Assembly (NCBI GenBank): GCA_964019335.1
Contig: OZ025719.1
Location: 1 to 64,000, forward strand
DNA length: 64,000 nucleotides
Direction of reading: 5' to 3'
Source: Diplonema japonicum
Lineage: Eukaryota; Protista; Euglenozoa: Diplonemea
Shown here piece after piece: positions 1-64,000 of the stretch. The notes beneath the pieces are model-generated. The model was given only the letters and a program-made list of their open reading frames with translations, was not told the origin of the DNA and did not search any database. The stretch's first letter is position 1. Every line of letters starts with the position of its first letter. The translations under genes were made by a program, and so were the position numbers.

Positions 1-1552
1 GCCGCTAATCTTTTGGAGTCTAAGGTATCACAAGCACAAGGGGGTGCATCCTTTGTTGATACACTTCGTCATTTGGGTCTTGAATGGAAGAAAATTCACA
101 TATTGATGATCTTGGTCAAAGGCAACTTTTTCACGATCAAATAATAGGCCCCAAGAATCAGATTACAAGACCTGACCAATAAAATAATAGGGGCTTCCGG
201 AGTGAAGAAATTTCTGAAAAGTGATAAAAAAAAACAAATAAAATAAAATAAAATAAAATAAAATAAAATAAAATGGCTGTAGGTCTAATGTTTGGACTTT
301 TTTTTTTTTTCTTCTTCTTCTTTTTTTTTTTCTTTTTTTTCTTTGGTGCTTAATTGCTTCTGCGGCCCTCTCAACAGGGGACTTGGGAGACTTCGGGGCG
401 AAGCTTCACGGTGGCCGCTGTGTCACATACTGCATGGCACTGAAATCGAGACTACCTTTTTTTTTTGTTGAGAACCCTTTGTCAAGAGGGGTTAATAACT
501 GAAGGTCGAACACGGGCAACATCAGAAGCTTTAAGCTCCAAAACGAACTTGGTTTTTTTCCCCCCCCCCCGAAGAAAAAAAAACCCCCCTCTCCCTCTTC
601 AGTTCTTTTGAACAAAGAGTGAGAAAGTGGGGTGGGAGGCTGGTGGGAATATTTGTTATTGTAATTATCAAAAAAAAATATAAATACGGTCTGTTTTTTT
701 TTTCTCTTTTTCTACAGTGCAGGCTTCCCCCCCCCCCTTATTTAAAGCCATCTCATGGACATAATAATTGGGGGGGGGGGGAGAGGAGGGGGCAATAAAT
801 AAAAAGAAAAACCCGCGCGAATCCTCAGCAAGAACCTTTCTGCATCATTTTCTCTCTTTTTCTTCTTCCTGCTGTTGTTTCTCGCTTTAGAAAGCTATAT
901 CTTTCTCTCCCCCTCCCCTCCCCTCCCAACTCCCACTAATTTCTTTTATCCCAGAATCCTTCTCCCCCTCCCCTGTTTTTTTTTTTGTGGGCCGTTGCTT
1001 GGCGCTTCTTCCCATCAGAGTGCTTTTTTTTGTTCTCTTTTCTCGATTCAAATCCAAGATCTATATGGTTTAAAAAAAAAAAAAAAAAAAAACAATGATT
1101 TTATAAGTTTTATTCCCTTTTTTATTTTTTTTTTTAAAAAGAAATACTTGCAGCACTTTTTTGTCCTTTTTTTTTTCTTCCTTCTTTTTGATGTGCTGAC
1201 TAAGGAAATGCTTCATATAAGGTTTCCTCCCACACACACTGAAATTCTAAGATATCCCCGACAAGTCATATCTTGTTTTCTTTTTCTTTTTCTTCTTCTT
1301 TTTTTTTCCCCTCATACCCGACTTCAAAAGAAAAAAAAAAATCCATCTATAACTTTACCCACGACTCCGGGCGTACAAAACATGGGGTCAGGTAGAATAT
1401 TGTCGACTGTCGGGCTGGCTGCAGCACAAGTTAGTTGATTTTAGGCAGTGGCTATCATGCTACTTTGTTCCCTCTATTGCGGGAATCCCCCCCCCCTTTT
1501 TTTTCTCTTATTCAAACAAGGGTGTCAGAATAGTTTTCTTTTTTCTAAATGT

Positions 1553-1593
<41 letters not shown>

Positions 1594-1606
1594 CCCCTTC
1601 TTCTTT

Positions 1607-1648
1607 GGTGGGCCGTTGCTAACCACTTCGTTCCTATCATAGTGAATT
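1607..1648 (+). mobile_element. Isolated ~40-bp copy of the 3' terminus of the non-LTR element at 28101-29520
   Basis: GGTGGGCCGTTGCTAACCACTTCGTTCCTATCATAGTGAATT matches 29481-29522 with one mismatch; it lies after a long T-rich tract. Confidence 0.75.
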
Positions 1649-1933
1649 ATTATTATTTTTTTTTTTTACACCCTCGCCTTTCGTCGTTTTCCTCACTCCA
1701 CATTATGACCCCAGACGAATTTTTCGGCTTAAACATTCCTTAGGGTACGGGGAAGATATATATTTGTCACAGTAGATTGATTAGCAATTTGGTCAAGTGC
1801 AGTGAATGGTTCAAGGACGAAAGGGTTGTGTGATAATTAGCTATTTTCTTCCTCTTCACGCACACACACACATAGGTACCAGGGGACTTTCGGAGCCTTC
1901 AGGGCGAAGCTTCATAGGAATTTCTCCACTAAA

Positions 1934-1974
<41 letters not shown>

Positions 1975-3527
1975 AATCCAACATCCCTTCCCCCGGAAAA
2001 GTACTTTTTGACCCCTTGTGTTGTAGCTTCTCATTGTACTTTATCTCCCCCCCCTTTTTTTTCTGTTGCCTCGCTTCCATGTGCTGCAGATTTCAATATT
2101 ATTACATTATAATTGTGTCTGAGACAAGTTTGGGGGTGTGACGAACCTACCCACGTGACTAAAGGGGTCCCCTGACTCCTTGATTTACGCCAAATTCGTC
2201 GGTTCTGCGAACGGGGGGGGGGGAAAAAAGGAGGGGGGAAAGGGAGAAACTAAACCTAGTACCCTCTGCGAGATGCTTGTAAATCTAAGCTGAGCCAAAA
2301 AAAAAAAAAGAATAAAAAGAAGAAAAGAAGTCTTTCAGCCGACGAGCGACCTTCCAATCCTTCAGCGGTGTATGGTGCTTTTTTTTTTTTTTTTTTTTTT
2401 TTTTTACCTATCACCACCGCCTATTCATCTTGCCCTGTTACTATTGGTCTTTTTTTTTTCTCTTTTTTTTTTCGTTTCCCGCTATTTTACGCTTCTAAAT
2501 ACTGCCCCCCCCCCTTTTTTTTTGTCCTACCTTGGTGTTAACAAAAAAGTGATCATAAATATTTAACAAAAAAGGAGGGGGGGAAACTAGCTCTTGCATG
2601 TTGTATCTTAAACAATTACATTACAGTTTTCACGACAGCAACGGTTAGAGTGCTTTCGGGCATTATGGAGAGAGAGAAAAAAAGGGAGGGAGGGGGCCTT
2701 CCCTTGTTTACTTTATGTACAAAACGCTCTTTTTCCTTCTTCTTTTTTTTCCTTCTTTTTTTCTCAAGACTATTTGATTTTTTTTTTAAAAAAAAAAAAG
2801 ACTACCATGTTTTAAATAATTGAGGCGTCAATATATAAAAAAAAAAAAAAAATAAAAAAAAAAATACAAAAAAAAAAAATAAGTATTGGAAATATCAACC
2901 CTAATAACAATAACAAAAATTTAAAAATATCCAAGTAAAAGTACGATTGCGGTGAGCATCCTGGTTTTGTTTACTGTATTTGTGCTGTCCCATCTCTTAG
3001 AGAGTTACATTGTCGCTGGCGATTCACGTTTCTATCAGCCGAGATAATGCTGCTCAGCAAAGCACCACAACTCCCAGCCTGACCCCGAACCCCCGGACCA
3101 TTGCAAGAGCATGTAGAGCTGAACACAGAAGTGCGCCCAACTTGCATATTTCGTCGAAACTCGGGGAAAGGGTTTTTGGGCGATTTTGGAGTATAGGCGG
3201 GTTTTTTTTTTCTTTTTTTTTCTTTTTTTTTTTCTTTTTTGCGCCTTTGTGTCACAAATGCGACCCCTTTGACCCCCCCCTTCTTTCTTGTTCCGACCAA
3301 AAAGAAAAAGAAAGAACAATCAACAAAAAAATGACTTTATTTATTACCTTACAACTTGTGCCGGAAAAAAAAAAGAAGACAGAAAAATAACTATTTATTG
3401 CCAACAAATAATGAGTCATTATTTAACTCGAGTTCCCGAATTTTTTGCACGAGGGCCCGCAGGGCCCGAGTGCAAAAAAACGGGTAACGAGTGTTAAATA
3501 ATGGCTCATTTGGCGGCAAGTAAGTCG

Positions 3528-3954
3528 TTTTATTTCACTCTTCGTCATTTGAGTCACTCACTCTTCACTGCTTTCACTGCTGTTTTTTTTCACGCAGGTC
3601 AGCTTTTTGGGGATTTTCCTAAGGTAATACAGGGTAGCTATTTCGCCGTGGCATTTAAAGGGGAAGTAAGGCACTTATTCCCACTTTTAAGGGCTGGAAT
3701 GGCCTCAGATGGCCAAAAATAGTCAAAATACCCCCACCCCAAAAAAATTTTTCAAGGGGTTGGGTGCATTTTTTTCCACGACAAGACCCATTTTTTCACT
3801 CTGAAGGGCCATTATTTAACTGCAAAATCTCATTATTTAACTAGTTAAATAATGGCGATTTCGCGTTAAATAATGGCCGTTTCGCGTTAAATAATGGCCA
3901 TTTCGCGTTAAATAATGAGGCCCCTAGTGAGTGAAGAAAATGACGAAGAGTGAA

Positions 3955-3960
<6 letters not shown>
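3528..3960. mobile_element. MITE with terminal inverted repeats
   Basis: TTTTATTTCACTCTTCGTCATTT (3528-3550) is the exact reverse complement of 3938-3960; internal repeated TTAAATAATGG/CATTATTTAAC motifs; no ORF. Confidence 0.75.
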
Positions 3961-3998
<38 letters not shown>

Positions 3999-4020
3999 AC
4001 TTTCAGTAGCTTTTCTTATC

Positions 4021-4120
4021 TTGCAAGAACGGAGTCTCTTGACTTGTCTAAGCAAAGGGTAACGAAGGCAGCGTGTCATAAACTTCTCGAGGTTTTGTAC
4101 CCAGTCACACACAGTTCCTT
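4021..4120 (+). mobile_element. Short 'empty' relative of the element at 17441-18613
   Basis: Aligns to 17441-17530 and then to the CAGTTCCT end near 18605-18612, without the internal ORF. Confidence 0.6.
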
Positions 4121-4461
4121 CCCCCCCCCCCCCCCCCCATTTCACTCGTTGGACAAAAAGAACCATAAGTCAATATGAAAAAAAAAAGTTTTTTTTTTTG
4201 CCCCCTAAAGCTACAAACTGATTTATCAGTATTTCGGTGCATTCCTTCGGTGCACCTTATTTTTTTTTTCTTCCTCTTTTTTAAACCAATTCCTCTGCTG
4301 TGACAGAAGGGCTCAGGGCTCTGCACACCAGTGCTTACGGTGACCAAGCTGAAAGAGGATATCGAAAGAAGAAAGAAAAGAAAAAAAAAGAAAAAGTCTA
4401 ACATTCCTCCATCCCCCACCATTGCAAGAAAAGTGTGTTTTTATTATTATTTACTGTAAAA

Positions 4462-4500
<39 letters not shown>

Positions 4501-5092
4501 CCAGTGATCAAGGATGGATCGAGGTCATTAAGGATGAGTAAGATGGGCTCGTGGGGTGCCTAGCCCGACTCGATGAAGTTGTATCAAAAGGGGAGAAACA
4601 ATTCTTCTACCCAGATTCCCGACAACTTTGGAACCCCTTTTCGTCTTCGTCTTTCCCAGCTTGGTTGTTTCTTCCTTGTTCAGAAGAGGCTTGCGACCCG
4701 CAGTAACGGGCACGGGGGATCGACCTTGGAGCATACCAAAGCGGTGCTTCCAGTCTGATATACTGGACATCGACGCTATGACGCAAACCTGCAAAGCATA
4801 AGAAGCGGTCTGAGGTTATCTTTTATTGATTGGACCGCCAGAGCTTCCGGATATTTTAGCTTCCAATGATTTTTTTTGTTTTACAGTATTTATTATTTTT
4901 CTTTTTTTTTTTTTTTTAATTATTTTTTTTTTTTATTATGAATCTTTTTTTTCCTTTTTAATTTTTTTTTTCTTTTTGACCTTTTGCCTTGGACAGTTTT
5001 CAAGGGTTTTCGAGATTTCCCGCTTTCTTTCTTTCAAAGGCCTCTTTAAAGGGGAGCGCTATGTTGTTGGACATTCGTGTGCGCGACTTGTG

Positions 5093-5140
<48 letters not shown>

Positions 5141-5610
5141 TATTATTATTATTTCTGAGAAAGAGAGAACGAGGTGCAAAAGAAGACCTGAGTTTTGAGG
5201 TAAAGGGATGGGAGCCGAACAGTGGTGGTGGGGGGGGTCTGTTTCACAAAGCATTTCAAGGTATTTTCTAATGAAAATATCGCAAAAGTTGCTTACACTT
5301 CATGCGATCAAATGTGGCCCCTCGAGGTCTTGTTTTTAGAACCGCTTGAGGTCAACATAGCGTGTTTTGGGGTGAGTTTGGTGAGCTAGTCCAAAAAAAA
5401 AAAAAGAAAAAAAGAAAAAAAGTAACAACTGTTTGTTTGGTAAACTGGAATTTTATTCAACGGGTAAAAAAAAAGAGTGGGGGGGGGGGGGGAAGGGAGG
5501 GAAGGGGGGGGTGTTTTTGCGGAGGAGAGAGAATGTTCCAATGGAAAACACTCTTCACCAGACAATGGCTCTTAACAACTTTTTATTTGGTTTTTTTTTT
5601 CTTTCTTTTC

Positions 5611-5700
5611 TTGTTACAAATATTTATCTTTCAAAAAAAAAAAGGATTTTTATAACTATATGCAACTTGTGTCGAGCAAAAAACTTTCGCAGCTTTTTAA
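5611..5700 (+). repeat. AT-rich foldback repeat, partial copy
   Basis: TTGTTACAAATATTTATCTTTC...TATAACTATATGCAACTTGTG..GAGCAAAAAACTTTCGCAGC shared with copies at 17284, 26029, 51833 (minus) and 56266. Confidence 0.8.
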
Positions 5701-6650
5701 ACTCCAAAGCGGTGGAGAGAGGGGTAAAGTTCTTTTTGGTATTCTTTTCACCAAAAGGTCTTGAGAAAAAAAAATAGTTTCGTGTAATGGGGAAGGGGGG
5801 GGGGGTAAATTATGGTGAAGAGAGTTAAAAAATTTGTAGAATGAATTTGTTGGGCCTCATATGAGGTTAGGCAAGCTATTCTGTAAATATAACCTTATCA
5901 AGAGGGGTGGGGGGGTGGCGATAACGGTGCGCATTTTTTAATTGTTAAAAAGGGGGGGAAGAAGAAGAAAACCGACACTGTCCAATGATGAGCAAAGAAG
6001 GCTGCAGGCTACCATGGATGGTGGAAAAAAAAAGTTGTGGGCTGAGTGCAATGAAAGAATGGGTAGGTTTTTTTTTTTTTTTTTATTATTACACACTTCC
6101 TTCCTTCAGAGCTTTTGTCGTCACCCTCCAGTGTTGCCCACTCTAGCTCTACTTTACACGATGCATATTGTCCTTTCCCCCCCTCCCCCCCTTTTTTTTA
6201 TCCCTCTTTTTCAGTGTCAACAAATTCAACCCCCTTTCATGCCTATGGGGATACTCTGGTTAAAAGAAGTCTTTATTTTATACTTCTTTTTTTTTATATG
6301 TTTTCCTTTCTTTGCAACCGTTGGTTTTTTTCTTTTTCTTTTTCTTCTTTTTATTTATAAAAAAAAAAACTCTCCTCCCTTTATTTCTTTTCTCTTCCCT
6401 CTCTCCCCCCCCTCTCTCTCTCTCTCTCTGTTTTTTTTTAACTATTGTAAAGTCAATTATATCATTGTCCTTCCCCCTTCTTCTCTCCGGGGGGGGGAGG
6501 TAATGATTAAAAGGTTTACAATACCCCCTCTTTTTGCTTTTTTTTTTCATAACAACTGTATATGTGTGTGTCTCTTCCCTCTTCTTCTCCTTATTCCCCC
6601 CTCTCCCAGCCGTCTAAAATGAATAACACAATAGTGGAGCGGGGGAAAAA

Positions 6651-8258
6651 ATGAAAACCTTCTTGATGCTCATGGGGGTAGTGACTATGTGCACGGCCGA
6701 ACATGTGCACGTGGCTCTTGGGAAAGAGGACAGCGCACTAGTGGTGCAATGGACAACAGCGAACAATGCAGGAATAAGCACTGTGAAGTGGGGCACTAAC
6801 CCTACGAGTTTGACAATGAGCAACGCAGGGGATGTACACGCCTTTACACAGGACCCTGGGAGGGTCTGGTACAGCAGGACAGCACAGATGAAAGGGCTGG
6901 GTGAGAATGTGAAGTACTACTACCAAGTGGGTGACTCTTCAAACGGCTTCTCTGAAGTCTTCTCTGTGTGGAACAGGAGGGGCGGCATCCCTCAGCGCCA
7001 TGTTCTTTTCGGCGACATGGGCTCTTCCTGTGCCTTCACCCTCTGCAATGCGTGCACCCAGTCCAGCAATGTCTGCAATGCTCAGACCTGCGCCAAGAAC
7101 ACCACCGTCGGCCTTGTCTCTGAGGTGGATGCTGCCACCATGTTCCTCCATGTCGGGGACTTTGCCTACGACCTGGGCAGCAGCAACGGTACCATTGGTG
7201 ACTACTTCATGGACAACATCGAGCAGGTGGCATCCCGTGTGCCGTACATGGTGTCGCATGGGAACCACGAGGATGCCGCCATCAACATGGCGCACTACAT
7301 CGAGGAGTTCAGGAACCAGCCCACCAACGCCGTCCCCGCTACCTTCAAGACGACCAACGGCGAGGGTCCCAACACCCTTTACTTCTCTTGGGACCACGGC
7401 ATGGTGCACTACGTCTCCTTCTCCACCGAGTTCTGGTACGGCGTGGGCAGTGCTACAGTCAACACAACCTCCTTCCTAGCATGGTTGAAGGCAGACCTTG
7501 AGGCCGCCAACAAGAACAGAGACATCGCGCCTTGGGTGGTGATGCACGGGCACAGGGCGCTCTACACCTCAAGCGCGTCATCAGGAACGGGTGACGCTAC
7601 CATCCGTGCTGCGCTTGAGGACATCATGTTCCAGTACGGCGTGGACTTTATGATCAACGGGCATGTGCACGACTACGAGAGGTCGTGGCCCACGTACAAG
7701 GGGAAGAGTGATCAGTCCAACGTGAACGCCAGGGCACCTGTGTACATTGTAACGGGTGCTGCAGGGTCGCACGAGATGCACACCCCCTTCGAGCAGCCGC
7801 AGCCCTCATGGAGCTCCTTCAGGTCGAACAGCTTCTCGTACAGCAGGATGATGGTGTACAACGCAAGCCACATCCACTGGCAGCAGGTGCAGACGGACCC
7901 CACCCTGTTCCCCACCGCCGACTACGGCAGGGTCATCGACGACGTGTGGTACGTGCAGAACAAGCATGGGCCCTTCTCCCTTGAGGAGGCTCCCAAGACA
8001 GTGCCCACTTCCTGCCCCGCTAACCTGTGCGGCGAGCACGACAGGTTCCAGGGCATGCTCGGTCTGGAGGGCGAGGGGACCAAACCCCTGTGGCAGGTCA
8101 TCAACCAGTACAAGAAGACCCACGGTATCCTAGCCTGGGAGAAGAAGCTCGAGCAGCTCCTCAACAAAATCAACAAGAACGGAGAGTGGGAGGAGGAGTC
8201 CCTCCCGGAGGAACGCGAGAGGAACTACTTCAAGTGGACCCACTCCAACAAGCAGTAG
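6651..8258 (+). CDS. Secreted purple acid phosphatase (ACP7-like metallophosphoesterase)
   Basis: Signal peptide, FN3-like N-domain, and motifs GDMG, GDFAYD, GNHE, HGHR, GHVH. Confidence 0.93.
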   Translation: MKTFLMLMGVVTMCTAEHVHVALGKEDSALVVQWTTANNAGISTVKWGTNPTSLTMSNAGDVHAFTQDPGRVWYSRTAQMKGLGENVKYYYQVGDSSNGFSEVFSVWNRRGGIPQRHVLFGDMGSSCAFTLCNACTQSSNVCNAQTCAKNTTVGLVSEVDAATMFLHVGDFAYDLGSSNGTIGDYFMDNIEQVASRVPYMVSHGNHEDAAINMAHYIEEFRNQPTNAVPATFKTTNGEGPNTLYFSWDHGMVHYVSFSTEFWYGVGSATVNTTSFLAWLKADLEAANKNRDIAPWVVMHGHRALYTSSASSGTGDATIRAALEDIMFQYGVDFMINGHVHDYERSWPTYKGKSDQSNVNARAPVYIVTGAAGSHEMHTPFEQPQPSWSSFRSNSFSYSRMMVYNASHIHWQQVQTDPTLFPTADYGRVIDDVWYVQNKHGPFSLEEAPKTVPTSCPANLCGEHDRFQGMLGLEGEGTKPLWQVINQYKKTHGILAWEKKLEQLLNKINKNGEWEEESLPEERERNYFKWTHSNKQ

Positions 8259-8809
8259 TGGTGCAGGCAGCCTTCCCAGCAAGAACCCTGTTCTTCCTTT
8301 TGGGTTCCATTGCCGGTGATGCTTCGTAGCGGTGCGTTCTTTTTTTTTTTTTTTTTGTTCCCCGGGGATTCCTTTTTTTTCTTCCATTTCTTTTTTAAAA
8401 ATAAATCCGATCACTTTTCCAAGGCTTGCAGAAGGACTGTTTTCTTTTGCTGGTGAACTGATAAAATGGAAAATTTTCTTCTTTTTTTTTAATTCTTGTT
8501 GTGCCCAAGCACTGAGTGTAGCCACAGGCGGCCACACCGTTCCTCTGATTCCTCACACGCCACCGCCCGAGGGAATGTGAGGGGAGAGGCGATGGCTGTC
8601 GTTGTGCACAACCAACGTCTCAACCCGGTTTTTCTTCCTGCCACATACCGCAGGTACCCTTAAATCTCTTCCCCCTTCTTTTTTTTCTTCTTTATCCTTC
8701 TTTTTTCGCTATGTTATGTGCACCTTGTGTGGCGCTTGCTCTCACCTCTTGTTTTCTTCCATCTTTTGTTTTCCTTCTGTTTACAAAACTCCCAGGCAAA
8801 GACGTGCCT

Positions 8810-11800
8810 ATGTTCGAGATCGCATTGCTGCTGGCGGTAGTGGCGAGCAACAGGCTGCTTGTTGTGGAGGTAGACCACGAGGGTGCAGAGGTGGTGTTTG
8901 CGAAGCTCAGCAGCGAGAGTCTAAGGAAGCAGAAGGAGTTGTACTCCGCTAGGCGGAGGAAGATTGGGCGTGACGATCTACATGTGATGTTCCATGAGCG
9001 TCGGGATGAGGAAGAGATAGGGCTGGAACCCAGACATGTGCTGACCTTCACGCGTGTGAGGAAATTCCACGTCCACGGGTGGGACAACAAAGTGGAGGAG
9101 TTCACCTCCGGGCATGAGATGTACAAGAAGGCAGTGATAGAGTTCTCGATCCCCGAGCACAGCAAGAAGGTGCTCATCAGCGACCCGTACCACGAGCGGT
9201 CCTACCACCTCGACCTTCCCAGCACGAATGAAGTAGCACAGTGGCGCACGCAACACACGCGCACCGCCGCCATCCTCCAAACCTTTGAGCCTGTGGTCTC
9301 TTCTCTCACTTCAGCCACACCCCCTGTCGAGCGCCCCCTCCCCCAAAGCGGTCCCGTCGAGTCTCAACAGAACTTCGTCTTCCTCTCGGGCGGTTACCTC
9401 GCAAGCCAGCAGACAAAGTTCCGCCAAGACCTGGACCACGTGGTGCACATCCTGCAGACGTCTTGCGACGGGTGCAGCGACGCTGCCAACCTGAAGCCCT
9501 CTGTCCCTTTCAGAAGGTACTTCACGAGCTTCAACGTGTTCGCCGTGTGGCAGCCTTCCCCCGAAGAGGGCGCCTCGATCCCCACCGAAGGCAAAAAGGT
9601 GAACAATAATCTGGAGTGTTCATACGGGACTGTCGTGGACCGCGCTCTTTTCTGCACACCTTCTTTAGTTACGGCTCTCGCCGATACCGCGCCGTGCGGT
9701 GCTGTAGGGAAGACCAATGTGGTGGCAATCGTGCTGGTCAACAGCCAGAAGTACGGTGGTGCCGCTTCGTACCGCCCAACCGTACGCGTAGGTAGCTTTT
9801 CTGTGTCCCACTTCAACTTGCAGGACAGCTCTGACAAGGGTCTCTTTGCAAGTCTTTTCTTCCACGAAGTGGGGCACTGCTACGCTGATCTGATGGACGA
9901 GTACGACACGCGGCAGACCGAGAGCGGCACCATTACCTACCCCAACTGTGCCAGCAGTCAAGCAGTAGGTGGCACCCAGTGGGCCAGCTGGGCAAACTTC
10001 GACACGTTCAATGCTAACCAGCAGTCTGTGAAGAAGCTCCCCACCAAAACGCTGTCAGCCTCAGACCGCAGCTTTTTCGAGATCGCGCCCACTGCTGTTC
10101 CTATCTGCGGCTGGTCCAATTACTACAAACCCTCGAGTGCGTGTTTCATGGAAAAGCTAAAATCGGGAGGGAGCGTGCCGCGCTTGTGTCCCATATGCCG
10201 CGAGCAGACAGTAAAGTCTATGTACAAGACAGGGATGAACATTTTGTTCCCCGTGTGTCCCCTCCCCACAGAGACCCTCTACATCGACCCCGCATCAGCA
10301 GGCGTGTACATCTTCATCAACAGCAAAATCGCAGGATGGACACACGCAGGGGACGGGGGTGTTGTCGAAGTGCAGTGGTCGTGCGGGGGACGTGTGCTGA
10401 GCGCCTCTGAGCCTGGCTACATGTTACTGACACCTGCTGAGTACACAAGCTGCCACGGGACTCTTGGGGGCGAGATCACAGTGACCGTGACCATGACCGA
10501 CTGGACGGTGTGGGTCAGCGAGGCCGGGAGGGAGAAGAACATGGCGCAAACCGCTTCGTGGAATGTACGCATGGTGGCTAATCTGGCAGCCTTCAAGGCC
10601 ACCATCACCGACAACCCCACACCGTGTATGGGCACCACTGCGCGGCTCCCTTCGGAGGTGCAGCCACCTGTTCTGAAGACGAAGGCAGGCATCGACTTCT
10701 CATATGTGTCAGTGTGCGGGGACTCTAACGGGTGCACCACCACCTACTCCACACGGCAGTACAACGCCACCAACGCACAGCGCGCCTCGGCCGAAGATGA
10801 CGTGGAGTCGCTTGTGTTCGGACTGCCGGGTATCATGTGCCTTGTAGGGGTGCTGTTGTTCCTCTTCTCATGGTTGATGATGGCGAAGAAGCTGTCCTAC
10901 TCGCGTGTCAAGTCCGTCTTCTCCACGAAGTACGACACAATGGTGGGCATCGTGCGCAGGACCATTGTCTTCTCTGGACTCTTCTTCATAATCGTGGCGA
11001 TTGTGGCCACGGCGTGGGGCATGTCGCAGTACAACGACGTGGGCGCCTTCCTCAAGCTGATGCTCATCGCAGGCTTCGTGCTGTGCATCTGTTTGTTTGT
11101 GATGGCTTTCGTAGGGACCACCGCTGCCTTCTACCGCGCGAAGAACCTGCTGTACCTAAACAGCTTCGGGCTGCTGTGCACCTTCGCCATAATGATTTAC
11201 GTCACTCACGTTGTCATCTACGTTGGTGCGCACATCACAGACTCGGGATGCGCCACCAGCTCGGAGGTAACTGCAGGAACGGACGGCCTGGTCTCGGCAC
11301 CGTGCAGCTACGAGGACAACGATGTGGCAATCTGTGGAATAGAGGGCGTGGGGTGCGAACTGAAGGAACTGTGGAAAAGCCTCGTGAAGCACTACCCTGA
11401 GAAGATCTGCGCGTTCCAAGAAGAGCTGAAATGCTCCGGCTACAAGCAACCGTGCAACAAGCAGGTCTCGGAGGACTACTGCCCGAAGACATGCGACGAC
11501 ACGAACCTCGCGTACGGTGACGCGTGCAAGGTGAAGCTACAGGACGACATCAAGAAGGAGTGCGAGCGGTTCACGCCACTGATAGTGGTCCTGACGATCC
11601 TGATGGGGCTGGCCATGGTCAACAACTTGGTTCTAGCGTGCCTACTAGGCTCGCAACGGAAGGAACAGAAGGAGACACAGCTCACCGCACTGCAGTCGTA
11701 CACGAAACAAGCCCGGCAAGGGAAGCCCGTCGCTATGCCAGGGACGCAGAACCAAGCTCTTCGATTGATGCGCGCGCTTGATGACGAACAGAGGGTGCTC

Positions 11801-12147
11801 ATGACGAAGCGCTTCAACCAAGCGGACAAGGACGGGAACGGCAAGCTCGACATCAGGGAGTTGGCTCTCTTCCTTCGCGCGGCATTGTCGCCTGAGATCA
11901 CTGCTGCGGAGGTGAAAGAAGCCTTTGCACTGGCAGACACCGACAGTGACGGTGCCATCTCCTTCTCCGAGTTCCGCGAGCTGTTCACCACTGCAGGCGG
12001 GACGGAGATGACCCCTGTCACAGGGCAGCAGTTGTCAAAGGCACCTTCCACACCGCCTCCTGTCAGTATTTACCAAACAACTGGACCTCCTACGCCACAG
12101 CCTAAGTATCTGGATACCACTGTTAATACTTATGGGTATGGGAAAGG

Positions 12148-12178
<31 letters not shown>

Positions 12179-12259
12179 AGAAGCCGCACGCGTGCCTCAT
12201 CCAACGCCTCATCTTCCAACCCTCTCAACACGTCGCTGATGACAGCGCAGAGAATATGA
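8810..12259 (+). CDS. Peptidase M64-like ectodomain + TM + tetraspanin-like 4TM module + EF-hand pair; probable intron 12136-12180
   Basis: Signal peptide from ATG 8810; HEVGH..ADLMDEY zinc motif; five hydrophobic helices with a Cys-rich loop (FQEELKCSGY); EF loops DKDGNGKLDIRE and DTDSDGAISFSE; a 45-nt GTATG..ACAG intron removes a spurious poly-Lys run. Confidence 0.85.
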
Positions 12260-12519
12260 GATATTCGAATTTTCTTTTTACTTTTTTGCGAACCGATTTT
12301 TTTTTTCTTCTTTTTTTTTTTTTTTTTTTTGAAAAGATCAGCACTTCAGGATGGGTTGCAAGGTAGAGGATGTCCGAAATATATTCGCATAAAAGTATTC
12401 CCCCCCCTCCCGATGTAACAATAAATTAAAGAAATGAAAAAAGAAAAGCGGTACAATTATAGTGTTGAACAAGGAAAGGGGAAGGAGAAACCCTTCTACT
12501 CACCTTTTTTTTACACCCC

Positions 12520-12553
<34 letters not shown>

Positions 12554-13580
12554 CTTTTTTTAAGGGAATAAAGGGGAAGTGGGAGGAGAAATTACTTTGT
12601 GTGTATGTGCTGTACTGTGTTTAGTTTTCCTCTTTTTCTTTTCTTCCTCTTCTTTTTCTTTTAATCCCAATTCCCTCTTGCCTTCCCCTCCTTTTTTTTT
12701 TTTACGGAAGTAAAAGCTGTGATGATTATAGTAATAGAAAAGCTTTCTGTCATAAAAAGAATGAATCATCTGCCTTACCTTCCCATCCCCTCCCCGTGCC
12801 TTCTCTATGAGTTGCCACATGGTTCAGGCGGTCATTGTGATCTACACAATTGCCAAGAGAAGAAAAAAAAAAAAAAAAAGGAAAAAAAAAACAAAACACT
12901 CCACAATATATACGTGAGTACGCCTCTTGAGGAGAGACAAACGAATTGCGGTATTTTCTTGACACTTTTTCTTTTCTTTTTTTTTCCTTTTTTTTTTGCC
13001 ATTGTGTTGCTCTCTTTTCCTCCCTGCTTCCTTCCCCCTCTTTTTTTTTTTTAAATTGTAGTAACAAAAGAAATCTTTTTTCAAAAGAAAAAAGAAAGGA
13101 AACAACAACAAAAAAAGAATCAGAAAAAGTCGAACCTTGTTTGAAAAGAATGGAAATAATTGATCCCAAGATATTTGAGCTTTAACGCTAGAAACTCGAT
13201 GTCACAGCTTCAGGAATTTTTTTTCTTTTCTCCTCTTTTTACCTGCAAGCAGCGGTAGAATTCGAGTATCTTCGGCAGTGCGTTGGCTTTTTCTTTTTCC
13301 TCGTCGTTCTTCTTTTTGTCCATCCGGCGACAAAGGAAAAAAAAAAAAAAAAAGAATAAGAACTAAAGCCATCCACACCCCCCCCTCCCCAACTGTACGA
13401 GCAAACAATTGTTTTCGTTTTTTATATGTTAATTTAAGGCTATCTTCCTGTCCCACTTCCCAAAAAAAAGAAAAGGAAAAAAAAAAAAAACACACACCCT
13501 CTCCTTCCTTTTTTTTCTTCTTTCGTAACATCATTACATTATTCAGGTGGGAGGGGACAAAAAAAAAGGGGGGGGGGGGA

Positions 13581-15662
13581 ATGGAACCGCCGGAAGAAGC
13601 AATCACCCGTTTGTACACAGGTCTAGAGGTTCATCACATTTTACAAAACGAAGAGATTCTGTGGAAAGAGATCTGCCGGGGGGAGCGAAAGGGAAGGAAG
13701 GGCTTCGAGCGGCGCGCACGGCGCGCATGGCGGGTGAAAAGCATCTTGGGCGACCGGTTCAAGCGAAGGGTAGAAGAACCGAACATAAAAATACAAGAAC
13801 AATCCTTAAAACGCTTCATTGAAGAAGTCAAATGCGGGGAAACCCCTGCCATCTCTGACACCGTTAGGATCATACAAGCAGCCACTCTAATCTTTCAACA
13901 AGAACCCTCTGTCCGACATGTAAACGGGTCTGTGGTGGTGATAGGAGATATTCATGGCCAGCTAGGCGATATCCTTCATATTTTGAAAACTTTTGGAATG
14001 CCCGGATCACCGCACTCCTATGTGTTTAATGGTGATTATGTTGATAGAGGTGCAAACAGTTGTCAGGTGTTGTTGTTGGTTCTTGCTTTGAAAATTTTCT
14101 CCCCGCAGCATGTGCACGTCAACAGGGGCAACCACGAAGACGAGTCGCTCAACATATTGTACGGATTTTACGACGAATGCACCTCGAAGTACGGGCACCA
14201 CATCTTCATGTTGTTCTCGGTTCTGTTCACGTACCTTCCGTTCTGTTGTGTTTTAAACAACTCGGTATTCGTGGTGCATGGAGGGCTCTCGTCACATTTA
14301 AGAGTAAGCATCTCGGAAATCCGTTTAATCCAACGTGGACCGAACCCCAGGCGGACAAAACGCCAGCACGACATCATGACGCATTCCCTGTGGTCTGATC
14401 CAATGACCGATTTGGGTACCATTCCCTCTCCACGTGGGGAGGGTGTTTTGTGGGGACCAGACGTAACCGATTCATTCTTAAAACACAACAAGCTTTCTGT
14501 CATAGTTCGCAGCCATCAATTCCCCGGTGAAAAAGGCCATCTTAGCACGCACAATGGTAAGGTCTTGACAGTCTTCTCGGCGTCAAATTACAATTCTGTT
14601 GAATGGAAAGGCCTCCTACCTGACGCAGGGCCCAACTCCCCGTCGAATCTGGGGTCGGTTATGCTCTTCCGTGGTGGGCATACACCGGAGATTCACACTT
14701 GGAAAGCTCCTTTGTTGCAAACAGATGATCCCAGACAGTCGTTTATGAACCCACATACCAAGCAGCCTTTCCAAGTCACAGTTCCGTACGGTGTGCTGAG
14801 CAATGGTTCGGTAGATCCTGTCGAGAAATGTGTGTCGCATGTTCGGCAGTGTTGTTTAAGACACGCGCGTGCGTTGGTGTTCTACTGGGAAGGGCTTGAG
14901 ACAAACGGGCTGATAACATTGTCCGAATGGGTGTCCGGTCTGTCGGGTGTCTGTAATTATGCGCAGCTCTCTGTGATATCCCCTTCCATCGAGACTGCTT
15001 TGAAAAACCGCGGGTTCGTGACGCCAGATGGAAAGGTCCGGTTTAGATCCTTCCTGCAACAAGCAGCTTTTCTAACAACACCGAAACCTGTACCTCAATG
15101 GCACAGGTGGATTGTGGAACTAGCTGCTTCAAAGGGAAACCACACCGGCATCATTTCGGAAAGAGATATGCACGCTGTGTTGGCGAAACACGTTCCGGAA
15201 ATCCCTGAAGAAACTCGTTTAACCGTAGCAACCGCTGTACGAGGCGGTGCAGGGTACAGGATGCAGGGCAACCCTGTCTTTCCTATTCTGAACTGGACGT
15301 GCAGTTCTCCTACCGACGATGTCCCAACGCACCTTTTGTACCTTTTGCGGCAAGGGTTGTATGGTTTGGGTGATGCGCCAGGGAAGAAAATCGATTTTCT
15401 ACATGGGTGCAATGATCTGAACGGGTGTCAGGTGCCGCCTGAGAAGCTCCACGGTCTCATCTCCGCAACGCTGGTGAAGTATCTTTATTACGCAACACCG
15501 CGTGATAAGGCCATCCAGACTCACCCCCGTCTCCCTTGGCAACACCCCCCAGCGGGGGTACCTTCGCCTGCTATATACATAGTGCTGGACGGAGTTGTGC
15601 AAAGAAAGATCACGGGGAATGGTGCGGTGGATGAGTTTTTGAAATCCGAGGCGAAGTTGTAA
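13581..15662 (+). CDS. PPP-family Ser/Thr protein phosphatase (PPEF/PP5/PP7-like)
   Basis: GDIHG, GDYVDRG, RGNHE, HGG, LWSDP, RSHQ and TVFSASNY motifs; start placed at ATG 13581 because the upstream ORF extension is homopolymer-derived. Confidence 0.9.
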   Translation: MEPPEEAITRLYTGLEVHHILQNEEILWKEICRGERKGRKGFERRARRAWRVKSILGDRFKRRVEEPNIKIQEQSLKRFIEEVKCGETPAISDTVRIIQAATLIFQQEPSVRHVNGSVVVIGDIHGQLGDILHILKTFGMPGSPHSYVFNGDYVDRGANSCQVLLLVLALKIFSPQHVHVNRGNHEDESLNILYGFYDECTSKYGHHIFMLFSVLFTYLPFCCVLNNSVFVVHGGLSSHLRVSISEIRLIQRGPNPRRTKRQHDIMTHSLWSDPMTDLGTIPSPRGEGVLWGPDVTDSFLKHNKLSVIVRSHQFPGEKGHLSTHNGKVLTVFSASNYNSVEWKGLLPDAGPNSPSNLGSVMLFRGGHTPEIHTWKAPLLQTDDPRQSFMNPHTKQPFQVTVPYGVLSNGSVDPVEKCVSHVRQCCLRHARALVFYWEGLETNGLITLSEWVSGLSGVCNYAQLSVISPSIETALKNRGFVTPDGKVRFRSFLQQAAFLTTPKPVPQWHRWIVELAASKGNHTGIISERDMHAVLAKHVPEIPEETRLTVATAVRGGAGYRMQGNPVFPILNWTCSSPTDDVPTHLLYLLRQGLYGLGDAPGKKIDFLHGCNDLNGCQVPPEKLHGLISATLVKYLYYATPRDKAIQTHPRLPWQHPPAGVPSPAIYIVLDGVVQRKITGNGAVDEFLKSEAKL

Positions 15663-15722
15663 GTGTTCTTTTTTTTCTTCTTTTTTTTTCCTTCTTTCTT
15701 ACCTTCGAATTTCTCAAACAGG

Positions 15723-16451
15723 ATGGGGTGTGCAGCAGTAACAGGCCGAATAACAGCTCGGCCTGTCTGTCACTTGGATGGAAATGTTAGAACATTGAAG
15801 GTTGGCAACAGGCACAGACCCAGCATCCCTTGCTCGCCCCCTTTCGCATCGCTGCATACCAGTAGCCTCAGCTTGAAGGGAAGTATTTTGAAAGGAAGTT
15901 TGAAAAGCAGTTCAAAAAGCAGCCAAAGGAATTTTTTCGTGAATGTACCTTCCCTCAGGGCGAAGGGGTCACTGATAAGCATCAACATGCAAGACTCGAT
16001 GCTGATGAAATCCACATTGTCCTGTTTTTCACCAAAGAGGGTGTCGTTCCGCACAAAGAGCATTCCCCTGCACGAGAGGGAGCTGAGATTTGTTGTATTC
16101 CCGTTCAGGGTGCTGCCGTTTATATGTGATTATCTGCCTCTGGAGGATATTCCAGCATTTATGGCCGTGCACCCATCTTGGCGGGGGAACATGCTTGGAA
16201 CGGGGAGCTTCAAAGTATTTTTTTTAATTTTTTTATTATTATTATTATTATTAATCGCAGAAAACGTCAATTAGAGGCGATCAGCACCCAAGGATCACGT
16301 TTTGGCTGAAGAAGTTTCGGACTGCCGATCCGAGCTCGCCCTTCAGCTTGACATCAATAACTGGTGTATCAGCTTCGGAAGAGATGTATAGGTTGTTTTT
16401 ATCCCGGCTCCATGCGGATGACCCCGGTAAATAACATGTTTGTTTTTTAAG

Positions 16452-16484
<33 letters not shown>

Positions 16485-16539
16485 CAGAATAGCCAAAGCT
16501 TTATTCGTTTCTTTGTGCGCAATAAAAAGTTACAAATGA
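15723..16539 (+). CDS. F-box-like motif protein, spliced (intron 16215-16260; probable intron 16427-16492)
   Basis: VLPFICDYLPLEDIPAFMAVHPSWR resembles an F-box; removing GT..AG introns keeps the frame open; the last acceptor is uncertain. Confidence 0.55.
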
Positions 16540-16819
16540 GAATACACCCGCCACCGGGGTGTGTCGTCTGTAAGACCCACTCCCTCCCCCCGATGACAAT
16601 GGTAAGGGGACTCCTTTGTGACGCATATAATAGCTGTTCGTAAATAAAAAGGGGGACCAACAACAATACAAGGTGGAGAGTTTTTTTTTTATTATTTCCC
16701 CGGAAAGCGCATCCCGTTTTAAAGATAATGGTAATGAAGAGTCTCAAGGATACTTTCACAAATGAGTGGCCGAGACATCGTATCTTGAAGTTGCCTTCTT
16801 CTTCTTCTTCTTTTTTCAA

Positions 16820-16965
16820 GGTGGAGGGGGGGGGGTAACATCACCGGTAGCGCCCTATTGGAAGAACGTATTGCAGCTGCTCCGGGTTGACGAGCATTAG
16901 CGCAGCATCTTCTTAGTCAATACGGAATGCAGAAGAAACTTCAGATGGAATCAAGTAGGACAGTG
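16820..16965 (+). mobile_element. Ribozyme-SINE, degenerate copy 1
   Basis: CATCACCGGTAGCGCCC...GGAAGAACGTA...GCAGAAGAA...AATCAAGTAG colinear with 51229-51500, with deletions. Confidence 0.65.
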
Positions 16966-17007
16966 CTTATGCACTCTTTCGAGTTTTTTCTTCTTTTTTT
17001 TTATTCA

Positions 17008-17210
17008 GGTGGTGGGAATAACATGAAAATAAAAGCGCAGAATCTTGGTTACCCGGGACGCACCGGCTGGGGTTGAGCTGTACACCGCACGCATTAGGAC
17101 ACGACGCGGAACGCAGAAGAAGCTACAACTCGGCCGCGGCGCGCCCCCTGTAATCAAGTAGACAGTTCTTGTGCAGGCACCGCCAACACCGGCCTCCTTT
17201 AACTCATATA
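17008..17210 (+). mobile_element. Ribozyme-SINE copy 2 (ribozyme core deleted, tail type b)
   Basis: Starts GGTGGTGGGAATAACATG, jumps to GCGCAGAATCTTGG, ends CCTTTAACTCATATA followed by a T run. Confidence 0.85.
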
Positions 17211-17283
17211 TTTTTTTCTTCTTTCTCCCCGGTTCTGGTTCTTGTTTTTGGTTACTATCGCTTTTTTTTTTTTTTTTTTTTTT

Positions 17284-17417
17284 TTGTTACAAATATTTAT
17301 CTTTCAAAAAATGATTTTATAACTATATGCAACTTGTGCCGAGCAAAAAACTTTCGCAGCTTTTTAAAAATCTTTTTTGCTCGTGCGAACAACAAAGACA
17401 TATAGTCATAAAGAATT
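17284..17417 (+). repeat. AT-rich foldback repeat (MITE-like), complete copy
   Basis: Nested inverted arms TATAACTATATG/CATATAGTCATA and CGAGCAAAAAA/TTTTTTGCTCG; at least five copies in the window. Confidence 0.8.
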
Positions 17418-17440
17418 ATTTTATTTATTTTTTTTTTTTT

Positions 17441-18613
17441 TGCAAGAACGAGTCTTTGACTTGTCTAAACAAAAGGGGAACGTTGGCAACGTGTTTCGGG
17501 TTGACAAACTTCTCCAGGTTTTACCCGGCACGTACAAAAATATGACGGCACTAGACTGGGATGATCTGGTCCAATACGCGGGCCTCGATTACCCATCGGA
17601 AGCACTCGTGCCCCTCACCTCGCGGACTGCGTCTTCGAGGAGTGCGACACCTCGCACGGTGACACTGCGGTGCACTGTGCGAGGTGTGGCGCTAAAGGGC
17701 AGAGGACATGTTTGTCCTCTCGCTGCCCTCCACGCCTAGGTCAGGCGTTTCTTCCAGTGGAAGATTCCACCCAGTGGGTGTGCTCCCCATGCATTTGGGC
17801 AGTTAAAAAGCTTGGTGAAGCTTTGGTCCTGTCGGACCCGGAGGTGGAGTCCCCTCCATCACCAGACCTCAGTGAGGTCCAAACCAATACGGAGAGTCTC
17901 CGCTTGGTCTTCGCTCAGATCGCTGAGTTGAAGGCGGAGAACGAGCGTCTCCGCAACCGCGTCGAGGCGTCGAATGCCTTACCGGTACTCCCGTTGGAGT
18001 TTGACGTACGGAGGGTCTCGGCTTGGGCCCCCCTAGTTTCCTCCCCCACCACAGCCGCCCTCATCATGCAGAGGGTCGAATCCCGTTACGGGATCAGGTT
18101 GCCTGAGGACCCGGTTTCAGACGGAACCGCCGAAGAGCATGAATCCAGAGTCTGGATCAGAGGCATGTTGGCCTTGCTCGTGGACGGGGTATGGTCTGTA
18201 GACCACTTGCCCTTTTTACACGTGGCAATAGTGCGCTTGGAATCCCTCTGGATTCGCAACTCCTACCCGAACGACGAGTTCCTCGTTCGTAAGGCCAGGG
18301 GCGCGGCCTTCGCCGCTCGCACCGAAAAAGTGGCCTGGGACAAGTTCGGTCCCGAGAAGTACTCGAGGGCGAGGGCGGCCGCCAAGAAGTCGGACCACGT
18401 CGACACTGTGGCAAAAAAGGCCCTCGAGCGCAAGAGGCCTGTACAGCATTACGGTTCCCGAGATAGCTCCCCTCAAGGCCCTCACCCTCGGCCGACTCAC
18501 CGAATGTTACAAGGATGTAGCCTCCATCCTGTCGGTTACCAAGAGAGTGCAAAGGGGCCTGAACGAGCTCGACCCAGCCCGACCCGGCACGTACAAACAA
18601 CGGCCAGTTCCTC
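17441..18613 (+). mobile_element. Defective element with a PHD-finger/coiled-coil gag- or ORF1-like pseudogene
   Basis: Bounded by T runs; ATG 17542 with a frameshift near 17620 into CVFEEC..CARCGAKGQRTC..WVCSPC (PHD pattern, His replaced by Gln), then a coiled coil; 16-bp direct repeats at 17523-17538 and 18582-18597. Confidence 0.6.
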
Positions 18614-18651
18614 TTTTTTTTTTTTTTTTTTTTTCTCTTTTTTTTTTCTTG

Positions 18652-18794
18652 GGTGGTGGGGATAACACAGAAATATGGAAATCTAAAGAAGTACATCAGA
18701 TGTGTTGTTCGCTGTTGACCTCCTCGTCGGTCATCACCGGTAGCGCCCGAGTGGAAGAACGTAATGCAGATGCCCAGGGTGACGAACAGGCAGC
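18652..18794 (+). ncRNA. HDV-like self-cleaving ribozyme
   Basis: P1 GGTGGTG/CATCACC, P3 ACC/GGT, L3 TCCTCGTC, P1.1 GG, P4, J4/2 ACGAA, P2 GCTGTTG/CAGGCAGC. Confidence 0.8.
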
Positions 18795-18968
18795 AAGCTG
18801 CACGGGCTCAGAATCTTGGTTACCCGGGACACCCCGGCTGGGGCGCCATGGCTGGGGTTGAGTTGGACACCGCACGCATTAAGGACACGACGCGGAACGC
18901 AGAAGAAGCTACAACTAGGCCGAGGCGCGCCCCCTGTAATCAAGTAGACGATGCACCCTTAAATAGGC
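18652..18968 (+). mobile_element. Ribozyme-SINE copy 3 (intact ribozyme, tail type c)
   Basis: Near-identical to 51229-51500; flanked by T runs. Confidence 0.9.
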
Positions 18969-19136
18969 TTTTTTTTTTTGCTGTATCCTCTAAACACGTC
19001 CATCTCATCGCGACAAACAGCCACCGCAGGCACCAGGCAGCAACCGCAGAACGGTGACCGATTAGTGTGAATTTCTTCTAGAACAGTGAGCACCCCCATG
19101 CACACTGAAACTTTATCGAATTTTTTTTTTTTTTTA

Positions 19137-19176
19137 AGGCGATCCTGTCACATACTGCAGGTTCCCTTCAAAGACA
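19137..19176 (+). mobile_element. Isolated 40-bp copy of the 3' terminus of the full-length non-LTR element
   Basis: AGGCGATCCTGTCACATACTGCAGGTTCCCTTCAAAGACA is identical to 25953-25992; lies between T runs. Confidence 0.8.
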
Positions 19177-19643
19177 TCTTTTTTTTTTTGTATTCAACAA
19201 GCCACCGCTCAGTGATCCCACTACCGTGTGCACAAACAAATGCTTTAAAAAAAACTTTTTTTTTTTTTTTTTATTATTCTCCTTCGTTACGCGAGAAAAT
19301 GTCGAGAGCACGCGCAAGGTACCTTCGTTGGTAGGCCGTTCTCTTCGTAAGGGTGGCAATAGGTATTTTATTACCGGATTTGGGTTTATTACGTACTGAA
19401 TAAGGCCCAGGGACTATTTAACTATTACCTGGGCCTTGGTGTCACTTGCAAGAAGTAAGCTTCACTGGCACAAGGCTGGAGAGCTGCTTGAGATAAGACT
19501 CTCCATATTGACTAAACAAAACCGAGAAAAAAAAAAGGTGCCCAATTAACTCATATCTGGTATTAACCGAGTCATCATATTACTCTTAGTTTCCGATTCT
19601 TTTTTTTCTCTCTCTCTTTTTTTTTTTTTTTTTCTTTTTTTTT

Positions 19644-19681
19644 ACCAACGATTCTAAAGCTACAGTTTCTGTACTTTATTG
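19644..19681 (+). ncRNA. Spliced-leader (mini-exon) sequence, diplonemid type, at the 5' end of a retrotransposon
   Basis: ACCAACGATTCTAAAGCTACAGTTTCTGTACTTTATTG is 38 nt of the 39-nt euglenozoan SL, with the conserved CAGTTTCTGTACTTTATTG 3' half; only the first A is missing. Confidence 0.92.
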
Positions 19682-19936
19682 GTATCGACCGTGCCAATAA
19701 AGGAACCAGGTAGAACGGTTTGAAAAGAAAAAATATATTGACCAGACCACAACCGGATATATCCAAGCAAGTGTTTAGAAGTGACGACAATATCAGGAAG
19801 AAAAGAACAGTATAAATACGGTAACAGTGACAGTGAGAGTAATAGTGACAGTGACAGTGTAAGTGTAAGAAAGCGACCGACTCCGTCATCCCACAACCCC
19901 CTTTCCGTACTCCACTTCCCCCATCACGCTCTTAAC

Positions 19937-21559
19937 ATGGACCCCCATCAACTGGTCCAGAGAGCCCAGAGCCTGCTCGCAGGCGAACTATCCGAGGAGA
20001 ACAGAAGCCTCGTCCTGACCACCCTAGGCTGCATCCTGCAGCTGGTCGAGATGGCACAGAAGTCCTCACCCCAGCAGCCCACTCCGCTACAGGCCCAAGT
20101 TCAACAACAGCAATTCCAAAATTCCTCACCACAACCCCAACAATCGTACACGCAACAGCCGCCACTCAAGCAGCTCCAACAAGTTCATCAGCCCCAGAAA
20201 CAATTCCAACAACAACAGCAACAGGTTCAGCAGCAACAATACCAACAGCCTAAAGGACAACCGCACAAGCAGCAAGGCAAGAATAGTCAGCAGCCGCAAC
20301 CCACCGCCAAGTCGAACGAGAAGAGGACCCCGCCAAGGAAGGCTTCAAGAGGTAACACCAAGTCCTACCTTGGAGCCGCCACCAACTGGATGAGCAGACC
20401 GGGCCCCGCCAAACCCCCCTTAGCCCTGATCCAGCAGCACTGGGGAGATATGCAGATACACAACGCGCTCCCGGACAAACTCACGACAGGAATATATTTT
20501 AATCCCGCAGACCCTGTCCAACTCTCCGCACGCCTCAAGGCCCTCGGCCTGACTTTCAAAATCATCAGCACCCAACCATTCTCTGGTGGAACCGAGTCCG
20601 ACTCCCCAACCTCGAGGGGCATTATGAAAACCTGGGTCCTGGGGGACGAAGTACTACCGCAAGCCATGGACGCCCCTCCCAAGGACAGCAAAGGGACCGT
20701 TATCCTCAAGGCAGTGATTGCAAAGGACCATTGCTCAGCTGCACAGTGGAAGCGAACAGCGGACGGCAATGCCATTAAAAGAATGGCACTTCTAGCGGCG
20801 CGAGACAAGGAGGGTCCCTTCAAGGTAACCCCGCAAAACGTCTTCAGGATCAACCGCTCGACCGAGAACAACACCGCCTCTGCCCTGGTACGGGTGGACC
20901 CTGAGCACGCGATTAGACTGCTGGTCGCATCGGGAGACCAATGTGTATTCTGGACACACGCGTTCGCTGCAGACAGACTGGAGGTCATCCAGTTGAAGAA
21001 GGGGATCAAGGCGGCCGATGTCCCCACAGCATCAATAGGCACCTCACTCACGGTAACGCCGATCGGACTGGCCCTAATGCTACCGAGAGGAGCAGTCCGC
21101 AGCGAGGTACTGGCAAGGGTCAACCCCATACTTCTCCCGGCGCGGAAGGCTGGGGACAAATATATCCTGGAAGGGTGCCTCAGCTGGGAACACCCGTGTG
21201 ACTTGATGAACGACCTCGCAGGATGTGGATGGTCCATTAGCCACTTGGACAGACTAGAAGGTTCGAGATGGCTCGTTCGGGCCACCACCCCTCCCACCGC
21301 CAGGCTTATTGCGAGGGGGGAAAAACTTCATTCCCTGACGATTAGGGACTGGACACGGGAAGATGCACCAAACAAGAACGAGAGGAGCTTCCGGGGGAAA
21401 CAGCATAGGGTGAAGCTGTCGGAGGCAGAATTCCCCAGTTCAAGGGCGGCGCAGGAGAAAGCACAGGCGGAGGCTGCCAGGGCCGAGAGCTCACGGAAGA
21501 GGGGTGAATCGGAGACCCACGCACAGACGTCGCCGAGCCCCAAGAATCAAAAGATCTGA
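19937..21559 (+). CDS. Retrotransposon ORF1 (Gln-rich N-terminus, basic C-terminus)
   Basis: First ATG after the SL is 19937; long uninterrupted ORF upstream of the RT ORF. Confidence 0.8.
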   Translation: MDPHQLVQRAQSLLAGELSEENRSLVLTTLGCILQLVEMAQKSSPQQPTPLQAQVQQQQFQNSSPQPQQSYTQQPPLKQLQQVHQPQKQFQQQQQQVQQQQYQQPKGQPHKQQGKNSQQPQPTAKSNEKRTPPRKASRGNTKSYLGAATNWMSRPGPAKPPLALIQQHWGDMQIHNALPDKLTTGIYFNPADPVQLSARLKALGLTFKIISTQPFSGGTESDSPTSRGIMKTWVLGDEVLPQAMDAPPKDSKGTVILKAVIAKDHCSAAQWKRTADGNAIKRMALLAARDKEGPFKVTPQNVFRINRSTENNTASALVRVDPEHAIRLLVASGDQCVFWTHAFAADRLEVIQLKKGIKAADVPTASIGTSLTVTPIGLALMLPRGAVRSEVLARVNPILLPARKAGDKYILEGCLSWEHPCDLMNDLAGCGWSISHLDRLEGSRWLVRATTPPTARLIARGEKLHSLTIRDWTREDAPNKNERSFRGKQHRVKLSEAEFPSSRAAQEKAQAEAARAESSRKRGESETHAQTSPSPKNQKI

Positions 21560-21766
21560 CAGGAGGGTCTGAGGCATCTCGGGGAAATTCTATCCCTCCC
21601 CATCATCATCATTATTAGTCTATCAATCATTGACCTCCTAACCTTTTCGGCCACACCACGCCCCTTTGCCCCTCTCTCCTGCGACTGGTTCGGCTCCCCG
21701 ACCGAAAACAATCATCTGATCTACTCGTTGGCAATAATCCACCTCCCGCGGGCACATTTCCTCATT

Positions 21767-24700
21767 ATGAAAAGGTCGAAGCGGTCCATTGCGCGAGAAG
21801 CGAGGAAACGGCTCATGACACACGGTGACGTCCACCCCAATCCGGGGCCCGAGAAGGGGAAGAAGGAAATCACTATTATCTCTGTGAACGTGACGAACCT
21901 CCCAAATCAGCTGAACAGGGTCAAACTACAGGAGTTTGACGTGATTTGCCTGCAAGAGACCGCCCTTACGCAAGCGGGGCAATGGATGATGGACAAGGAA
22001 GCGAAGCAAGACGTTTTCCTAAAAGAACACCGTCTCTTTTGGGGACCCCCACAACAAGGGAAGGTGTCAAAAGGTGCAGAATCCCCCTCAATCGCCCAAA
22101 GAGGAGGCGTGGGAATTATGGTGAACAAGCAACTGACAGCTAAGAAGGAATCCTCCCTTTTCGAGGACCACAACACCAACTCGCGAAGGGTACATGTAAG
22201 AGTCGCGATTGGGAAACGTGACTGGTTACACATTATCACCCTCTACTGCCAGGTAAGCGACGGCTCCAGACACGCCAAGAGAAATAGGGAGGCGCTAATA
22301 TCCGACACCCTACAGAGATCGGCTCAGCTGGGGGACGTTCCGGTCATTGTGACAGGAGACTTCAACACGACGATAATGGACTCCCCGGTCCTCTCGCACG
22401 CCCTCTCTCAACATTGGACAGACGCTTCGAACAAAATATCGCGCCTACATGGAACACAAGCCCCTCCTACCTTCGTAACTGCAACAGCGAAGACGAGGCC
22501 AGACTACATCTTGGTGAACAAGACAGCTGCGATGGCGCTGACCGACTGCCAGACTCTGGACATTGGCGTACCCTCACACCGCGCACTAGTAATTAGAATC
22601 GATATGCCGAGATTCTACGAGCCCTCACTCCAGTACAGTATACCCAAGAAGATCATCCCTCTCCATGACTCCCGGAACCGCGCTCCGTACAGCGACATTC
22701 TCCCTACTTTGAGATCCCTGAAAGACAACGGGGACCTGGATGCAGCTTTCTTAGAGCTTTCTTCTGCTTGCGAGAAACACCTTTTGAGTGGAACGGCGCA
22801 GCTGGAGAATTCGATCTACTCTGGCAGAGGCGTGATTAATACCCCCAGCATGCGGAGGACGGCGGCTCCGTCTACGATGACAGCATTTGGGGCAGTCTCT
22901 AAAAAGTACCTAACACTTGAGAAAATCCGGCAGAGTGCAGCCGCTATTGTGCGGAGAGTCCCACTGTTGAAAGACCCGGCCCTGCCGTATGACCTACGCA
23001 AGAGCTGGGACAATATTAAGGCAAAGGCAATTAAGATCCTACGGTTCCACCCGGAAACCTTCTCCGAGGGTAACATCGTCAAGGAAGCAGACCTGATTCG
23101 GGAGAACGTTACGGCACGACAACGGAACATGGACATCGCTTCGAAGATCCTGCGCAACGTGAAGGCACGGAGGGATCTGAACTCGGGTTTCTCGGTGAAC
23201 CGGAGCGCGATTATGCAATTTGTGACGGACAAGCCAAATAGAGAGCTAGTTGCAGCAAACACGAACGGTACCCTCTCGACCTCAGTCGAAGAGATAGACC
23301 AAGCCTTCAGGTCGGCATGGCGCCACATCTTCCGCAAATACGAGGACCACCCTGAGCCGAGTTTTGATTCTTTTGAGGAAACTTTTGGGTCGCAGATCAC
23401 CCACCACCCCATGGTCGACCTCGCGATCACGCTAGAAGACCTGCGAAGAGTGCTGAGTAAGAAGGAGAAACAGGAATGCGCTGGGATTGATGGATGGAGG
23501 CTCTGCGAACTCGCCCACTTACCAGATGCCCTGCTAGAGGGATTCATCTTCCTATACAACTGGATTGAGGATGAGGGACGATGGCCAAAGGCAGTCCTGA
23601 CCGCGCTTGTTACGATGATCCCGAAAGGAGAATCCGAAGAGCCGCTAGATCACAGACCTATTACTGTATCGAGCGCATTCTATCGGCTCTGGGCTGGCGC
23701 ACGACTACCAGCCATCCTCGAATGGCAAGAGGAGTGGATTACTCCGCTCCAATTCGGCTTCAGACCGGAACACAGCACAGATGACCTCCTCGCGAAGGTC
23801 TGCACCAGTGTGGAGTTGGCAAAAGTATCTGGCAACCACCTTTGGGGTCTCTCGGTCGACTTCAAGAAATGCTTTGACTCTGTCCCCCACGCACTCACGT
23901 TCGAACTGGTCGATCGGTTAGGCCTAAGCCAGCTCATCCTGAGACCGATCAAGGCCATCTACTCTGACCTAATCCGCCGCCTACGTTTCCCCGTGGGAGT
24001 AGGTGCTCCATTCCGAACCACGAATGGAATACTCCAGGGATGCCCGATCTCGCCCGTTTTCATCAACGCAATCCTTGCCATCTTCACCAAGAAATGTACG
24101 GCAAATCCAAGAAACGCACACCCAGTGTCATATGCAGACGACCTTAACTTCACGTCAATTACCTCGGAGGCCGCGGTTCAGCGTTCCGTAAATCTACTAG
24201 GCAGCCTTTGCAAGCTCACGGGGATGACCGTACACCCGAAGAAGACCAGGTCATTTGGAACGAAACCCAAACACCGGGGGAATGTGAAGTTGAACGGAGA
24301 GACCTTTGCCACGACCAGTAGTCTGCAAATCTTAGGGGTACAAATCTACTTCCAGCCGAGCAGGAGGGATAACTCGAGGGTCCACAAAGCCCTGGCCGAA
24401 ATAGAACGCCTCGCCTCAACTAGGCTATACCACGATCGCAAGGTACGGATCATCGCAGAGAACATCCTGCCATCCGCCTTCTACGGCATCCTGTTCGACC
24501 CGATCCCGGACTCTTGGCTGGAGAAATTGAAGAAGCGGATCACTCTTTGCGTCTGGGGTGCCCGCAACCCAATGCGCTCCTCCAGCGCCCTGCTGGGAAT
24601 TGCCCATAAGGGACACACCCTGGACCCGTACTCTACTGCGATCTACAAGGCCATCTCTACTCTGGGACGACTTTGCACACGACATTCGAACAAGTCCCTT

Positions 24701-25939
24701 TTCATATCATGCTGGGAAGCGTACAGGAGAGCAAGGGATCAAGGCTCTCCATCATTTCCGATGGGACCATTTGCCAATGCAGACCTATGGCTCCGAGAAA
24801 TAGGGTCAAGGTGGAAGGACTTCCAGACGAAGATACGACCGCAAGGCAAACAGCTCCTGAAACACGAGATCAGGACGCTGCTGAAAGCCAAACTACGTGA
24901 GGATCTGGCCGAAGAGCGAGACACCTACCAGGGGGTCGAAACAGGCATTGACGAGGAGAAAACGAACTTCCTCCACAACGAGGTGACGACCACCAACCCA
25001 CAGAAAGCAAGGAGGATACTTTGTGCCATTGCGGGCGCGATGCTTCCCCTACACCCCAGAGCTTACGGCGACATGAACGGCTCACATACGAAATGCCTGG
25101 GGTGTGGCACACCATATAACATTGGGAACGGGACCAGCTCCCTACTACAACATACGATCTGGCAATGCCCAGCGCACGCCGACTGCAGAACGACCAACAC
25201 TGACCGCATTCGGCTGGTGCAAGACCACGTCAGCTGGCCAAGCTGCGCCCGACTACACGGCATTATTACCTCTGATATGGACATAAGCCTGACAAGTGTC
25301 AAGGAACTACACCTGATGTTTGCGGAAATTGCGGGGAAACTCGAGAGCCTGCACACCGAGAAGCAGGTCAGATACGACAATCTGCACTTCTGGAAAAGAC
25401 CATTCCAACCGGGAAACCTATTAGAACCGAAACCCCTCATTTGGTATCACAAGCACGGGCTGGGGAAGAAGTACTTCCCGGGGCTGATCCCGTTTGTCCT
25501 CAAATGGCTGAGTGCCCTGAAATGGGGCAAGGATGGAGGGCAAGTGTCCAAGGCGGAGCTTGCTGTCGACTTCATAGCAACGGAGAGAATCCACATGGGT
25601 GGTGAAGACCTGGCATGCTGGGCTAGGAAAATCGGAAGAATCCTCAACGTCCTGGACAGGGCACACAGAACAGGAACGGGGAATCACCTGATTCCAGCAG
25701 AAACTAAGAAGTCAGTACACTCACTGCGTACCCTGGGGCTCCACAGCCATTCCATCATTGGATACTCCACTCGTCCGGTCTTCGCGTCCCCGAAGGCAAC
25801 CCACCCGATCCTAGAGGAGCAACTGCGAACGCATTGCATCCTCAACAACTCGCTAGTCGGTTTCACGCCCAAGCTGCTGATGAGATACTACGACGGGCCT
25901 AAGGCACTACCACGACAGAAGGGATCAAACACTAGATGA
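21767..25939 (+). CDS. Retrotransposon ORF2: 2A-like peptide, AP endonuclease, reverse transcriptase, CCHC zinc knuckle
   Basis: DVHPNPGP; SVNV, CLQET, GDFN, RPDYIL, SHR (APE); HRPIT, QFGFRP, DFKKCFD, GILQGCPISP, YADD (RT); CLGC...HTIWQC. True start is uncertain because the frame is open back to the ORF1 stop. Confidence 0.93.
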   Translation: MKRSKRSIAREARKRLMTHGDVHPNPGPEKGKKEITIISVNVTNLPNQLNRVKLQEFDVICLQETALTQAGQWMMDKEAKQDVFLKEHRLFWGPPQQGKVSKGAESPSIAQRGGVGIMVNKQLTAKKESSLFEDHNTNSRRVHVRVAIGKRDWLHIITLYCQVSDGSRHAKRNREALISDTLQRSAQLGDVPVIVTGDFNTTIMDSPVLSHALSQHWTDASNKISRLHGTQAPPTFVTATAKTRPDYILVNKTAAMALTDCQTLDIGVPSHRALVIRIDMPRFYEPSLQYSIPKKIIPLHDSRNRAPYSDILPTLRSLKDNGDLDAAFLELSSACEKHLLSGTAQLENSIYSGRGVINTPSMRRTAAPSTMTAFGAVSKKYLTLEKIRQSAAAIVRRVPLLKDPALPYDLRKSWDNIKAKAIKILRFHPETFSEGNIVKEADLIRENVTARQRNMDIASKILRNVKARRDLNSGFSVNRSAIMQFVTDKPNRELVAANTNGTLSTSVEEIDQAFRSAWRHIFRKYEDHPEPSFDSFEETFGSQITHHPMVDLAITLEDLRRVLSKKEKQECAGIDGWRLCELAHLPDALLEGFIFLYNWIEDEGRWPKAVLTALVTMIPKGESEEPLDHRPITVSSAFYRLWAGARLPAILEWQEEWITPLQFGFRPEHSTDDLLAKVCTSVELAKVSGNHLWGLSVDFKKCFDSVPHALTFELVDRLGLSQLILRPIKAIYSDLIRRLRFPVGVGAPFRTTNGILQGCPISPVFINAILAIFTKKCTANPRNAHPVSYADDLNFTSITSEAAVQRSVNLLGSLCKLTGMTVHPKKTRSFGTKPKHRGNVKLNGETFATTSSLQILGVQIYFQPSRRDNSRVHKALAEIERLASTRLYHDRKVRIIAENILPSAFYGILFDPIPDSWLEKLKKRITLCVWGARNPMRSSSALLGIAHKGHTLDPYSTAIYKAISTLGRLCTRHSNKSLFISCWEAYRRARDQGSPSFPMGPFANADLWLREIGSRWKDFQTKIRPQGKQLLKHEIRTLLKAKLREDLAEERDTYQGVETGIDEEKTNFLHNEVTTTNPQKARRILCAIAGAMLPLHPRAYGDMNGSHTKCLGCGTPYNIGNGTSSLLQHTIWQCPAHADCRTTNTDRIRLVQDHVSWPSCARLHGIITSDMDISLTSVKELHLMFAEIAGKLESLHTEKQVRYDNLHFWKRPFQPGNLLEPKPLIWYHKHGLGKKYFPGLIPFVLKWLSALKWGKDGGQVSKAELAVDFIATERIHMGGEDLACWARKIGRILNVLDRAHRTGTGNHLIPAETKKSVHSLRTLGLHSHSIIGYSTRPVFASPKATHPILEEQLRTHCILNNSLVGFTPKLLMRYYDGPKALPRQKGSNTR

Positions 25940-26028
25940 GTTGATTGTCGTTAGGCGATCCTGTCACATACTGCAGGTTCCCTTCAAAGACACCTTTTTT
26001 TTGTGTTTGGTTTTTGTTTGGTTTTTTC

Positions 26029-26115
26029 TTGTTACAAATATTTATCTTTCAAAAAAAAAAAAAAAGATTTTTTTTTTTTTTTTATAAAGCTACATGCAAC
26101 TTGTGCCGAGCAAAA
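26029..26115 (+). repeat. AT-rich foldback repeat, partial copy
   Basis: Matches 17284-17350. Confidence 0.75.
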
Positions 26116-26546
26116 AAAAAATCAAAAATGGCGGCATTTAACCAAACAAAGTTTTTCTTTTTATGGAGAAGTGACCTCTATGATTTTTGACCCAATACCC
26201 TGTTTGGTGGGGGGAGGGGGGGTAAAAGAGGTTGAAAATAAATACTAAAATGCATAAAAACATTATTCTAGCCCAGATTTAGCTTGCGTTTCACACCTCT
26301 CTGGCGCACGGTGGCCGGTGGGGTGAATTTCTGGTACTTGTCGGTGTTTCAGGCTCCTGAAGATCGAGTATTCCCTCATTGTCGCTTTTTACCTGATTCT
26401 CGACCCTTTCAAATTCTTAAAATGACAGGTCGCTGTTTGACCAAAAGATCCATGGATTTTTTCTTTTCTTATTTTTTTTTAATGTTATATATATGTGGGT
26501 TTAGTGGTTAAAAAGGACTTTTTAATTTTTTTTTTTTTTACTTTTT

Positions 26547-26836
26547 GGTGGGGATAACATGAGCATATAGGAAAAAACACCAGACTCGTCGGTCATCACC
26601 GGTAGCGCCCGAGTGGAAGAACATGATGCAGATGCTCAGGGTGACGAACAGGCAGCAAACTGCACGAGCGCAGAATCTTGGTTACCCGGGACGCCCCGGC
26701 TTGGGTTGAGCTGTACACCGCACGCGGCGCGGAACGCAGAAAAAGCTGCAACCCGGCTGCGGTGCGCCCCCTGTAATCAAGTAGACAGTTCTTGTGCAGG
26801 GCGCCGCCAACACCGGCCTCCTTTAACTCATATATA
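26547..26836 (+). mobile_element. Ribozyme-SINE copy 4 (P2/P3 5' strands deleted, tail type b)
   Basis: Colinear with the other copies; T-run flanks. Confidence 0.88.
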
Positions 26837-27559
26837 TTTTTTTATAAATTTTTGTCCCGTCCAGGGGGGGGGGGGGGGGGGGGGGGGGAGTGTACCAAAA
26901 GCTTCAAGAAAAAAAAAGAGAAAGAAAAAAAGAAACAGAAAGTCTTTCTAAAAAAAAAAAATAACGGATACATGCCGTGCTCCCGTATCAGTACTTATTC
27001 CTCTTCTCCGAGCGGACTTATTTTTTCGAAAAAAAAAAAAGAAAACTCTGGATTTGAAAAATAGGTTCCCCCCCTGGCGCTCCAACCTTGTTTGCAGCAC
27101 ATATAGCATGTGGTGTGCACCCGAGGAAGCCTAGGTGGCGATTTTAAGTACTACGGTAGCCCGCAGAAAAAAAAAAAGAAAAAAAAGAAAGAAAGAAATA
27201 AAGAAAAAAAATACTATTTTGTTTCCATCCTCCAATGGCTTTTTTGGTGATGACAGTGGAGCTGGAACTCAGGAGATGGACGACAAAGCAAGGAGGCTGC
27301 GGTGTATGTTGAAACGTATGCAGGACCTGTGCCCGCTGATGGCACCCTGTACTTTTTTGGAGGACCGGCCACACGGAGCCTTCGGCCGTGTCAAGGTGTG
27401 TGACGGCACCTCCCCATAAGCGAGTCGTTTCGCACAGAAGCAACATAAAAACCATAATTTCAAACTCGAATTGACTTGCGACGCAAACAAATAAGCTATT
27501 TGCCATGTTTTGGATTTAATATGAAAATTTAATTCACATTATTTCACAATACTTTTCCG

Positions 27560-27910
27560 CCCCTGTCAACTTACTAAGCTCCCAAAAAGACTTCAAAATA
27601 CCGAAGCAGCAGAAAGAGAGGAATGACTGGGGAAAACTGTTACCCTTGTAACCCCTGAAGTAACCCCCCCCTTCTATTTTCACTCTTCTGAAATTACTTC
27701 ACGCTAAATCGCATACTTACATACTTTACATGGGCTGTAATTTCACCGTGAAGTAGTAAGGGTTTCTGGTAAATAATGTGCCTCAGTCGACCAATTTTTG
27801 CCTGGTTCAGTTCCCAGTGGGGCATCTCAGTTTGCCAATTTCCCCCCAGGTTCAGTTCCACGTTGGACAACTTTTTCCTCCCAACTTGCCCATTTTTGGC
27901 TATGCCTTGG
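27560..27910. repeat. Fragments of the MITE family seen at 29530-30126
   Basis: GACTTCAAAATACCGAAGCAGCAGAAA and TTCACTCTTC..GAAATTACTTCACGC...TTGCCCA..TTTGGCTA blocks recur at 29533-29920. Confidence 0.7.
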
Positions 27911-28100
27911 CCAACTTTTCTATTTAGTCATTGATGCATTGTTATTGCTAAAGTATTGTAACACTGTTGGGCTTATCTTCTACAGGTTAACCCGGCTGTG
28001 CACAAACAACAATTCAACCGATTCCTTTTTTTTTTTTTTTTTTTTGGCATGCGGCTTTCGCTCTGGGAGTTTGCATGTTAATTTGAGTTTTTTTTTTTTT

Positions 28101-29520
28101 GGCGCGAGCGCACCGGGTGGACCCGCTGTGTGCCGTAGTATACAGTGCTTTGATGATGCTGAGGAGGTGCTGGCTGAGGCAGGACGGGGCAATGGCAGCA
28201 TGGACGCAGTTGGCACAGGCGTACGGAACTTCTGGGCAGGAGAGGCCGAGGGGGGTCGTGGGAAATGTGCTCCTGAGGTGGCTTCCGGCGATCGGATGGA
28301 AGTGGGAAAGGCTGGCAAGCTGGCACAGAGGAGAGAATCCTGGGCACGACCTCAGGGAGGCTCTGCGGAGGATGAGGACAACGGGTATTGTGAAGGCGCG
28401 AAGCACGATGGCCGGGCTTGGGATGGGCGCGGCCCCTGCAACGAACGCTTACTGGATGAAGTGCAGCGCACGCAGACCGCTCGAAAGCGTGGCGGGTGAG
28501 GAGGATAATCGCCGGGGCGGTGCCGTACCTCAGCCCGTATGCGAAACAAGTTTTACTCTCCCCTCCTGAAGAACCTGATGAGGAGGGAGGTGAGGAGCGA
28601 GGAAGAAGCCGACCACCTGGATAAGGGGAGGACGGACAAAGCAGCGGGAACGCTCAATTGCGATGTCTGTGATGCTGCGAAGGGCAGCACGGTTAGGTTG
28701 CTGCGACACCAGCTTTGGGAGTGCGAGGTCGCATTGGAGGTGCAGAAGAAGGAGGTATATAACGGTCTGGTCAGGAGCGAAAGGTGGCCGGTCTGTTTGG
28801 AGCTGCACGGGATTCTCCCGAGGAAGGTCGTGTTCCGCGGTTTGGAGAGGCTGCAGAGGTATTTGGCAGAGGTGGTGAGGCGCAGGGACGATGCTCTGGC
28901 GGTGAAGCGGTTCGCGGTTGAGAAGGAACCGCCGTGGGTGGTGACGACTCAAGGAAGGCGTTTCGAGGCGCCAAAGGTTGTGGAACTGTACAAGCTCAAG
29001 CTGACCCCGCAGCTCAGGGAGTATGGTGATCAGGTGCTGAGATGGCTGGCTGCGCTGCGGTGGGCGGAGGAGGGAACGTCCGTGTCGGCGATCGAGCTGG
29101 CGATTGACTTCGAGTGCTACACGAAGAAGACGCTGGGGGTTAACATCAACACGACGATTGACATCGACAAGAAGGCGGTGAGGATCAAGCGGATCCTGGA
29201 TACGCTGCAAGCGACATGGATGAGGGAGAAGAGGAGACGCGCTTTTCCGGCGCAGTCATGCAAGAACGTGAGATCACTACGATCCATTGGCCGCGACCAC
29301 GTCGTTGGCTTTGATAGGAGGGCCCTGTTTGCATCGGGGCTGACGGCGACCAAGCTGAAAGGACTGAGAGAAGATTACCGGAAAGAAAGGATTGGAAGAT
29401 ATAAACGACAGCTAGGCACTACGGTGGGTAGCAGGGAACGACCCCAAAAGGGGAGCATCATAAGGTAGGCACGCCACCGCGGCGGGCCGTTGCTAACCAC
29501 TTCGTTCCTATCATAGTGAA
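28101..29520 (+). mobile_element. 5'-truncated, frameshifted non-LTR retrotransposon of a second, related family
   Basis: AHRVDPLCAVVY..LRWLPAIGWKW, CDVC..HQLWEC and WLAALRW..VSAIELAIDF align with the C-terminal third of ORF2 at 21767-25939; begins after a T run and ends before a T-rich run. Confidence 0.88.
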
Positions 29521-29529
29521 TTTCTTTTT

Positions 29530-30126
29530 TATTTCACTCTTCAGAAATTACTTCACGCACTGGGGGGCCCATTACTTCACGCTAAATCTCATTACTTCAC
29601 GGTGAAATAATGGCCTGTTTTCCGTGAAGTAATAGGGGGTTTCCGTTAAATAATATGCCTCGGTAGGCCAATTTTTGCCTCGGTTCGGTTCCCAGTGGGG
29701 CTACTTTTTCCTCTCAGTTTGCTATTTCCCCCCAGGTTCAGCTCAATTGGCCAACTTTTGCCTCGGCTCAGTTCCAAGTTGGACTACTTTTTCCTCCCAA
29801 TTTGCCCACTTTTGGCTAGACCTTGTTCCCAGTTTCTGTGGGTAACTCTTCTGTGGGTAAGGGTAACTTAGTCAGCTTACCCAAGCACCCCAAAAGACTT
29901 CAAAATACCGAAGCAGCAGAAAAAAAGGAGCCAGCGGCCGCGCTAGGTATGGGAAGGCCTGATTAGAGATGGTGACAGTGGCAATGCCAGCGACAGCGGC
30001 AGCTCTTAGTCAACAAAAGGAGGAAAAACAACTTGTATTGTAACCTTTGTAACCCCTCTCTTGTTGTACCCCTTGTCACCCTGTTGTGCCCCTCGTGGTG
30101 AAGTTATTTCAGAGTGTCGTGAAATA
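29530..30126. mobile_element. MITE related to 3528-3960
   Basis: Left end TATTTCACTCTTCAGAAATTACTTCAC, imperfect inverted right end GTGAAGTTATTTCAGAGTGTCGTGAAATA; repeated CATTACTTCAC motifs. Confidence 0.6.
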
Positions 30127-30276
30127 AAACCACTTACCTACCGCCAAGTAATGCTTTACCGACCTCTCGGTTCCGCATTTTACCATCTCGGGCCCTGCGG
30201 AAAATGCGGAACCTCGAGGTAACGGTAAAGTCATTACTTGTTGGCAGTAAATAGCTATTTTTTTTTTTCTTTTTTC

Positions 30277-30318
30277 CGTAAGGCGATCCTGTCACATACT
30301 GCAGGTTCCCATGAAAGA
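30277..30318 (+). mobile_element. Isolated copy of the 3' terminus of the full-length non-LTR element
   Basis: AGGCGATCCTGTCACATACTGCAGGTTCCC is identical to 25953-25982; follows a T tract. Confidence 0.75.
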
Positions 30319-31033
30319 ATTTTTGAGATGTTATTTTCTGTAGTTCTTTTCCATTTACACTCCTTACCAAGGCGGTGCAGGGGTGCTATCTTTGCCTCCT
30401 TGTTTGCAATCTTTCTTTTTTTATTTATTTCTCTTTTTTTTTTTTTCTTCTCTCTTTCTTTTTTCTTTAAACAACAGTTCGTTATTATAAGTACTTTCCT
30501 CCCTTAAATACCTTCGGCATCTTAGGGATCACCTTAGGATGTCGCTTTCCCCCTCGAGCCAATAGTGATCCTTCTCACACACTTGCATTCTCTACCCATC
30601 TGCTGAGCTTTTCCTGCGGACATTTTTTTTTCCGGACCAGCTCTAAATGTCCAGTATTTTTTCCGAGAAAAAAAAGGGGGGGGGTTTTTTTTCCCCAAAG
30701 ACTTCTTGAGATTTTTGCAAGGTTTGGTTCCCCCCTTTTTTTTTGTTTCTTTGGCTGATTGTTGCAGCAGCACACAAAAGGTTTAAATTATTTTCTTTCT
30801 TTCTCTCTCTCTCTCCCTCCCTCTCTTTTTTTCCTTTTCAAACTCTGCACCTCCTCCTCCCCCCAAAAAAGGAAACTCTTCCGAGTATCCAGGTGCTCTG
30901 TACTGTCTTGCACCCCCCTTCATAAAGACAAAGCTGCGTTTTCTTTATCATTTCTCTCTTTTTCTCTCTCTCTCTCTCTCTTTTGCTATTTAAACTTGTA
31001 TCTTTCCCCCCCCATTTAAAAAAAAAGAAAAAA

Positions 31034-31817
31034 ATGGTAAAATTAATAATAACGGATGCTATCGAGCAGATCCTAAGGGCAAGCGCAGCGAAGGCCAAAG
31101 GTGATGTCAGAAAAGATATTGCGGCAGCTTTAAAGGGGGAATGGGACGGGGACAGTGACGATTCGCTGGCTAAGGAGGAGCCGTTGACAGTAGACTGGTT
31201 GTTGCTGAAAAGGTGCTGGCGGATGATGAAGGGGACTAAGGGAATGCCCGAAAACCTGCACCCTGTCATCGAGGGTACCAAAGTTTACACCATGAGGCCG
31301 GGCACTGAGTGGAGGCTACGCAACCCGAAGAGAAAAGAGGACTACAAAAAGATGAAAGAAATACGGACAAAGGGCGCAGAGCACGAATATAAGCAGATGA
31401 CCCAGACTATGGATGCCGGTTATAAACAGAACCAGGAATTAGCTAGTATAAAGTATGGATTTCCCCCCCCCCAAAAAAAACCCTCACAGAGAATCATTGT
31501 CACTTCCAATGGATTTTTTTGTCCTCATCTTGTGTGCAGTCCCCGCAGCCTATGTCATCGCCAAGATGTCCGCACGGGAAGAGTATGGCTGGATATTGTA
31601 TGTTTCCTTTTTTTTGTTTTTGTTTTTTTTTTTTTTTTTTTTAATTTTAAACAGAGCTGCTGTGGCTGCAGCCGGACTAGTCATGGTGGAAGGTGTCCTC
31701 ATTACAATTAGGCTTTCCAAGGTAGACGGGTGGATCACGCCTATTGATGTACAGCCAAAGGTAAAACCCCATGTCCCTAAGGTACCCCAGGATTTAAAAG
31801 AACTTAAAAAAGAATGA
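31034..31817 (+). CDS. Vma12/TMEM199-like V-ATPase assembly factor (introns 31453-31489, 31598-31654)
   Basis: EGTKVY...RNP....MKEIR....EHEYKQMT followed by two TM helices ending MVEGVLITIR; splicing joins the 30983 and 31455 ORFs. Confidence 0.75.
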
Positions 31818-32118
31818 GAAGAACTCTCTCCACCCCCCCCCCCCCCCCCCCCTTGTTTTTTCTTCTTCTTTTCACTCAATTTACAATTTTATTTCGAGAT
31901 TCTTTTTTTTTTCTCCCTTGCTCCAGTGATGATTTTACTTTTTTTTTTTTTTTTACTCCAAACACATAAAGGTCAAAGGGGAGGGGTGGACCCCCCTTGT
32001 GAGGGAGCCTCTTTTTTTTTTTCTTTTATCCCACTCCCATCCCCTCAGTGTTTTCATAAATAAAAAACACACAACAACAAATAAAAAAAAAAAAAAAACC
32101 ACTCCCCCTCCCGAAACA

Positions 32119-33844
32119 ATGGAAGTCGCCACACACAAGAGTCTGAAAGAAGTATACGTTGAGGAGTGCACGAAGGTAGGGTGCAAAAAAAATAGCGAGC
32201 TCATGAGAACGGTATTTTTTTTTTTTTTTTTTTTTTTTCTCGGGAAAAAAAAAAAAAAAAAAAAAAAAACCAGCTGCCTGATAGACCCGGTGACTACGAG
32301 TCTTTACAAAGGCTCGACTTGAATTTGAACTGTGTTGGGCAGAAGGGTATACAGGCACTGCTTAACGTGATAGCGTTGTCACCCAATCTCAAAGCGCTTC
32401 TTCTTGCAGATAATTTCCTTACAAATGATTCTGTGAAAGACCTCCTAAGCATCCTCTCAGGGCACCCTAGTGTGACTCACGTGGACCTCAGCAGAAACCC
32501 CATTTCGCACGTGGCAGGAAAAATGCTGTCTTCCTATGTCAGCACCCATCCACACGTGACAGACCTGCTTTTGGACGATACCCTCATCAACCCCGCCTTA
32601 GTGAAGATTATCGAGAGAAAGGCGGAGGCAAACTTTAAAAAATCCTCGCAAAGAAAAGAAGAGGTCCCAGAAAAACCAAAGGAGCTGAAGGAAGAAAGCG
32701 AAAAGAAAGAACAACGCCCAAAGGAGAACATCCCTGCCGAAGCGAAACCAAAAGAACCGGAGGTGAAAAAGGTAGAAGAGACCGGGAAGAAATCTGTCGC
32801 CGTGAAGGTTCAAGAAACAGCCGCTCAACCAGAGCCCTCAGAACAGACGGGTATTGTGCACCTTCAGAGCATCTTCAACCTTTGCGAGCAGGAACGGAGT
32901 GCGGACTTTACGCACCTTCAGGTAAGTAATTTTCTTTTTTTTGAAAAGGAAAATTTAAAAACAAAAAAAAACAAAAAAAAGTTGCTATCCGTCGTTGCAT
33001 CGCGAGTCTACCCTAACGTAACTCCTGTGTCCGCAAGGAGCAAGCCTGTGGAACAAGAGACAGCAGCTACAACATCCCCCGTCCCCGAATGTGCTGTGCC
33101 TGAGCCTGTGCCCGAACCAGCTACTGCGGATGTTCAAGAGTTGCAGGTTGCTGAAGACGACGAATGGTATGCACCTCACGACACCTTGGCACGTCACACA
33201 GGTACGGTGTGAAGCTTCTTTTCAACGCGTCGCAGCAAGACGCAGACGAGGAACAGTGGTACGGTATCCGCTCCGTGTACGCTGCAGTAGAAAAGGAGGC
33301 GGGCCAGACTCCGGAACCCTCCTCTGCGAAAAAGACCGAAAAGCAGGACTTACCAATAACACAACCTACCAGACGGCAGAGCATAATGGACCCCACCGAG
33401 ACCATCGTCCTCAAGGGGGAGGACCTGCGTCCTCTAGAAATACTGAAGGCGGTGAGCCCACCATCTGCTGTTGGTGTAATTGACTTCTTGCTGCAAAGCA
33501 AGGATTTCGTTCAAGAGGATAACGTCGCACAAAGAAAGGAGAAGGACGACAGCCCACCAGTACTGAGGAACCTGGACTTGTTGTTCGATACTGCAGCAAA
33601 GTCTCCTGAGGACATGTCGGGGCTGGACTATCTAAAGAAATCGATGTCACTGTTGCTGCGCAACGGTGGCGTATCACCCTCGGAGGAGGAAGAAGAGGAA
33701 GAGGAAGAAGAAGACACTCCCAAGCCCTCTGCTCGCACCGATTGGTATGCAATGGACCTAATCTGGACCATCGCCAACACCAACGCTTCCGGTACGGATT
33801 GGACGGCTCTTGCTTCTGTCATGTCCATCATAAACAAGGACTAG
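32119..33844 (+). CDS. Leucine-rich repeat (RNI-like) protein (introns 32212-32273, 32922-32981, 33167-33201)
   Basis: LRRs LDLNLNCVG, LLLADNFLT, VDLSRNPIS; removing the introns joins three ORF pieces in frame. Confidence 0.8.
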
Positions 33845-34137
33845 ACCCTCAAGTCATTTCCGAAGTACTTACCAGTAGGACGAAATAAAGAGGAATTAAA
33901 AGGAGGAAAGGGTGAGAGAGATAAAGTCCATCTGACCCTCCCGCAAAAAGGAGTGGCCAAGAGGGCCAGGGACCACTCCCTGTTTTTGTGTTATGTTTAT
34001 TTCTACTTCTTCTTTTCTTATTTTTATTTTTTCTCTTCTTCTTTTATTTTTATTTTTCTTTTCTTCTTCTTTTGTTATATTTTGTCCCATTTTTTAAAAC
34101 ACCTTTTCTGTGCTCGCCTTTATTCACCCGCCCAGAC

Positions 34138-35907
34138 ATGCTGCCGCTAGCGAACATGCCCCGCAAGGTGAAGGTCCTTGCCATTGTGGTCCTTATCTGG
34201 CTGGTGAGGTACCTTAAGAGAAGAGCGCGGGAGAAAGCCAAACACAAGCTTCTGTTGAAAGGCGCTCTCAAGAAGCGTGTAGAAAGGGACGAGAGGAGGA
34301 AGCAGTTCAACTTCAAGTTCGAGTTGATCCCAGACGGCCTGACCATCATCAACATGACGGTACACGAGCTGCTTGATGCGATGGAGAAGCGCACGCTCAC
34401 CAGCGAGCAAATAGTTACAGCTTACTCGGCTAGAGCCCTGCAGGCGGGGTTGGAACTTGACTGCAACGCGGAGGAGATGTACCTGGAGGCAATCGAGGAG
34501 GCCAGGAAGTGCGACGAGGAACGCAATGCAGGCACTCTGCGTGGCCCACTGCACGGGATCCCCATCTCTGTCAAGGACCAGTACCACATGGAAGGGCTTG
34601 TCTCCACGTGCGGCCTTGCATGCAGGGCGACCACCAAGCTGACGTACACGAGCGTCTTAGTCAAGGCTCTCCGAGACCAGGGTGCCATTCCATTCGTTAG
34701 GTCAAACGTACCCCAGGCTCTGATGCTGCCCGAGAGCTTCAACGCTATCTGGGGCACTGCGAAGAACCCGTACAACGTGGCACGTACGCCCGGTGGGAGC
34801 AGCGGTGGTGAAGGCGCCCTAATCGCGTGCGGTGCATCGCCTTTAGGGTTAGGTACTGATATCGGTGGGTCCATCAGGATCCCTGCTGGTTTCTGTGGTG
34901 TCGTAGGCTTCAAGCCCACCGCGCAGCGCGTGTCATCGCACGGCGTGGGCGTGCCTCGCCCTGGCGACTCGTCCGGTCAGAACGCAGTCTTTGGTAACGC
35001 AGGCCCCCTCGCAAGGTCCGTCGATGACGTGGAGTTAGTTATGCGCCTGTGGTGCACACCTGCTGTGTGGTCCGCAGACCCCGCGATGGCCCCCATGCCG
35101 TGGGACGCCCCAGCTGCCATGCCCAGGAAGTCTATGACGTTCGGTGTCCTGTTCTACGACGGGTTCTTCAAGCCCGCACCCTCCTACACCAGGGCGCTCA
35201 ACCTCGTTGTCGAGGGTCTTAAGAAGGAAGGTCACGAGGTGAAACCGATCACTTTCGACTTGTCGCGACATGCGGAACTATACCTCGGGCTGATGGGTGC
35301 GGAGGGTGGAATGCAGGGGTTTGTCGACGGGCTTGAGGGCGAAGAGCTACACGAGAACTATTCGTTCGTGCACATGGTGGCTTCGCTGCCGAGCGCAGTG
35401 AGGTCGGTGTTGCAGCTGTTCAGCAGCAGGAGGGAGAAGAGACTGCTCGAGGCTGGGAAGACTAAGACGACGTATGAGTTCTGGGAATGGATCAAGATGA
35501 GGGACAACCTCCGTACTAGCTACATGCAGTATCTCAAAGAAGAGGGAATAGAAGCGGTGTTGTGTCCGGGTGTTGGGCTGCCTGCATTGAACCATGGTGC
35601 CTCCAGCAAGCTTTCAATGAGCTGCAGCTACACATTCCTCTGGAACAACTTCCACTTCCCTGCTGGGTCCGTTCCTGTCACCCATGTCCAGGACACGGAG
35701 ACGACCTACCCTGTCACTTACAAGGACAATCTGGACACCGCTGCTGCCAGTGACCTCAAGAACGCCACCGGCCTACCCATCAATGTGCAGGTTGTCTCCC
35801 TCCCTTACAGAGACGAGACTTGCATTGCTGCCATGAAGGTGGTCGAAAGGGTCGCTCGTCAGCATTGGACCCCCCCGACATTCAAGCCCTCCACCTCTCG
35901 TCTCTAG
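34138..35907 (+). CDS. Amidase-signature enzyme (fatty acid amide hydrolase-like)
   Basis: GPLHGIPISVKD, PGGSSGGEG and GTDIGGSIRIP motifs; N-terminal membrane anchor. Confidence 0.93.
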   Translation: MLPLANMPRKVKVLAIVVLIWLVRYLKRRAREKAKHKLLLKGALKKRVERDERRKQFNFKFELIPDGLTIINMTVHELLDAMEKRTLTSEQIVTAYSARALQAGLELDCNAEEMYLEAIEEARKCDEERNAGTLRGPLHGIPISVKDQYHMEGLVSTCGLACRATTKLTYTSVLVKALRDQGAIPFVRSNVPQALMLPESFNAIWGTAKNPYNVARTPGGSSGGEGALIACGASPLGLGTDIGGSIRIPAGFCGVVGFKPTAQRVSSHGVGVPRPGDSSGQNAVFGNAGPLARSVDDVELVMRLWCTPAVWSADPAMAPMPWDAPAAMPRKSMTFGVLFYDGFFKPAPSYTRALNLVVEGLKKEGHEVKPITFDLSRHAELYLGLMGAEGGMQGFVDGLEGEELHENYSFVHMVASLPSAVRSVLQLFSSRREKRLLEAGKTKTTYEFWEWIKMRDNLRTSYMQYLKEEGIEAVLCPGVGLPALNHGASSKLSMSCSYTFLWNNFHFPAGSVPVTHVQDTETTYPVTYKDNLDTAAASDLKNATGLPINVQVVSLPYRDETCIAAMKVVERVARQHWTPPTFKPSTSRL

Positions 35908-36868
35908 TGCTCTTTGTCACCCACACCAATTTGCTTTGTTTTCTGTGAGTCTCTCGCGTACCTTGTTTTATTCATAACTGTAAGTAGTAAGCCTACTTCT
36001 CACTCAGGCTGGTTTCGCAACAAGTGAAAATCTACTTGAAAATTAAAAAAAAATGATTTTAAAAAAAAGGTGTAAGCACCGCAGCTCTATATTTGAGGCA
36101 CTTCCCGATGCATCGTCTATTGGCACTTTGGTTATTGGTTTTAAACTTGATGAGCCTGCTGGCGTGGCCAATTGAAGGCGATTGTGAGGAGCGGTGCGTT
36201 TATTGATCGAGGAGGGCACCCATCGACGGGTATTTGTGGAGATATATGTGTACCAGCCGACACATGGAAAGGCCCTCGCGGTGAACGGTGCATTGGCTGC
36301 AGGTAGACGTGGAGGTGGAGAACGTGCCTTCCAACGGTGTGGTGGAATCGGAGCTTTTCGCATCGATAACTGCCCTGCCGAAGGTACGAGGGTGACTGTG
36401 ACCTCGTCCACGGGGCTTGTGAGAGTAACACCAGCACGACTCGTACTAGTTCAGACTCAGGCAGTACTGGTGTCGTGCTGAGAGTACTGGGCAAATGAGT
36501 GTACTCTGACACCTACAAAAAAAACTAGTTGACACTTTAATCTTTCTTCTTCTTCACTTGACTTCAATGATCTTATTGGGCATACCAGCATCATCCCTCT
36601 CCCTTCCCCCGCCATTTCTTTTTTTTCTTTCCTTGCTCCTTCCACTTCTTCGCTCTCTTATCTTTATTTTTCTACACAAAGGAGGTTGAAATACAGCAAA
36701 CTTTTTACCGTAAGTGTGCTGTGGGGGAGTTTTTTTGGAGGAAAAAAAAAAAAAAAAAAAAACCTACCCCATCTTTTCCCTCTTTTTTTTTGTATTTTCT
36801 TCTTTTCAATGCCAACCAAAATTAAACAAAGTAGCAAAAGTTTAAAAAAAAAAGGGGGGGGCTGCCCC

Positions 36869-37645
36869 ATGCCCGTATCAGGAGAAGTTCTGTTGTTGAA
36901 GAGCTTGGAGCAAATGCACTTTACAGAAAGGCAGCGAATAGCAAGGAGAAACAGGGTACTTAGAAGGGAGATAGCAAAAGCGAAGGGTGACGGGTTGGAA
37001 CTAGAGAGAAGGGTGAAGTGGTACAAAGGACTTTCTCAGTGGATGCCTGCTGGGAGCGGCGGGCTGTTAAGGGCAAGAGGACAGCTTTTGGGACAAACCA
37101 GCGAGCAGCCGCGGCGAATGTTGAGGCTGAAAACCGGGATGGACCTGACACAACCGAAGGAACCGAACCAGCAAATTATACAGGAACTGAAAGGTACAAA
37201 GGGGAGACAACTTTCACAAGAAGAGATGGCAAAGCTTACCGAAAGGCTTGCTATCTACTATCCAAGCAGACGTCAGCTATCGTTAGAAACCCTTATAGAA
37301 AAGTACGAAGGGAAGAGTACGCCCGCAGTTCCTCTTTCTCCTACTTCAATAGACGAGATTATCTCGAGGCTCACTGAGCCCCTCCTTCGGAAGGAGCCTC
37401 CATGTGAGGCTCCTGTCACCCTACCTGACCATGCCTTAGTGGAGACTAGTGTGAGGCTATCCTCGTTGGAGCCACGCAAGCATGCCAGGGAATCTCTCGA
37501 GACCACCCTGCTTGAAGAACGACGGAAGAATGGGTACCTCAAGAACTCGCATAAATCCCTTCCTAAGCAGGTGATAGAGGAACATGTGTCGAGGCTGGCC
37601 AAGGCAAAGGATTGCAGGGTGCTCTGCCCCAGGGCAGATTTATAA
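36869..37645 (+). CDS. Hypothetical basic protein
   Basis: Open frame of about 258 aa with coding-like composition between homopolymer tracts. Confidence 0.6.
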   Translation: MPVSGEVLLLKSLEQMHFTERQRIARRNRVLRREIAKAKGDGLELERRVKWYKGLSQWMPAGSGGLLRARGQLLGQTSEQPRRMLRLKTGMDLTQPKEPNQQIIQELKGTKGRQLSQEEMAKLTERLAIYYPSRRQLSLETLIEKYEGKSTPAVPLSPTSIDEIISRLTEPLLRKEPPCEAPVTLPDHALVETSVRLSSLEPRKHARESLETTLLEERRKNGYLKNSHKSLPKQVIEEHVSRLAKAKDCRVLCPRADL

Positions 37646-37654
37646 GGAGGGAGT

Positions 37655-37691
<37 letters not shown>

Positions 37692-37755
37692 CCATTTACA
37701 TGGATTTTGAGGTTTTCTTCATTTTTTTTTTTTTTTCCTTTCATTTTCATTTTGC

Positions 37756-37786
<31 letters not shown>

Positions 37787-37799
37787 AGAGAGAAAAAAA

Positions 37800-38148
37800 A
37801 TGGCCCCCGTGCTTCACCTTGGTAGAGCTGGCATTCACAGCCACAAGTTTCTCGGCATCAACTGGCTGAAGAGGTTCAAAACCTCGTTCGGGTGGGGCAA
37901 CCCCGGAGGTCTTTCCCAGTACAAAACCATCAGGATCACCCACGCCCCCAGGGCGGCTCTTAGGGTATGCAAAAACGAGTGATGGAGGATATAAAAAAAA
38001 AACTTATTTTTTTAAACAGGAAGTTGCTTTGTTCATGCCTTTCATCGCAGGTTTGTTCTACCTCATGGTGCAGCCGACCAAGCAGGGCATGATCGGTTAC
38101 GGGACTTGGCCCGGTGAGTGGGAAGCCGTGAAGTCTATCATGGGATGA
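37800..38148 (+). CDS. Small (97 aa) single-TM protein, spliced (intron 37965-38019)
   Basis: MAPVLHLG...RAALR joined to EVALFMPFIAGLFYLMVQP...KSIMG* across a GTATG..ACAG intron. Confidence 0.7.
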
Positions 38149-38422
38149 AAAAAAAAAAAGAAAATTATATTTAAAAAAAATGAGCGAAAGGAGAGACAAA
38201 TGAGTAGTGAGTGATCCGTATCCCCTATCACAGTTTTTTTTTTTTTTTTCGTTTTTTTTTTTCTGGGTTTCTTTTTTTCTTTTCCTTCCCCCCAGGGTTT
38301 TTTTTATACTTTCCGACCCCCCCCCCCCCCTCCTCCAGCCCAACAGTGTTATTTTTTTTTGTCTGTTTTTTTTTTTCTTTCTTTTTTTTCCCTCCCCCGA
38401 TTGTATACAAGCAATATCGTTC

Positions 38423-38503
<81 letters not shown>

Positions 38504-38554
38504 AAAAATAAAATAAGGAGGTTGGAGGGCGGCGGAAGGAGAAAGAGGAAAACA

Positions 38555-39736
38555 ATGATGCCTCTGCCCATGATACTGGTGTCGGCAGCAACGGCGGCTA
38601 CCCAATGGTGCAACTTGACAAAGTCGAGTATAAAAGAAGTCCCACTATCAGAATGGCGTGCGGCCACCGTGCTGGACATACGATGCGTGCCCGACACAAG
38701 CTGCGAAGGCTTGGAGTCATGGCAGGTAGCGGGGATGGGCGAGAACTGCGGGGGCTGGCGTGGGTGCTTCAGCTACGCGGGCCCCGTCGTTTTAAAGGAA
38801 GTTACAGGACAGTGCTTGCGCTCTATACCGGGCATCGCGTTGTTCTTCCTTTCAGCAGAGCAAATCGGGAGCATCCCACCCAAATCATTTGCAAACCTCC
38901 CCTTAACAAGTTTGACTGCTTTACCCATCCAAGCGTGCCGAGGGCTTGTTCTGCCTCAATTCCAATTCATAAACTGCAGTGGTTTAGAACCCGGTTGTTT
39001 TCGCCGTCTTGCCAACCCTGTTCTGCACGGTCTTGGTGCGCATTGCATGGAAAGCTTGCAACCGGAAGTGTTCTATGACATGCCTGTGGATGTGTTCTTG
39101 GACATACCTGTTGAGTCGCTTGTGTTGACACCCTCGCAGGTTGGCCTTTTATCAAGCGTGTGTGCTGTTCTGAACGCCACGCATCTCGACAACTTCAACA
39201 AGCAGGGTTTGTGTAGTTCCTTTCGAGGGCGTTGCCTTGAATTGATACCAGCGGGGGTGCTGCGGGAGATGCCATTAGTGTGTCTTGAACAGGTGTCGAA
39301 TACCTCGTTTGCTAAGCTGACAGGCGTGCAGGTGGCAGCGTTGACACCGCAGCAGTTTCATGTGTTGTCACCTTCGCAGTTGGAATCCCTCACCTTCTCC
39401 GCCTGTTCGGCTGTCACGGCTGAACAGCTGGCGTCGAACCCGTACGCGTGTACACGCCTTCCTCTATCTTGTCGCTCGCTTTGCGAGACGGATATTGCGG
39501 TGCTTGCGGCTTCGGTGGTAGCCACACCTCAGCACATGCATTCCGTGCCCGTGTTTAGGTACGTTGTTGTGTTTGCTCTTCTCGTGGGGTTGATCTCGTT
39601 CTTGTACACGCGGGTGTACGGGAAGGATGGAAGGGAGGACTCCAAGGATGCTACTTATGCAGCGTTGCCGGAGGAGACGCGGTTGCTTGACCGCGAGGGG
39701 CCGCGGCACCCTGGGTATGGGTTGAAACAGGCATGA
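38555..39736 (+). CDS. Cys-rich type I membrane/surface protein with short degenerate repeats
   Basis: Signal peptide, repeats like LTPQQFHVLSPSQLESLT, and a C-terminal TM helix. Confidence 0.75.
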   Translation: MMPLPMILVSAATAATQWCNLTKSSIKEVPLSEWRAATVLDIRCVPDTSCEGLESWQVAGMGENCGGWRGCFSYAGPVVLKEVTGQCLRSIPGIALFFLSAEQIGSIPPKSFANLPLTSLTALPIQACRGLVLPQFQFINCSGLEPGCFRRLANPVLHGLGAHCMESLQPEVFYDMPVDVFLDIPVESLVLTPSQVGLLSSVCAVLNATHLDNFNKQGLCSSFRGRCLELIPAGVLREMPLVCLEQVSNTSFAKLTGVQVAALTPQQFHVLSPSQLESLTFSACSAVTAEQLASNPYACTRLPLSCRSLCETDIAVLAASVVATPQHMHSVPVFRYVVVFALLVGLISFLYTRVYGKDGREDSKDATYAALPEETRLLDREGPRHPGYGLKQA

Positions 39737-39739
39737 TTT

Positions 39740-39771
<32 letters not shown>

Positions 39772-40182
39772 TGCTCGTGCGAAACAATGGGGGAGCAGAG
39801 GAAAAAAAAAAAAAGAAATCACACAATATGTAATAATTCTTTTCAGAGAAGTTTTTTTTTGGGGGGGAGAAAAAAAAGAGAGGGTTGGGGGAGAGGGGGG
39901 GTGAATTGTAATCGATATGTAGTTTGGTGGTTCAGGAGGACGCTTTTTTTTAATAAGAAAAAGAGGGCCAATTTGAGCGATCAGCAAAGGAAAAAAAAAG
40001 AAGAAAAAAAAAAAGAAAAACCGGTACAACATGCGTTTTCTTTTTTAAAGGAAGCTACACCCTTCTTTTTTTTTTTTGTGTGCCAGTTGTGTCTTCTCGC
40101 GGTTCGCGGATCAAAAAAAAGAAAATAAAATAAAGCAGGGTTTAAGTGGTTGTTGTTCTCGCTCCTATTGTTTCCCCCCTCT

Positions 40183-40250
<68 letters not shown>

Positions 40251-40311
40251 CAAAAACTCTCCAGAGGGCGGGGGAGGGAGGCGGTGTGGGTCGCACAAAA
40301 AAGAAAAAGAA

Positions 40312-41415
40312 ATGCAACAAATCACCGCGAAAGAAAACGAAGGGTACATCTTTTCTAGAACGCTAGATAACAAGGCGATTGTCCTCCCGATTGGGATTGC
40401 GCTTGCTTACAGCATCTTAGAACGGTGCCTGGGCTGGGATGAGCTTCACGAGGTACCTCTTTGGGTTTATCTGATGGCTGTGGTGGCTTGCGACGTTGGC
40501 CACGTGAGCTGCTCCTTCCTCATGGCACACCAAGCCTCTTGCTCCGGTCATGGCAGAGTGTACAAAATGTTAATCCCAGTTGTCTGCCTGATCCTTCTCG
40601 TTCTGTGCCTGTCCCACGATTCGATAGCATGGATAGGTATTGGCTACGCAACGCTGGCCCATTATGTCCAGCAGCAGTATTTCTTTCTGACGGTAGCCGC
40701 AGGGCGTGCAAAGAGGCAACCCACTACATTTGAAAACATCACCCTGGCGGTAGGGAGCGCCGCCCCTATTTTAATATGGCACATGGACACGGAGAGAGGC
40801 TTCGATTGGTTCTTCAGAGACGACCCGCTTTTGGTTCAAATCCCAGAAGAACTGCTTCCACTGGTTCTGATCATCTATTGCGGGGTGGGTCTTATCTACA
40901 CAGCGAAGAGCATCGTGAAGAGGGAAACCACGACAGCTGTCAGCAAGATTATTGCAACAACCTGGCTGTCATGGGGTGTGGGTATCCTGTACCCCTCGAA
41001 GACGGCGTCGATGCTTTTTTTAACAGCACCACACGCGATAATGTCGTTTTTTTCCACGTTTTTTACGGTTCGGAACAAATGGGCCGTTGCTGGTGTGCAG
41101 GCACGGTCGGACCTGGAGGCGTTCAGTCGTTGCCTTGTTACCTCTCCAGTGTACTATCTTCTCTTCCTCCTCCTCCTGGCATTGTGCGAAGAATGTCTTT
41201 GGGAAGCACTAGTGTGGCGTGAATGGTCCACATCCCTATTCCAACATTATGAATCGTCGTCGGACCTCATTAGCGTCTACACTGCTCTGCTCTTGACACC
41301 GCAAACCCTGCACATTCTTTACGAATTCCTGTTGTGGGACGAACGGACAAACCCTGGAGTGTGTGAGGCTGTGGGTGTGCAGCACATTGCGTCACGCCAG
41401 GTTATGTTCGCTTGA
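40312..41415 (+). CDS. Polytopic membrane protein
   Basis: Many TM segments; DVGHV, HYVQQQY, IWH, FDWF, EECLWE and PQTLH motifs. Confidence 0.75.
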   Translation: MQQITAKENEGYIFSRTLDNKAIVLPIGIALAYSILERCLGWDELHEVPLWVYLMAVVACDVGHVSCSFLMAHQASCSGHGRVYKMLIPVVCLILLVLCLSHDSIAWIGIGYATLAHYVQQQYFFLTVAAGRAKRQPTTFENITLAVGSAAPILIWHMDTERGFDWFFRDDPLLVQIPEELLPLVLIIYCGVGLIYTAKSIVKRETTTAVSKIIATTWLSWGVGILYPSKTASMLFLTAPHAIMSFFSTFFTVRNKWAVAGVQARSDLEAFSRCLVTSPVYYLLFLLLLALCEECLWEALVWREWSTSLFQHYESSSDLISVYTALLLTPQTLHILYEFLLWDERTNPGVCEAVGVQHIASRQVMFA

Positions 41416-41565
41416 GAAAAAGAGGAAGAACTGGGGATTAAAAGGACAGGTACAAAGTGTATATTTTTTTTTTTTTTTTCCTTTTCTGTTCCCCCCCCCC
41501 TTTTTTTTTAAGAATACTGCGGCAGGCACAACCGTACACACCCGGGGCAAAAAAAAAAAAAGAAA

Positions 41566-42056
41566 TCATAGGTTCCGCGATTTATTAAAATTTATCGGAG
41601 AAAAAAAAAAAAAAAAAAAAAAAGAGCGATGTAACTAAATAAATTAGGATTTATCGAAGTTTATCGGATTTCGAGAAATTTCGTTTTTGACTATTTTGGG
41701 ACATCCGAGCTTATTCTAAAGCCGGATCGGGAAACCTAGAAGGGCGAGCAGCTTCTGGCTGCCATGAAGGGGTTCCTGGCCTTCCATCGTCTTTTTTCAC
41801 TTTCTTCCCCTCCCCTACATGTTTAAAACGGTGGTGCCCTACCAAAAAGAAAACAGTGGGACAAGAAAATTCAACACATTTACTATTTATCGTTCAGGGG
41901 TAAAAACCTCAAAACTGAATTCTGATAACTTCCCAAGTACTGTGGCAGATGCGACCCCATATTGGTTGAAGGACACCAAGTGTTTCCCACCTCTCTCGTA
42001 GAATTTTGTTTTGCCCCCTTCGAAATTTAGCGGAAAATAAATCGCGGAACCTGTGA
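41566..42056. mobile_element. MITE with 21-bp terminal inverted repeats
   Basis: TCATAGGTTCCGCGATTTATT (41566-41586) versus AATAAATCGCGGAACCTGTGA (42036-42056), one mismatch. Confidence 0.7.
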
Positions 42057-42276
42057 AAAAAAAAAAAGAAAATTAAAAACTCAGTATTTCTTTTTCTTTT
42101 TTTTTTTTTTTTTTTTAACTTTACATCTTACCATTCGTTCTTCTCTCATGTAACCTTTTTTTTTTTTTTCCATCCCCCCCTTTTTTTTTTACTTCTGCAA
42201 AAAGAAAAAAAGAAGAAAAAAAGAATAACTTTAACAACAACAAAAAAAAAAAAAGGAGAGTGACCGGCCGTACACA

Positions 42277-43158
42277 ATGGAGCGTGGTGTTTTACATGAA
42301 AACATTTTGAAGATCCAAAACGGGGAAGCGGAGTTGGTTGATCTGAGCCGCTTCCTTGCGAACCTGCACAGAAAAGGGACCGCAAATTATTATTTGCGCG
42401 AGACGAAGCTGATAGAAGAGTGGTGGTGCACACCTCTGTCCCTCGCTTTGTGGAAGGGGATGAATGACGTGAGCAAGCTGTTGTTGAGGCAGGACAGCGT
42501 GAGCGTCCTGAACCCAAGGAGGAAGGAAGGAACAAAAGAAGAAATCACTCCTTTGGATGACGCCAGAAACTGCAATGAAGACGTCACCATGAGTGTCAAG
42601 AGGAGAGTAAAGCTAGCAAAAGAAATGGAAGAAAAGGTGAAGGAGTTCCCTGAACCGAAAAACATGGCAGAATGGGAATCTAAACTTGAGGCAATCATGG
42701 CGAAGTCCGACAAAGGGATCGACACCTCCCGTCCTGCTGCCATAGTCCCAGGGTTGTTGCTGTGTTCTTACGAAATGCTGAGTCGAGGTGTACCCAAGGC
42801 CACGGCAATCGTTAACTGCTGCCCTTCCATGGCCAACACAGCCCCTTCGAACGCTTCTGTGGCGTATGTCCCAGTGGAGTGCGACGACGCCCCTACCTAC
42901 CCAATTATCCTGCTGGCTGAAGACGTCACCAGCGCCCTTGCCACCCACCTTGCTGTTCCTGACCCTAACGTGCTCCTCCACTGCTACGGGGGCATCAACA
43001 GGTCGGGCTTCTTTGCCGTTGCATATCTGCTTCGGAAAGGTGTCGCGCTGACAACTGCATTTGAAGATGTGTACACCAAGCGGCCTGTTGTCCTGACGAA
43101 CCCAGGCTTCAGGAGACAGTTGATCATGCTGGCTGAAAAATGGGGTGCGCTCGCGTAG
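42277..43158 (+). CDS. Dual-specificity protein phosphatase with an N-terminal ankyrin-like segment
   Basis: HCYGGINRS P-loop, AYLL, RPVVLTNPGFRRQL; TPLSLALWKGMNDVSKLLL is ankyrin-like. Confidence 0.88.
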   Translation: MERGVLHENILKIQNGEAELVDLSRFLANLHRKGTANYYLRETKLIEEWWCTPLSLALWKGMNDVSKLLLRQDSVSVLNPRRKEGTKEEITPLDDARNCNEDVTMSVKRRVKLAKEMEEKVKEFPEPKNMAEWESKLEAIMAKSDKGIDTSRPAAIVPGLLLCSYEMLSRGVPKATAIVNCCPSMANTAPSNASVAYVPVECDDAPTYPIILLAEDVTSALATHLAVPDPNVLLHCYGGINRSGFFAVAYLLRKGVALTTAFEDVYTKRPVVLTNPGFRRQLIMLAEKWGALA

Positions 43159-43227
43159 ATGGTTTCACAGCACCCTTCATGAATAAATTACCGGAAAAGT
43201 AAAGACTACTGGTAATTTTTTTTCTCT

Positions 43228-43264
<37 letters not shown>

Positions 43265-43371
43265 TTCTTTTCCGGTTAAATTAAAATTGATTTTACAGTA
43301 TTTTCTTTTCAATCTTTCACCACTTAGGAACACACACACCAAAAAGAGAAAAGAAAAAAAAAAAAAAAAAA

Positions 43372-44049
43372 ATGAAAGGTGTACAATGCCCGTTGTGCCA
43401 CGCGGTGACTATGGAGGCGCAGCACATCTGTGTAGTAGCGGGGTCAGTGCGTAAGGCATCGATGGAAAGCTGCTGCGGGGCAAGCAGCAGTGGAGGAAGC
43501 ATGCTGAGCGTATCCTTCTCAGAAGCTAGCGATGACGTTAAGTATTTCAACAGGATGGAAGGCGAGGTGATGACAGAAATTGTGGTGGGTGAAAGGGTGA
43601 GAGTGAACACCGCACTAGCTGGTCCGTCCAAACAAGAAGTACTACCGGGTGAGGTGGGAAGGGTAATGAGGGTGTACCCATGTGGGCTTATAGAGGTAAT
43701 GACGGACAGCAGTGTGTCGTGTTTTGCAGAACCAGTTGATCTCAGTTCACTAGGACACCTGTCCGTTCGGCAGAGTGTGCTGACAACTGTACCGCTGCTC
43801 CTCTCTTCTGCGTCTCTTCAGCTCAAAATGGCATCATCCTCCCCAGCAACCATTACCTCTATCGCACCTTCAGGGCAGTCCGTCAGTATCCAGTTTGAAT
43901 CAGGCCCGCGGTGCGATATTTCGCCAACTCATCTTATCCCGCAGAACCCTGAGCCACCTGTGGAACTTGTTGAGAAGAAACAGTCCGTCACCGTTCGGGC
44001 AAAATTGCTGAAGTATAAAAACAGCCTCATGGCAAAGATCAGAAAGTGA
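43372..44049 (+). CDS. Hypothetical protein (N-terminal C2HC zinc-finger-like motif, SH3/KOW-like repeats)
   Basis: CPLC...HIC and VGERVRV...GEVGRV; ORF sits between A and T tracts. Confidence 0.65.
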   Translation: MKGVQCPLCHAVTMEAQHICVVAGSVRKASMESCCGASSSGGSMLSVSFSEASDDVKYFNRMEGEVMTEIVVGERVRVNTALAGPSKQEVLPGEVGRVMRVYPCGLIEVMTDSSVSCFAEPVDLSSLGHLSVRQSVLTTVPLLLSSASLQLKMASSSPATITSIAPSGQSVSIQFESGPRCDISPTHLIPQNPEPPVELVEKKQSVTVRAKLLKYKNSLMAKIRK

Positions 44050-44296
44050 GTTGAGTCTCACATCTTTCTTTCTTTTTTTTTCTTTTTTTTTTTTAAAATC
44101 GAGAATCCTCGAGATCTTTTTTATTTTTTTTATTTTGTTGTTCTTCTTTAAAAAAAAAAAAAAAAAAAAAAACTATCTGTCTGGCATCCTTGTACTTTTT
44201 TTTTGTTTTTTTTTTTTTTTTTTTTTTTTTGTATTCTTTTTTTTATCCTTCCCCCCACCCCCTTTTCACCCTTAAAAAGAGTGGAAGGGGGGGAAG

Positions 44297-44478
44297 ACTC
44301 AGAATTCATGTCCTCCTCATGTAAGAATATCTCAGGAACCCCCTATTGGTCCGTTCAGTGCTAATAGGATTGTCAGCCCCGGGGCTGAACAGCGTCTCCA
44401 AACCTACTCAAGGTTTTTCTTTTGAGGAACAGAAAATTCTGGGGGGAGAAAAAAAAGGGATGCGTGAAATTCTGAGTT
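44297..44478. repeat. Short inverted-repeat element
   Basis: ACTCAGAATT/AATTCTGAGT ends with an internal palindrome CAGCCCCGGGGCTG. Confidence 0.35.
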
Positions 44479-45684
44479 AACTAATTGGAAAAGAAAGAAA
44501 AGGGAAAAAAAAAGCCCCCCCCCTTTACTCCACTTTTTTTTTTGTTTTAAAGCCCCCCCGCTTCTGACCCTCTCTTTCCCCTTCTCCGAAAAAAAATTTT
44601 TTTCCCTCTGTTTTACTGTATTTGGACCTCATATGGAATGGAGAATATTCAATAATTGATTTCCAAGAATACCGATTTGGAGCTTTTTTTTTCACCCACG
44701 TGGCGTTGACTCTTGGCTGGTCTTTGCAAAGGCGGCCTTTAATTGTGTAGTACCAAACGGTTAACAATCTGATTTTTTTTTTTAATTTTTATTTTGGAAC
44801 AATTTTTTCCCCCCCCAGATTTTTGGAACTTTTTCCCGTTTCATATTAAAGTCCACATCACGGTAACAAAAAAAAAAATTAGAAAGCTGAGTCCTGCAAC
44901 GTGGGAGGCTTTTATTCACCATGAGCCGTTGTTTATATTACCCCCCCCCCCTTTTTTTTCACGGCCTTCGTGGGGGGGAGAGGAAGGAAGAGGGGGAGGG
45001 CACTAAGGAAGTGAGAGGGGGGTTTTTTTTTCTTCTGTTTTTCGTCCCGTTTTTTTTTTTTTTTTTTTTTTCTAAACTGAACTCAAAAAAAAAAAAGGAA
45101 AGCAAAGGATAACAGTACCCAAGCTACTCTGTAGCTGGCATTTTTGATCCCTTTGTGCTGGAAAAAAAAAAAAAGAATTCAGCTTTTAATAGCTGAATAT
45201 CTATCATGCCATCTTATGTATCTTAAAAGGCTCAAAACCACTACAAGTGTATGAACAAGCAAAATATTTCGTCCTGGAAAAAAAAAAAAAAAAAAAAGAA
45301 AAAAAGCCCTTGTTACAACTATGTGTGGATTATGTGTCTAAAACTATATTTTTTTTTCTTCTTGTGTATATTCCACACCCAGCAGAAACTAGACTGGGCA
45401 TGTGGTGTGAAGTGTTTTATGTGGTTCTTTATTAAACTATTATCCTTCCCCTCCCGGCTACTGTCTACCCCTCCATGTACTTCGGCCTGTGGAACCTCAA
45501 TGGGCCTGCTAAAGCGTGAGGGATTATATGATTCCGTTTTTCTTTTTCTTTTTTCTCTTTCAAAAAAAAAAAAAAAAACAGTTGTAGGGTATCAAGGTTG
45601 AAGAAAAAGGGGGGGAAGAAAAGGAGGAAGAAGAAAAAAAGCTGTCTCAGTGGCGGAAGTAAAGTTTTTTTTTCCTTTTTTTTT

Positions 45685-45852
45685 CCGGTTCATCTCAGGT
45701 CCTGGGGGGGGTGGCATCGACACGTCACATTTTCTTCTTTTTTTCTTTCAACGGGGTGACACGTCATATTCTTTAGGGCTACGCTACAAGTGACGGAAGA
45801 GCACAGCCAAGCAGAGGTCCACGCCTACTGGCCGCCTTAAGAGATGAACTGG
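45685..45852. repeat. Short inverted-repeat element
   Basis: CCGGTTCATCTC/GAGATGAACTGG (one mismatch), extended by T and A runs. Confidence 0.35.
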
Positions 45853-46377
45853 AAAAAAAAAAAAAAAAAAAAAAAAACTTTTTTCCCCCCTTCACACAGG
45901 TGATTATACATTACATACAGAAACAAAAACAAAACAAAAAAAAAAAGTAGGCTTACCTCCTTCTATCTTTGGAGGGGCATTTCTTTGGTTTTTTTTTTTT
46001 TCCTCTTTTTTTTTTTCTTTGCTTGAACGCAAAATACAAAGACCAGAACATCGCCTGCATAATTAGAGTTCTTCCCCATTTCCTGCCCCATTTTTTTTAG
46101 CCTTTTTTTCGAAGAAGAAAAAAAGAAAGCCGGTCATTCCCCCCTCCCTTTTTTTTCGTTCTTGAATGAGAAAAAAAGGGGGGGGGGGGAGGCTGGTGTG
46201 AAATAAATGAAACATTAACAAACAAAAAGAAAGTGTACTAGTAGGAACTAGTATTCAAACGCAAAAAAAATGCAAAAAAAAAAAACAAAAAAAAAATGAA
46301 TGAACATAAACTCCCACCTGTTTTTTATGGGTGCCTAGCGTTCTTTTTTTCGTTTTCTTTTTTTTTTTTTTTTTTAA

Positions 46378-46696
46378 GGTGGTGGGGATAACATGGAAAT
46401 ATAAGAAGTACATCAGATGTGTTGTTCGCTGTTGACCTCCTCGTCGGTCATCACCGATAGCGCCCGAGTGGAAGAACGTATCGCAGATGCTCAGGCGAAC
46501 AGGCAGCAAACTGCACGAGCGCAGAATCTTGGTTACCCGGGACGCCCCGGCTAGGGTTGAGCACACCGCATGCATTAAGGACACGACGCGGAACGCAGAA
46601 GAAGCTACTGCTCGGCCGAGGAGCGCCCCCTGTAATCAAGTAGGTAGTTCGTGCTTCATTGCACGCTTAACGCCACCTAGTGTTGCAATCAAAGCC

Positions 46697-46699
<3 letters not shown>
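46378..46699 (+). mobile_element. Ribozyme-SINE copy 5 (P1.1 GG>GA, small P4 deletion, tail type a)
   Basis: Near-identical to 51229-51557; T runs on both sides. Confidence 0.9.
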
Positions 46700-46728
<29 letters not shown>

Positions 46729-47529
46729 GGTGGGGCTGGTCGTTGCGAAGTAGTAGCGGTACCACCATTGTTTTCTTTTTCTTCCGACTTTTTGCGGGGG
46801 GTGAAGAGGGAAAGAAAAAAAGAAAAAAGTTTTTTCTTTTTCTTCTTTCTTTATTCTTCTACCCCCCCCCCCCCTCTCCCCCTTCCTTTTTCTTATCTTT
46901 TCTTATTCTTCGTACTTCCTCCCTTGTTTTTCTTCTTCTTTCCTTTTTTTTTTTTTTTTTTTCCTGCGCATCCCATCTCTAAAACGGGAACGAAAGTACT
47001 GCAAAATAATGAAAACTCCTAGACCGATTGGAGCAGGACTACTAATTTCAGAGAATTCGTTTTTTTTAATAAAAAATTCGTCGGCCTTTGAAAGATTTCT
47101 CTCCTTAGAGCCTTTCGGACTTTGCTTAACAAGTTTAGAGATGCGGGGCGTTTCTTTCTATTTGGGGGAAAAAATTAAACAAATATGTGATTATTTCCCT
47201 TCCACCCCCTCTCCCTCCTCCCTTCCACCCATTCATAAGAGCGGGGGAGAAGAAGGGGGGGGGGGGGGGGGACAGGTTTTTATTTTTATTTTTTTTATAT
47301 TCTTCCACAGGGCTTTCTGATCAAGTGTCCCAACGGCGAAGAGGGAGGGGAGGAGGAAAGGGAAGAAAAATAAAAAAAAGAAATCCCTTTGTGCTGAAAA
47401 AAAAAAGTCCCTAGGCTTCTATAGAGGGTCAATCTTTTTTTTAAACTTTTTTTTTCCCCCACCACCCTCCTCCGAGAGTAAAGAAAACGAAACACGAATT
47501 TTTTTTCTTTTTTTTTTTAAACTTCACTG

Positions 47530-47561
<32 letters not shown>

Positions 47562-47695
47562 GCTTTTATTTTTTTTATTTTATTTTTTTTTTATAAATAT
47601 TTTATAATTGAAAAGCAAAAGGTCAAAAATAATATAAAAAAAAAATCAAAAAGAAATCTCCAGGAAGAGGGGGAAAAAAAAAAAAAAAAAGAAAA

Positions 47696-49504
47696 ATGCG
47701 ACGCTCCGGGATACAACTAGCGAAAAAAAACCGCGAAAACCCATGGAAGATGCTGGGGGGCTCGCTTAAGGGTTTGAACGCGGAGCTACACATGGGCCTG
47801 TTCGAGCTGCAGGGGAAGAACGCTGAGAAAATATGGGGAAGCAAAGAGAATATCGACCGCGCTGTGAAGATGGGAGGCGTCATTGAAGAGTACGGAAGGG
47901 CAACCCTCGCACCCATTGAAAGATGCAGGCTGTGGGAGAGGTTTAGAAAAGACATGGAGAATCGGATAAAAATTGTTATGAAAGATCCCAACGCCAGGGT
48001 TTTGATGATGGGGGGTGTTGCACAAGGAATGGCAACAGTTGACGGCGATGTAGATTTAAGCATCTTCCTCCCTTCACACATCAAAAAACTCGGGTCCGAA
48101 CGTGCGTACGTCCGATCCACACTCCACCTTATAGGCCGCGACCTCCGACAACACGGATTCGATGGTTTCGTTGTCCCAGCCCGCGTTCCCATTATTCAGT
48201 ACCGCCCAAACCCAGACATCGAAAAGTTGTACTCATACGAGGGCGCTGACAAAATATTCAGGCTTCTAACATTCAAAACAGAGGTAACAGAGGCAGAAGC
48301 GGAGAAAATTGTTCAAAATCTAACAGATTTTCTCCAGGTGCCTATTAATCTTCACGACTCTGAAGCATTCGGACTGGTCATGGAGTTTCCTCAGGCAGCT
48401 GACGCGTACGCGGCTATGTTCCATCATCACAAGAAATTTTCATTCCCAGCCGTCACCCCTGGTACGGGGAAGAGTAGAATGGCGGAGGCGATCTTTTCAA
48501 AAATGAACCCGCCGGCCAACCATGGTTCAAAAACCGCAGAACAAAGTACCCCGCAGCCCGTGAAGAAGCAGGGTATAGTAACCATCGATGACATATTGAA
48601 AACAGCGTCGAAAGGAACGCCGATTTCAAGCGGTGCTTTCACACCGTACCCGTTCTCGGTTGATATCAGTGTGTCCATCACTGAGCACCCATGGGGACCG
48701 AGGAACAGCGAACTTCTTCGGAGATACCTTTCTGCTGACACCCGTGTGCGGACGTTGGCGATGTTCGTGAAATGGTGGTCTAAACACTCCACACCGGTAG
48801 CCATCAACAACAGCAGGTCGGGTTGGCTTACTTCCTACTGTGTCCTTGCTATGCTGATCCACTTCTTGATTCAGGAGAAGCGATTAGAGTTTATTGACCC
48901 TGCCACTATCAACCCAGTCCTCGAGGCGGATACTAGGTATCCCGAAAACCGTTTGCTCACAGATGCCGACAAACTGCAGCTCGTGCGGGATTTCATGAAG
49001 TTCTGTGAGTACTACGCCACAGGGTTTGACTACAAGACCAATGTCATCTCGCTTGTCACCGGCAAGGTTAAAACTCGTGAGGAATGCACCTCCAAGGTGA
49101 TGTCTGCAAGGAACACCGATATTATCATTGAGGACCCTTATGAGGACAGGTCCTTAGGCCACCCGATTGACGCCAACATGCTGTTGAAAATCAGAGCAAC
49201 CTTCCTTGCTGGTGCAAAATCGTGTGTCAGCAATATCACGGCGGAGAAGCCGGACGTGGCATTGTCTCGGTTCGCGAAGGAGCTGAAGGCCAAGGGTCCG
49301 CAGATTTTCAAGCAGTATTACAATTTGAAGCCTTCTGCTGACGGTGGGGGGTGCTCGTTGTGTGCCGTGGAGAAGGTTGCAAAGGGATCGAAACACAACG
49401 CTTGCAAGAAATGCGAGAATGCCCTTCAAGCTGCAAAGCAGCCGCTGGAGTTCTTTTCGATGCGGTCAGGAGAACAGGCCGAGATAGAGGTATCAAGAAT
49501 TTAA
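47696..49504 (+). CDS. Terminal uridylyltransferase / non-canonical poly(A) polymerase, RET1/RET2-like architecture, probably mitochondrial
   Basis: MGG..QG....GDVDLS, ARVPII, inserted middle domain, VDIS, GPRNSELLRRY, VKWWSK, GWLTSY and IIIEDPY motifs; N-terminal MRR presequence-like start. Confidence 0.85.
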   Translation: MRRSGIQLAKKNRENPWKMLGGSLKGLNAELHMGLFELQGKNAEKIWGSKENIDRAVKMGGVIEEYGRATLAPIERCRLWERFRKDMENRIKIVMKDPNARVLMMGGVAQGMATVDGDVDLSIFLPSHIKKLGSERAYVRSTLHLIGRDLRQHGFDGFVVPARVPIIQYRPNPDIEKLYSYEGADKIFRLLTFKTEVTEAEAEKIVQNLTDFLQVPINLHDSEAFGLVMEFPQAADAYAAMFHHHKKFSFPAVTPGTGKSRMAEAIFSKMNPPANHGSKTAEQSTPQPVKKQGIVTIDDILKTASKGTPISSGAFTPYPFSVDISVSITEHPWGPRNSELLRRYLSADTRVRTLAMFVKWWSKHSTPVAINNSRSGWLTSYCVLAMLIHFLIQEKRLEFIDPATINPVLEADTRYPENRLLTDADKLQLVRDFMKFCEYYATGFDYKTNVISLVTGKVKTREECTSKVMSARNTDIIIEDPYEDRSLGHPIDANMLLKIRATFLAGAKSCVSNITAEKPDVALSRFAKELKAKGPQIFKQYYNLKPSADGGGCSLCAVEKVAKGSKHNACKKCENALQAAKQPLEFFSMRSGEQAEIEVSRI

Positions 49505-50004
49505 AAAAAAAAAAAGAAAAAAAAAAAAAACATAATAGGCCGAGGTTCACATCAGAGAACAAAAGAAACAGGAACGGGCTCTCAGAGAGCAGCAATTTCT
49601 CGAGCGCAATCACAAGGTACGTTAATAAATAAATAAAAAACAAGGTGGGAGGGGGAAATGATACAAACTCACAGAGAGGAAGAAGATTGAAAAACTGAGT
49701 TTTTTCCGCTGACGAATGCCCCCCTTGTTTATGCCCCCCCTTTTTTTTCCTTTTCTCCTCCCCTTCCCTAAAGGAGGCTCCCCCTTGTTTATGTCGGAGC
49801 AAGTGATCAGCTGACAGTAACCTGTACGTGGAGCGTGCAAGAAATCGATATGCCCCCCACCCCCCCCTTTTTTTTCCTGGAAAATTTTCATAAATATTTT
49901 CAAAAAAAAAAGAGAAAAAAAAAAAAAAAGCCATCATTCACACAGCAAGGGCGTGTTACATTTACAAAAAAAAAAAAAAAAAGAGAGGGGAAAAAAAAAA
50001 AAAA

Positions 50005-50892
50005 ATGTCAGGAGGAGAAACAGTAAAAGCAGCTTCGCCCCCTAACGTAGAGGAGCTGTTTACAAAGGTAAAATGCGAATCTGGCAACAGCGGTCTGACA
50101 CTCGATGAGTATGCGTTGGCCGTGCACGCTGTTCTCCTCAAGGAAGGCTACGAGCCTACAGACAAAGAACACAAAACCCTGGACCACAACAAAACGATCC
50201 CCGAGAACTGGAAAACCAGCGAAGAAACCTATTGCTTCCACTACAGGCACGAAAGGTCCTGCCTCAAGTACATTGTTAAGATAATATCCATCGGAGGGAA
50301 AGTGGTGGCCCTGCTGGCAGACGACCAGGAAACCAGCAAGGTCACGCAGGCTGTCTACCCTTTAAAACCCACTTGCAACCTAGCAGACGTGACCTCAGCA
50401 TCTGTGACACTCACTCTCCCCTTTGGTGTGCCGACACCCCACGCACCGCCTCAGGTGAACCAGCCTGTTTTCTTTAAACCAGCTGTTCCTACCCAAACCC
50501 CAATTTACCGCCAGCCTGAGTCCCGCGACCCTTTGCGTGACTATGGTCGTGGTGACCTTACTCCTGGTGGCGGTCCTGGGGGGAACTTAATGGGCCCAGA
50601 AGCTTTTAGGGGAGACCCTCGGGACAGGTACGGGGCGTTAGGGCCGGATGGTAATGTATGTTTGAAATGGGAAAAAAAAAGGAAAAAAAAAAAAAAAAAA
50701 AAAACACAGTTCTACCCGCCACCTAATGGTGCTCGCTTCGACCCTATTGCGCCCCATTCTTCATTCGGGGGTGAGCCGGACAATGATTTGACACCTTACA
50801 TGATGCCAGGTGCGAATAATCCTCCAGGGTTTAAACCGTTTGGGTTCGGTGGTGGTGGTGGTGGTGGTGGCCCCCCCGGGATGTTCATGTGA
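50005..50892 (+). CDS. PSMF1: Proteasome inhibitor PI31-like protein (intron 50656-50709)
   Basis: FP domain (VHAVLL, IPENW, YCFHYRH), GRGDLTP, GGNLMGP, PNGARFDPIAP, GEPDND and a C-terminal MFM. Confidence 0.88.
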   Translation: MSGGETVKAASPPNVEELFTKVKCESGNSGLTLDEYALAVHAVLLKEGYEPTDKEHKTLDHNKTIPENWKTSEETYCFHYRHERSCLKYIVKIISIGGKVVALLADDQETSKVTQAVYPLKPTCNLADVTSASVTLTLPFGVPTPHAPPQVNQPVFFKPAVPTQTPIYRQPESRDPLRDYGRGDLTPGGGPGGNLMGPEAFRGDPRDRYGALGPDGNVCLKWEKKRKKKKKKKTQFYPPPNGARFDPIAPHSSFGGEPDNDLTPYMMPGANNPPGFKPFGFGGGGGGGGPPGMFM

Positions 50893-50919
50893 AACCGGGA
50901 TTTTTTTTTTTAGTCTGGT

Positions 50920-51214
50920 GGTGGTGGGGATAACATGAAAATATAAGAAAAACATCAGATGTGTTGTTCGCTGTTGACCTCCTTGTCGGTCATCACCGTT
51001 GAACGTAACGCAGATGCTCAGGGTGACGAACAGGCAGTAAACTGCGCGAGCGCAGAATCTTGGTTACCGGGTCGCCCCGGCTTGGGTTGAGCTGCACACT
51101 GCATGCATTAAGGACACAACGAGGAACGCAGAAGAAGCTACAACTCGGCCGCGGTGAGTACGACAGTTCTTGTGCAGGGCGCCGCCAACACCGGCCTCCT
51201 TTAACTCTTATATA
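50920..51214 (+). mobile_element. Ribozyme-SINE copy 6 (P1.1/P4 damaged, tail type b)
   Basis: Colinear with copy 7; deletion after CATCACCG. Confidence 0.9.
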
Positions 51215-51228
51215 TTTTTATTGGTTAA

Positions 51229-51362
51229 GGTGGTGGGGATAACATGTAAATATAAGAAGTACATCAGATGTGTTGTTCGCTGTTGACCTCCTCGTCGGTC
51301 ATCACCGGTAGCGCCCGAGTGGAAGAACGTAACGCAGATGCTCAGGGTGACGAACAGGCAGC
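51229..51362 (+). ncRNA. HDV-like self-cleaving ribozyme
   Basis: P1 51229-35/51300-06; P2 51279-85/51355-62; P3 51286-88/51297-99; L3 TCCTCGTC 51289-96; P1.1 GG 51307-08; P4 51312-20/51340-49; catalytic-C equivalent at 51351 in CGAA. Confidence 0.82.
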
Positions 51363-51557
51363 AAACCGCACGAGCGCAGAATCTTGGTTACCCGGGACGC
51401 CCCGGCTGGGGTTGAGCTGTACACCGCACGCATTAAGGACACGACGCGGAACGCAGAAGAAGCTACTGCTCGGCCGAGGAGCGCCCCCTGTAATCAAGTA
51501 GGTAGTTCGTGCTTCATTGCACGCTTAACGCCACCTAGTGTTGCAATCAAAGCCCCA
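51229..51557 (+). mobile_element. Ribozyme-SINE copy 7 (intact, tail type a)
   Basis: Most complete copy, in tandem with copy 6; ends AAAGCCCCA followed by a T-rich run. Confidence 0.92.
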
Positions 51558-51629
51558 TTTATTTTTATTTTTCTTCCTTGCCTGATTCCTGCCGTATTTT
51601 TATTTTTTATTTTATTTTTATTTTTAAAG

Positions 51630-52038
51630 TACCCTTTTCGTCATTTGAGTCACTCACTGTACAGGACCGTTTGAAAGGAGTTCGATTTCGGGAAAATTGA
51701 ATCCTTTTTTTTTTTCTTCTTTTTTTTACTCACGTGCAATAGCGACCCATTATTACACTCCCATGCAATGATGAACCCGAATAATATTCACCAGTGCACA
51801 AAAAAAAAATAATAAAAAAAAAAAATAAAAAAAAGATCTTTATGACTATGTCTTTGTTGTTCGCACGAGTAAAAAAAAACTTTTTAAAAAGCTGCGAAAG
51901 TTTTTTGCTCGGCACATTGCATATAGTTATAAAATCATTTTTTTTTTTGAAGATAAATATTTGTAACGGAAAAAGAAAAAAAGAGAGAAAAAGAAAAAAA
52001 AGATCATTATATTGAGTGAGGAAAGTGACGAGGGGTGT
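51630..52038. mobile_element. Degenerate MITE of the 3528-3960 family, containing a minus-strand AT foldback repeat (51833-51966)
   Basis: TTCGTCATTTGAGTCACTCACT is identical to 3541-3562; right end TGAGTGAGGAAAGTGACGAGGGGTG resembles 3928-3952. Confidence 0.6.
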
Positions 52039-52208
52039 GTTTAAAAGAAAAAAAAAATTTACATCGACACTTTAAATAATTCAGAAAATACGGTAGATTG
52101 AAATTTGTTTTATTTCCCCCCCCTCATACCCCACGCTTATTTCCTTCATCTAGAGTGGGAAAGGGAGGGGAAATTAACAACAAAAAAAAAAAACCCACAA
52201 TAAAAAAA

Positions 52209-54655
52209 ATGGTCGAGTCAGCAGCCGCTGACAAAACAGGAAGCGTCCCCACCGAGGAGGTCCTTCTGGCGGCAAAGAAGCCAACAATCCTTGAAAAGCG
52301 CATTATATACAGACACGGATTAACAACAGGAGTAGTGAAACCACCGCAGGGAGCCATCTTGCTCACAAGGGTACAACAAAAAGGGAAAAAGGCCAACGGA
52401 AACGGCCCCTCAATCACCATTGTCAAGGACCCCACACGCCCACAACCAGGCACGGAACTATGCGATGAAACAGAAGTCGATGCACTGATGGAATGGAAAA
52501 ACGTTAAAGGCGCGGACACCGGTTTGAGAAACACCAGCGTCACATGCTACATAAACGCGACCCTGCAGTGCCTTATTTACACACCTCCTCTTTCCAACTA
52601 CCTGTCAGGGTACAAAACAAGCCACAGAGGAGCAGGTGTCGATTGGCTGGAAATGGTATCATCCGTTACAAAATTCTCCATCTCGCCTCCAAAGCCACGA
52701 TCGGTGCACAACCCCATCGAATTCTCGAAGAATCTCCGACGACTTTCCACGACCCTCCGAAGGGGGAGACTCGAGGATGCACAGGAATTCCTTTCATTCT
52801 TAATCGACGCCTGTCACATGTACCAGTTGTCGAAGTACACTGATGTAAAGGACCCCCTTGTACAGGAAACAACCCCCATCAAAGCCATCTTCGGTGGTTT
52901 CTTCAAATCCGCGATCCAGTGGTCCAAAGCGGAAGAGATCGCCGAGCTGAAGAAAAAATCCGCGAAATCGAAAAAACCGGTTTCTCAAGACGCAATGGCG
53001 GCCCAACCACAGTCTGCCACATACGAACCGTTTACATGCTTAACATTGGAGATACAAGGACAATCGGTACAAAAATCGCTCCAACACTTTGCAAAGCCCG
53101 AGCAGCTCACTGGCGACAACAAGTACATCACCCCGTCTGGGGTTAAGGTCAACGCACAGAAATCATTCACAGTCTTCCGGTGCCCAAGGATTCTCATCGT
53201 GCATCTGAAGCGGTTCGTGTCTAACATGTGGGGCGACACAAAGAAGATCAACAAGTTCACTGAGTTCCCCACCGACCTTGACATGAAGAACTACACCTCT
53301 GGCCCCGTCAGCCATAGTTACAAGCTTTACGGTGTGGTGGTACACCAAGGCGGTGGGACAGAAAGCGGTCACTACATCTCCTTCATCACTGCTCCCAACG
53401 GAGCTTGGTACAGAATGGACGACGAGACCGTTACGCAAGTGTCATTAAACAGTGTGTTAAAACAACAAGCTTACATTCTGTTCTATACACGTGTGGGGAC
53501 CACCGGTGGTGAGAAGAAACCGACCCCATCATCGTCTCCGTCTCCTTCAGCACCGCCCTCCGGACCCGTTTCCTCCCGACAAAAAAAATTCGAAGAAAAA
53601 CGGCGTGAACTGGAAAAAGCTGAACACGCCAAACAACAAGAACGGGACGAGATAGAGGCGAAAAAGAAGGCGGAGGAAGAGGAGGAAAACAACAGAAAAA
53701 GAAAACTCGAAGCCGTTGTTCCCGAACAACGCCCGCCAAAGGCGAAGAAGCGCAAGATAGTCCGCAAGCTGGTGGCCATCGAGGAAAATACAACAAAGAA
53801 GGTTCCCAAGAAGAAACCCGTTGTTAGGGTTCAAACAGAAAAGGTTGAGAGTGCCCACCCTCCCGCCAAAAAGCAAAAGGTTAAAACATCAAAGAAGAGC
53901 AGATACGAGTCTGCGGCTTTGAACGCACAGTCTGCATTCGAAATGCCTAAGGACACAGAGGCGTATTGGAAAGACAGGCTTGAGGAGGACACACAGCAGA
54001 AGATCATGGTTCAAAGCCTTGAAGAAGACGAGCAAGGTGTCGTAGTTGATGAGGAAATGCAGAAATTTGGTGAAAAACTGCTCACCTCGACCGCAAGGGA
54101 AGACGCCGCTGCGGTTGCAGAATCGGCTGAAAAACCCTCGAAAAACAAAAGAAAGCGGCAAGAATTATCTGGCGAAGAAACTCCGTTGGAAAAAGCCAAG
54201 AAAGAGCTAGCCCCTATCAAGGCTGCGGCGATGCTGGAAGCCAGGTCGAAGAGTTCAACCCTTGCTTGGAACGGAGTGGATCAAACCGGGAGAAATAATC
54301 TGACGAAACAGAAAAAATCAAAGGCAATGGCGAAGTTGATTGTATGCACTTTCTTTCTTTCTTTCTTTTTTTTTTCTTCTTTTTTTTGCTAAACACATTT
54401 CTTCACTAGGCCGAGCGTGAGTGGAATCGCACCCTCGATCAGGGGAAACAGAAGAAACTTCCAAAATCTCAAAGGATTTCGAAGGGCCATGCGTCCGGCC
54501 ACACCACCTTCCAAGAAGGTTTCAACAGAAAACAAGATGAGCAACAAAAGGAAAAGGACGAAATGGCTGCAGGCACCTGGGTGCCTACAGAAGCTTCTGA
54601 CAGGTCTAAGAAAAAATTGAGTATGAAGAAAAGAGGAGAGGAATTCTTCAGTTAG
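52209..54655 (+). CDS. Ubiquitin-specific protease, USP36/USP42-like (intron 54342-54409)
   Basis: Cys box GLRNTSVTCYINATLQCL, EDAQEF, His box HQG...SGHY; the spliced C-terminus EWNRTLDQGKQKK resembles the USP36 nucleolar motif. Confidence 0.9.
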
Positions 54656-55166
54656 GAAAAGCAAAAAGCAACAAAAAAAAGTTTTTTTTCCATTTTTTTT
54701 TTTTTTTTTCATTCACCCTCTATATTCGTGTCATCAGTCGTCAAGCATTTCTTTTATTATTATTATACCTGTACACTTTTTTTTTTTTTTTTGTTTTCCC
54801 TTTTCCAATTTTATTTTTTAAAGCTAATGGTATCAAAGAAAACCCGAACATACATTTCTTTTCTTTTTAATTGTTTCTTTTCTTTCATTTTCTTTTTGCA
54901 TCCCCTGTATCATTCTGCCCCCCCACTTCATTTCCCCTCTCCTTTTCCATTACAACCCCTCGTTTCCTTTTAAAAAAAATCGCGAAATCTAAAACAAAAA
55001 AAGCAGTTGTGTGTTTTTCCTTTTTTTTTTCTTCTTCTTTGTCACATCTCTTTTTCTTCTTCTTTTTTCTTTGTCTTTTTAAAGCTATTCCGTGGTTTTT
55101 TTTTTTTTTTTTTTTTTTTTTTCAAATCGAAAACGACACCCAGGCAAAAACAAAAAAGAAAACAAG

Positions 55167-56006
55167 ATGTCGTGCTCCAAGATGCTACACACAGAGGATC
55201 CGCTCCAGAAGGGCGCCTTGCTGTTGAATCAGCTTCGGCACAACTCGCAGGAGGGTGTTCAGCTGAGGGGTGTCTCGGGTGAGGTCTCCGTGGAGAAGGT
55301 AATGGCGCTCCTTCCCAATTGCCTGTTCCCGAAGGAGCAGCACATGGTATCGAATACTGTGAATGGCTCGAAGGACATGGTGTTCTTCTACACACCTCAG
55401 GATGGGATGTCCATCAATGCAGCATGCAAGAATGTGTGGGAAAAGTTGGGGGGTCTGGTGACCGAGGTCAAAACAATCACCCTGAAAGCTACCGAGAGGA
55501 AGGAGGGCAAAGTTGTGATGATTCAAGCCCACTGCCCGTCATGCAGAACTGCTTGGAACGACAAGGACACCGAGAAGGCTGTGGGGTTGTTCGAGGATTG
55601 CAGCGGGATGGGCAAGGTGGGGCCAGATGACTTCCAGTTGGGCATATCGAAGAAGGGGAAGCGCACGCACATTCTTACCATCTACGTCAATATGAGCAGC
55701 CGTTCCAGTGCAGTGGATAAGGCCAACCCCTACAACCCGTGTATGGATGCAGTCGAGTGCAAGTTAGCTTCTGGTGAGACCGTTTACCTGTCGACTGTGC
55801 AGACCTCTCCTAAAAATGATTTCTTTCTCCACGAGAACAACGTTTCTGCCAGGTCCCCCCAGGTCAGCGACGACAGATTGGTCTCTGCGCCCCCGCAGGT
55901 TAAGGCTGTCCCTGCACAGATTGAGGCTGTCCCTACACAGGTTGTGCCCCACTACACATGGAGGTGGAACCCATACTCTGCAGCCGGCTACAACTACTGG
56001 TACTGA
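55167..56006 (+). CDS. Hypothetical protein
   Basis: GC-rich ORF of about 279 aa with a CPSC motif, 7-aa tandem repeats (QVKAVPA/QIEAVPT) and C-terminal WRWNPYS. Confidence 0.7.
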   Translation: MSCSKMLHTEDPLQKGALLLNQLRHNSQEGVQLRGVSGEVSVEKVMALLPNCLFPKEQHMVSNTVNGSKDMVFFYTPQDGMSINAACKNVWEKLGGLVTEVKTITLKATERKEGKVVMIQAHCPSCRTAWNDKDTEKAVGLFEDCSGMGKVGPDDFQLGISKKGKRTHILTIYVNMSSRSSAVDKANPYNPCMDAVECKLASGETVYLSTVQTSPKNDFFLHENNVSARSPQVSDDRLVSAPPQVKAVPAQIEAVPTQVVPHYTWRWNPYSAAGYNYWY

Positions 56007-56150
56007 ATGGAATGTGTGGTTTACAGCATACCCCCCTCCTTTTTTTTAAATGTCTTTCTTTTTGTTGTCAAGCCCGTTTTTAAAGCAAAGAAGAAATACT
56101 GGTGGTTCTCCCCGCGAATAGGCTTTTTTTTTTTTTTTTTTTTTTTTTTC

Positions 56151-56490
56151 TCTTGTGCACGTCAAGAGGAGGAGCCTGCTCCTTCTACGCGTCACATTTC
56201 CCATTTTTTTTTTATTTCCCACTCAGTGGGAAAGGGAGTTTTTCTTCTTTTTTTTTACACATATTTTTATCTTTTTTCGAAAAAAAAAAAAAAATGATTT
56301 TATAACTATATGCAACCTTTCGCAGCTTTTAAAATCTTTTTTCGCTCGCACGAACATCAAAGACATGAAGTCATATAGAATTATTATCTATTTTTTTCCT
56401 TTTTTTTCCTTGTTGCACGTCAAGAGGAGGAGCCTGCTCCTTCTACACGTCACACCTCCCTTTTTTTTTTATTTCCCATTCAGTGGGAAA
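56151..56490 (+). repeat. Two ~80-bp direct repeats flanking an AT foldback repeat (56266-56382)
   Basis: TGCACGTCAAGAGGAGGAGCCTGCTCCTTCTAC.CGTCACA...ATTTCCCA.TCAGTGGGAAAG at 56151-56233 and 56409-56490. Confidence 0.75.
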
Positions 56491-57144
56491 GTGGGGGGGT
56501 TTTTTTTTTCTTTTGCAGTGTCCCGAGAAAGAATGGAGGGAAACGAAAAAAAGTGTGCTTTGCCATACCTTACAATAACAAAGTACAAAACTATTCCCTA
56601 CCCCCCCGCTTTGCCCCTCTTCCCCCCCCCTTTTTTTTTCTCTGGCCCGTTTTTTTAGAAACAAAGAAGAAAAACTGGTGGATCGTGGTCTTCCCCCCTC
56701 GCGAATACGAAGGAGCTCTTGCTCCTTCTGGCACATTTCCCTTTTTTCTCTCTTATTTTCCGCTTAAAACTAGGAAAACAGGGAAAAGGGCTTATTTTTG
56801 TTTTCAGAATGTGCCCACCACCACCACTTTTACCCCACTTTATTTTAACTCATTTTTAAAAAAGGAAAAGAAGAAATAGTGATCGATTATTTCCGCCCCG
56901 AGGCGATAAGAGGCAGGGGGACATTCTTCCACGAAAAAAAAAAAAAAAAAAAAACCCTTTTTTACTTATTATGTTTCCCTCACAGGAAGAGAACAAAAGT
57001 AAAAAAAAAAAAAAAAAAAAAATTGGAAAAGACACCCCCCCCCCCCCCCCCCACTCTACCCTTTCTTTTTTTTTCACATCACTCTTTTCTTGACGAAAAA
57101 TGTTTCAGTGCACAGTAAAGGGGAAAAAAAAAAAGGAAAAAAAA

Positions 57145-60100
57145 ATGCTGGCGACGGCTTCGCTTTACGCGGCAGATGTGGTATACATGCCGCATAATAA
57201 GAATAAAAAGAAGGAGGGATTTCACGAGTTTCGGAAAAAGTTGAAGAAGGGAACCAAACAGCATCAACACCAGGAGGAGATACATTTCCCGCCGATAAAC
57301 AGGGAGGTGGAAGGGGAGAAAAAGGCCCACGGAACCCGGCACGCGGTGCGAGGAACGACCGACCACTTGGGACGCAGAGTTGTACCGAAGGAGGCACAGG
57401 CGTCTTCGAGAGTCCTGCAAAACTTAGTGAACCAGTGTGCCCTCACAAATTTACTAGCTGCGAAGCACGCTACAGGGACACAACCTGGGCTGGAGTCTCC
57501 CGTGATTGCTACAAGCGGGTCAGACACACAAGTCGATATCTTAGCCCTCATCAAGAAATGTACAACTCAAACTCAAGACACTTTGGACCTTTCTTACTCC
57601 GGTTTAACTGACACCAGCATGATTGTGCTGGGAAGCATTCTCAAGACACACCCCTCTGTGACATGTCTCGACCTTTCTGGGAACATCTTGACGGAGCACT
57701 CCTCTCCTCTTCTCGTGCAGATGGTCACTTGCAACAAGAACCTCCTCATTGTTCACACTTCCGGACTCGATCTCTCCCTCACCACTACCGCATTCATCCA
57801 GCAGCTTTGCGAAGCACACCAGCAACGCAGATGCGACATCGATGAACGAAAGGAACGACGAAAACTGAAAAAAGAAGTTAAAAAGTGGCGGAACAAACGG
57901 GAACAGGCTGTGAGAGATGTCATCATGCAGGAGAAGGAGCACAGGCAGACCGCCAAGACGGAGCGTGCTGCGTGGTTGGCCGACACGAAACTCACGTACA
58001 AAAAGGAAATCAACACCCTCCAACGAAAAGAAGACCGCGCCAAGCTGCGAAAGAAAAAACTCGCAGAACGTGCTGAAATCGAGTCACGAGAAGCCGATGC
58101 ACGCACAACCATGATCCAAAGCCTGCTGACATCTGAGGTGACGCTGCTAGAGGTGGAGGAACACGCTGTGCGGGACCTGTGGGTAGCACAACAACTGGCG
58201 TCACGCATCGGGCTTAAAAAAGGTGAAAACAGCAACTGGATCATCCAACGGCGCGCAGAGAAGCAACGCTTGAAGATGGAACAGGAGCAAAGGCTGGAAA
58301 TCGAAACACAAGAAACCGACACCCGCGTGGCATTCCATGGCAACTACGAGATTTCTGCAGCGCAGCTCGTGCAGTCGGGTGTCACGTCCTATGAACACTA
58401 CGAAGGGATTTACCAGGAGAGGATCGAGCGTGAACAGGCAGCGGAGTGGAAACGAAAACAAGAAGAGATGCGCATTGAAGCAGAGAAGCAATGGAAGCGC
58501 GACCGTGAAATCCGCGAGGCTGCCAAAAGGGAGATGGACAAACGGCGGGAGAGGGAACGCGAATGCCGCTCAGAACACTTGAAACGCACGGCGATCGAGA
58601 AGGAAGACGACAAACGGCGAGACATCATCTGCACCTTGCAGGCCATCGACAAGGGTGTCATCGCTGCAAGGGATAACTACTACAAAGCAGAAAGGATGCG
58701 GACAGCTCTCTACGCCGCCACACCGCAGCCGAAACTGCAAGCCACCGTTGACACAAAAGTGGTACACTTCACTGGGGAGTTCAGCGAGTACCTCCCCGTT
58801 CAGAAGGACCCCATGGTGGTTCTAGAAAGCCTAGCAGAGGCCAAATGGAAAGACGTCGAGAAACAAGTGAACACTGCTCGAAAGGCTCTGAAAGCAGAGG
58901 TAGCGGAAGCAAACAAAATACTTTGCACGAGAAGCATCGAGCTCGCTCCTGTTCTTCTGCCATCTTTGGAGATACCAGTTACCATCACGACACCCGGGGG
59001 AAGGGATAAGGAGAAGGAGAAGGAGAGGGAGAAAGAGCTCCAAGCAAAGATCGACGAAGTGTTTGACCGTGAGGCCATCATACACCACGACCCTGCACAG
59101 GTTGTGTTCAATGACCCGCCCAGCTTTGAGGAGGCGAAAGGAACAAAAATGACCATTTTAGGAGGAAGTCTAGAAGTCACCATACGCGACAGGGCAGAGC
59201 TCACAAAGAACGATCACATCCTTATCGGGAGCACGGTTACAAAGGGGAAGTGCACGGCCGTGTACCCTATCGAGAACGGGATGAACTTGCGCGACATAAA
59301 CATGCTTCTGAAGAGCGTCAAACACAGGAACGTGTCGCAGGGAGCTCTCTACGCCACGCGGCATGTAGCGATGAAGTTGACCCTATCGTTCAGCAGCCTG
59401 GGCGACGGTGTGTGCAATGATGTAGGAGAGATCATCACAAAGGAGCCCTTCACAGGCGCCATTGAGGTCAGCGCTTCATGCGTGACGCCTTTCCTCGTGG
59501 CGCCTGCGTTGCTGTACGCTCTGGCTCCTGACAGAACCCTCACATTTGTAGAAGGTACGCCTTTGGACAAAGCTGCTCTCTTCACCGATGTGACCGTGTC
59601 GGACCCTCCGGTGGTGACACCTGGCGATGAGCCCACCGTGCAAAAGTTCCCCGACAAAGCGTACCTTAATGGCATGCTGATCATTAAGGTGATTGAGAAC
59701 ACGAGCAACGACGACGAAATTGTGTTGCGGAGGTATTTTGAGGATGACATTGCGATACAGGACGACAAGCTGACGTACGGGGACCGCGGGGACGGGCCGT
59801 TCGTTGCGAACATCCTCACGGGGAACCTCATCACGCACAAGGACAGGGACGACAAACCGGCTGCAACGGGGCCTTTCAGCTCAGAGTTCCAGATCAAATT
59901 CACAAACGTGCTCTGCAAACCGGTCTTCATCAATAAATTACTGAAACGACTGCGATTTATAAACCAATCACAAAACCCTTCTACCCTGCGCAGAGTGGTG
60001 CGGATATCCTTGGTGCCTGACGGTCTGATGTACGGGTCGCACACTCATGTCATCATAAACGTGGTGAGCGAAGATGACCCCACACAGTTGGAGCTGACGA

Positions 60101-62538
60101 AGGACAAGCTTTATTACCGCCCGATGGGGCCAACGTCGATTCCGGATCAATTGAGGCAGCACTTGAAGAGGTCGGAGCTGACGCTGTTCCCTGGTGCGAA
60201 GGTTGAGGACCCTGACACATTCTTTGTCAAGAGCGGGTCCGTGAAGGTGTCGTGCACAGCAGGCACGACAAAGGGCGACCTCCTGTCCATCAGGGAAAGC
60301 GACGGCATCACCTTTAAGAGCAACACAGTTCTGTACCACGACACCCCGATGGGCGAGCTTGTTGACAACAACCTCCCCGACAGCTTCCTCCTTGTATTCG
60401 ACACAGAGAGCTACGCCTCGATTCAGTTCATTCAACAGGTCCTGCGAAACGTGTTCTACACAAACACACTGTATTCCCCTGCTGAGTCGTGGCGTACCTA
60501 TGAGCTAACCATCATGCTAGGGGCCTCTGCGGAAGAAGCCGCAGATGCAAACGAAGAACAAGAAGAAGAAGATGATGATGAAGGAAAAGAAGAAAAAGAA
60601 GAGGGAGGAAAAGAAGAAGAAGAGCAACAGATCTTAACAGAACGGATCGAGATGCGTGTCAGCATGGAACTGTTCGACGTCGGGTCGCATTGGAACCTCG
60701 AGTACAAGGAGGGCATGGGTGCTGTGAGGTTGGCTCCTTTCGACGTTTCCCCCGATCAGCAAGCCTTTGTTGAGAACTACACTGACGGGTACCTCCTCGT
60801 AGAGGTCGCGTCTGGGGGGAACGAAGACGATATTCTGAATGTCCGCGCACCACAGGGTGGAAAGGACGGCGATATAAAAATGGTGCTTCGAAATAACAAT
60901 GTTCTAGATGACGAGGATTACTACCTGCTGCGGGAATCCGTCAGCGAACCGCAAGTTACAGAAGAGGAGGAAAAAAAAGGCAATGAAGACTGCGAAATGG
61001 CTTCCTCACCACCACCGGAACCCTCTTTAAAACATGAGCTCAAACCGGACGACGACAAGCCCTTTGAACCAACACCTTTCGCGGCACCGCTGTCATTGAG
61101 AGACCGTATCCGGAGCAAGATACAACAAGCGGTTGCAGACCAACGGGTGAAAAGAGACAGTTTAATTGAAAAAACAAAGAGAGGGTTGCTTGCGATGAGA
61201 AAGGGTATTGACGAGCGTGCGGGGCACGGCGAGTTAACAGTCTCAGACGTCCTTTCAGGCGGGAAGAAAATAGGACTGCTTGTCATCACACCGACGAAGC
61301 TGTTGGTCAGGTTCGCGAGCAAATCTGTTAGCAGGAAAGACGTGCTGAGCGTGCTCAGGCTGCTGACGTACAGCAATCGGTCGAACGACCCTGATGTCCT
61401 GCAGAAGGTTTTGAGGATAACCTTGAAGGACTCCGGACAAGTCCCGACCCAGCTTCTTATCCAGATAGAGATACAGAACATCGACGATGTGACTGAGATC
61501 CGCCTGGCAAACACCCGTCCAAAATACAGACCAGGAATGAAAAAAATCGCGGATATCGGTTGTTTCCCTATCGCAGGGTTCCGAAAGGCCATTCTTGTCG
61601 ACCCCGACACTGAATATTTCGATGGCGGTGCGCTCATAGTGGAACTCGTGGGTGGTGGTGTGAAAGGAGACACGTTGGGGTTCATGACCGCCGAGCAACA
61701 GGAGCTCGCCCGTGTTGATGCGGATAAACACCTGGCAGAGATGCAGAAATTAAAGAGCACCAACACCTCGGAGACCGAGATATGGGAAACCCCCATTTAC
61801 TCCTCCTCTCTCTGCGTTAAAGGGAAGGTAATCTCTTTGGAGGATGGAGGCAGCCCCATCGCCACCATCGACAACCCGCGGTGTTCCGTGGCAGGGTGCA
61901 ACAACATTAAGCTCACCTTCACAAAGAACAACCCGTGCATCATAACCATCCAGATGGTGACTTATATGCTGAATTGTATCACGTACAACGCTTCGGACAA
62001 GCTGCAGACGGGGCAGCGGACGTATCTCATCAAAATACGAGATGCTGACAACCCTGTAGAAGGGAAGATGAAGTGTTTTGTGGACGTGTCGAAGCCCATA
62101 GCCAGCCACGTCACAACACGTAAGGGCAACAAAACCTGCGCTGTCTGTGAGCCCGTCACCATCCTCGACAAAGTAGCGGCCAGTGTTGTCGAGGGGAAGC
62201 CCACAGCAATGCTGCAACACGGATACACGCTGGTCAGCTTGCAGAAGGGTTTCTCCGAAGGCGATCAACTGCTAGTGAATAGTAGCAATACTAACATATC
62301 TGTGAAGGAAGGAAACGTATCCTTCGGAATGGACTTCGTCGGAAAAATTGCAACCAGTGCCTCCAAGCTGCGTGTGGAACACAGCTGGGCATCTAAGCTC
62401 ACCGCAAAGGCGCTTACAGCCTTACTCATGTCCATCCAACTCAAATGCGCCTCCCCCGGCCCCCGCACCATTGAGTTCCTCGTCTATGACGGAGTTGCCG
62501 ACCCCAGCTGCATCAGCGCTGTTATTGACGTGCAGTAG
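57145..62538 (+). CDS. Large protein: LRR + long coiled coil + repeated beta-sandwich-like modules
   Basis: LDLSYSGLTD and LDLSGNILTE LRRs; E/K/R-rich coil; recurring L..L.(Y/F).N.S..P....R...I.L motif. Confidence 0.85.
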   Translation: MLATASLYAADVVYMPHNKNKKKEGFHEFRKKLKKGTKQHQHQEEIHFPPINREVEGEKKAHGTRHAVRGTTDHLGRRVVPKEAQASSRVLQNLVNQCALTNLLAAKHATGTQPGLESPVIATSGSDTQVDILALIKKCTTQTQDTLDLSYSGLTDTSMIVLGSILKTHPSVTCLDLSGNILTEHSSPLLVQMVTCNKNLLIVHTSGLDLSLTTTAFIQQLCEAHQQRRCDIDERKERRKLKKEVKKWRNKREQAVRDVIMQEKEHRQTAKTERAAWLADTKLTYKKEINTLQRKEDRAKLRKKKLAERAEIESREADARTTMIQSLLTSEVTLLEVEEHAVRDLWVAQQLASRIGLKKGENSNWIIQRRAEKQRLKMEQEQRLEIETQETDTRVAFHGNYEISAAQLVQSGVTSYEHYEGIYQERIEREQAAEWKRKQEEMRIEAEKQWKRDREIREAAKREMDKRRERERECRSEHLKRTAIEKEDDKRRDIICTLQAIDKGVIAARDNYYKAERMRTALYAATPQPKLQATVDTKVVHFTGEFSEYLPVQKDPMVVLESLAEAKWKDVEKQVNTARKALKAEVAEANKILCTRSIELAPVLLPSLEIPVTITTPGGRDKEKEKEREKELQAKIDEVFDREAIIHHDPAQVVFNDPPSFEEAKGTKMTILGGSLEVTIRDRAELTKNDHILIGSTVTKGKCTAVYPIENGMNLRDINMLLKSVKHRNVSQGALYATRHVAMKLTLSFSSLGDGVCNDVGEIITKEPFTGAIEVSASCVTPFLVAPALLYALAPDRTLTFVEGTPLDKAALFTDVTVSDPPVVTPGDEPTVQKFPDKAYLNGMLIIKVIENTSNDDEIVLRRYFEDDIAIQDDKLTYGDRGDGPFVANILTGNLITHKDRDDKPAATGPFSSEFQIKFTNVLCKPVFINKLLKRLRFINQSQNPSTLRRVVRISLVPDGLMYGSHTHVIINVVSEDDPTQLELTKDKLYYRPMGPTSIPDQLRQHLKRSELTLFPGAKVEDPDTFFVKSGSVKVSCTAGTTKGDLLSIRESDGITFKSNTVLYHDTPMGELVDNNLPDSFLLVFDTESYASIQFIQQVLRNVFYTNTLYSPAESWRTYELTIMLGASAEEAADANEEQEEEDDDEGKEEKEEGGKEEEEQQILTERIEMRVSMELFDVGSHWNLEYKEGMGAVRLAPFDVSPDQQAFVENYTDGYLLVEVASGGNEDDILNVRAPQGGKDGDIKMVLRNNNVLDDEDYYLLRESVSEPQVTEEEEKKGNEDCEMASSPPPEPSLKHELKPDDDKPFEPTPFAAPLSLRDRIRSKIQQAVADQRVKRDSLIEKTKRGLLAMRKGIDERAGHGELTVSDVLSGGKKIGLLVITPTKLLVRFASKSVSRKDVLSVLRLLTYSNRSNDPDVLQKVLRITLKDSGQVPTQLLIQIEIQNIDDVTEIRLANTRPKYRPGMKKIADIGCFPIAGFRKAILVDPDTEYFDGGALIVELVGGGVKGDTLGFMTAEQQELARVDADKHLAEMQKLKSTNTSETEIWETPIYSSSLCVKGKVISLEDGGSPIATIDNPRCSVAGCNNIKLTFTKNNPCIITIQMVTYMLNCITYNASDKLQTGQRTYLIKIRDADNPVEGKMKCFVDVSKPIASHVTTRKGNKTCAVCEPVTILDKVAASVVEGKPTAMLQHGYTLVSLQKGFSEGDQLLVNSSNTNISVKEGNVSFGMDFVGKIATSASKLRVEHSWASKLTAKALTALLMSIQLKCASPGPRTIEFLVYDGVADPSCISAVIDVQ

Positions 62539-62679
62539 CCCTCTTCCGAGGGTTGCATCGTACTCCTCCTTTTTTTTTTTCTCTTTTGCTTCTCCCTCCT
62601 TTTTTTTTTTTTTTTCCTTTTCGATTTGTTTGAAGCTTGTCTACACGATGTCACATCAATCAGGAGCCATCTAAGCAAC

Positions 62680-63989
62680 ATGGGGTTGTTCAAGCTGTTC
62701 ACGGCCGGCGAGAAGGATGCCAGCAAGCTCGCCGCGATCCAGGCGCTAGCGGGCATGGTGAAGGCGAAGGTGCAGGACACCGCAGTTGATGTCAACAGCA
62801 TCACATACAGGCTGAACGCAAGCCCCATTGGCGTGAGCCCTGCACTTGAGACTGACGCAGGGTACGTGGCGGGTTTGAGCGGTGTGCTCTTCTACCTTGG
62901 TGAGCTCGGCGACCGCTCCCTTGTTGGGAGGACTGTCTATGAGCGTGCCTCGATAGCGTCGATGGTTGAGTTCGCTGTGGCGGAGGTGGGTTCTCTGAAC
63001 ATCCCGAAGCCCACTGCTGAGCACTCCGGTGTGATGAACGGCGTGCTTGGGGGGCTCAATGCCTGGCTCGAGAACAAGACCTTCCTCTGCTCCGAGAGGC
63101 TGAGCATCGCCGACCTCGCTCTTGCCTTCTCCCTCTTCCCTTTGTACCTGACTGTCCTCGACGCACCGTCAAGGGCGGGCTTCCCCGAGCTCAACAGGTG
63201 GATGGACACCGTTCTGAACCACCCCAACGTCAAGGCGCATGTGAAGGGTGCCCTGTGCGCCAAGGCGCCGGCTTGGTACAACGCAGCAGCAAAACCGCCT
63301 GTTGCGGTGACTGCCGCACTGAGCACTGCCGCACCGAAGGGTGGTGAAAAGAAGGAGGGGAAGAAGGACAAGGAAGGGAAGAAAGACAAGAAGAAGGATG
63401 GGAAGGAGCAGCCCGCTTGGAAGAAGGAAGCCTCGAAGAAGGCAGCGCCAGCGGAGCTGGACGGGAGCGCCTTCGACATCCGTGTGGGTGTGGTGAAGGA
63501 GGTGAGGAAGCACCCAGATGCCGACTCCTTGTACGTGGAGAAAATCGATGTAGGTGAGGCCGAGCCCAGGGAGATCTGCTCAGGGCTGGTGAACCACATG
63601 CCCCCGTCGGGGCTGGATGGCAAGACTGTGGTGGTGATGTGCAACCTGAAGCCGACCAAGATGCGAGGAATCTTGTCATGCGGGATGGTCATGTGCTCCA
63701 CGAGCGCCGAGGGGGAGGTCAAGCTGACCATGGCTCCTGAGAGCGCTTCTGCCGGCGATAAAATAATATTGGAGTCCCTTGACAACGGTAGTGAGAAGAC
63801 TCAGGTAAAGAGGAAGGGAAAAAAATAAATCACCATACACCTGCACAGATCCCCCCTAAGAAGCTCGACGCCATCCTCAACGAACTCCACGCTGATGCTG
63901 CCGGAAATGTGCTCTGGAAGGACGCCCCCTTCACCGTGAAGGGCAAGGGTGCGTGGAAGTCCGCGCACAACGGCGCGAAGGTGAAATAA
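62680..63989 (+). CDS. Arc1p/AIMP1-like aminoacyl-tRNA synthetase cofactor (GST-like + EMAPII/Trbp tRNA-binding domain; intron 63805-63848)
   Basis: LENKTFLCSERLSIADL, DIRVG, HPDADSLYVEKIDVGE and NLKPTKMRGILSCGMV; splicing restores IPPKK...WK C-terminus. Confidence 0.9.
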
Positions 63990-64000
63990 GAACGTGGTTT

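What the first reader, a model, noticed from the sequence alone, without database searches (positions are those of the whole stretch)
51229..51362. SINE-like family headed by an HDV-like ribozyme (7 copies in the window)
Seen: the ~300-330 bp repeat at 16820, 17008, 18652, 26547, 46378, 50920 and 51229 starts GGTGGTG (shortened or altered in two copies). Its 5' ~135 nt folds by eye into the full nested double pseudoknot: P1 GGUGGUG/CAUCACC, a J1/2 hairpin, P2 GCUGUUG/CAGGCAGC, P3 ACC/GGU, L3 UCCUCGUC (HDV genomic: UCCUCGCU), GG for P1.1, P4 and a CGAA J4/2. Homology between copies begins at the predicted cleavage site. Known: HDV-like ribozymes define the 5' ends of R2 and of trypanosomatid L1Tc/ingi/NARTc/SIDER elements. 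Inference: a non-autonomous retroposon that cuts itself out of polycistronic host transcripts. Its head does not resemble the trypanosomatid 77-79 nt signature, and I know of no description in diplonemids.
Basis: partly seen in the sequence, partly recalled or inferred. Interest (0 to 1): 0.9.

Follow-up and report, generated by a model that had tools for sequence, protein, structure and literature searches.

The report
Ribozyme-headed short retroposon in a diplonemid
A young ~330-bp repeat, present in roughly a thousand copies in this diplonemid-type genome, begins with a sequence that has every core feature of an HDV-like self-cleaving ribozyme. It probably cuts itself out of host transcripts and is then copied back into DNA by borrowed LINE enzymes, a known strategy seen here in a new lineage and a new arrangement, with cleavage still unproven.

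Summary
All seven copies are in the window, but only 51229 and 18652 keep an intact head. Genome-wide, 763 copies carry the 30-nt core (at most 3 mismatches), and the best copies are 97-100% identical.

Homology starts at G51229, after 0-3 extra bases (mostly A) and a T-rich target-site duplication. The first 134 nt have P1 (7 bp), a closing J1/2 hairpin, P2, P3, an L3 with CC facing GG (P1.1), P4, and CGAA (C51351) before the P2 3' strand.

- **Chance:** a general HDV descriptor hits random sequence 1.6 times per Mb, which is negligible for one fixed element boundary.
- **Rfam:** no family reaches its gathering score. On the 147-nt stretch the only match of 4227 families is HDV_ribozyme, and it is weak (13.6 bits, E = 7).
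- **Subfamilies:** none of 48 core positions varies, against 21 of 219 elsewhere (p = 0.018). All four stem changes keep pairing. True covariation is absent.
- **Retroposon nature:** two 3' tails match the 3' ends of two APE+RT LINE families in ORF sense, which fixes the head at the 5' end. Neither LINE carries this head.
- **Not shown:** cleavage and transcription. No raw RNA reads were available.

Other first readers of this scan noted the same family on other pieces of this genome.

The parts
51229..51235 (+). P1 5' strand (GGUGGUG); predicted cleavage immediately 5' of G51229; first base of the element
   Evidence: Pairs 7/7 with 51300-51306. Homology among 27 independent copies begins here.
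51236..51278 (+). J1/2 with a closing hairpin (P1.2-like; stem 51237-47 with 51268-78, 20-nt loop)
   Evidence: Recovered in the MFE fold. Subfamily indels fall in its loop. The two subfamily-C stem changes turn G-U wobbles into Watson-Crick pairs. A structured J1/2 domain is known from drz-Agam-2-1 (PMC4908430).
51279..51285 (+). P2 5' strand (GCUGUUG)
   Evidence: Pairs with 51355-51362 (7 bp, one bulged G). Recovered in the MFE fold. The only shared variant here sits at the bulge.
51286..51299 (+). P3 (ACC/GGU) enclosing L3 (UCCUCGUC)
   Evidence: This block aligns to the P3-L3 block of Rfam RF00094. Only L3 position 4 varies between subfamilies: U, A or C.
51300..51308 (+). P1 3' strand (CAUCACC) followed by GG, which can pair with the CC of L3 (P1.1)
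51312..51349 (+). P4 (5' strand 51312-19, loop 51320-40, 3' strand 51341-49, one bulged A)
   Evidence: Recovered in the MFE fold. Subfamily D changes G89 to A together with A116 to U (element numbering). This keeps 8 bp with the bulge moved, and D also has a 6-nt deletion in the loop.
51351..51354 (+). J4/2 CGAA; C51351 is the candidate catalytic cytosine
   Evidence: Invariant in all subfamily consensuses. Aligned to the corresponding block of RF00094.
51355..51362 (+). P2 3' strand (CAGGCAGC); end of the ribozyme
51363..51496 (+). Non-coding body shared by all subfamilies
   Evidence: No Rfam family and no tRNA.
51497..51557 (+). 3' tail of type A (ends ...CAAUCAAAGCCCCA), followed by a T tract from the target
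   Evidence: Its partner LINE was not found.
18652..18968 (+). Second copy with a descriptor-intact ribozyme; subfamily C (9-nt insertion in the J1/2 loop), with a shortened tail C
46378..46699 (+). Tail-A copy; ribozyme damaged (GG changed to GA, 4 nt lost before CGAA)
50920..51213 (+). Tail-B copy starting 28 nt after the stop of ORF 50005-50892; L3 changed (C to U) and 15-nt deletion in P4
26547..26835 (+). Tail-B copy; shortened start, and P2, the P3 5' strand and part of L3 deleted
17008..17211 (+). Tail-B copy with an internal deletion of element positions about 29-144
16820..16981 (+). Decayed, rearranged fragment of the family
25959..25994 (+). 3' end of the window's APE+RT LINE (ORFs 19781-21559 and 21728-25939); it matches tail C of the SINE
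   Evidence: 35-nt local match, score 48 against a maximum of 25 in 500 shuffles. Pfam domains.

Best explanation
This is a non-autonomous non-LTR retroposon of about 330 bp built from three modules: a 134-nt HDV-like self-cleaving ribozyme, a non-coding body, and an exchangeable 3' tail copied from the 3' end of one of several APE+RT LINE families.

Proposed mechanism:
1. Copies sit in T tracts in the same orientation as the surrounding gene blocks, so Pol II reads through them as part of polycistronic transcripts (inferred).
2. The ribozyme folds into the nested double pseudoknot and cuts just 5' of G1, freeing an RNA that starts exactly at the element's first base (inferred from sequence; not assayed).
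3. The 3' tail recruits the matching LINE's reverse transcriptase and endonuclease (inferred from tail identity).
4. Target-primed reverse transcription inserts the copy into another T tract. This leaves a T-rich target-site duplication, no poly(A), and 0-3 extra bases (mostly A) at the 5' junction (shown by the anatomy of the copies).

Some element RNAs are instead trans-spliced at the AG formed by the -1 A and G1. These give spliced-leader-fused retrocopies (shown as DNA copies).
For: Fold:
- All core features are present at 51229-51362.
- A general descriptor was used: P1 7/7 starting with G, a 3-bp P3, an L3 with CC, GG, a CNRA motif, and P2 of at least 5 bp. It hits 33 family copies and nothing in 1.35 Mb of shuffles, and 1.6 per Mb in 170 Mb of random sequence.
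- The MFE fold recovers the J1/2 hairpin, P2 and P4.
- The only Rfam match on the 147-nt stretch is RF00094 HDV_ribozyme, with P3-L3, P4 and J4/2-P2 aligned.

Boundary:
- Homology of 27 independent copies begins at G1.
- Spliced-leader exons are fused at G1 or G2.

Constraint between subfamilies A, C and D:
- None of 48 core positions varies, against 21 of 219 elsewhere (Fisher p = 0.018).
- Four of four stem substitutions keep pairing. Two are wobble to Watson-Crick in the J1/2 hairpin, and one is a paired change in P4 that moves the bulge.
- Within subfamily A, shared variants in the head lie only in the J1/2 loop and the P2 bulge.

Retroposon and orientation:
- The first look at the genome gave 1421 candidates, with the top 40 at 97-100% identity. 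763 copies carry the core and 676 the body motif.
- Clear TSDs are seen at L007 (TATCTTTT) and L014 (TTTCTTTTTTT).
- Tail B equals the last 17 nt of the 2036-2185-aa LINE family. Tail C matches 35 nt of the window LINE's 3' end. Both matches are in ORF sense, and both LINEs carry Exo_endo_phos and RVT_1 domains.
- Copy strands run in long blocks along contigs.
Against: - No biochemical or RNA evidence. Only Logan contigs could be laid, and their SINE-to-gene depth ratio (2000-4000) looks like DNA copy number.
- The Rfam HDV match is far below gathering (13.6 against 50 bits, E = 7.1).
- The nested fold is no more stable than shuffles (z = +1.0).
- The formal pair count finds no double-sided change in 38 pairs, because the copies are too alike.
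- G1 pairs with C. From my memory, HDV and CPEB3 have a G-U wobble there.
- Most copies carry an extra A before G1, which a clean 5'-OH end at G1 does not by itself explain. LINE families without any ribozyme show the same extra A's, so this looks like a property of integration.
- The partner LINEs manage without a ribozyme.
Confidence: 0.7

Rival explanations
1. The head is a catalytically dead look-alike. The RNA 5' end at or next to G1 comes from transcription initiation at an internal promoter (Pol III-type, or a Pr77-like Pol II element), and the conserved head serves as promoter or protein-binding structure.
For: - The extra A at -1 in 21 of 27 copies could be an initiating purine.
- T runs after the element resemble Pol III terminators.
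- The Rfam HDV score is insignificant.
- There is no covariation in the core helices.
Against: - No tRNA, 5S or 7SL similarity, and no Rfam family at gathering.
- The number of extra bases varies from 0 to 3 and is not always A.
- The T runs are target-site duplications, not element sequence: L007 and L014 have no tail between the element end and the TSD.
- LINEs of 6-7 kb share the same ends.
- A chance match to the full HDV core exactly at the boundary is about 1e-6 per position.
- Promoter and ribozyme can coexist, as in L1Tc Pr77 (PMC3383444).
Confidence: 0.15
2. The 5' end is made by spliced-leader trans-splicing at the AG formed by A(-1) and G1 downstream of the T tract. The head is then merely a structured leader, for example for stability or for binding LINE proteins.
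For: - SL-fused retrocopies join the SL exon to G1 (L012, L029) or G2 (L063).
- The same SL-G2 junction appears in contigs of runs X1 and X2.
- A T tract followed by AG is the usual acceptor context.
Against: - Only 3 of about 45 examined copies with a 5' end carry the SL. If trans-splicing made the template, the SL would be on nearly all copies.
- This does not explain the full HDV core or its invariance between subfamilies.
Confidence: 0.08
3. The element is read on the wrong strand. Its RNA sense is the - strand, the T tract upstream is a poly(A) tail seen in reverse, and the 'head' is really the 3' end.
For: T runs directly or nearly directly precede G1 in almost all copies.
Against: - Tails B and C match LINE 3' ends in the sense of the LINE ORFs, followed by T tracts on that same strand.
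- Unrelated bases separate the T run from G1 in several copies (L011, L024).
- T-rich TSDs flank both ends.
- SL exons are fused in + sense.
Confidence: 0.02

Closest known systems
L1Tc/NARTc/ingi/SIDER Pr77-hallmark HDV-like ribozymes of trypanosomatids (PMC3185411, PMC4035085)
   Same: - The host is a euglenozoan with polycistronic Pol II transcription and SL trans-splicing.
- An HDV-like ribozyme occupies the first nucleotides of non-LTR retroposons, including short non-autonomous ones.
- Cleavage is at +1.
- Copies lie between genes and in 3' UTRs.
   Different: - The head is 134 nt with a 43-nt structured J1/2 and a long P4, against 77-79 nt.
- No LINE in this genome carries the head.
- The two identified partner LINEs start differently.
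- The tails are swapped between LINE families.
- There is no poly(A), and insertion is into T tracts.
- Sequence relatedness to Pr77 was not tested.
R2 elements and their internally deleted SIDEs (e.g. R2Dwi_SIDE; PMC3774820, and as cited in PMC4035085)
   Same: A 5' HDV-like ribozyme releases the element RNA from a host co-transcript, and non-autonomous derivatives keep the ribozyme.
   Different: - R2 inserts site-specifically in 28S rDNA and uses a restriction-like endonuclease.
- Its SIDEs are deletion derivatives that share both ends with the parent.
- Here the partners are APE-type LINEs, insertion is dispersed, and the head is not the partner's.
drz-Agam-2-1, a large HDV-like ribozyme of a mosquito RTE-type element (PMC4908430)
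   Same: A stable helix in J1/2 (P1.2) closes directly between P1 and P2. That paper shows this kind of domain speeds cleavage by holding P1 and P2 together.
   Different: The sequence and host are unrelated, and activity here is untested.
Genomic HDV ribozyme (Rfam RF00094)
   Same: - Same order of strands.
- 7-bp P1, 3-bp P3, and an 8-nt L3 beginning UCCUCG.
- GG for P1.1, and C-G-A-A before the P2 3' strand.
- These blocks align to the Rfam model.
   Different: - G1 pairs with C rather than U.
- J1/2 is 43 nt.
- P4 is longer.
- The score is 13.6 bits against a gathering score of 50.
Classical SINEs (Pol III head, body, LINE-derived tail)
   Same: The same three-module layout, a tail borrowed from partner LINEs, subfamilies with different partner tails, and high copy number.
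   Different: The head has no tRNA, 5S or 7SL similarity. A self-cleaving ribozyme stands where the Pol III promoter would be.

Membership tests
HDV-like self-cleaving ribozymes | P1 helix (6-7 bp) whose first nucleotide is the cleavage site | tested here: met
   GGUGGUG pairs with CAUCACC, 7/7 with one G-U. G1 is the first base of the element.
HDV-like self-cleaving ribozymes | 3-bp P3 closing L3, whose CC pairs with GG after P1 (P1.1), giving the second pseudoknot | tested here: met
   ACC / UCCUCGUC / GGU, then CAUCACC and GG. The two P1.1 pairs are kept in 31-34 of 36 distinct copies.
HDV-like self-cleaving ribozymes | Catalytic cytosine in J4/2 directly before the P2 3' strand | tested here: met
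   C51351 in CGAA is followed by CAGGCAGC, which pairs with GCUGUUG. It is invariant in the subfamily consensuses. Its catalytic role is not testable here.
HDV-like self-cleaving ribozymes | P2 and P4 helices in the canonical strand order (nested double pseudoknot) | tested here: met
   The MFE fold recovers P2 and P4. The paired change in P4 of subfamily D keeps the helix.
HDV-like self-cleaving ribozymes | Match to a curated covariance model at its gathering score | tested here: not met
   No hit at gathering. RF00094 gives 13.6 bits against 50, E = 7.1, on 147 nt. The model cannot span the 43-nt J1/2, so it picks a wrong P1 5' strand.
HDV-like self-cleaving ribozymes | Covariation supporting the helices | tested here: inconclusive
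   No double-sided change in 38 pairs over 36 distinct copies, which are too similar. Support comes only from peripheral helices and from the invariance of the core.
HDV-like self-cleaving ribozymes | Mg2+-dependent self-scission giving 5'-OH and 2',3'-cyclic phosphate ends | not testable with these tools
   No raw RNA reads were available. A bench assay is needed.
Non-autonomous non-LTR retroposons (SINE/SIDE in the broad sense) | Dispersed multicopy short element flanked by target-site duplications | tested here: met
   (about 700 to 1400 copies). TSDs at L007 and L014.
Non-autonomous non-LTR retroposons (SINE/SIDE in the broad sense) | 3' end shared with an autonomous LINE of the same genome | tested here: met
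   Tail B shares 17 of 17 nt with the L053-L055 LINE family. Tail C shares a 35-nt match with the window LINE. Both LINEs have APE and RT domains. Partners for tails A and D were not found.
Classical SINE | Head derived from a Pol III gene (tRNA, 5S or 7SL) with an internal promoter | tested here: not met
   No Rfam family at gathering in the window. Nothing relevant at E up to 10. ARAGORN finds no tRNA.
SIDE/NARTc-type deletion derivative of a LINE | 5' end shared with the parent LINE | tested here: not met
   - The ribozyme's 3' end is followed by non-SINE sequence at only 3 places in the genome, two of them plainly deletions.
- The partner LINE 5' ends differ.
- There is no blastn similarity and no convincing descriptor hit in 14 LINE 5' regions.
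Trypanosomatid Pr77-hallmark elements | Sequence similarity to the 77-79-nt signature; poly(A) tail | not tested
   No Pr77 reference sequence was available from a tool, so similarity was not tested. A poly(A) tail is absent in tails A-D. One truncated copy, L064, has an A-tailed end.

The most novel reading that the evidence does not exclude
This may be a 'ribozyme-SINE': a class of short retroposon in which a self-cleaving HDV-like ribozyme, not shared with any LINE of the genome, takes the place of the Pol III promoter as the 5' module.

It would live off polycistronic Pol II read-through and off several LINE families through swappable 3' tails, and it would still be active now. Copies sit in T tracts right behind stop codons (for example 28 nt after the ORF ending at 50892). 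Hundreds of intact ribozymes would then also cut host 3' UTRs and intergenic RNA, and so shape mRNA fate across the genome.
Probability: 0.4. Interest if true: 0.75.

Novelty: new variant of a known kind. Interest (0 to 1): 0.58.

Why it matters
If the head cleaves, this would be the first HDV-like ribozyme reported in diplonemids. It would extend ribozyme-processed retroposons from trypanosomatids to their sister lineage, with a head whose likeness to Pr77 I could not test and with a different build.

It would show that a ribozyme can serve as the portable 5' module of a SINE-like element in organisms where Pol II reads through everything. It would also give a natural set of subfamilies for studying how 3' tails are exchanged between LINE partners.

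Hundreds of near-identical, possibly active ribozymes next to genes would be a genome-wide source of RNA cleavage, comparable to SIDER2 in Leishmania. The ribozyme itself, with its stable J1/2 helix, is a ready test case for the 'pinch' model of large HDV-like ribozymes.

Tried and rejected
- **Reverse orientation** (upstream T run as a poly(A) tail): rejected by the LINE tail matches in ORF sense and by the TSDs.
- **Rfam:** nothing at gathering over the window and nothing useful on 621 nt. There is only a weak RF00094 match on 147 nt.
- **RNA evidence:** The look-up of sequencing runs returned only Logan contigs with no run on record as RNA. Read laying on 5,901 letters showed presence but no ends. 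The SINE-to-gene depth ratio suggests that X1, X2 and X9 are DNA.
- **Covariation on 42 heads:** none.
- **Relatives in metagenomes:** a transition-tolerant core pattern found 111 stretches of DNA with a match. All look like random GC-rich bacterial sequence, and none has P1, P2 and CGAA in place.
- **Other ribozyme families in the genome with a UCCUCG L3:** the two recurrent hits are a coding 5' region of another element and an antisense LINE site, not ribozymes.
- **LINE partner for tail A:** a pattern search found only deleted or truncated SINE copies.
- **Ribozyme-headed LINE, as other first readers proposed:** no blastn similarity and no convincing descriptor hit in 14 LINE 5' regions (2 loose hits against about 1 expected). 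The head is almost never followed by non-SINE sequence.
- **Thermodynamic stability:** not above shuffles.

Full report
**What is there.**
The window holds seven copies of one repeat, all on the + strand:
- 51229-51557 and 46378-46699
- 18652-18968
- 50920-51213, 26547-26835 and 17008-17211
- a decayed fragment at about 16820-16981

The genome is diplonemid-like. A spliced-leader exon ending CAGTTTCTGTACTTTATTG lies at 19646-19683. The assembly given to me has 62.5 Mb in 132 contigs, and the window is contig C72.

**Family size and age.**
- A 272-nt query gave 1421 first-look candidates, and the 40 scored were 97-100% identical.
- A 30-nt core pattern (P2 through GG) with up to 3 mismatches occurs 763 times, against 0 for the reversed control.
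- A 19-nt body motif occurs 676 times exactly.
- In that list the strand of the copies runs in long blocks along each contig. This is the pattern expected if copies follow the direction of polycistronic gene clusters.
- In the window all copies and all large ORFs are on the + strand.

**Boundaries.**
In 27 independent loci the upstream flank is T-rich and unrelated, and homology starts at GGTGGTG. Between the flank and G1 lie 0, 1, 2 or 3 A's (6, 9, 7 and 5 loci). The -1 base is A in 21, G in 3, T in 2 and C in 1.

The 3' end is ...CAATCAAAGCCCCA followed by a T tract. Where the tract is not a pure homopolymer, target-site duplications are clear. L007 has TATCTTTT on both sides and L014 has TTTCTTTTTTT, with no tail between the element end and the duplication. 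The T tracts therefore come from the target. The element has no poly(A), and the extra A's belong to the inserted material. Two LINE-like families without any ribozyme show the same extra A's before a G-rich start, so I read them as a property of integration and not of the RNA start.

**Orientation and partners.**
Copies fall into subfamilies that share head and body but differ in the last 50-60 nt.
- Tail B ends TCCTTTAACTCATATAT. This equals the last 17 nt of a LINE family with one ORF of 2036-2185 aa (L053-L055), in ORF sense and followed by a T tract.
- Tail C matches 35 nt of the 3' end of the window's own LINE at 25959-25994 (score 48; maximum of 500 shuffles 25).
- Both LINEs have Exo_endo_phos and RVT_1 domains.
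- This fixes the + strand as the RNA sense and puts the ribozyme-like part at the 5' end.
- Partners for tails A and D were not found.
- One truncated copy (L064) ends in an A run.

**The fold.**
In element numbering (G51229 = 1):
- P1: 1-7 with 72-78 (7/7, one G-U)
- Hairpin 9-19 with 40-50, closing J1/2 directly between P1 and P2
- P2: 51-57 with 127-134 (7 bp, one bulged G)
- P3: 58-60 with 69-71
- L3: 61-68 (UCCUCGUC)
- GG: 79-80, facing the CC of L3 (P1.1)
- P4: 84-91 with 113-121 (8 bp, one bulged A)
- C123-G-A-A directly before the P2 3' strand

I wrote a general descriptor that uses none of this family's sequence. It requires P1 7/7 starting with G, a 3-bp P3 with at least 2 G/C, an L3 of 7-9 nt with CC at positions 2-3, GG, a CNRA motif, and P2 of at least 5 bp allowing one bulge.
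- It hit 33 family copies and one other site in 337 kb of held sequence, and nothing in 1.35 Mb of shuffles.
- It hit 272 times in 170 Mb of first-order Markov sequence. That is 1.6e-6 per position, so a match at the exact boundary of a repeat family is very unlikely to be chance. About 200 random hits are still expected across the whole genome, so the descriptor alone is not proof.
- In the window only 51229 and 18652 pass.

Other fold evidence:
- Nested MFE folding recovers the J1/2 hairpin, P2 and P4. It shows no excess stability (z = +1.0).
- Rfam finds nothing at gathering.
- On the 147-nt stretch the only match among 4227 families is RF00094 HDV_ribozyme (13.6 bits, gathering 50, E = 7.1). 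Its P3-L3-P3', P4 and J4/2-P2 blocks align correctly, but the P1 5' strand is wrong because the model cannot span the 43-nt J1/2. This points the right way but is not significant.
- A structured J1/2 helix that closes between P1 and P2 is a described feature of large, fast HDV-like ribozymes (drz-Agam-2-1; PMC4908430).

**Constraint.**
The copies are too alike for covariation. On 42 heads (36 distinct), 96% of cells pair and no pair changes on both sides. Differences between subfamily consensus sequences say more, because they reflect changes in the source copies.
- None of 48 core positions varies. The core here means P1, P2, P3, L3 except position 4, GG and CGAA.
- 21 of 219 other positions vary (Fisher p = 0.018). 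For the body alone it is 13 of 133 (p = 0.022).
- All four substitutions in stems keep pairing. In subfamily C, two neighbouring G-U wobbles of the J1/2 hairpin become C-G and A-U. In subfamily D, G89 to A and A116 to U replace the G89-C115 pair and A116 bulge with an A89-U116 pair and C115 bulge.
- Indels fall in the J1/2 loop (+9 nt in C, +1 nt in D) and in the P4 loop (-6 nt in D).
- L3 position 4 is U, A or C.
- Within subfamily A, shared variants in the head lie only in the J1/2 loop and at the P2 bulge.

This is modest but consistent evidence that the source copies are held to the fold.

**Transcription.**
I found no direct evidence. The runs found are kept only as assembled contigs, and none is on record as RNA. 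The SINE-to-gene depth ratio is about 2000 in X1 and about 4000 in X9, which looks like DNA copy number. X1 and X2 are related organisms, since their gene contigs differ from the window by about 3-4%, and they also hold the element.

Indirect evidence exists. Three genomic copies carry a complete spliced-leader exon fused to G1 (L012, L029) or G2 (L063), and the SL-G2 junction also appears in contigs of X1 and X2. At least some element RNAs were therefore trans-spliced, using the AG made by A(-1) and G1 behind the T tract, and were then retrotransposed. This places the element in Pol II precursor RNA. Most copies lack the SL, so the usual template has another 5' end, and that end coincides with the predicted cleavage site.

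**Is the head borrowed from a LINE?**
In this genome, apparently not.
- The ribozyme's last 14 nt are followed by something other than the SINE body at only 3 places, two of them plainly small deletions.
- The partner LINEs start with (A)nGGGGCTGG... or with an SL exon.
- 14 LINE 5' regions show no blastn similarity and no convincing descriptor hit.
- Other first readers of this scan reported a 'ribozyme-headed LINE' elsewhere in this genome. I could not confirm or exclude it.

**Comparison and verdict.**
It would work like the 5' ribozymes of R2 and of L1Tc/NARTc/SIDER, which release a retroposon RNA from a host co-transcript (PMC3185411, PMC4035085, PMC3774820). At the sequence level it meets the definition of an HDV-like ribozyme. 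It does not meet a curated model's threshold, and catalysis is untested.

It is not a classical SINE, because it has no Pol III-type head. It is also not a deletion derivative of its partner LINEs. The build of ribozyme head, body and swappable LINE tails, with T-tract insertion and no poly(A), makes it a new variant of a known kind. No paper in the held library describes an HDV-like ribozyme in diplonemids, and the Diplonema papillatum genome paper left transposable elements uncurated.

I put 0.7 on a working ribozyme that defines the element's 5' end. The same family was noted by other first readers on other pieces of this genome.

Noticed in passing
window 19646-25994; L053 about 980-1020: APE+RT LINEs whose 5' end is a complete spliced-leader exon followed by GT. 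In the window LINE, the SL at 19646-19683 is preceded by a T tract, and the ORFs are 19781-21559 and 21728-25939. These are either retrocopies of trans-spliced LINE RNA or elements that picked up part of an SL RNA gene.
   Followed up: partly
L012 and L029 (SL fused to G1); L063 97-140 (SL fused to G2): SINE copies with a full SL exon fused at the element's first or second base, at independent insertion sites. Contigs of runs X1 and X2 show the same SL-G2 junction. In X1 the SL-like loose end reads differently in its middle part.
   Followed up: partly
L002-L030 flanks; L054 and L055 ends; window 25994-26005: LINEs and SINEs of this genome carry no poly(A). They sit in T tracts in sense orientation with T-rich target-site duplications and 0-5 extra A's at the 5' junction. 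This suggests bottom-strand nicking at A runs.
   Followed up: partly
window 5612-5701, 17285-17368, 26030-26110; L021 downstream flank: Another short repeat (GTTACAAATATTTATCTTTCAAAAAA...TATAACTATATGCAACTTGTG..CGAGCAAA) recurs directly after T tracts, often next to SINE or LINE ends.
   Followed up: no
L056-L058 (G000 C18:489950, C64:105850, C5:507850): A further repeat family starts, after a T tract and one A, with GGGGGTTACTGGGTAAAC... and opens an ORF at an ATG about 45 nt in. Its CCTCCTCGGAGG stretch matched my L3 pattern but is coding sequence, not a ribozyme.
   Followed up: partly
L062, L072, L080: Old, CpG-decayed fragments of the SINE body are embedded in a composite repeat. That repeat holds short units of the CCGGTC/CCGGAC type and inverted copies of the body motif.
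   Followed up: no
window 50890-50920: The copy at 50920 starts 28 nt after the stop codon of ORF 50005-50892, and the copy at 51229 follows in tandem. An active ribozyme at such a place would cut the upstream gene's 3' UTR.
   Followed up: no
window 56126-56219 and 56384-56477; 27823-27909 and 29739-29825: Two other local direct repeats, 83% and 82% identical, unrelated to the SINE (repeat finder families D9 and D11).
   Followed up: no
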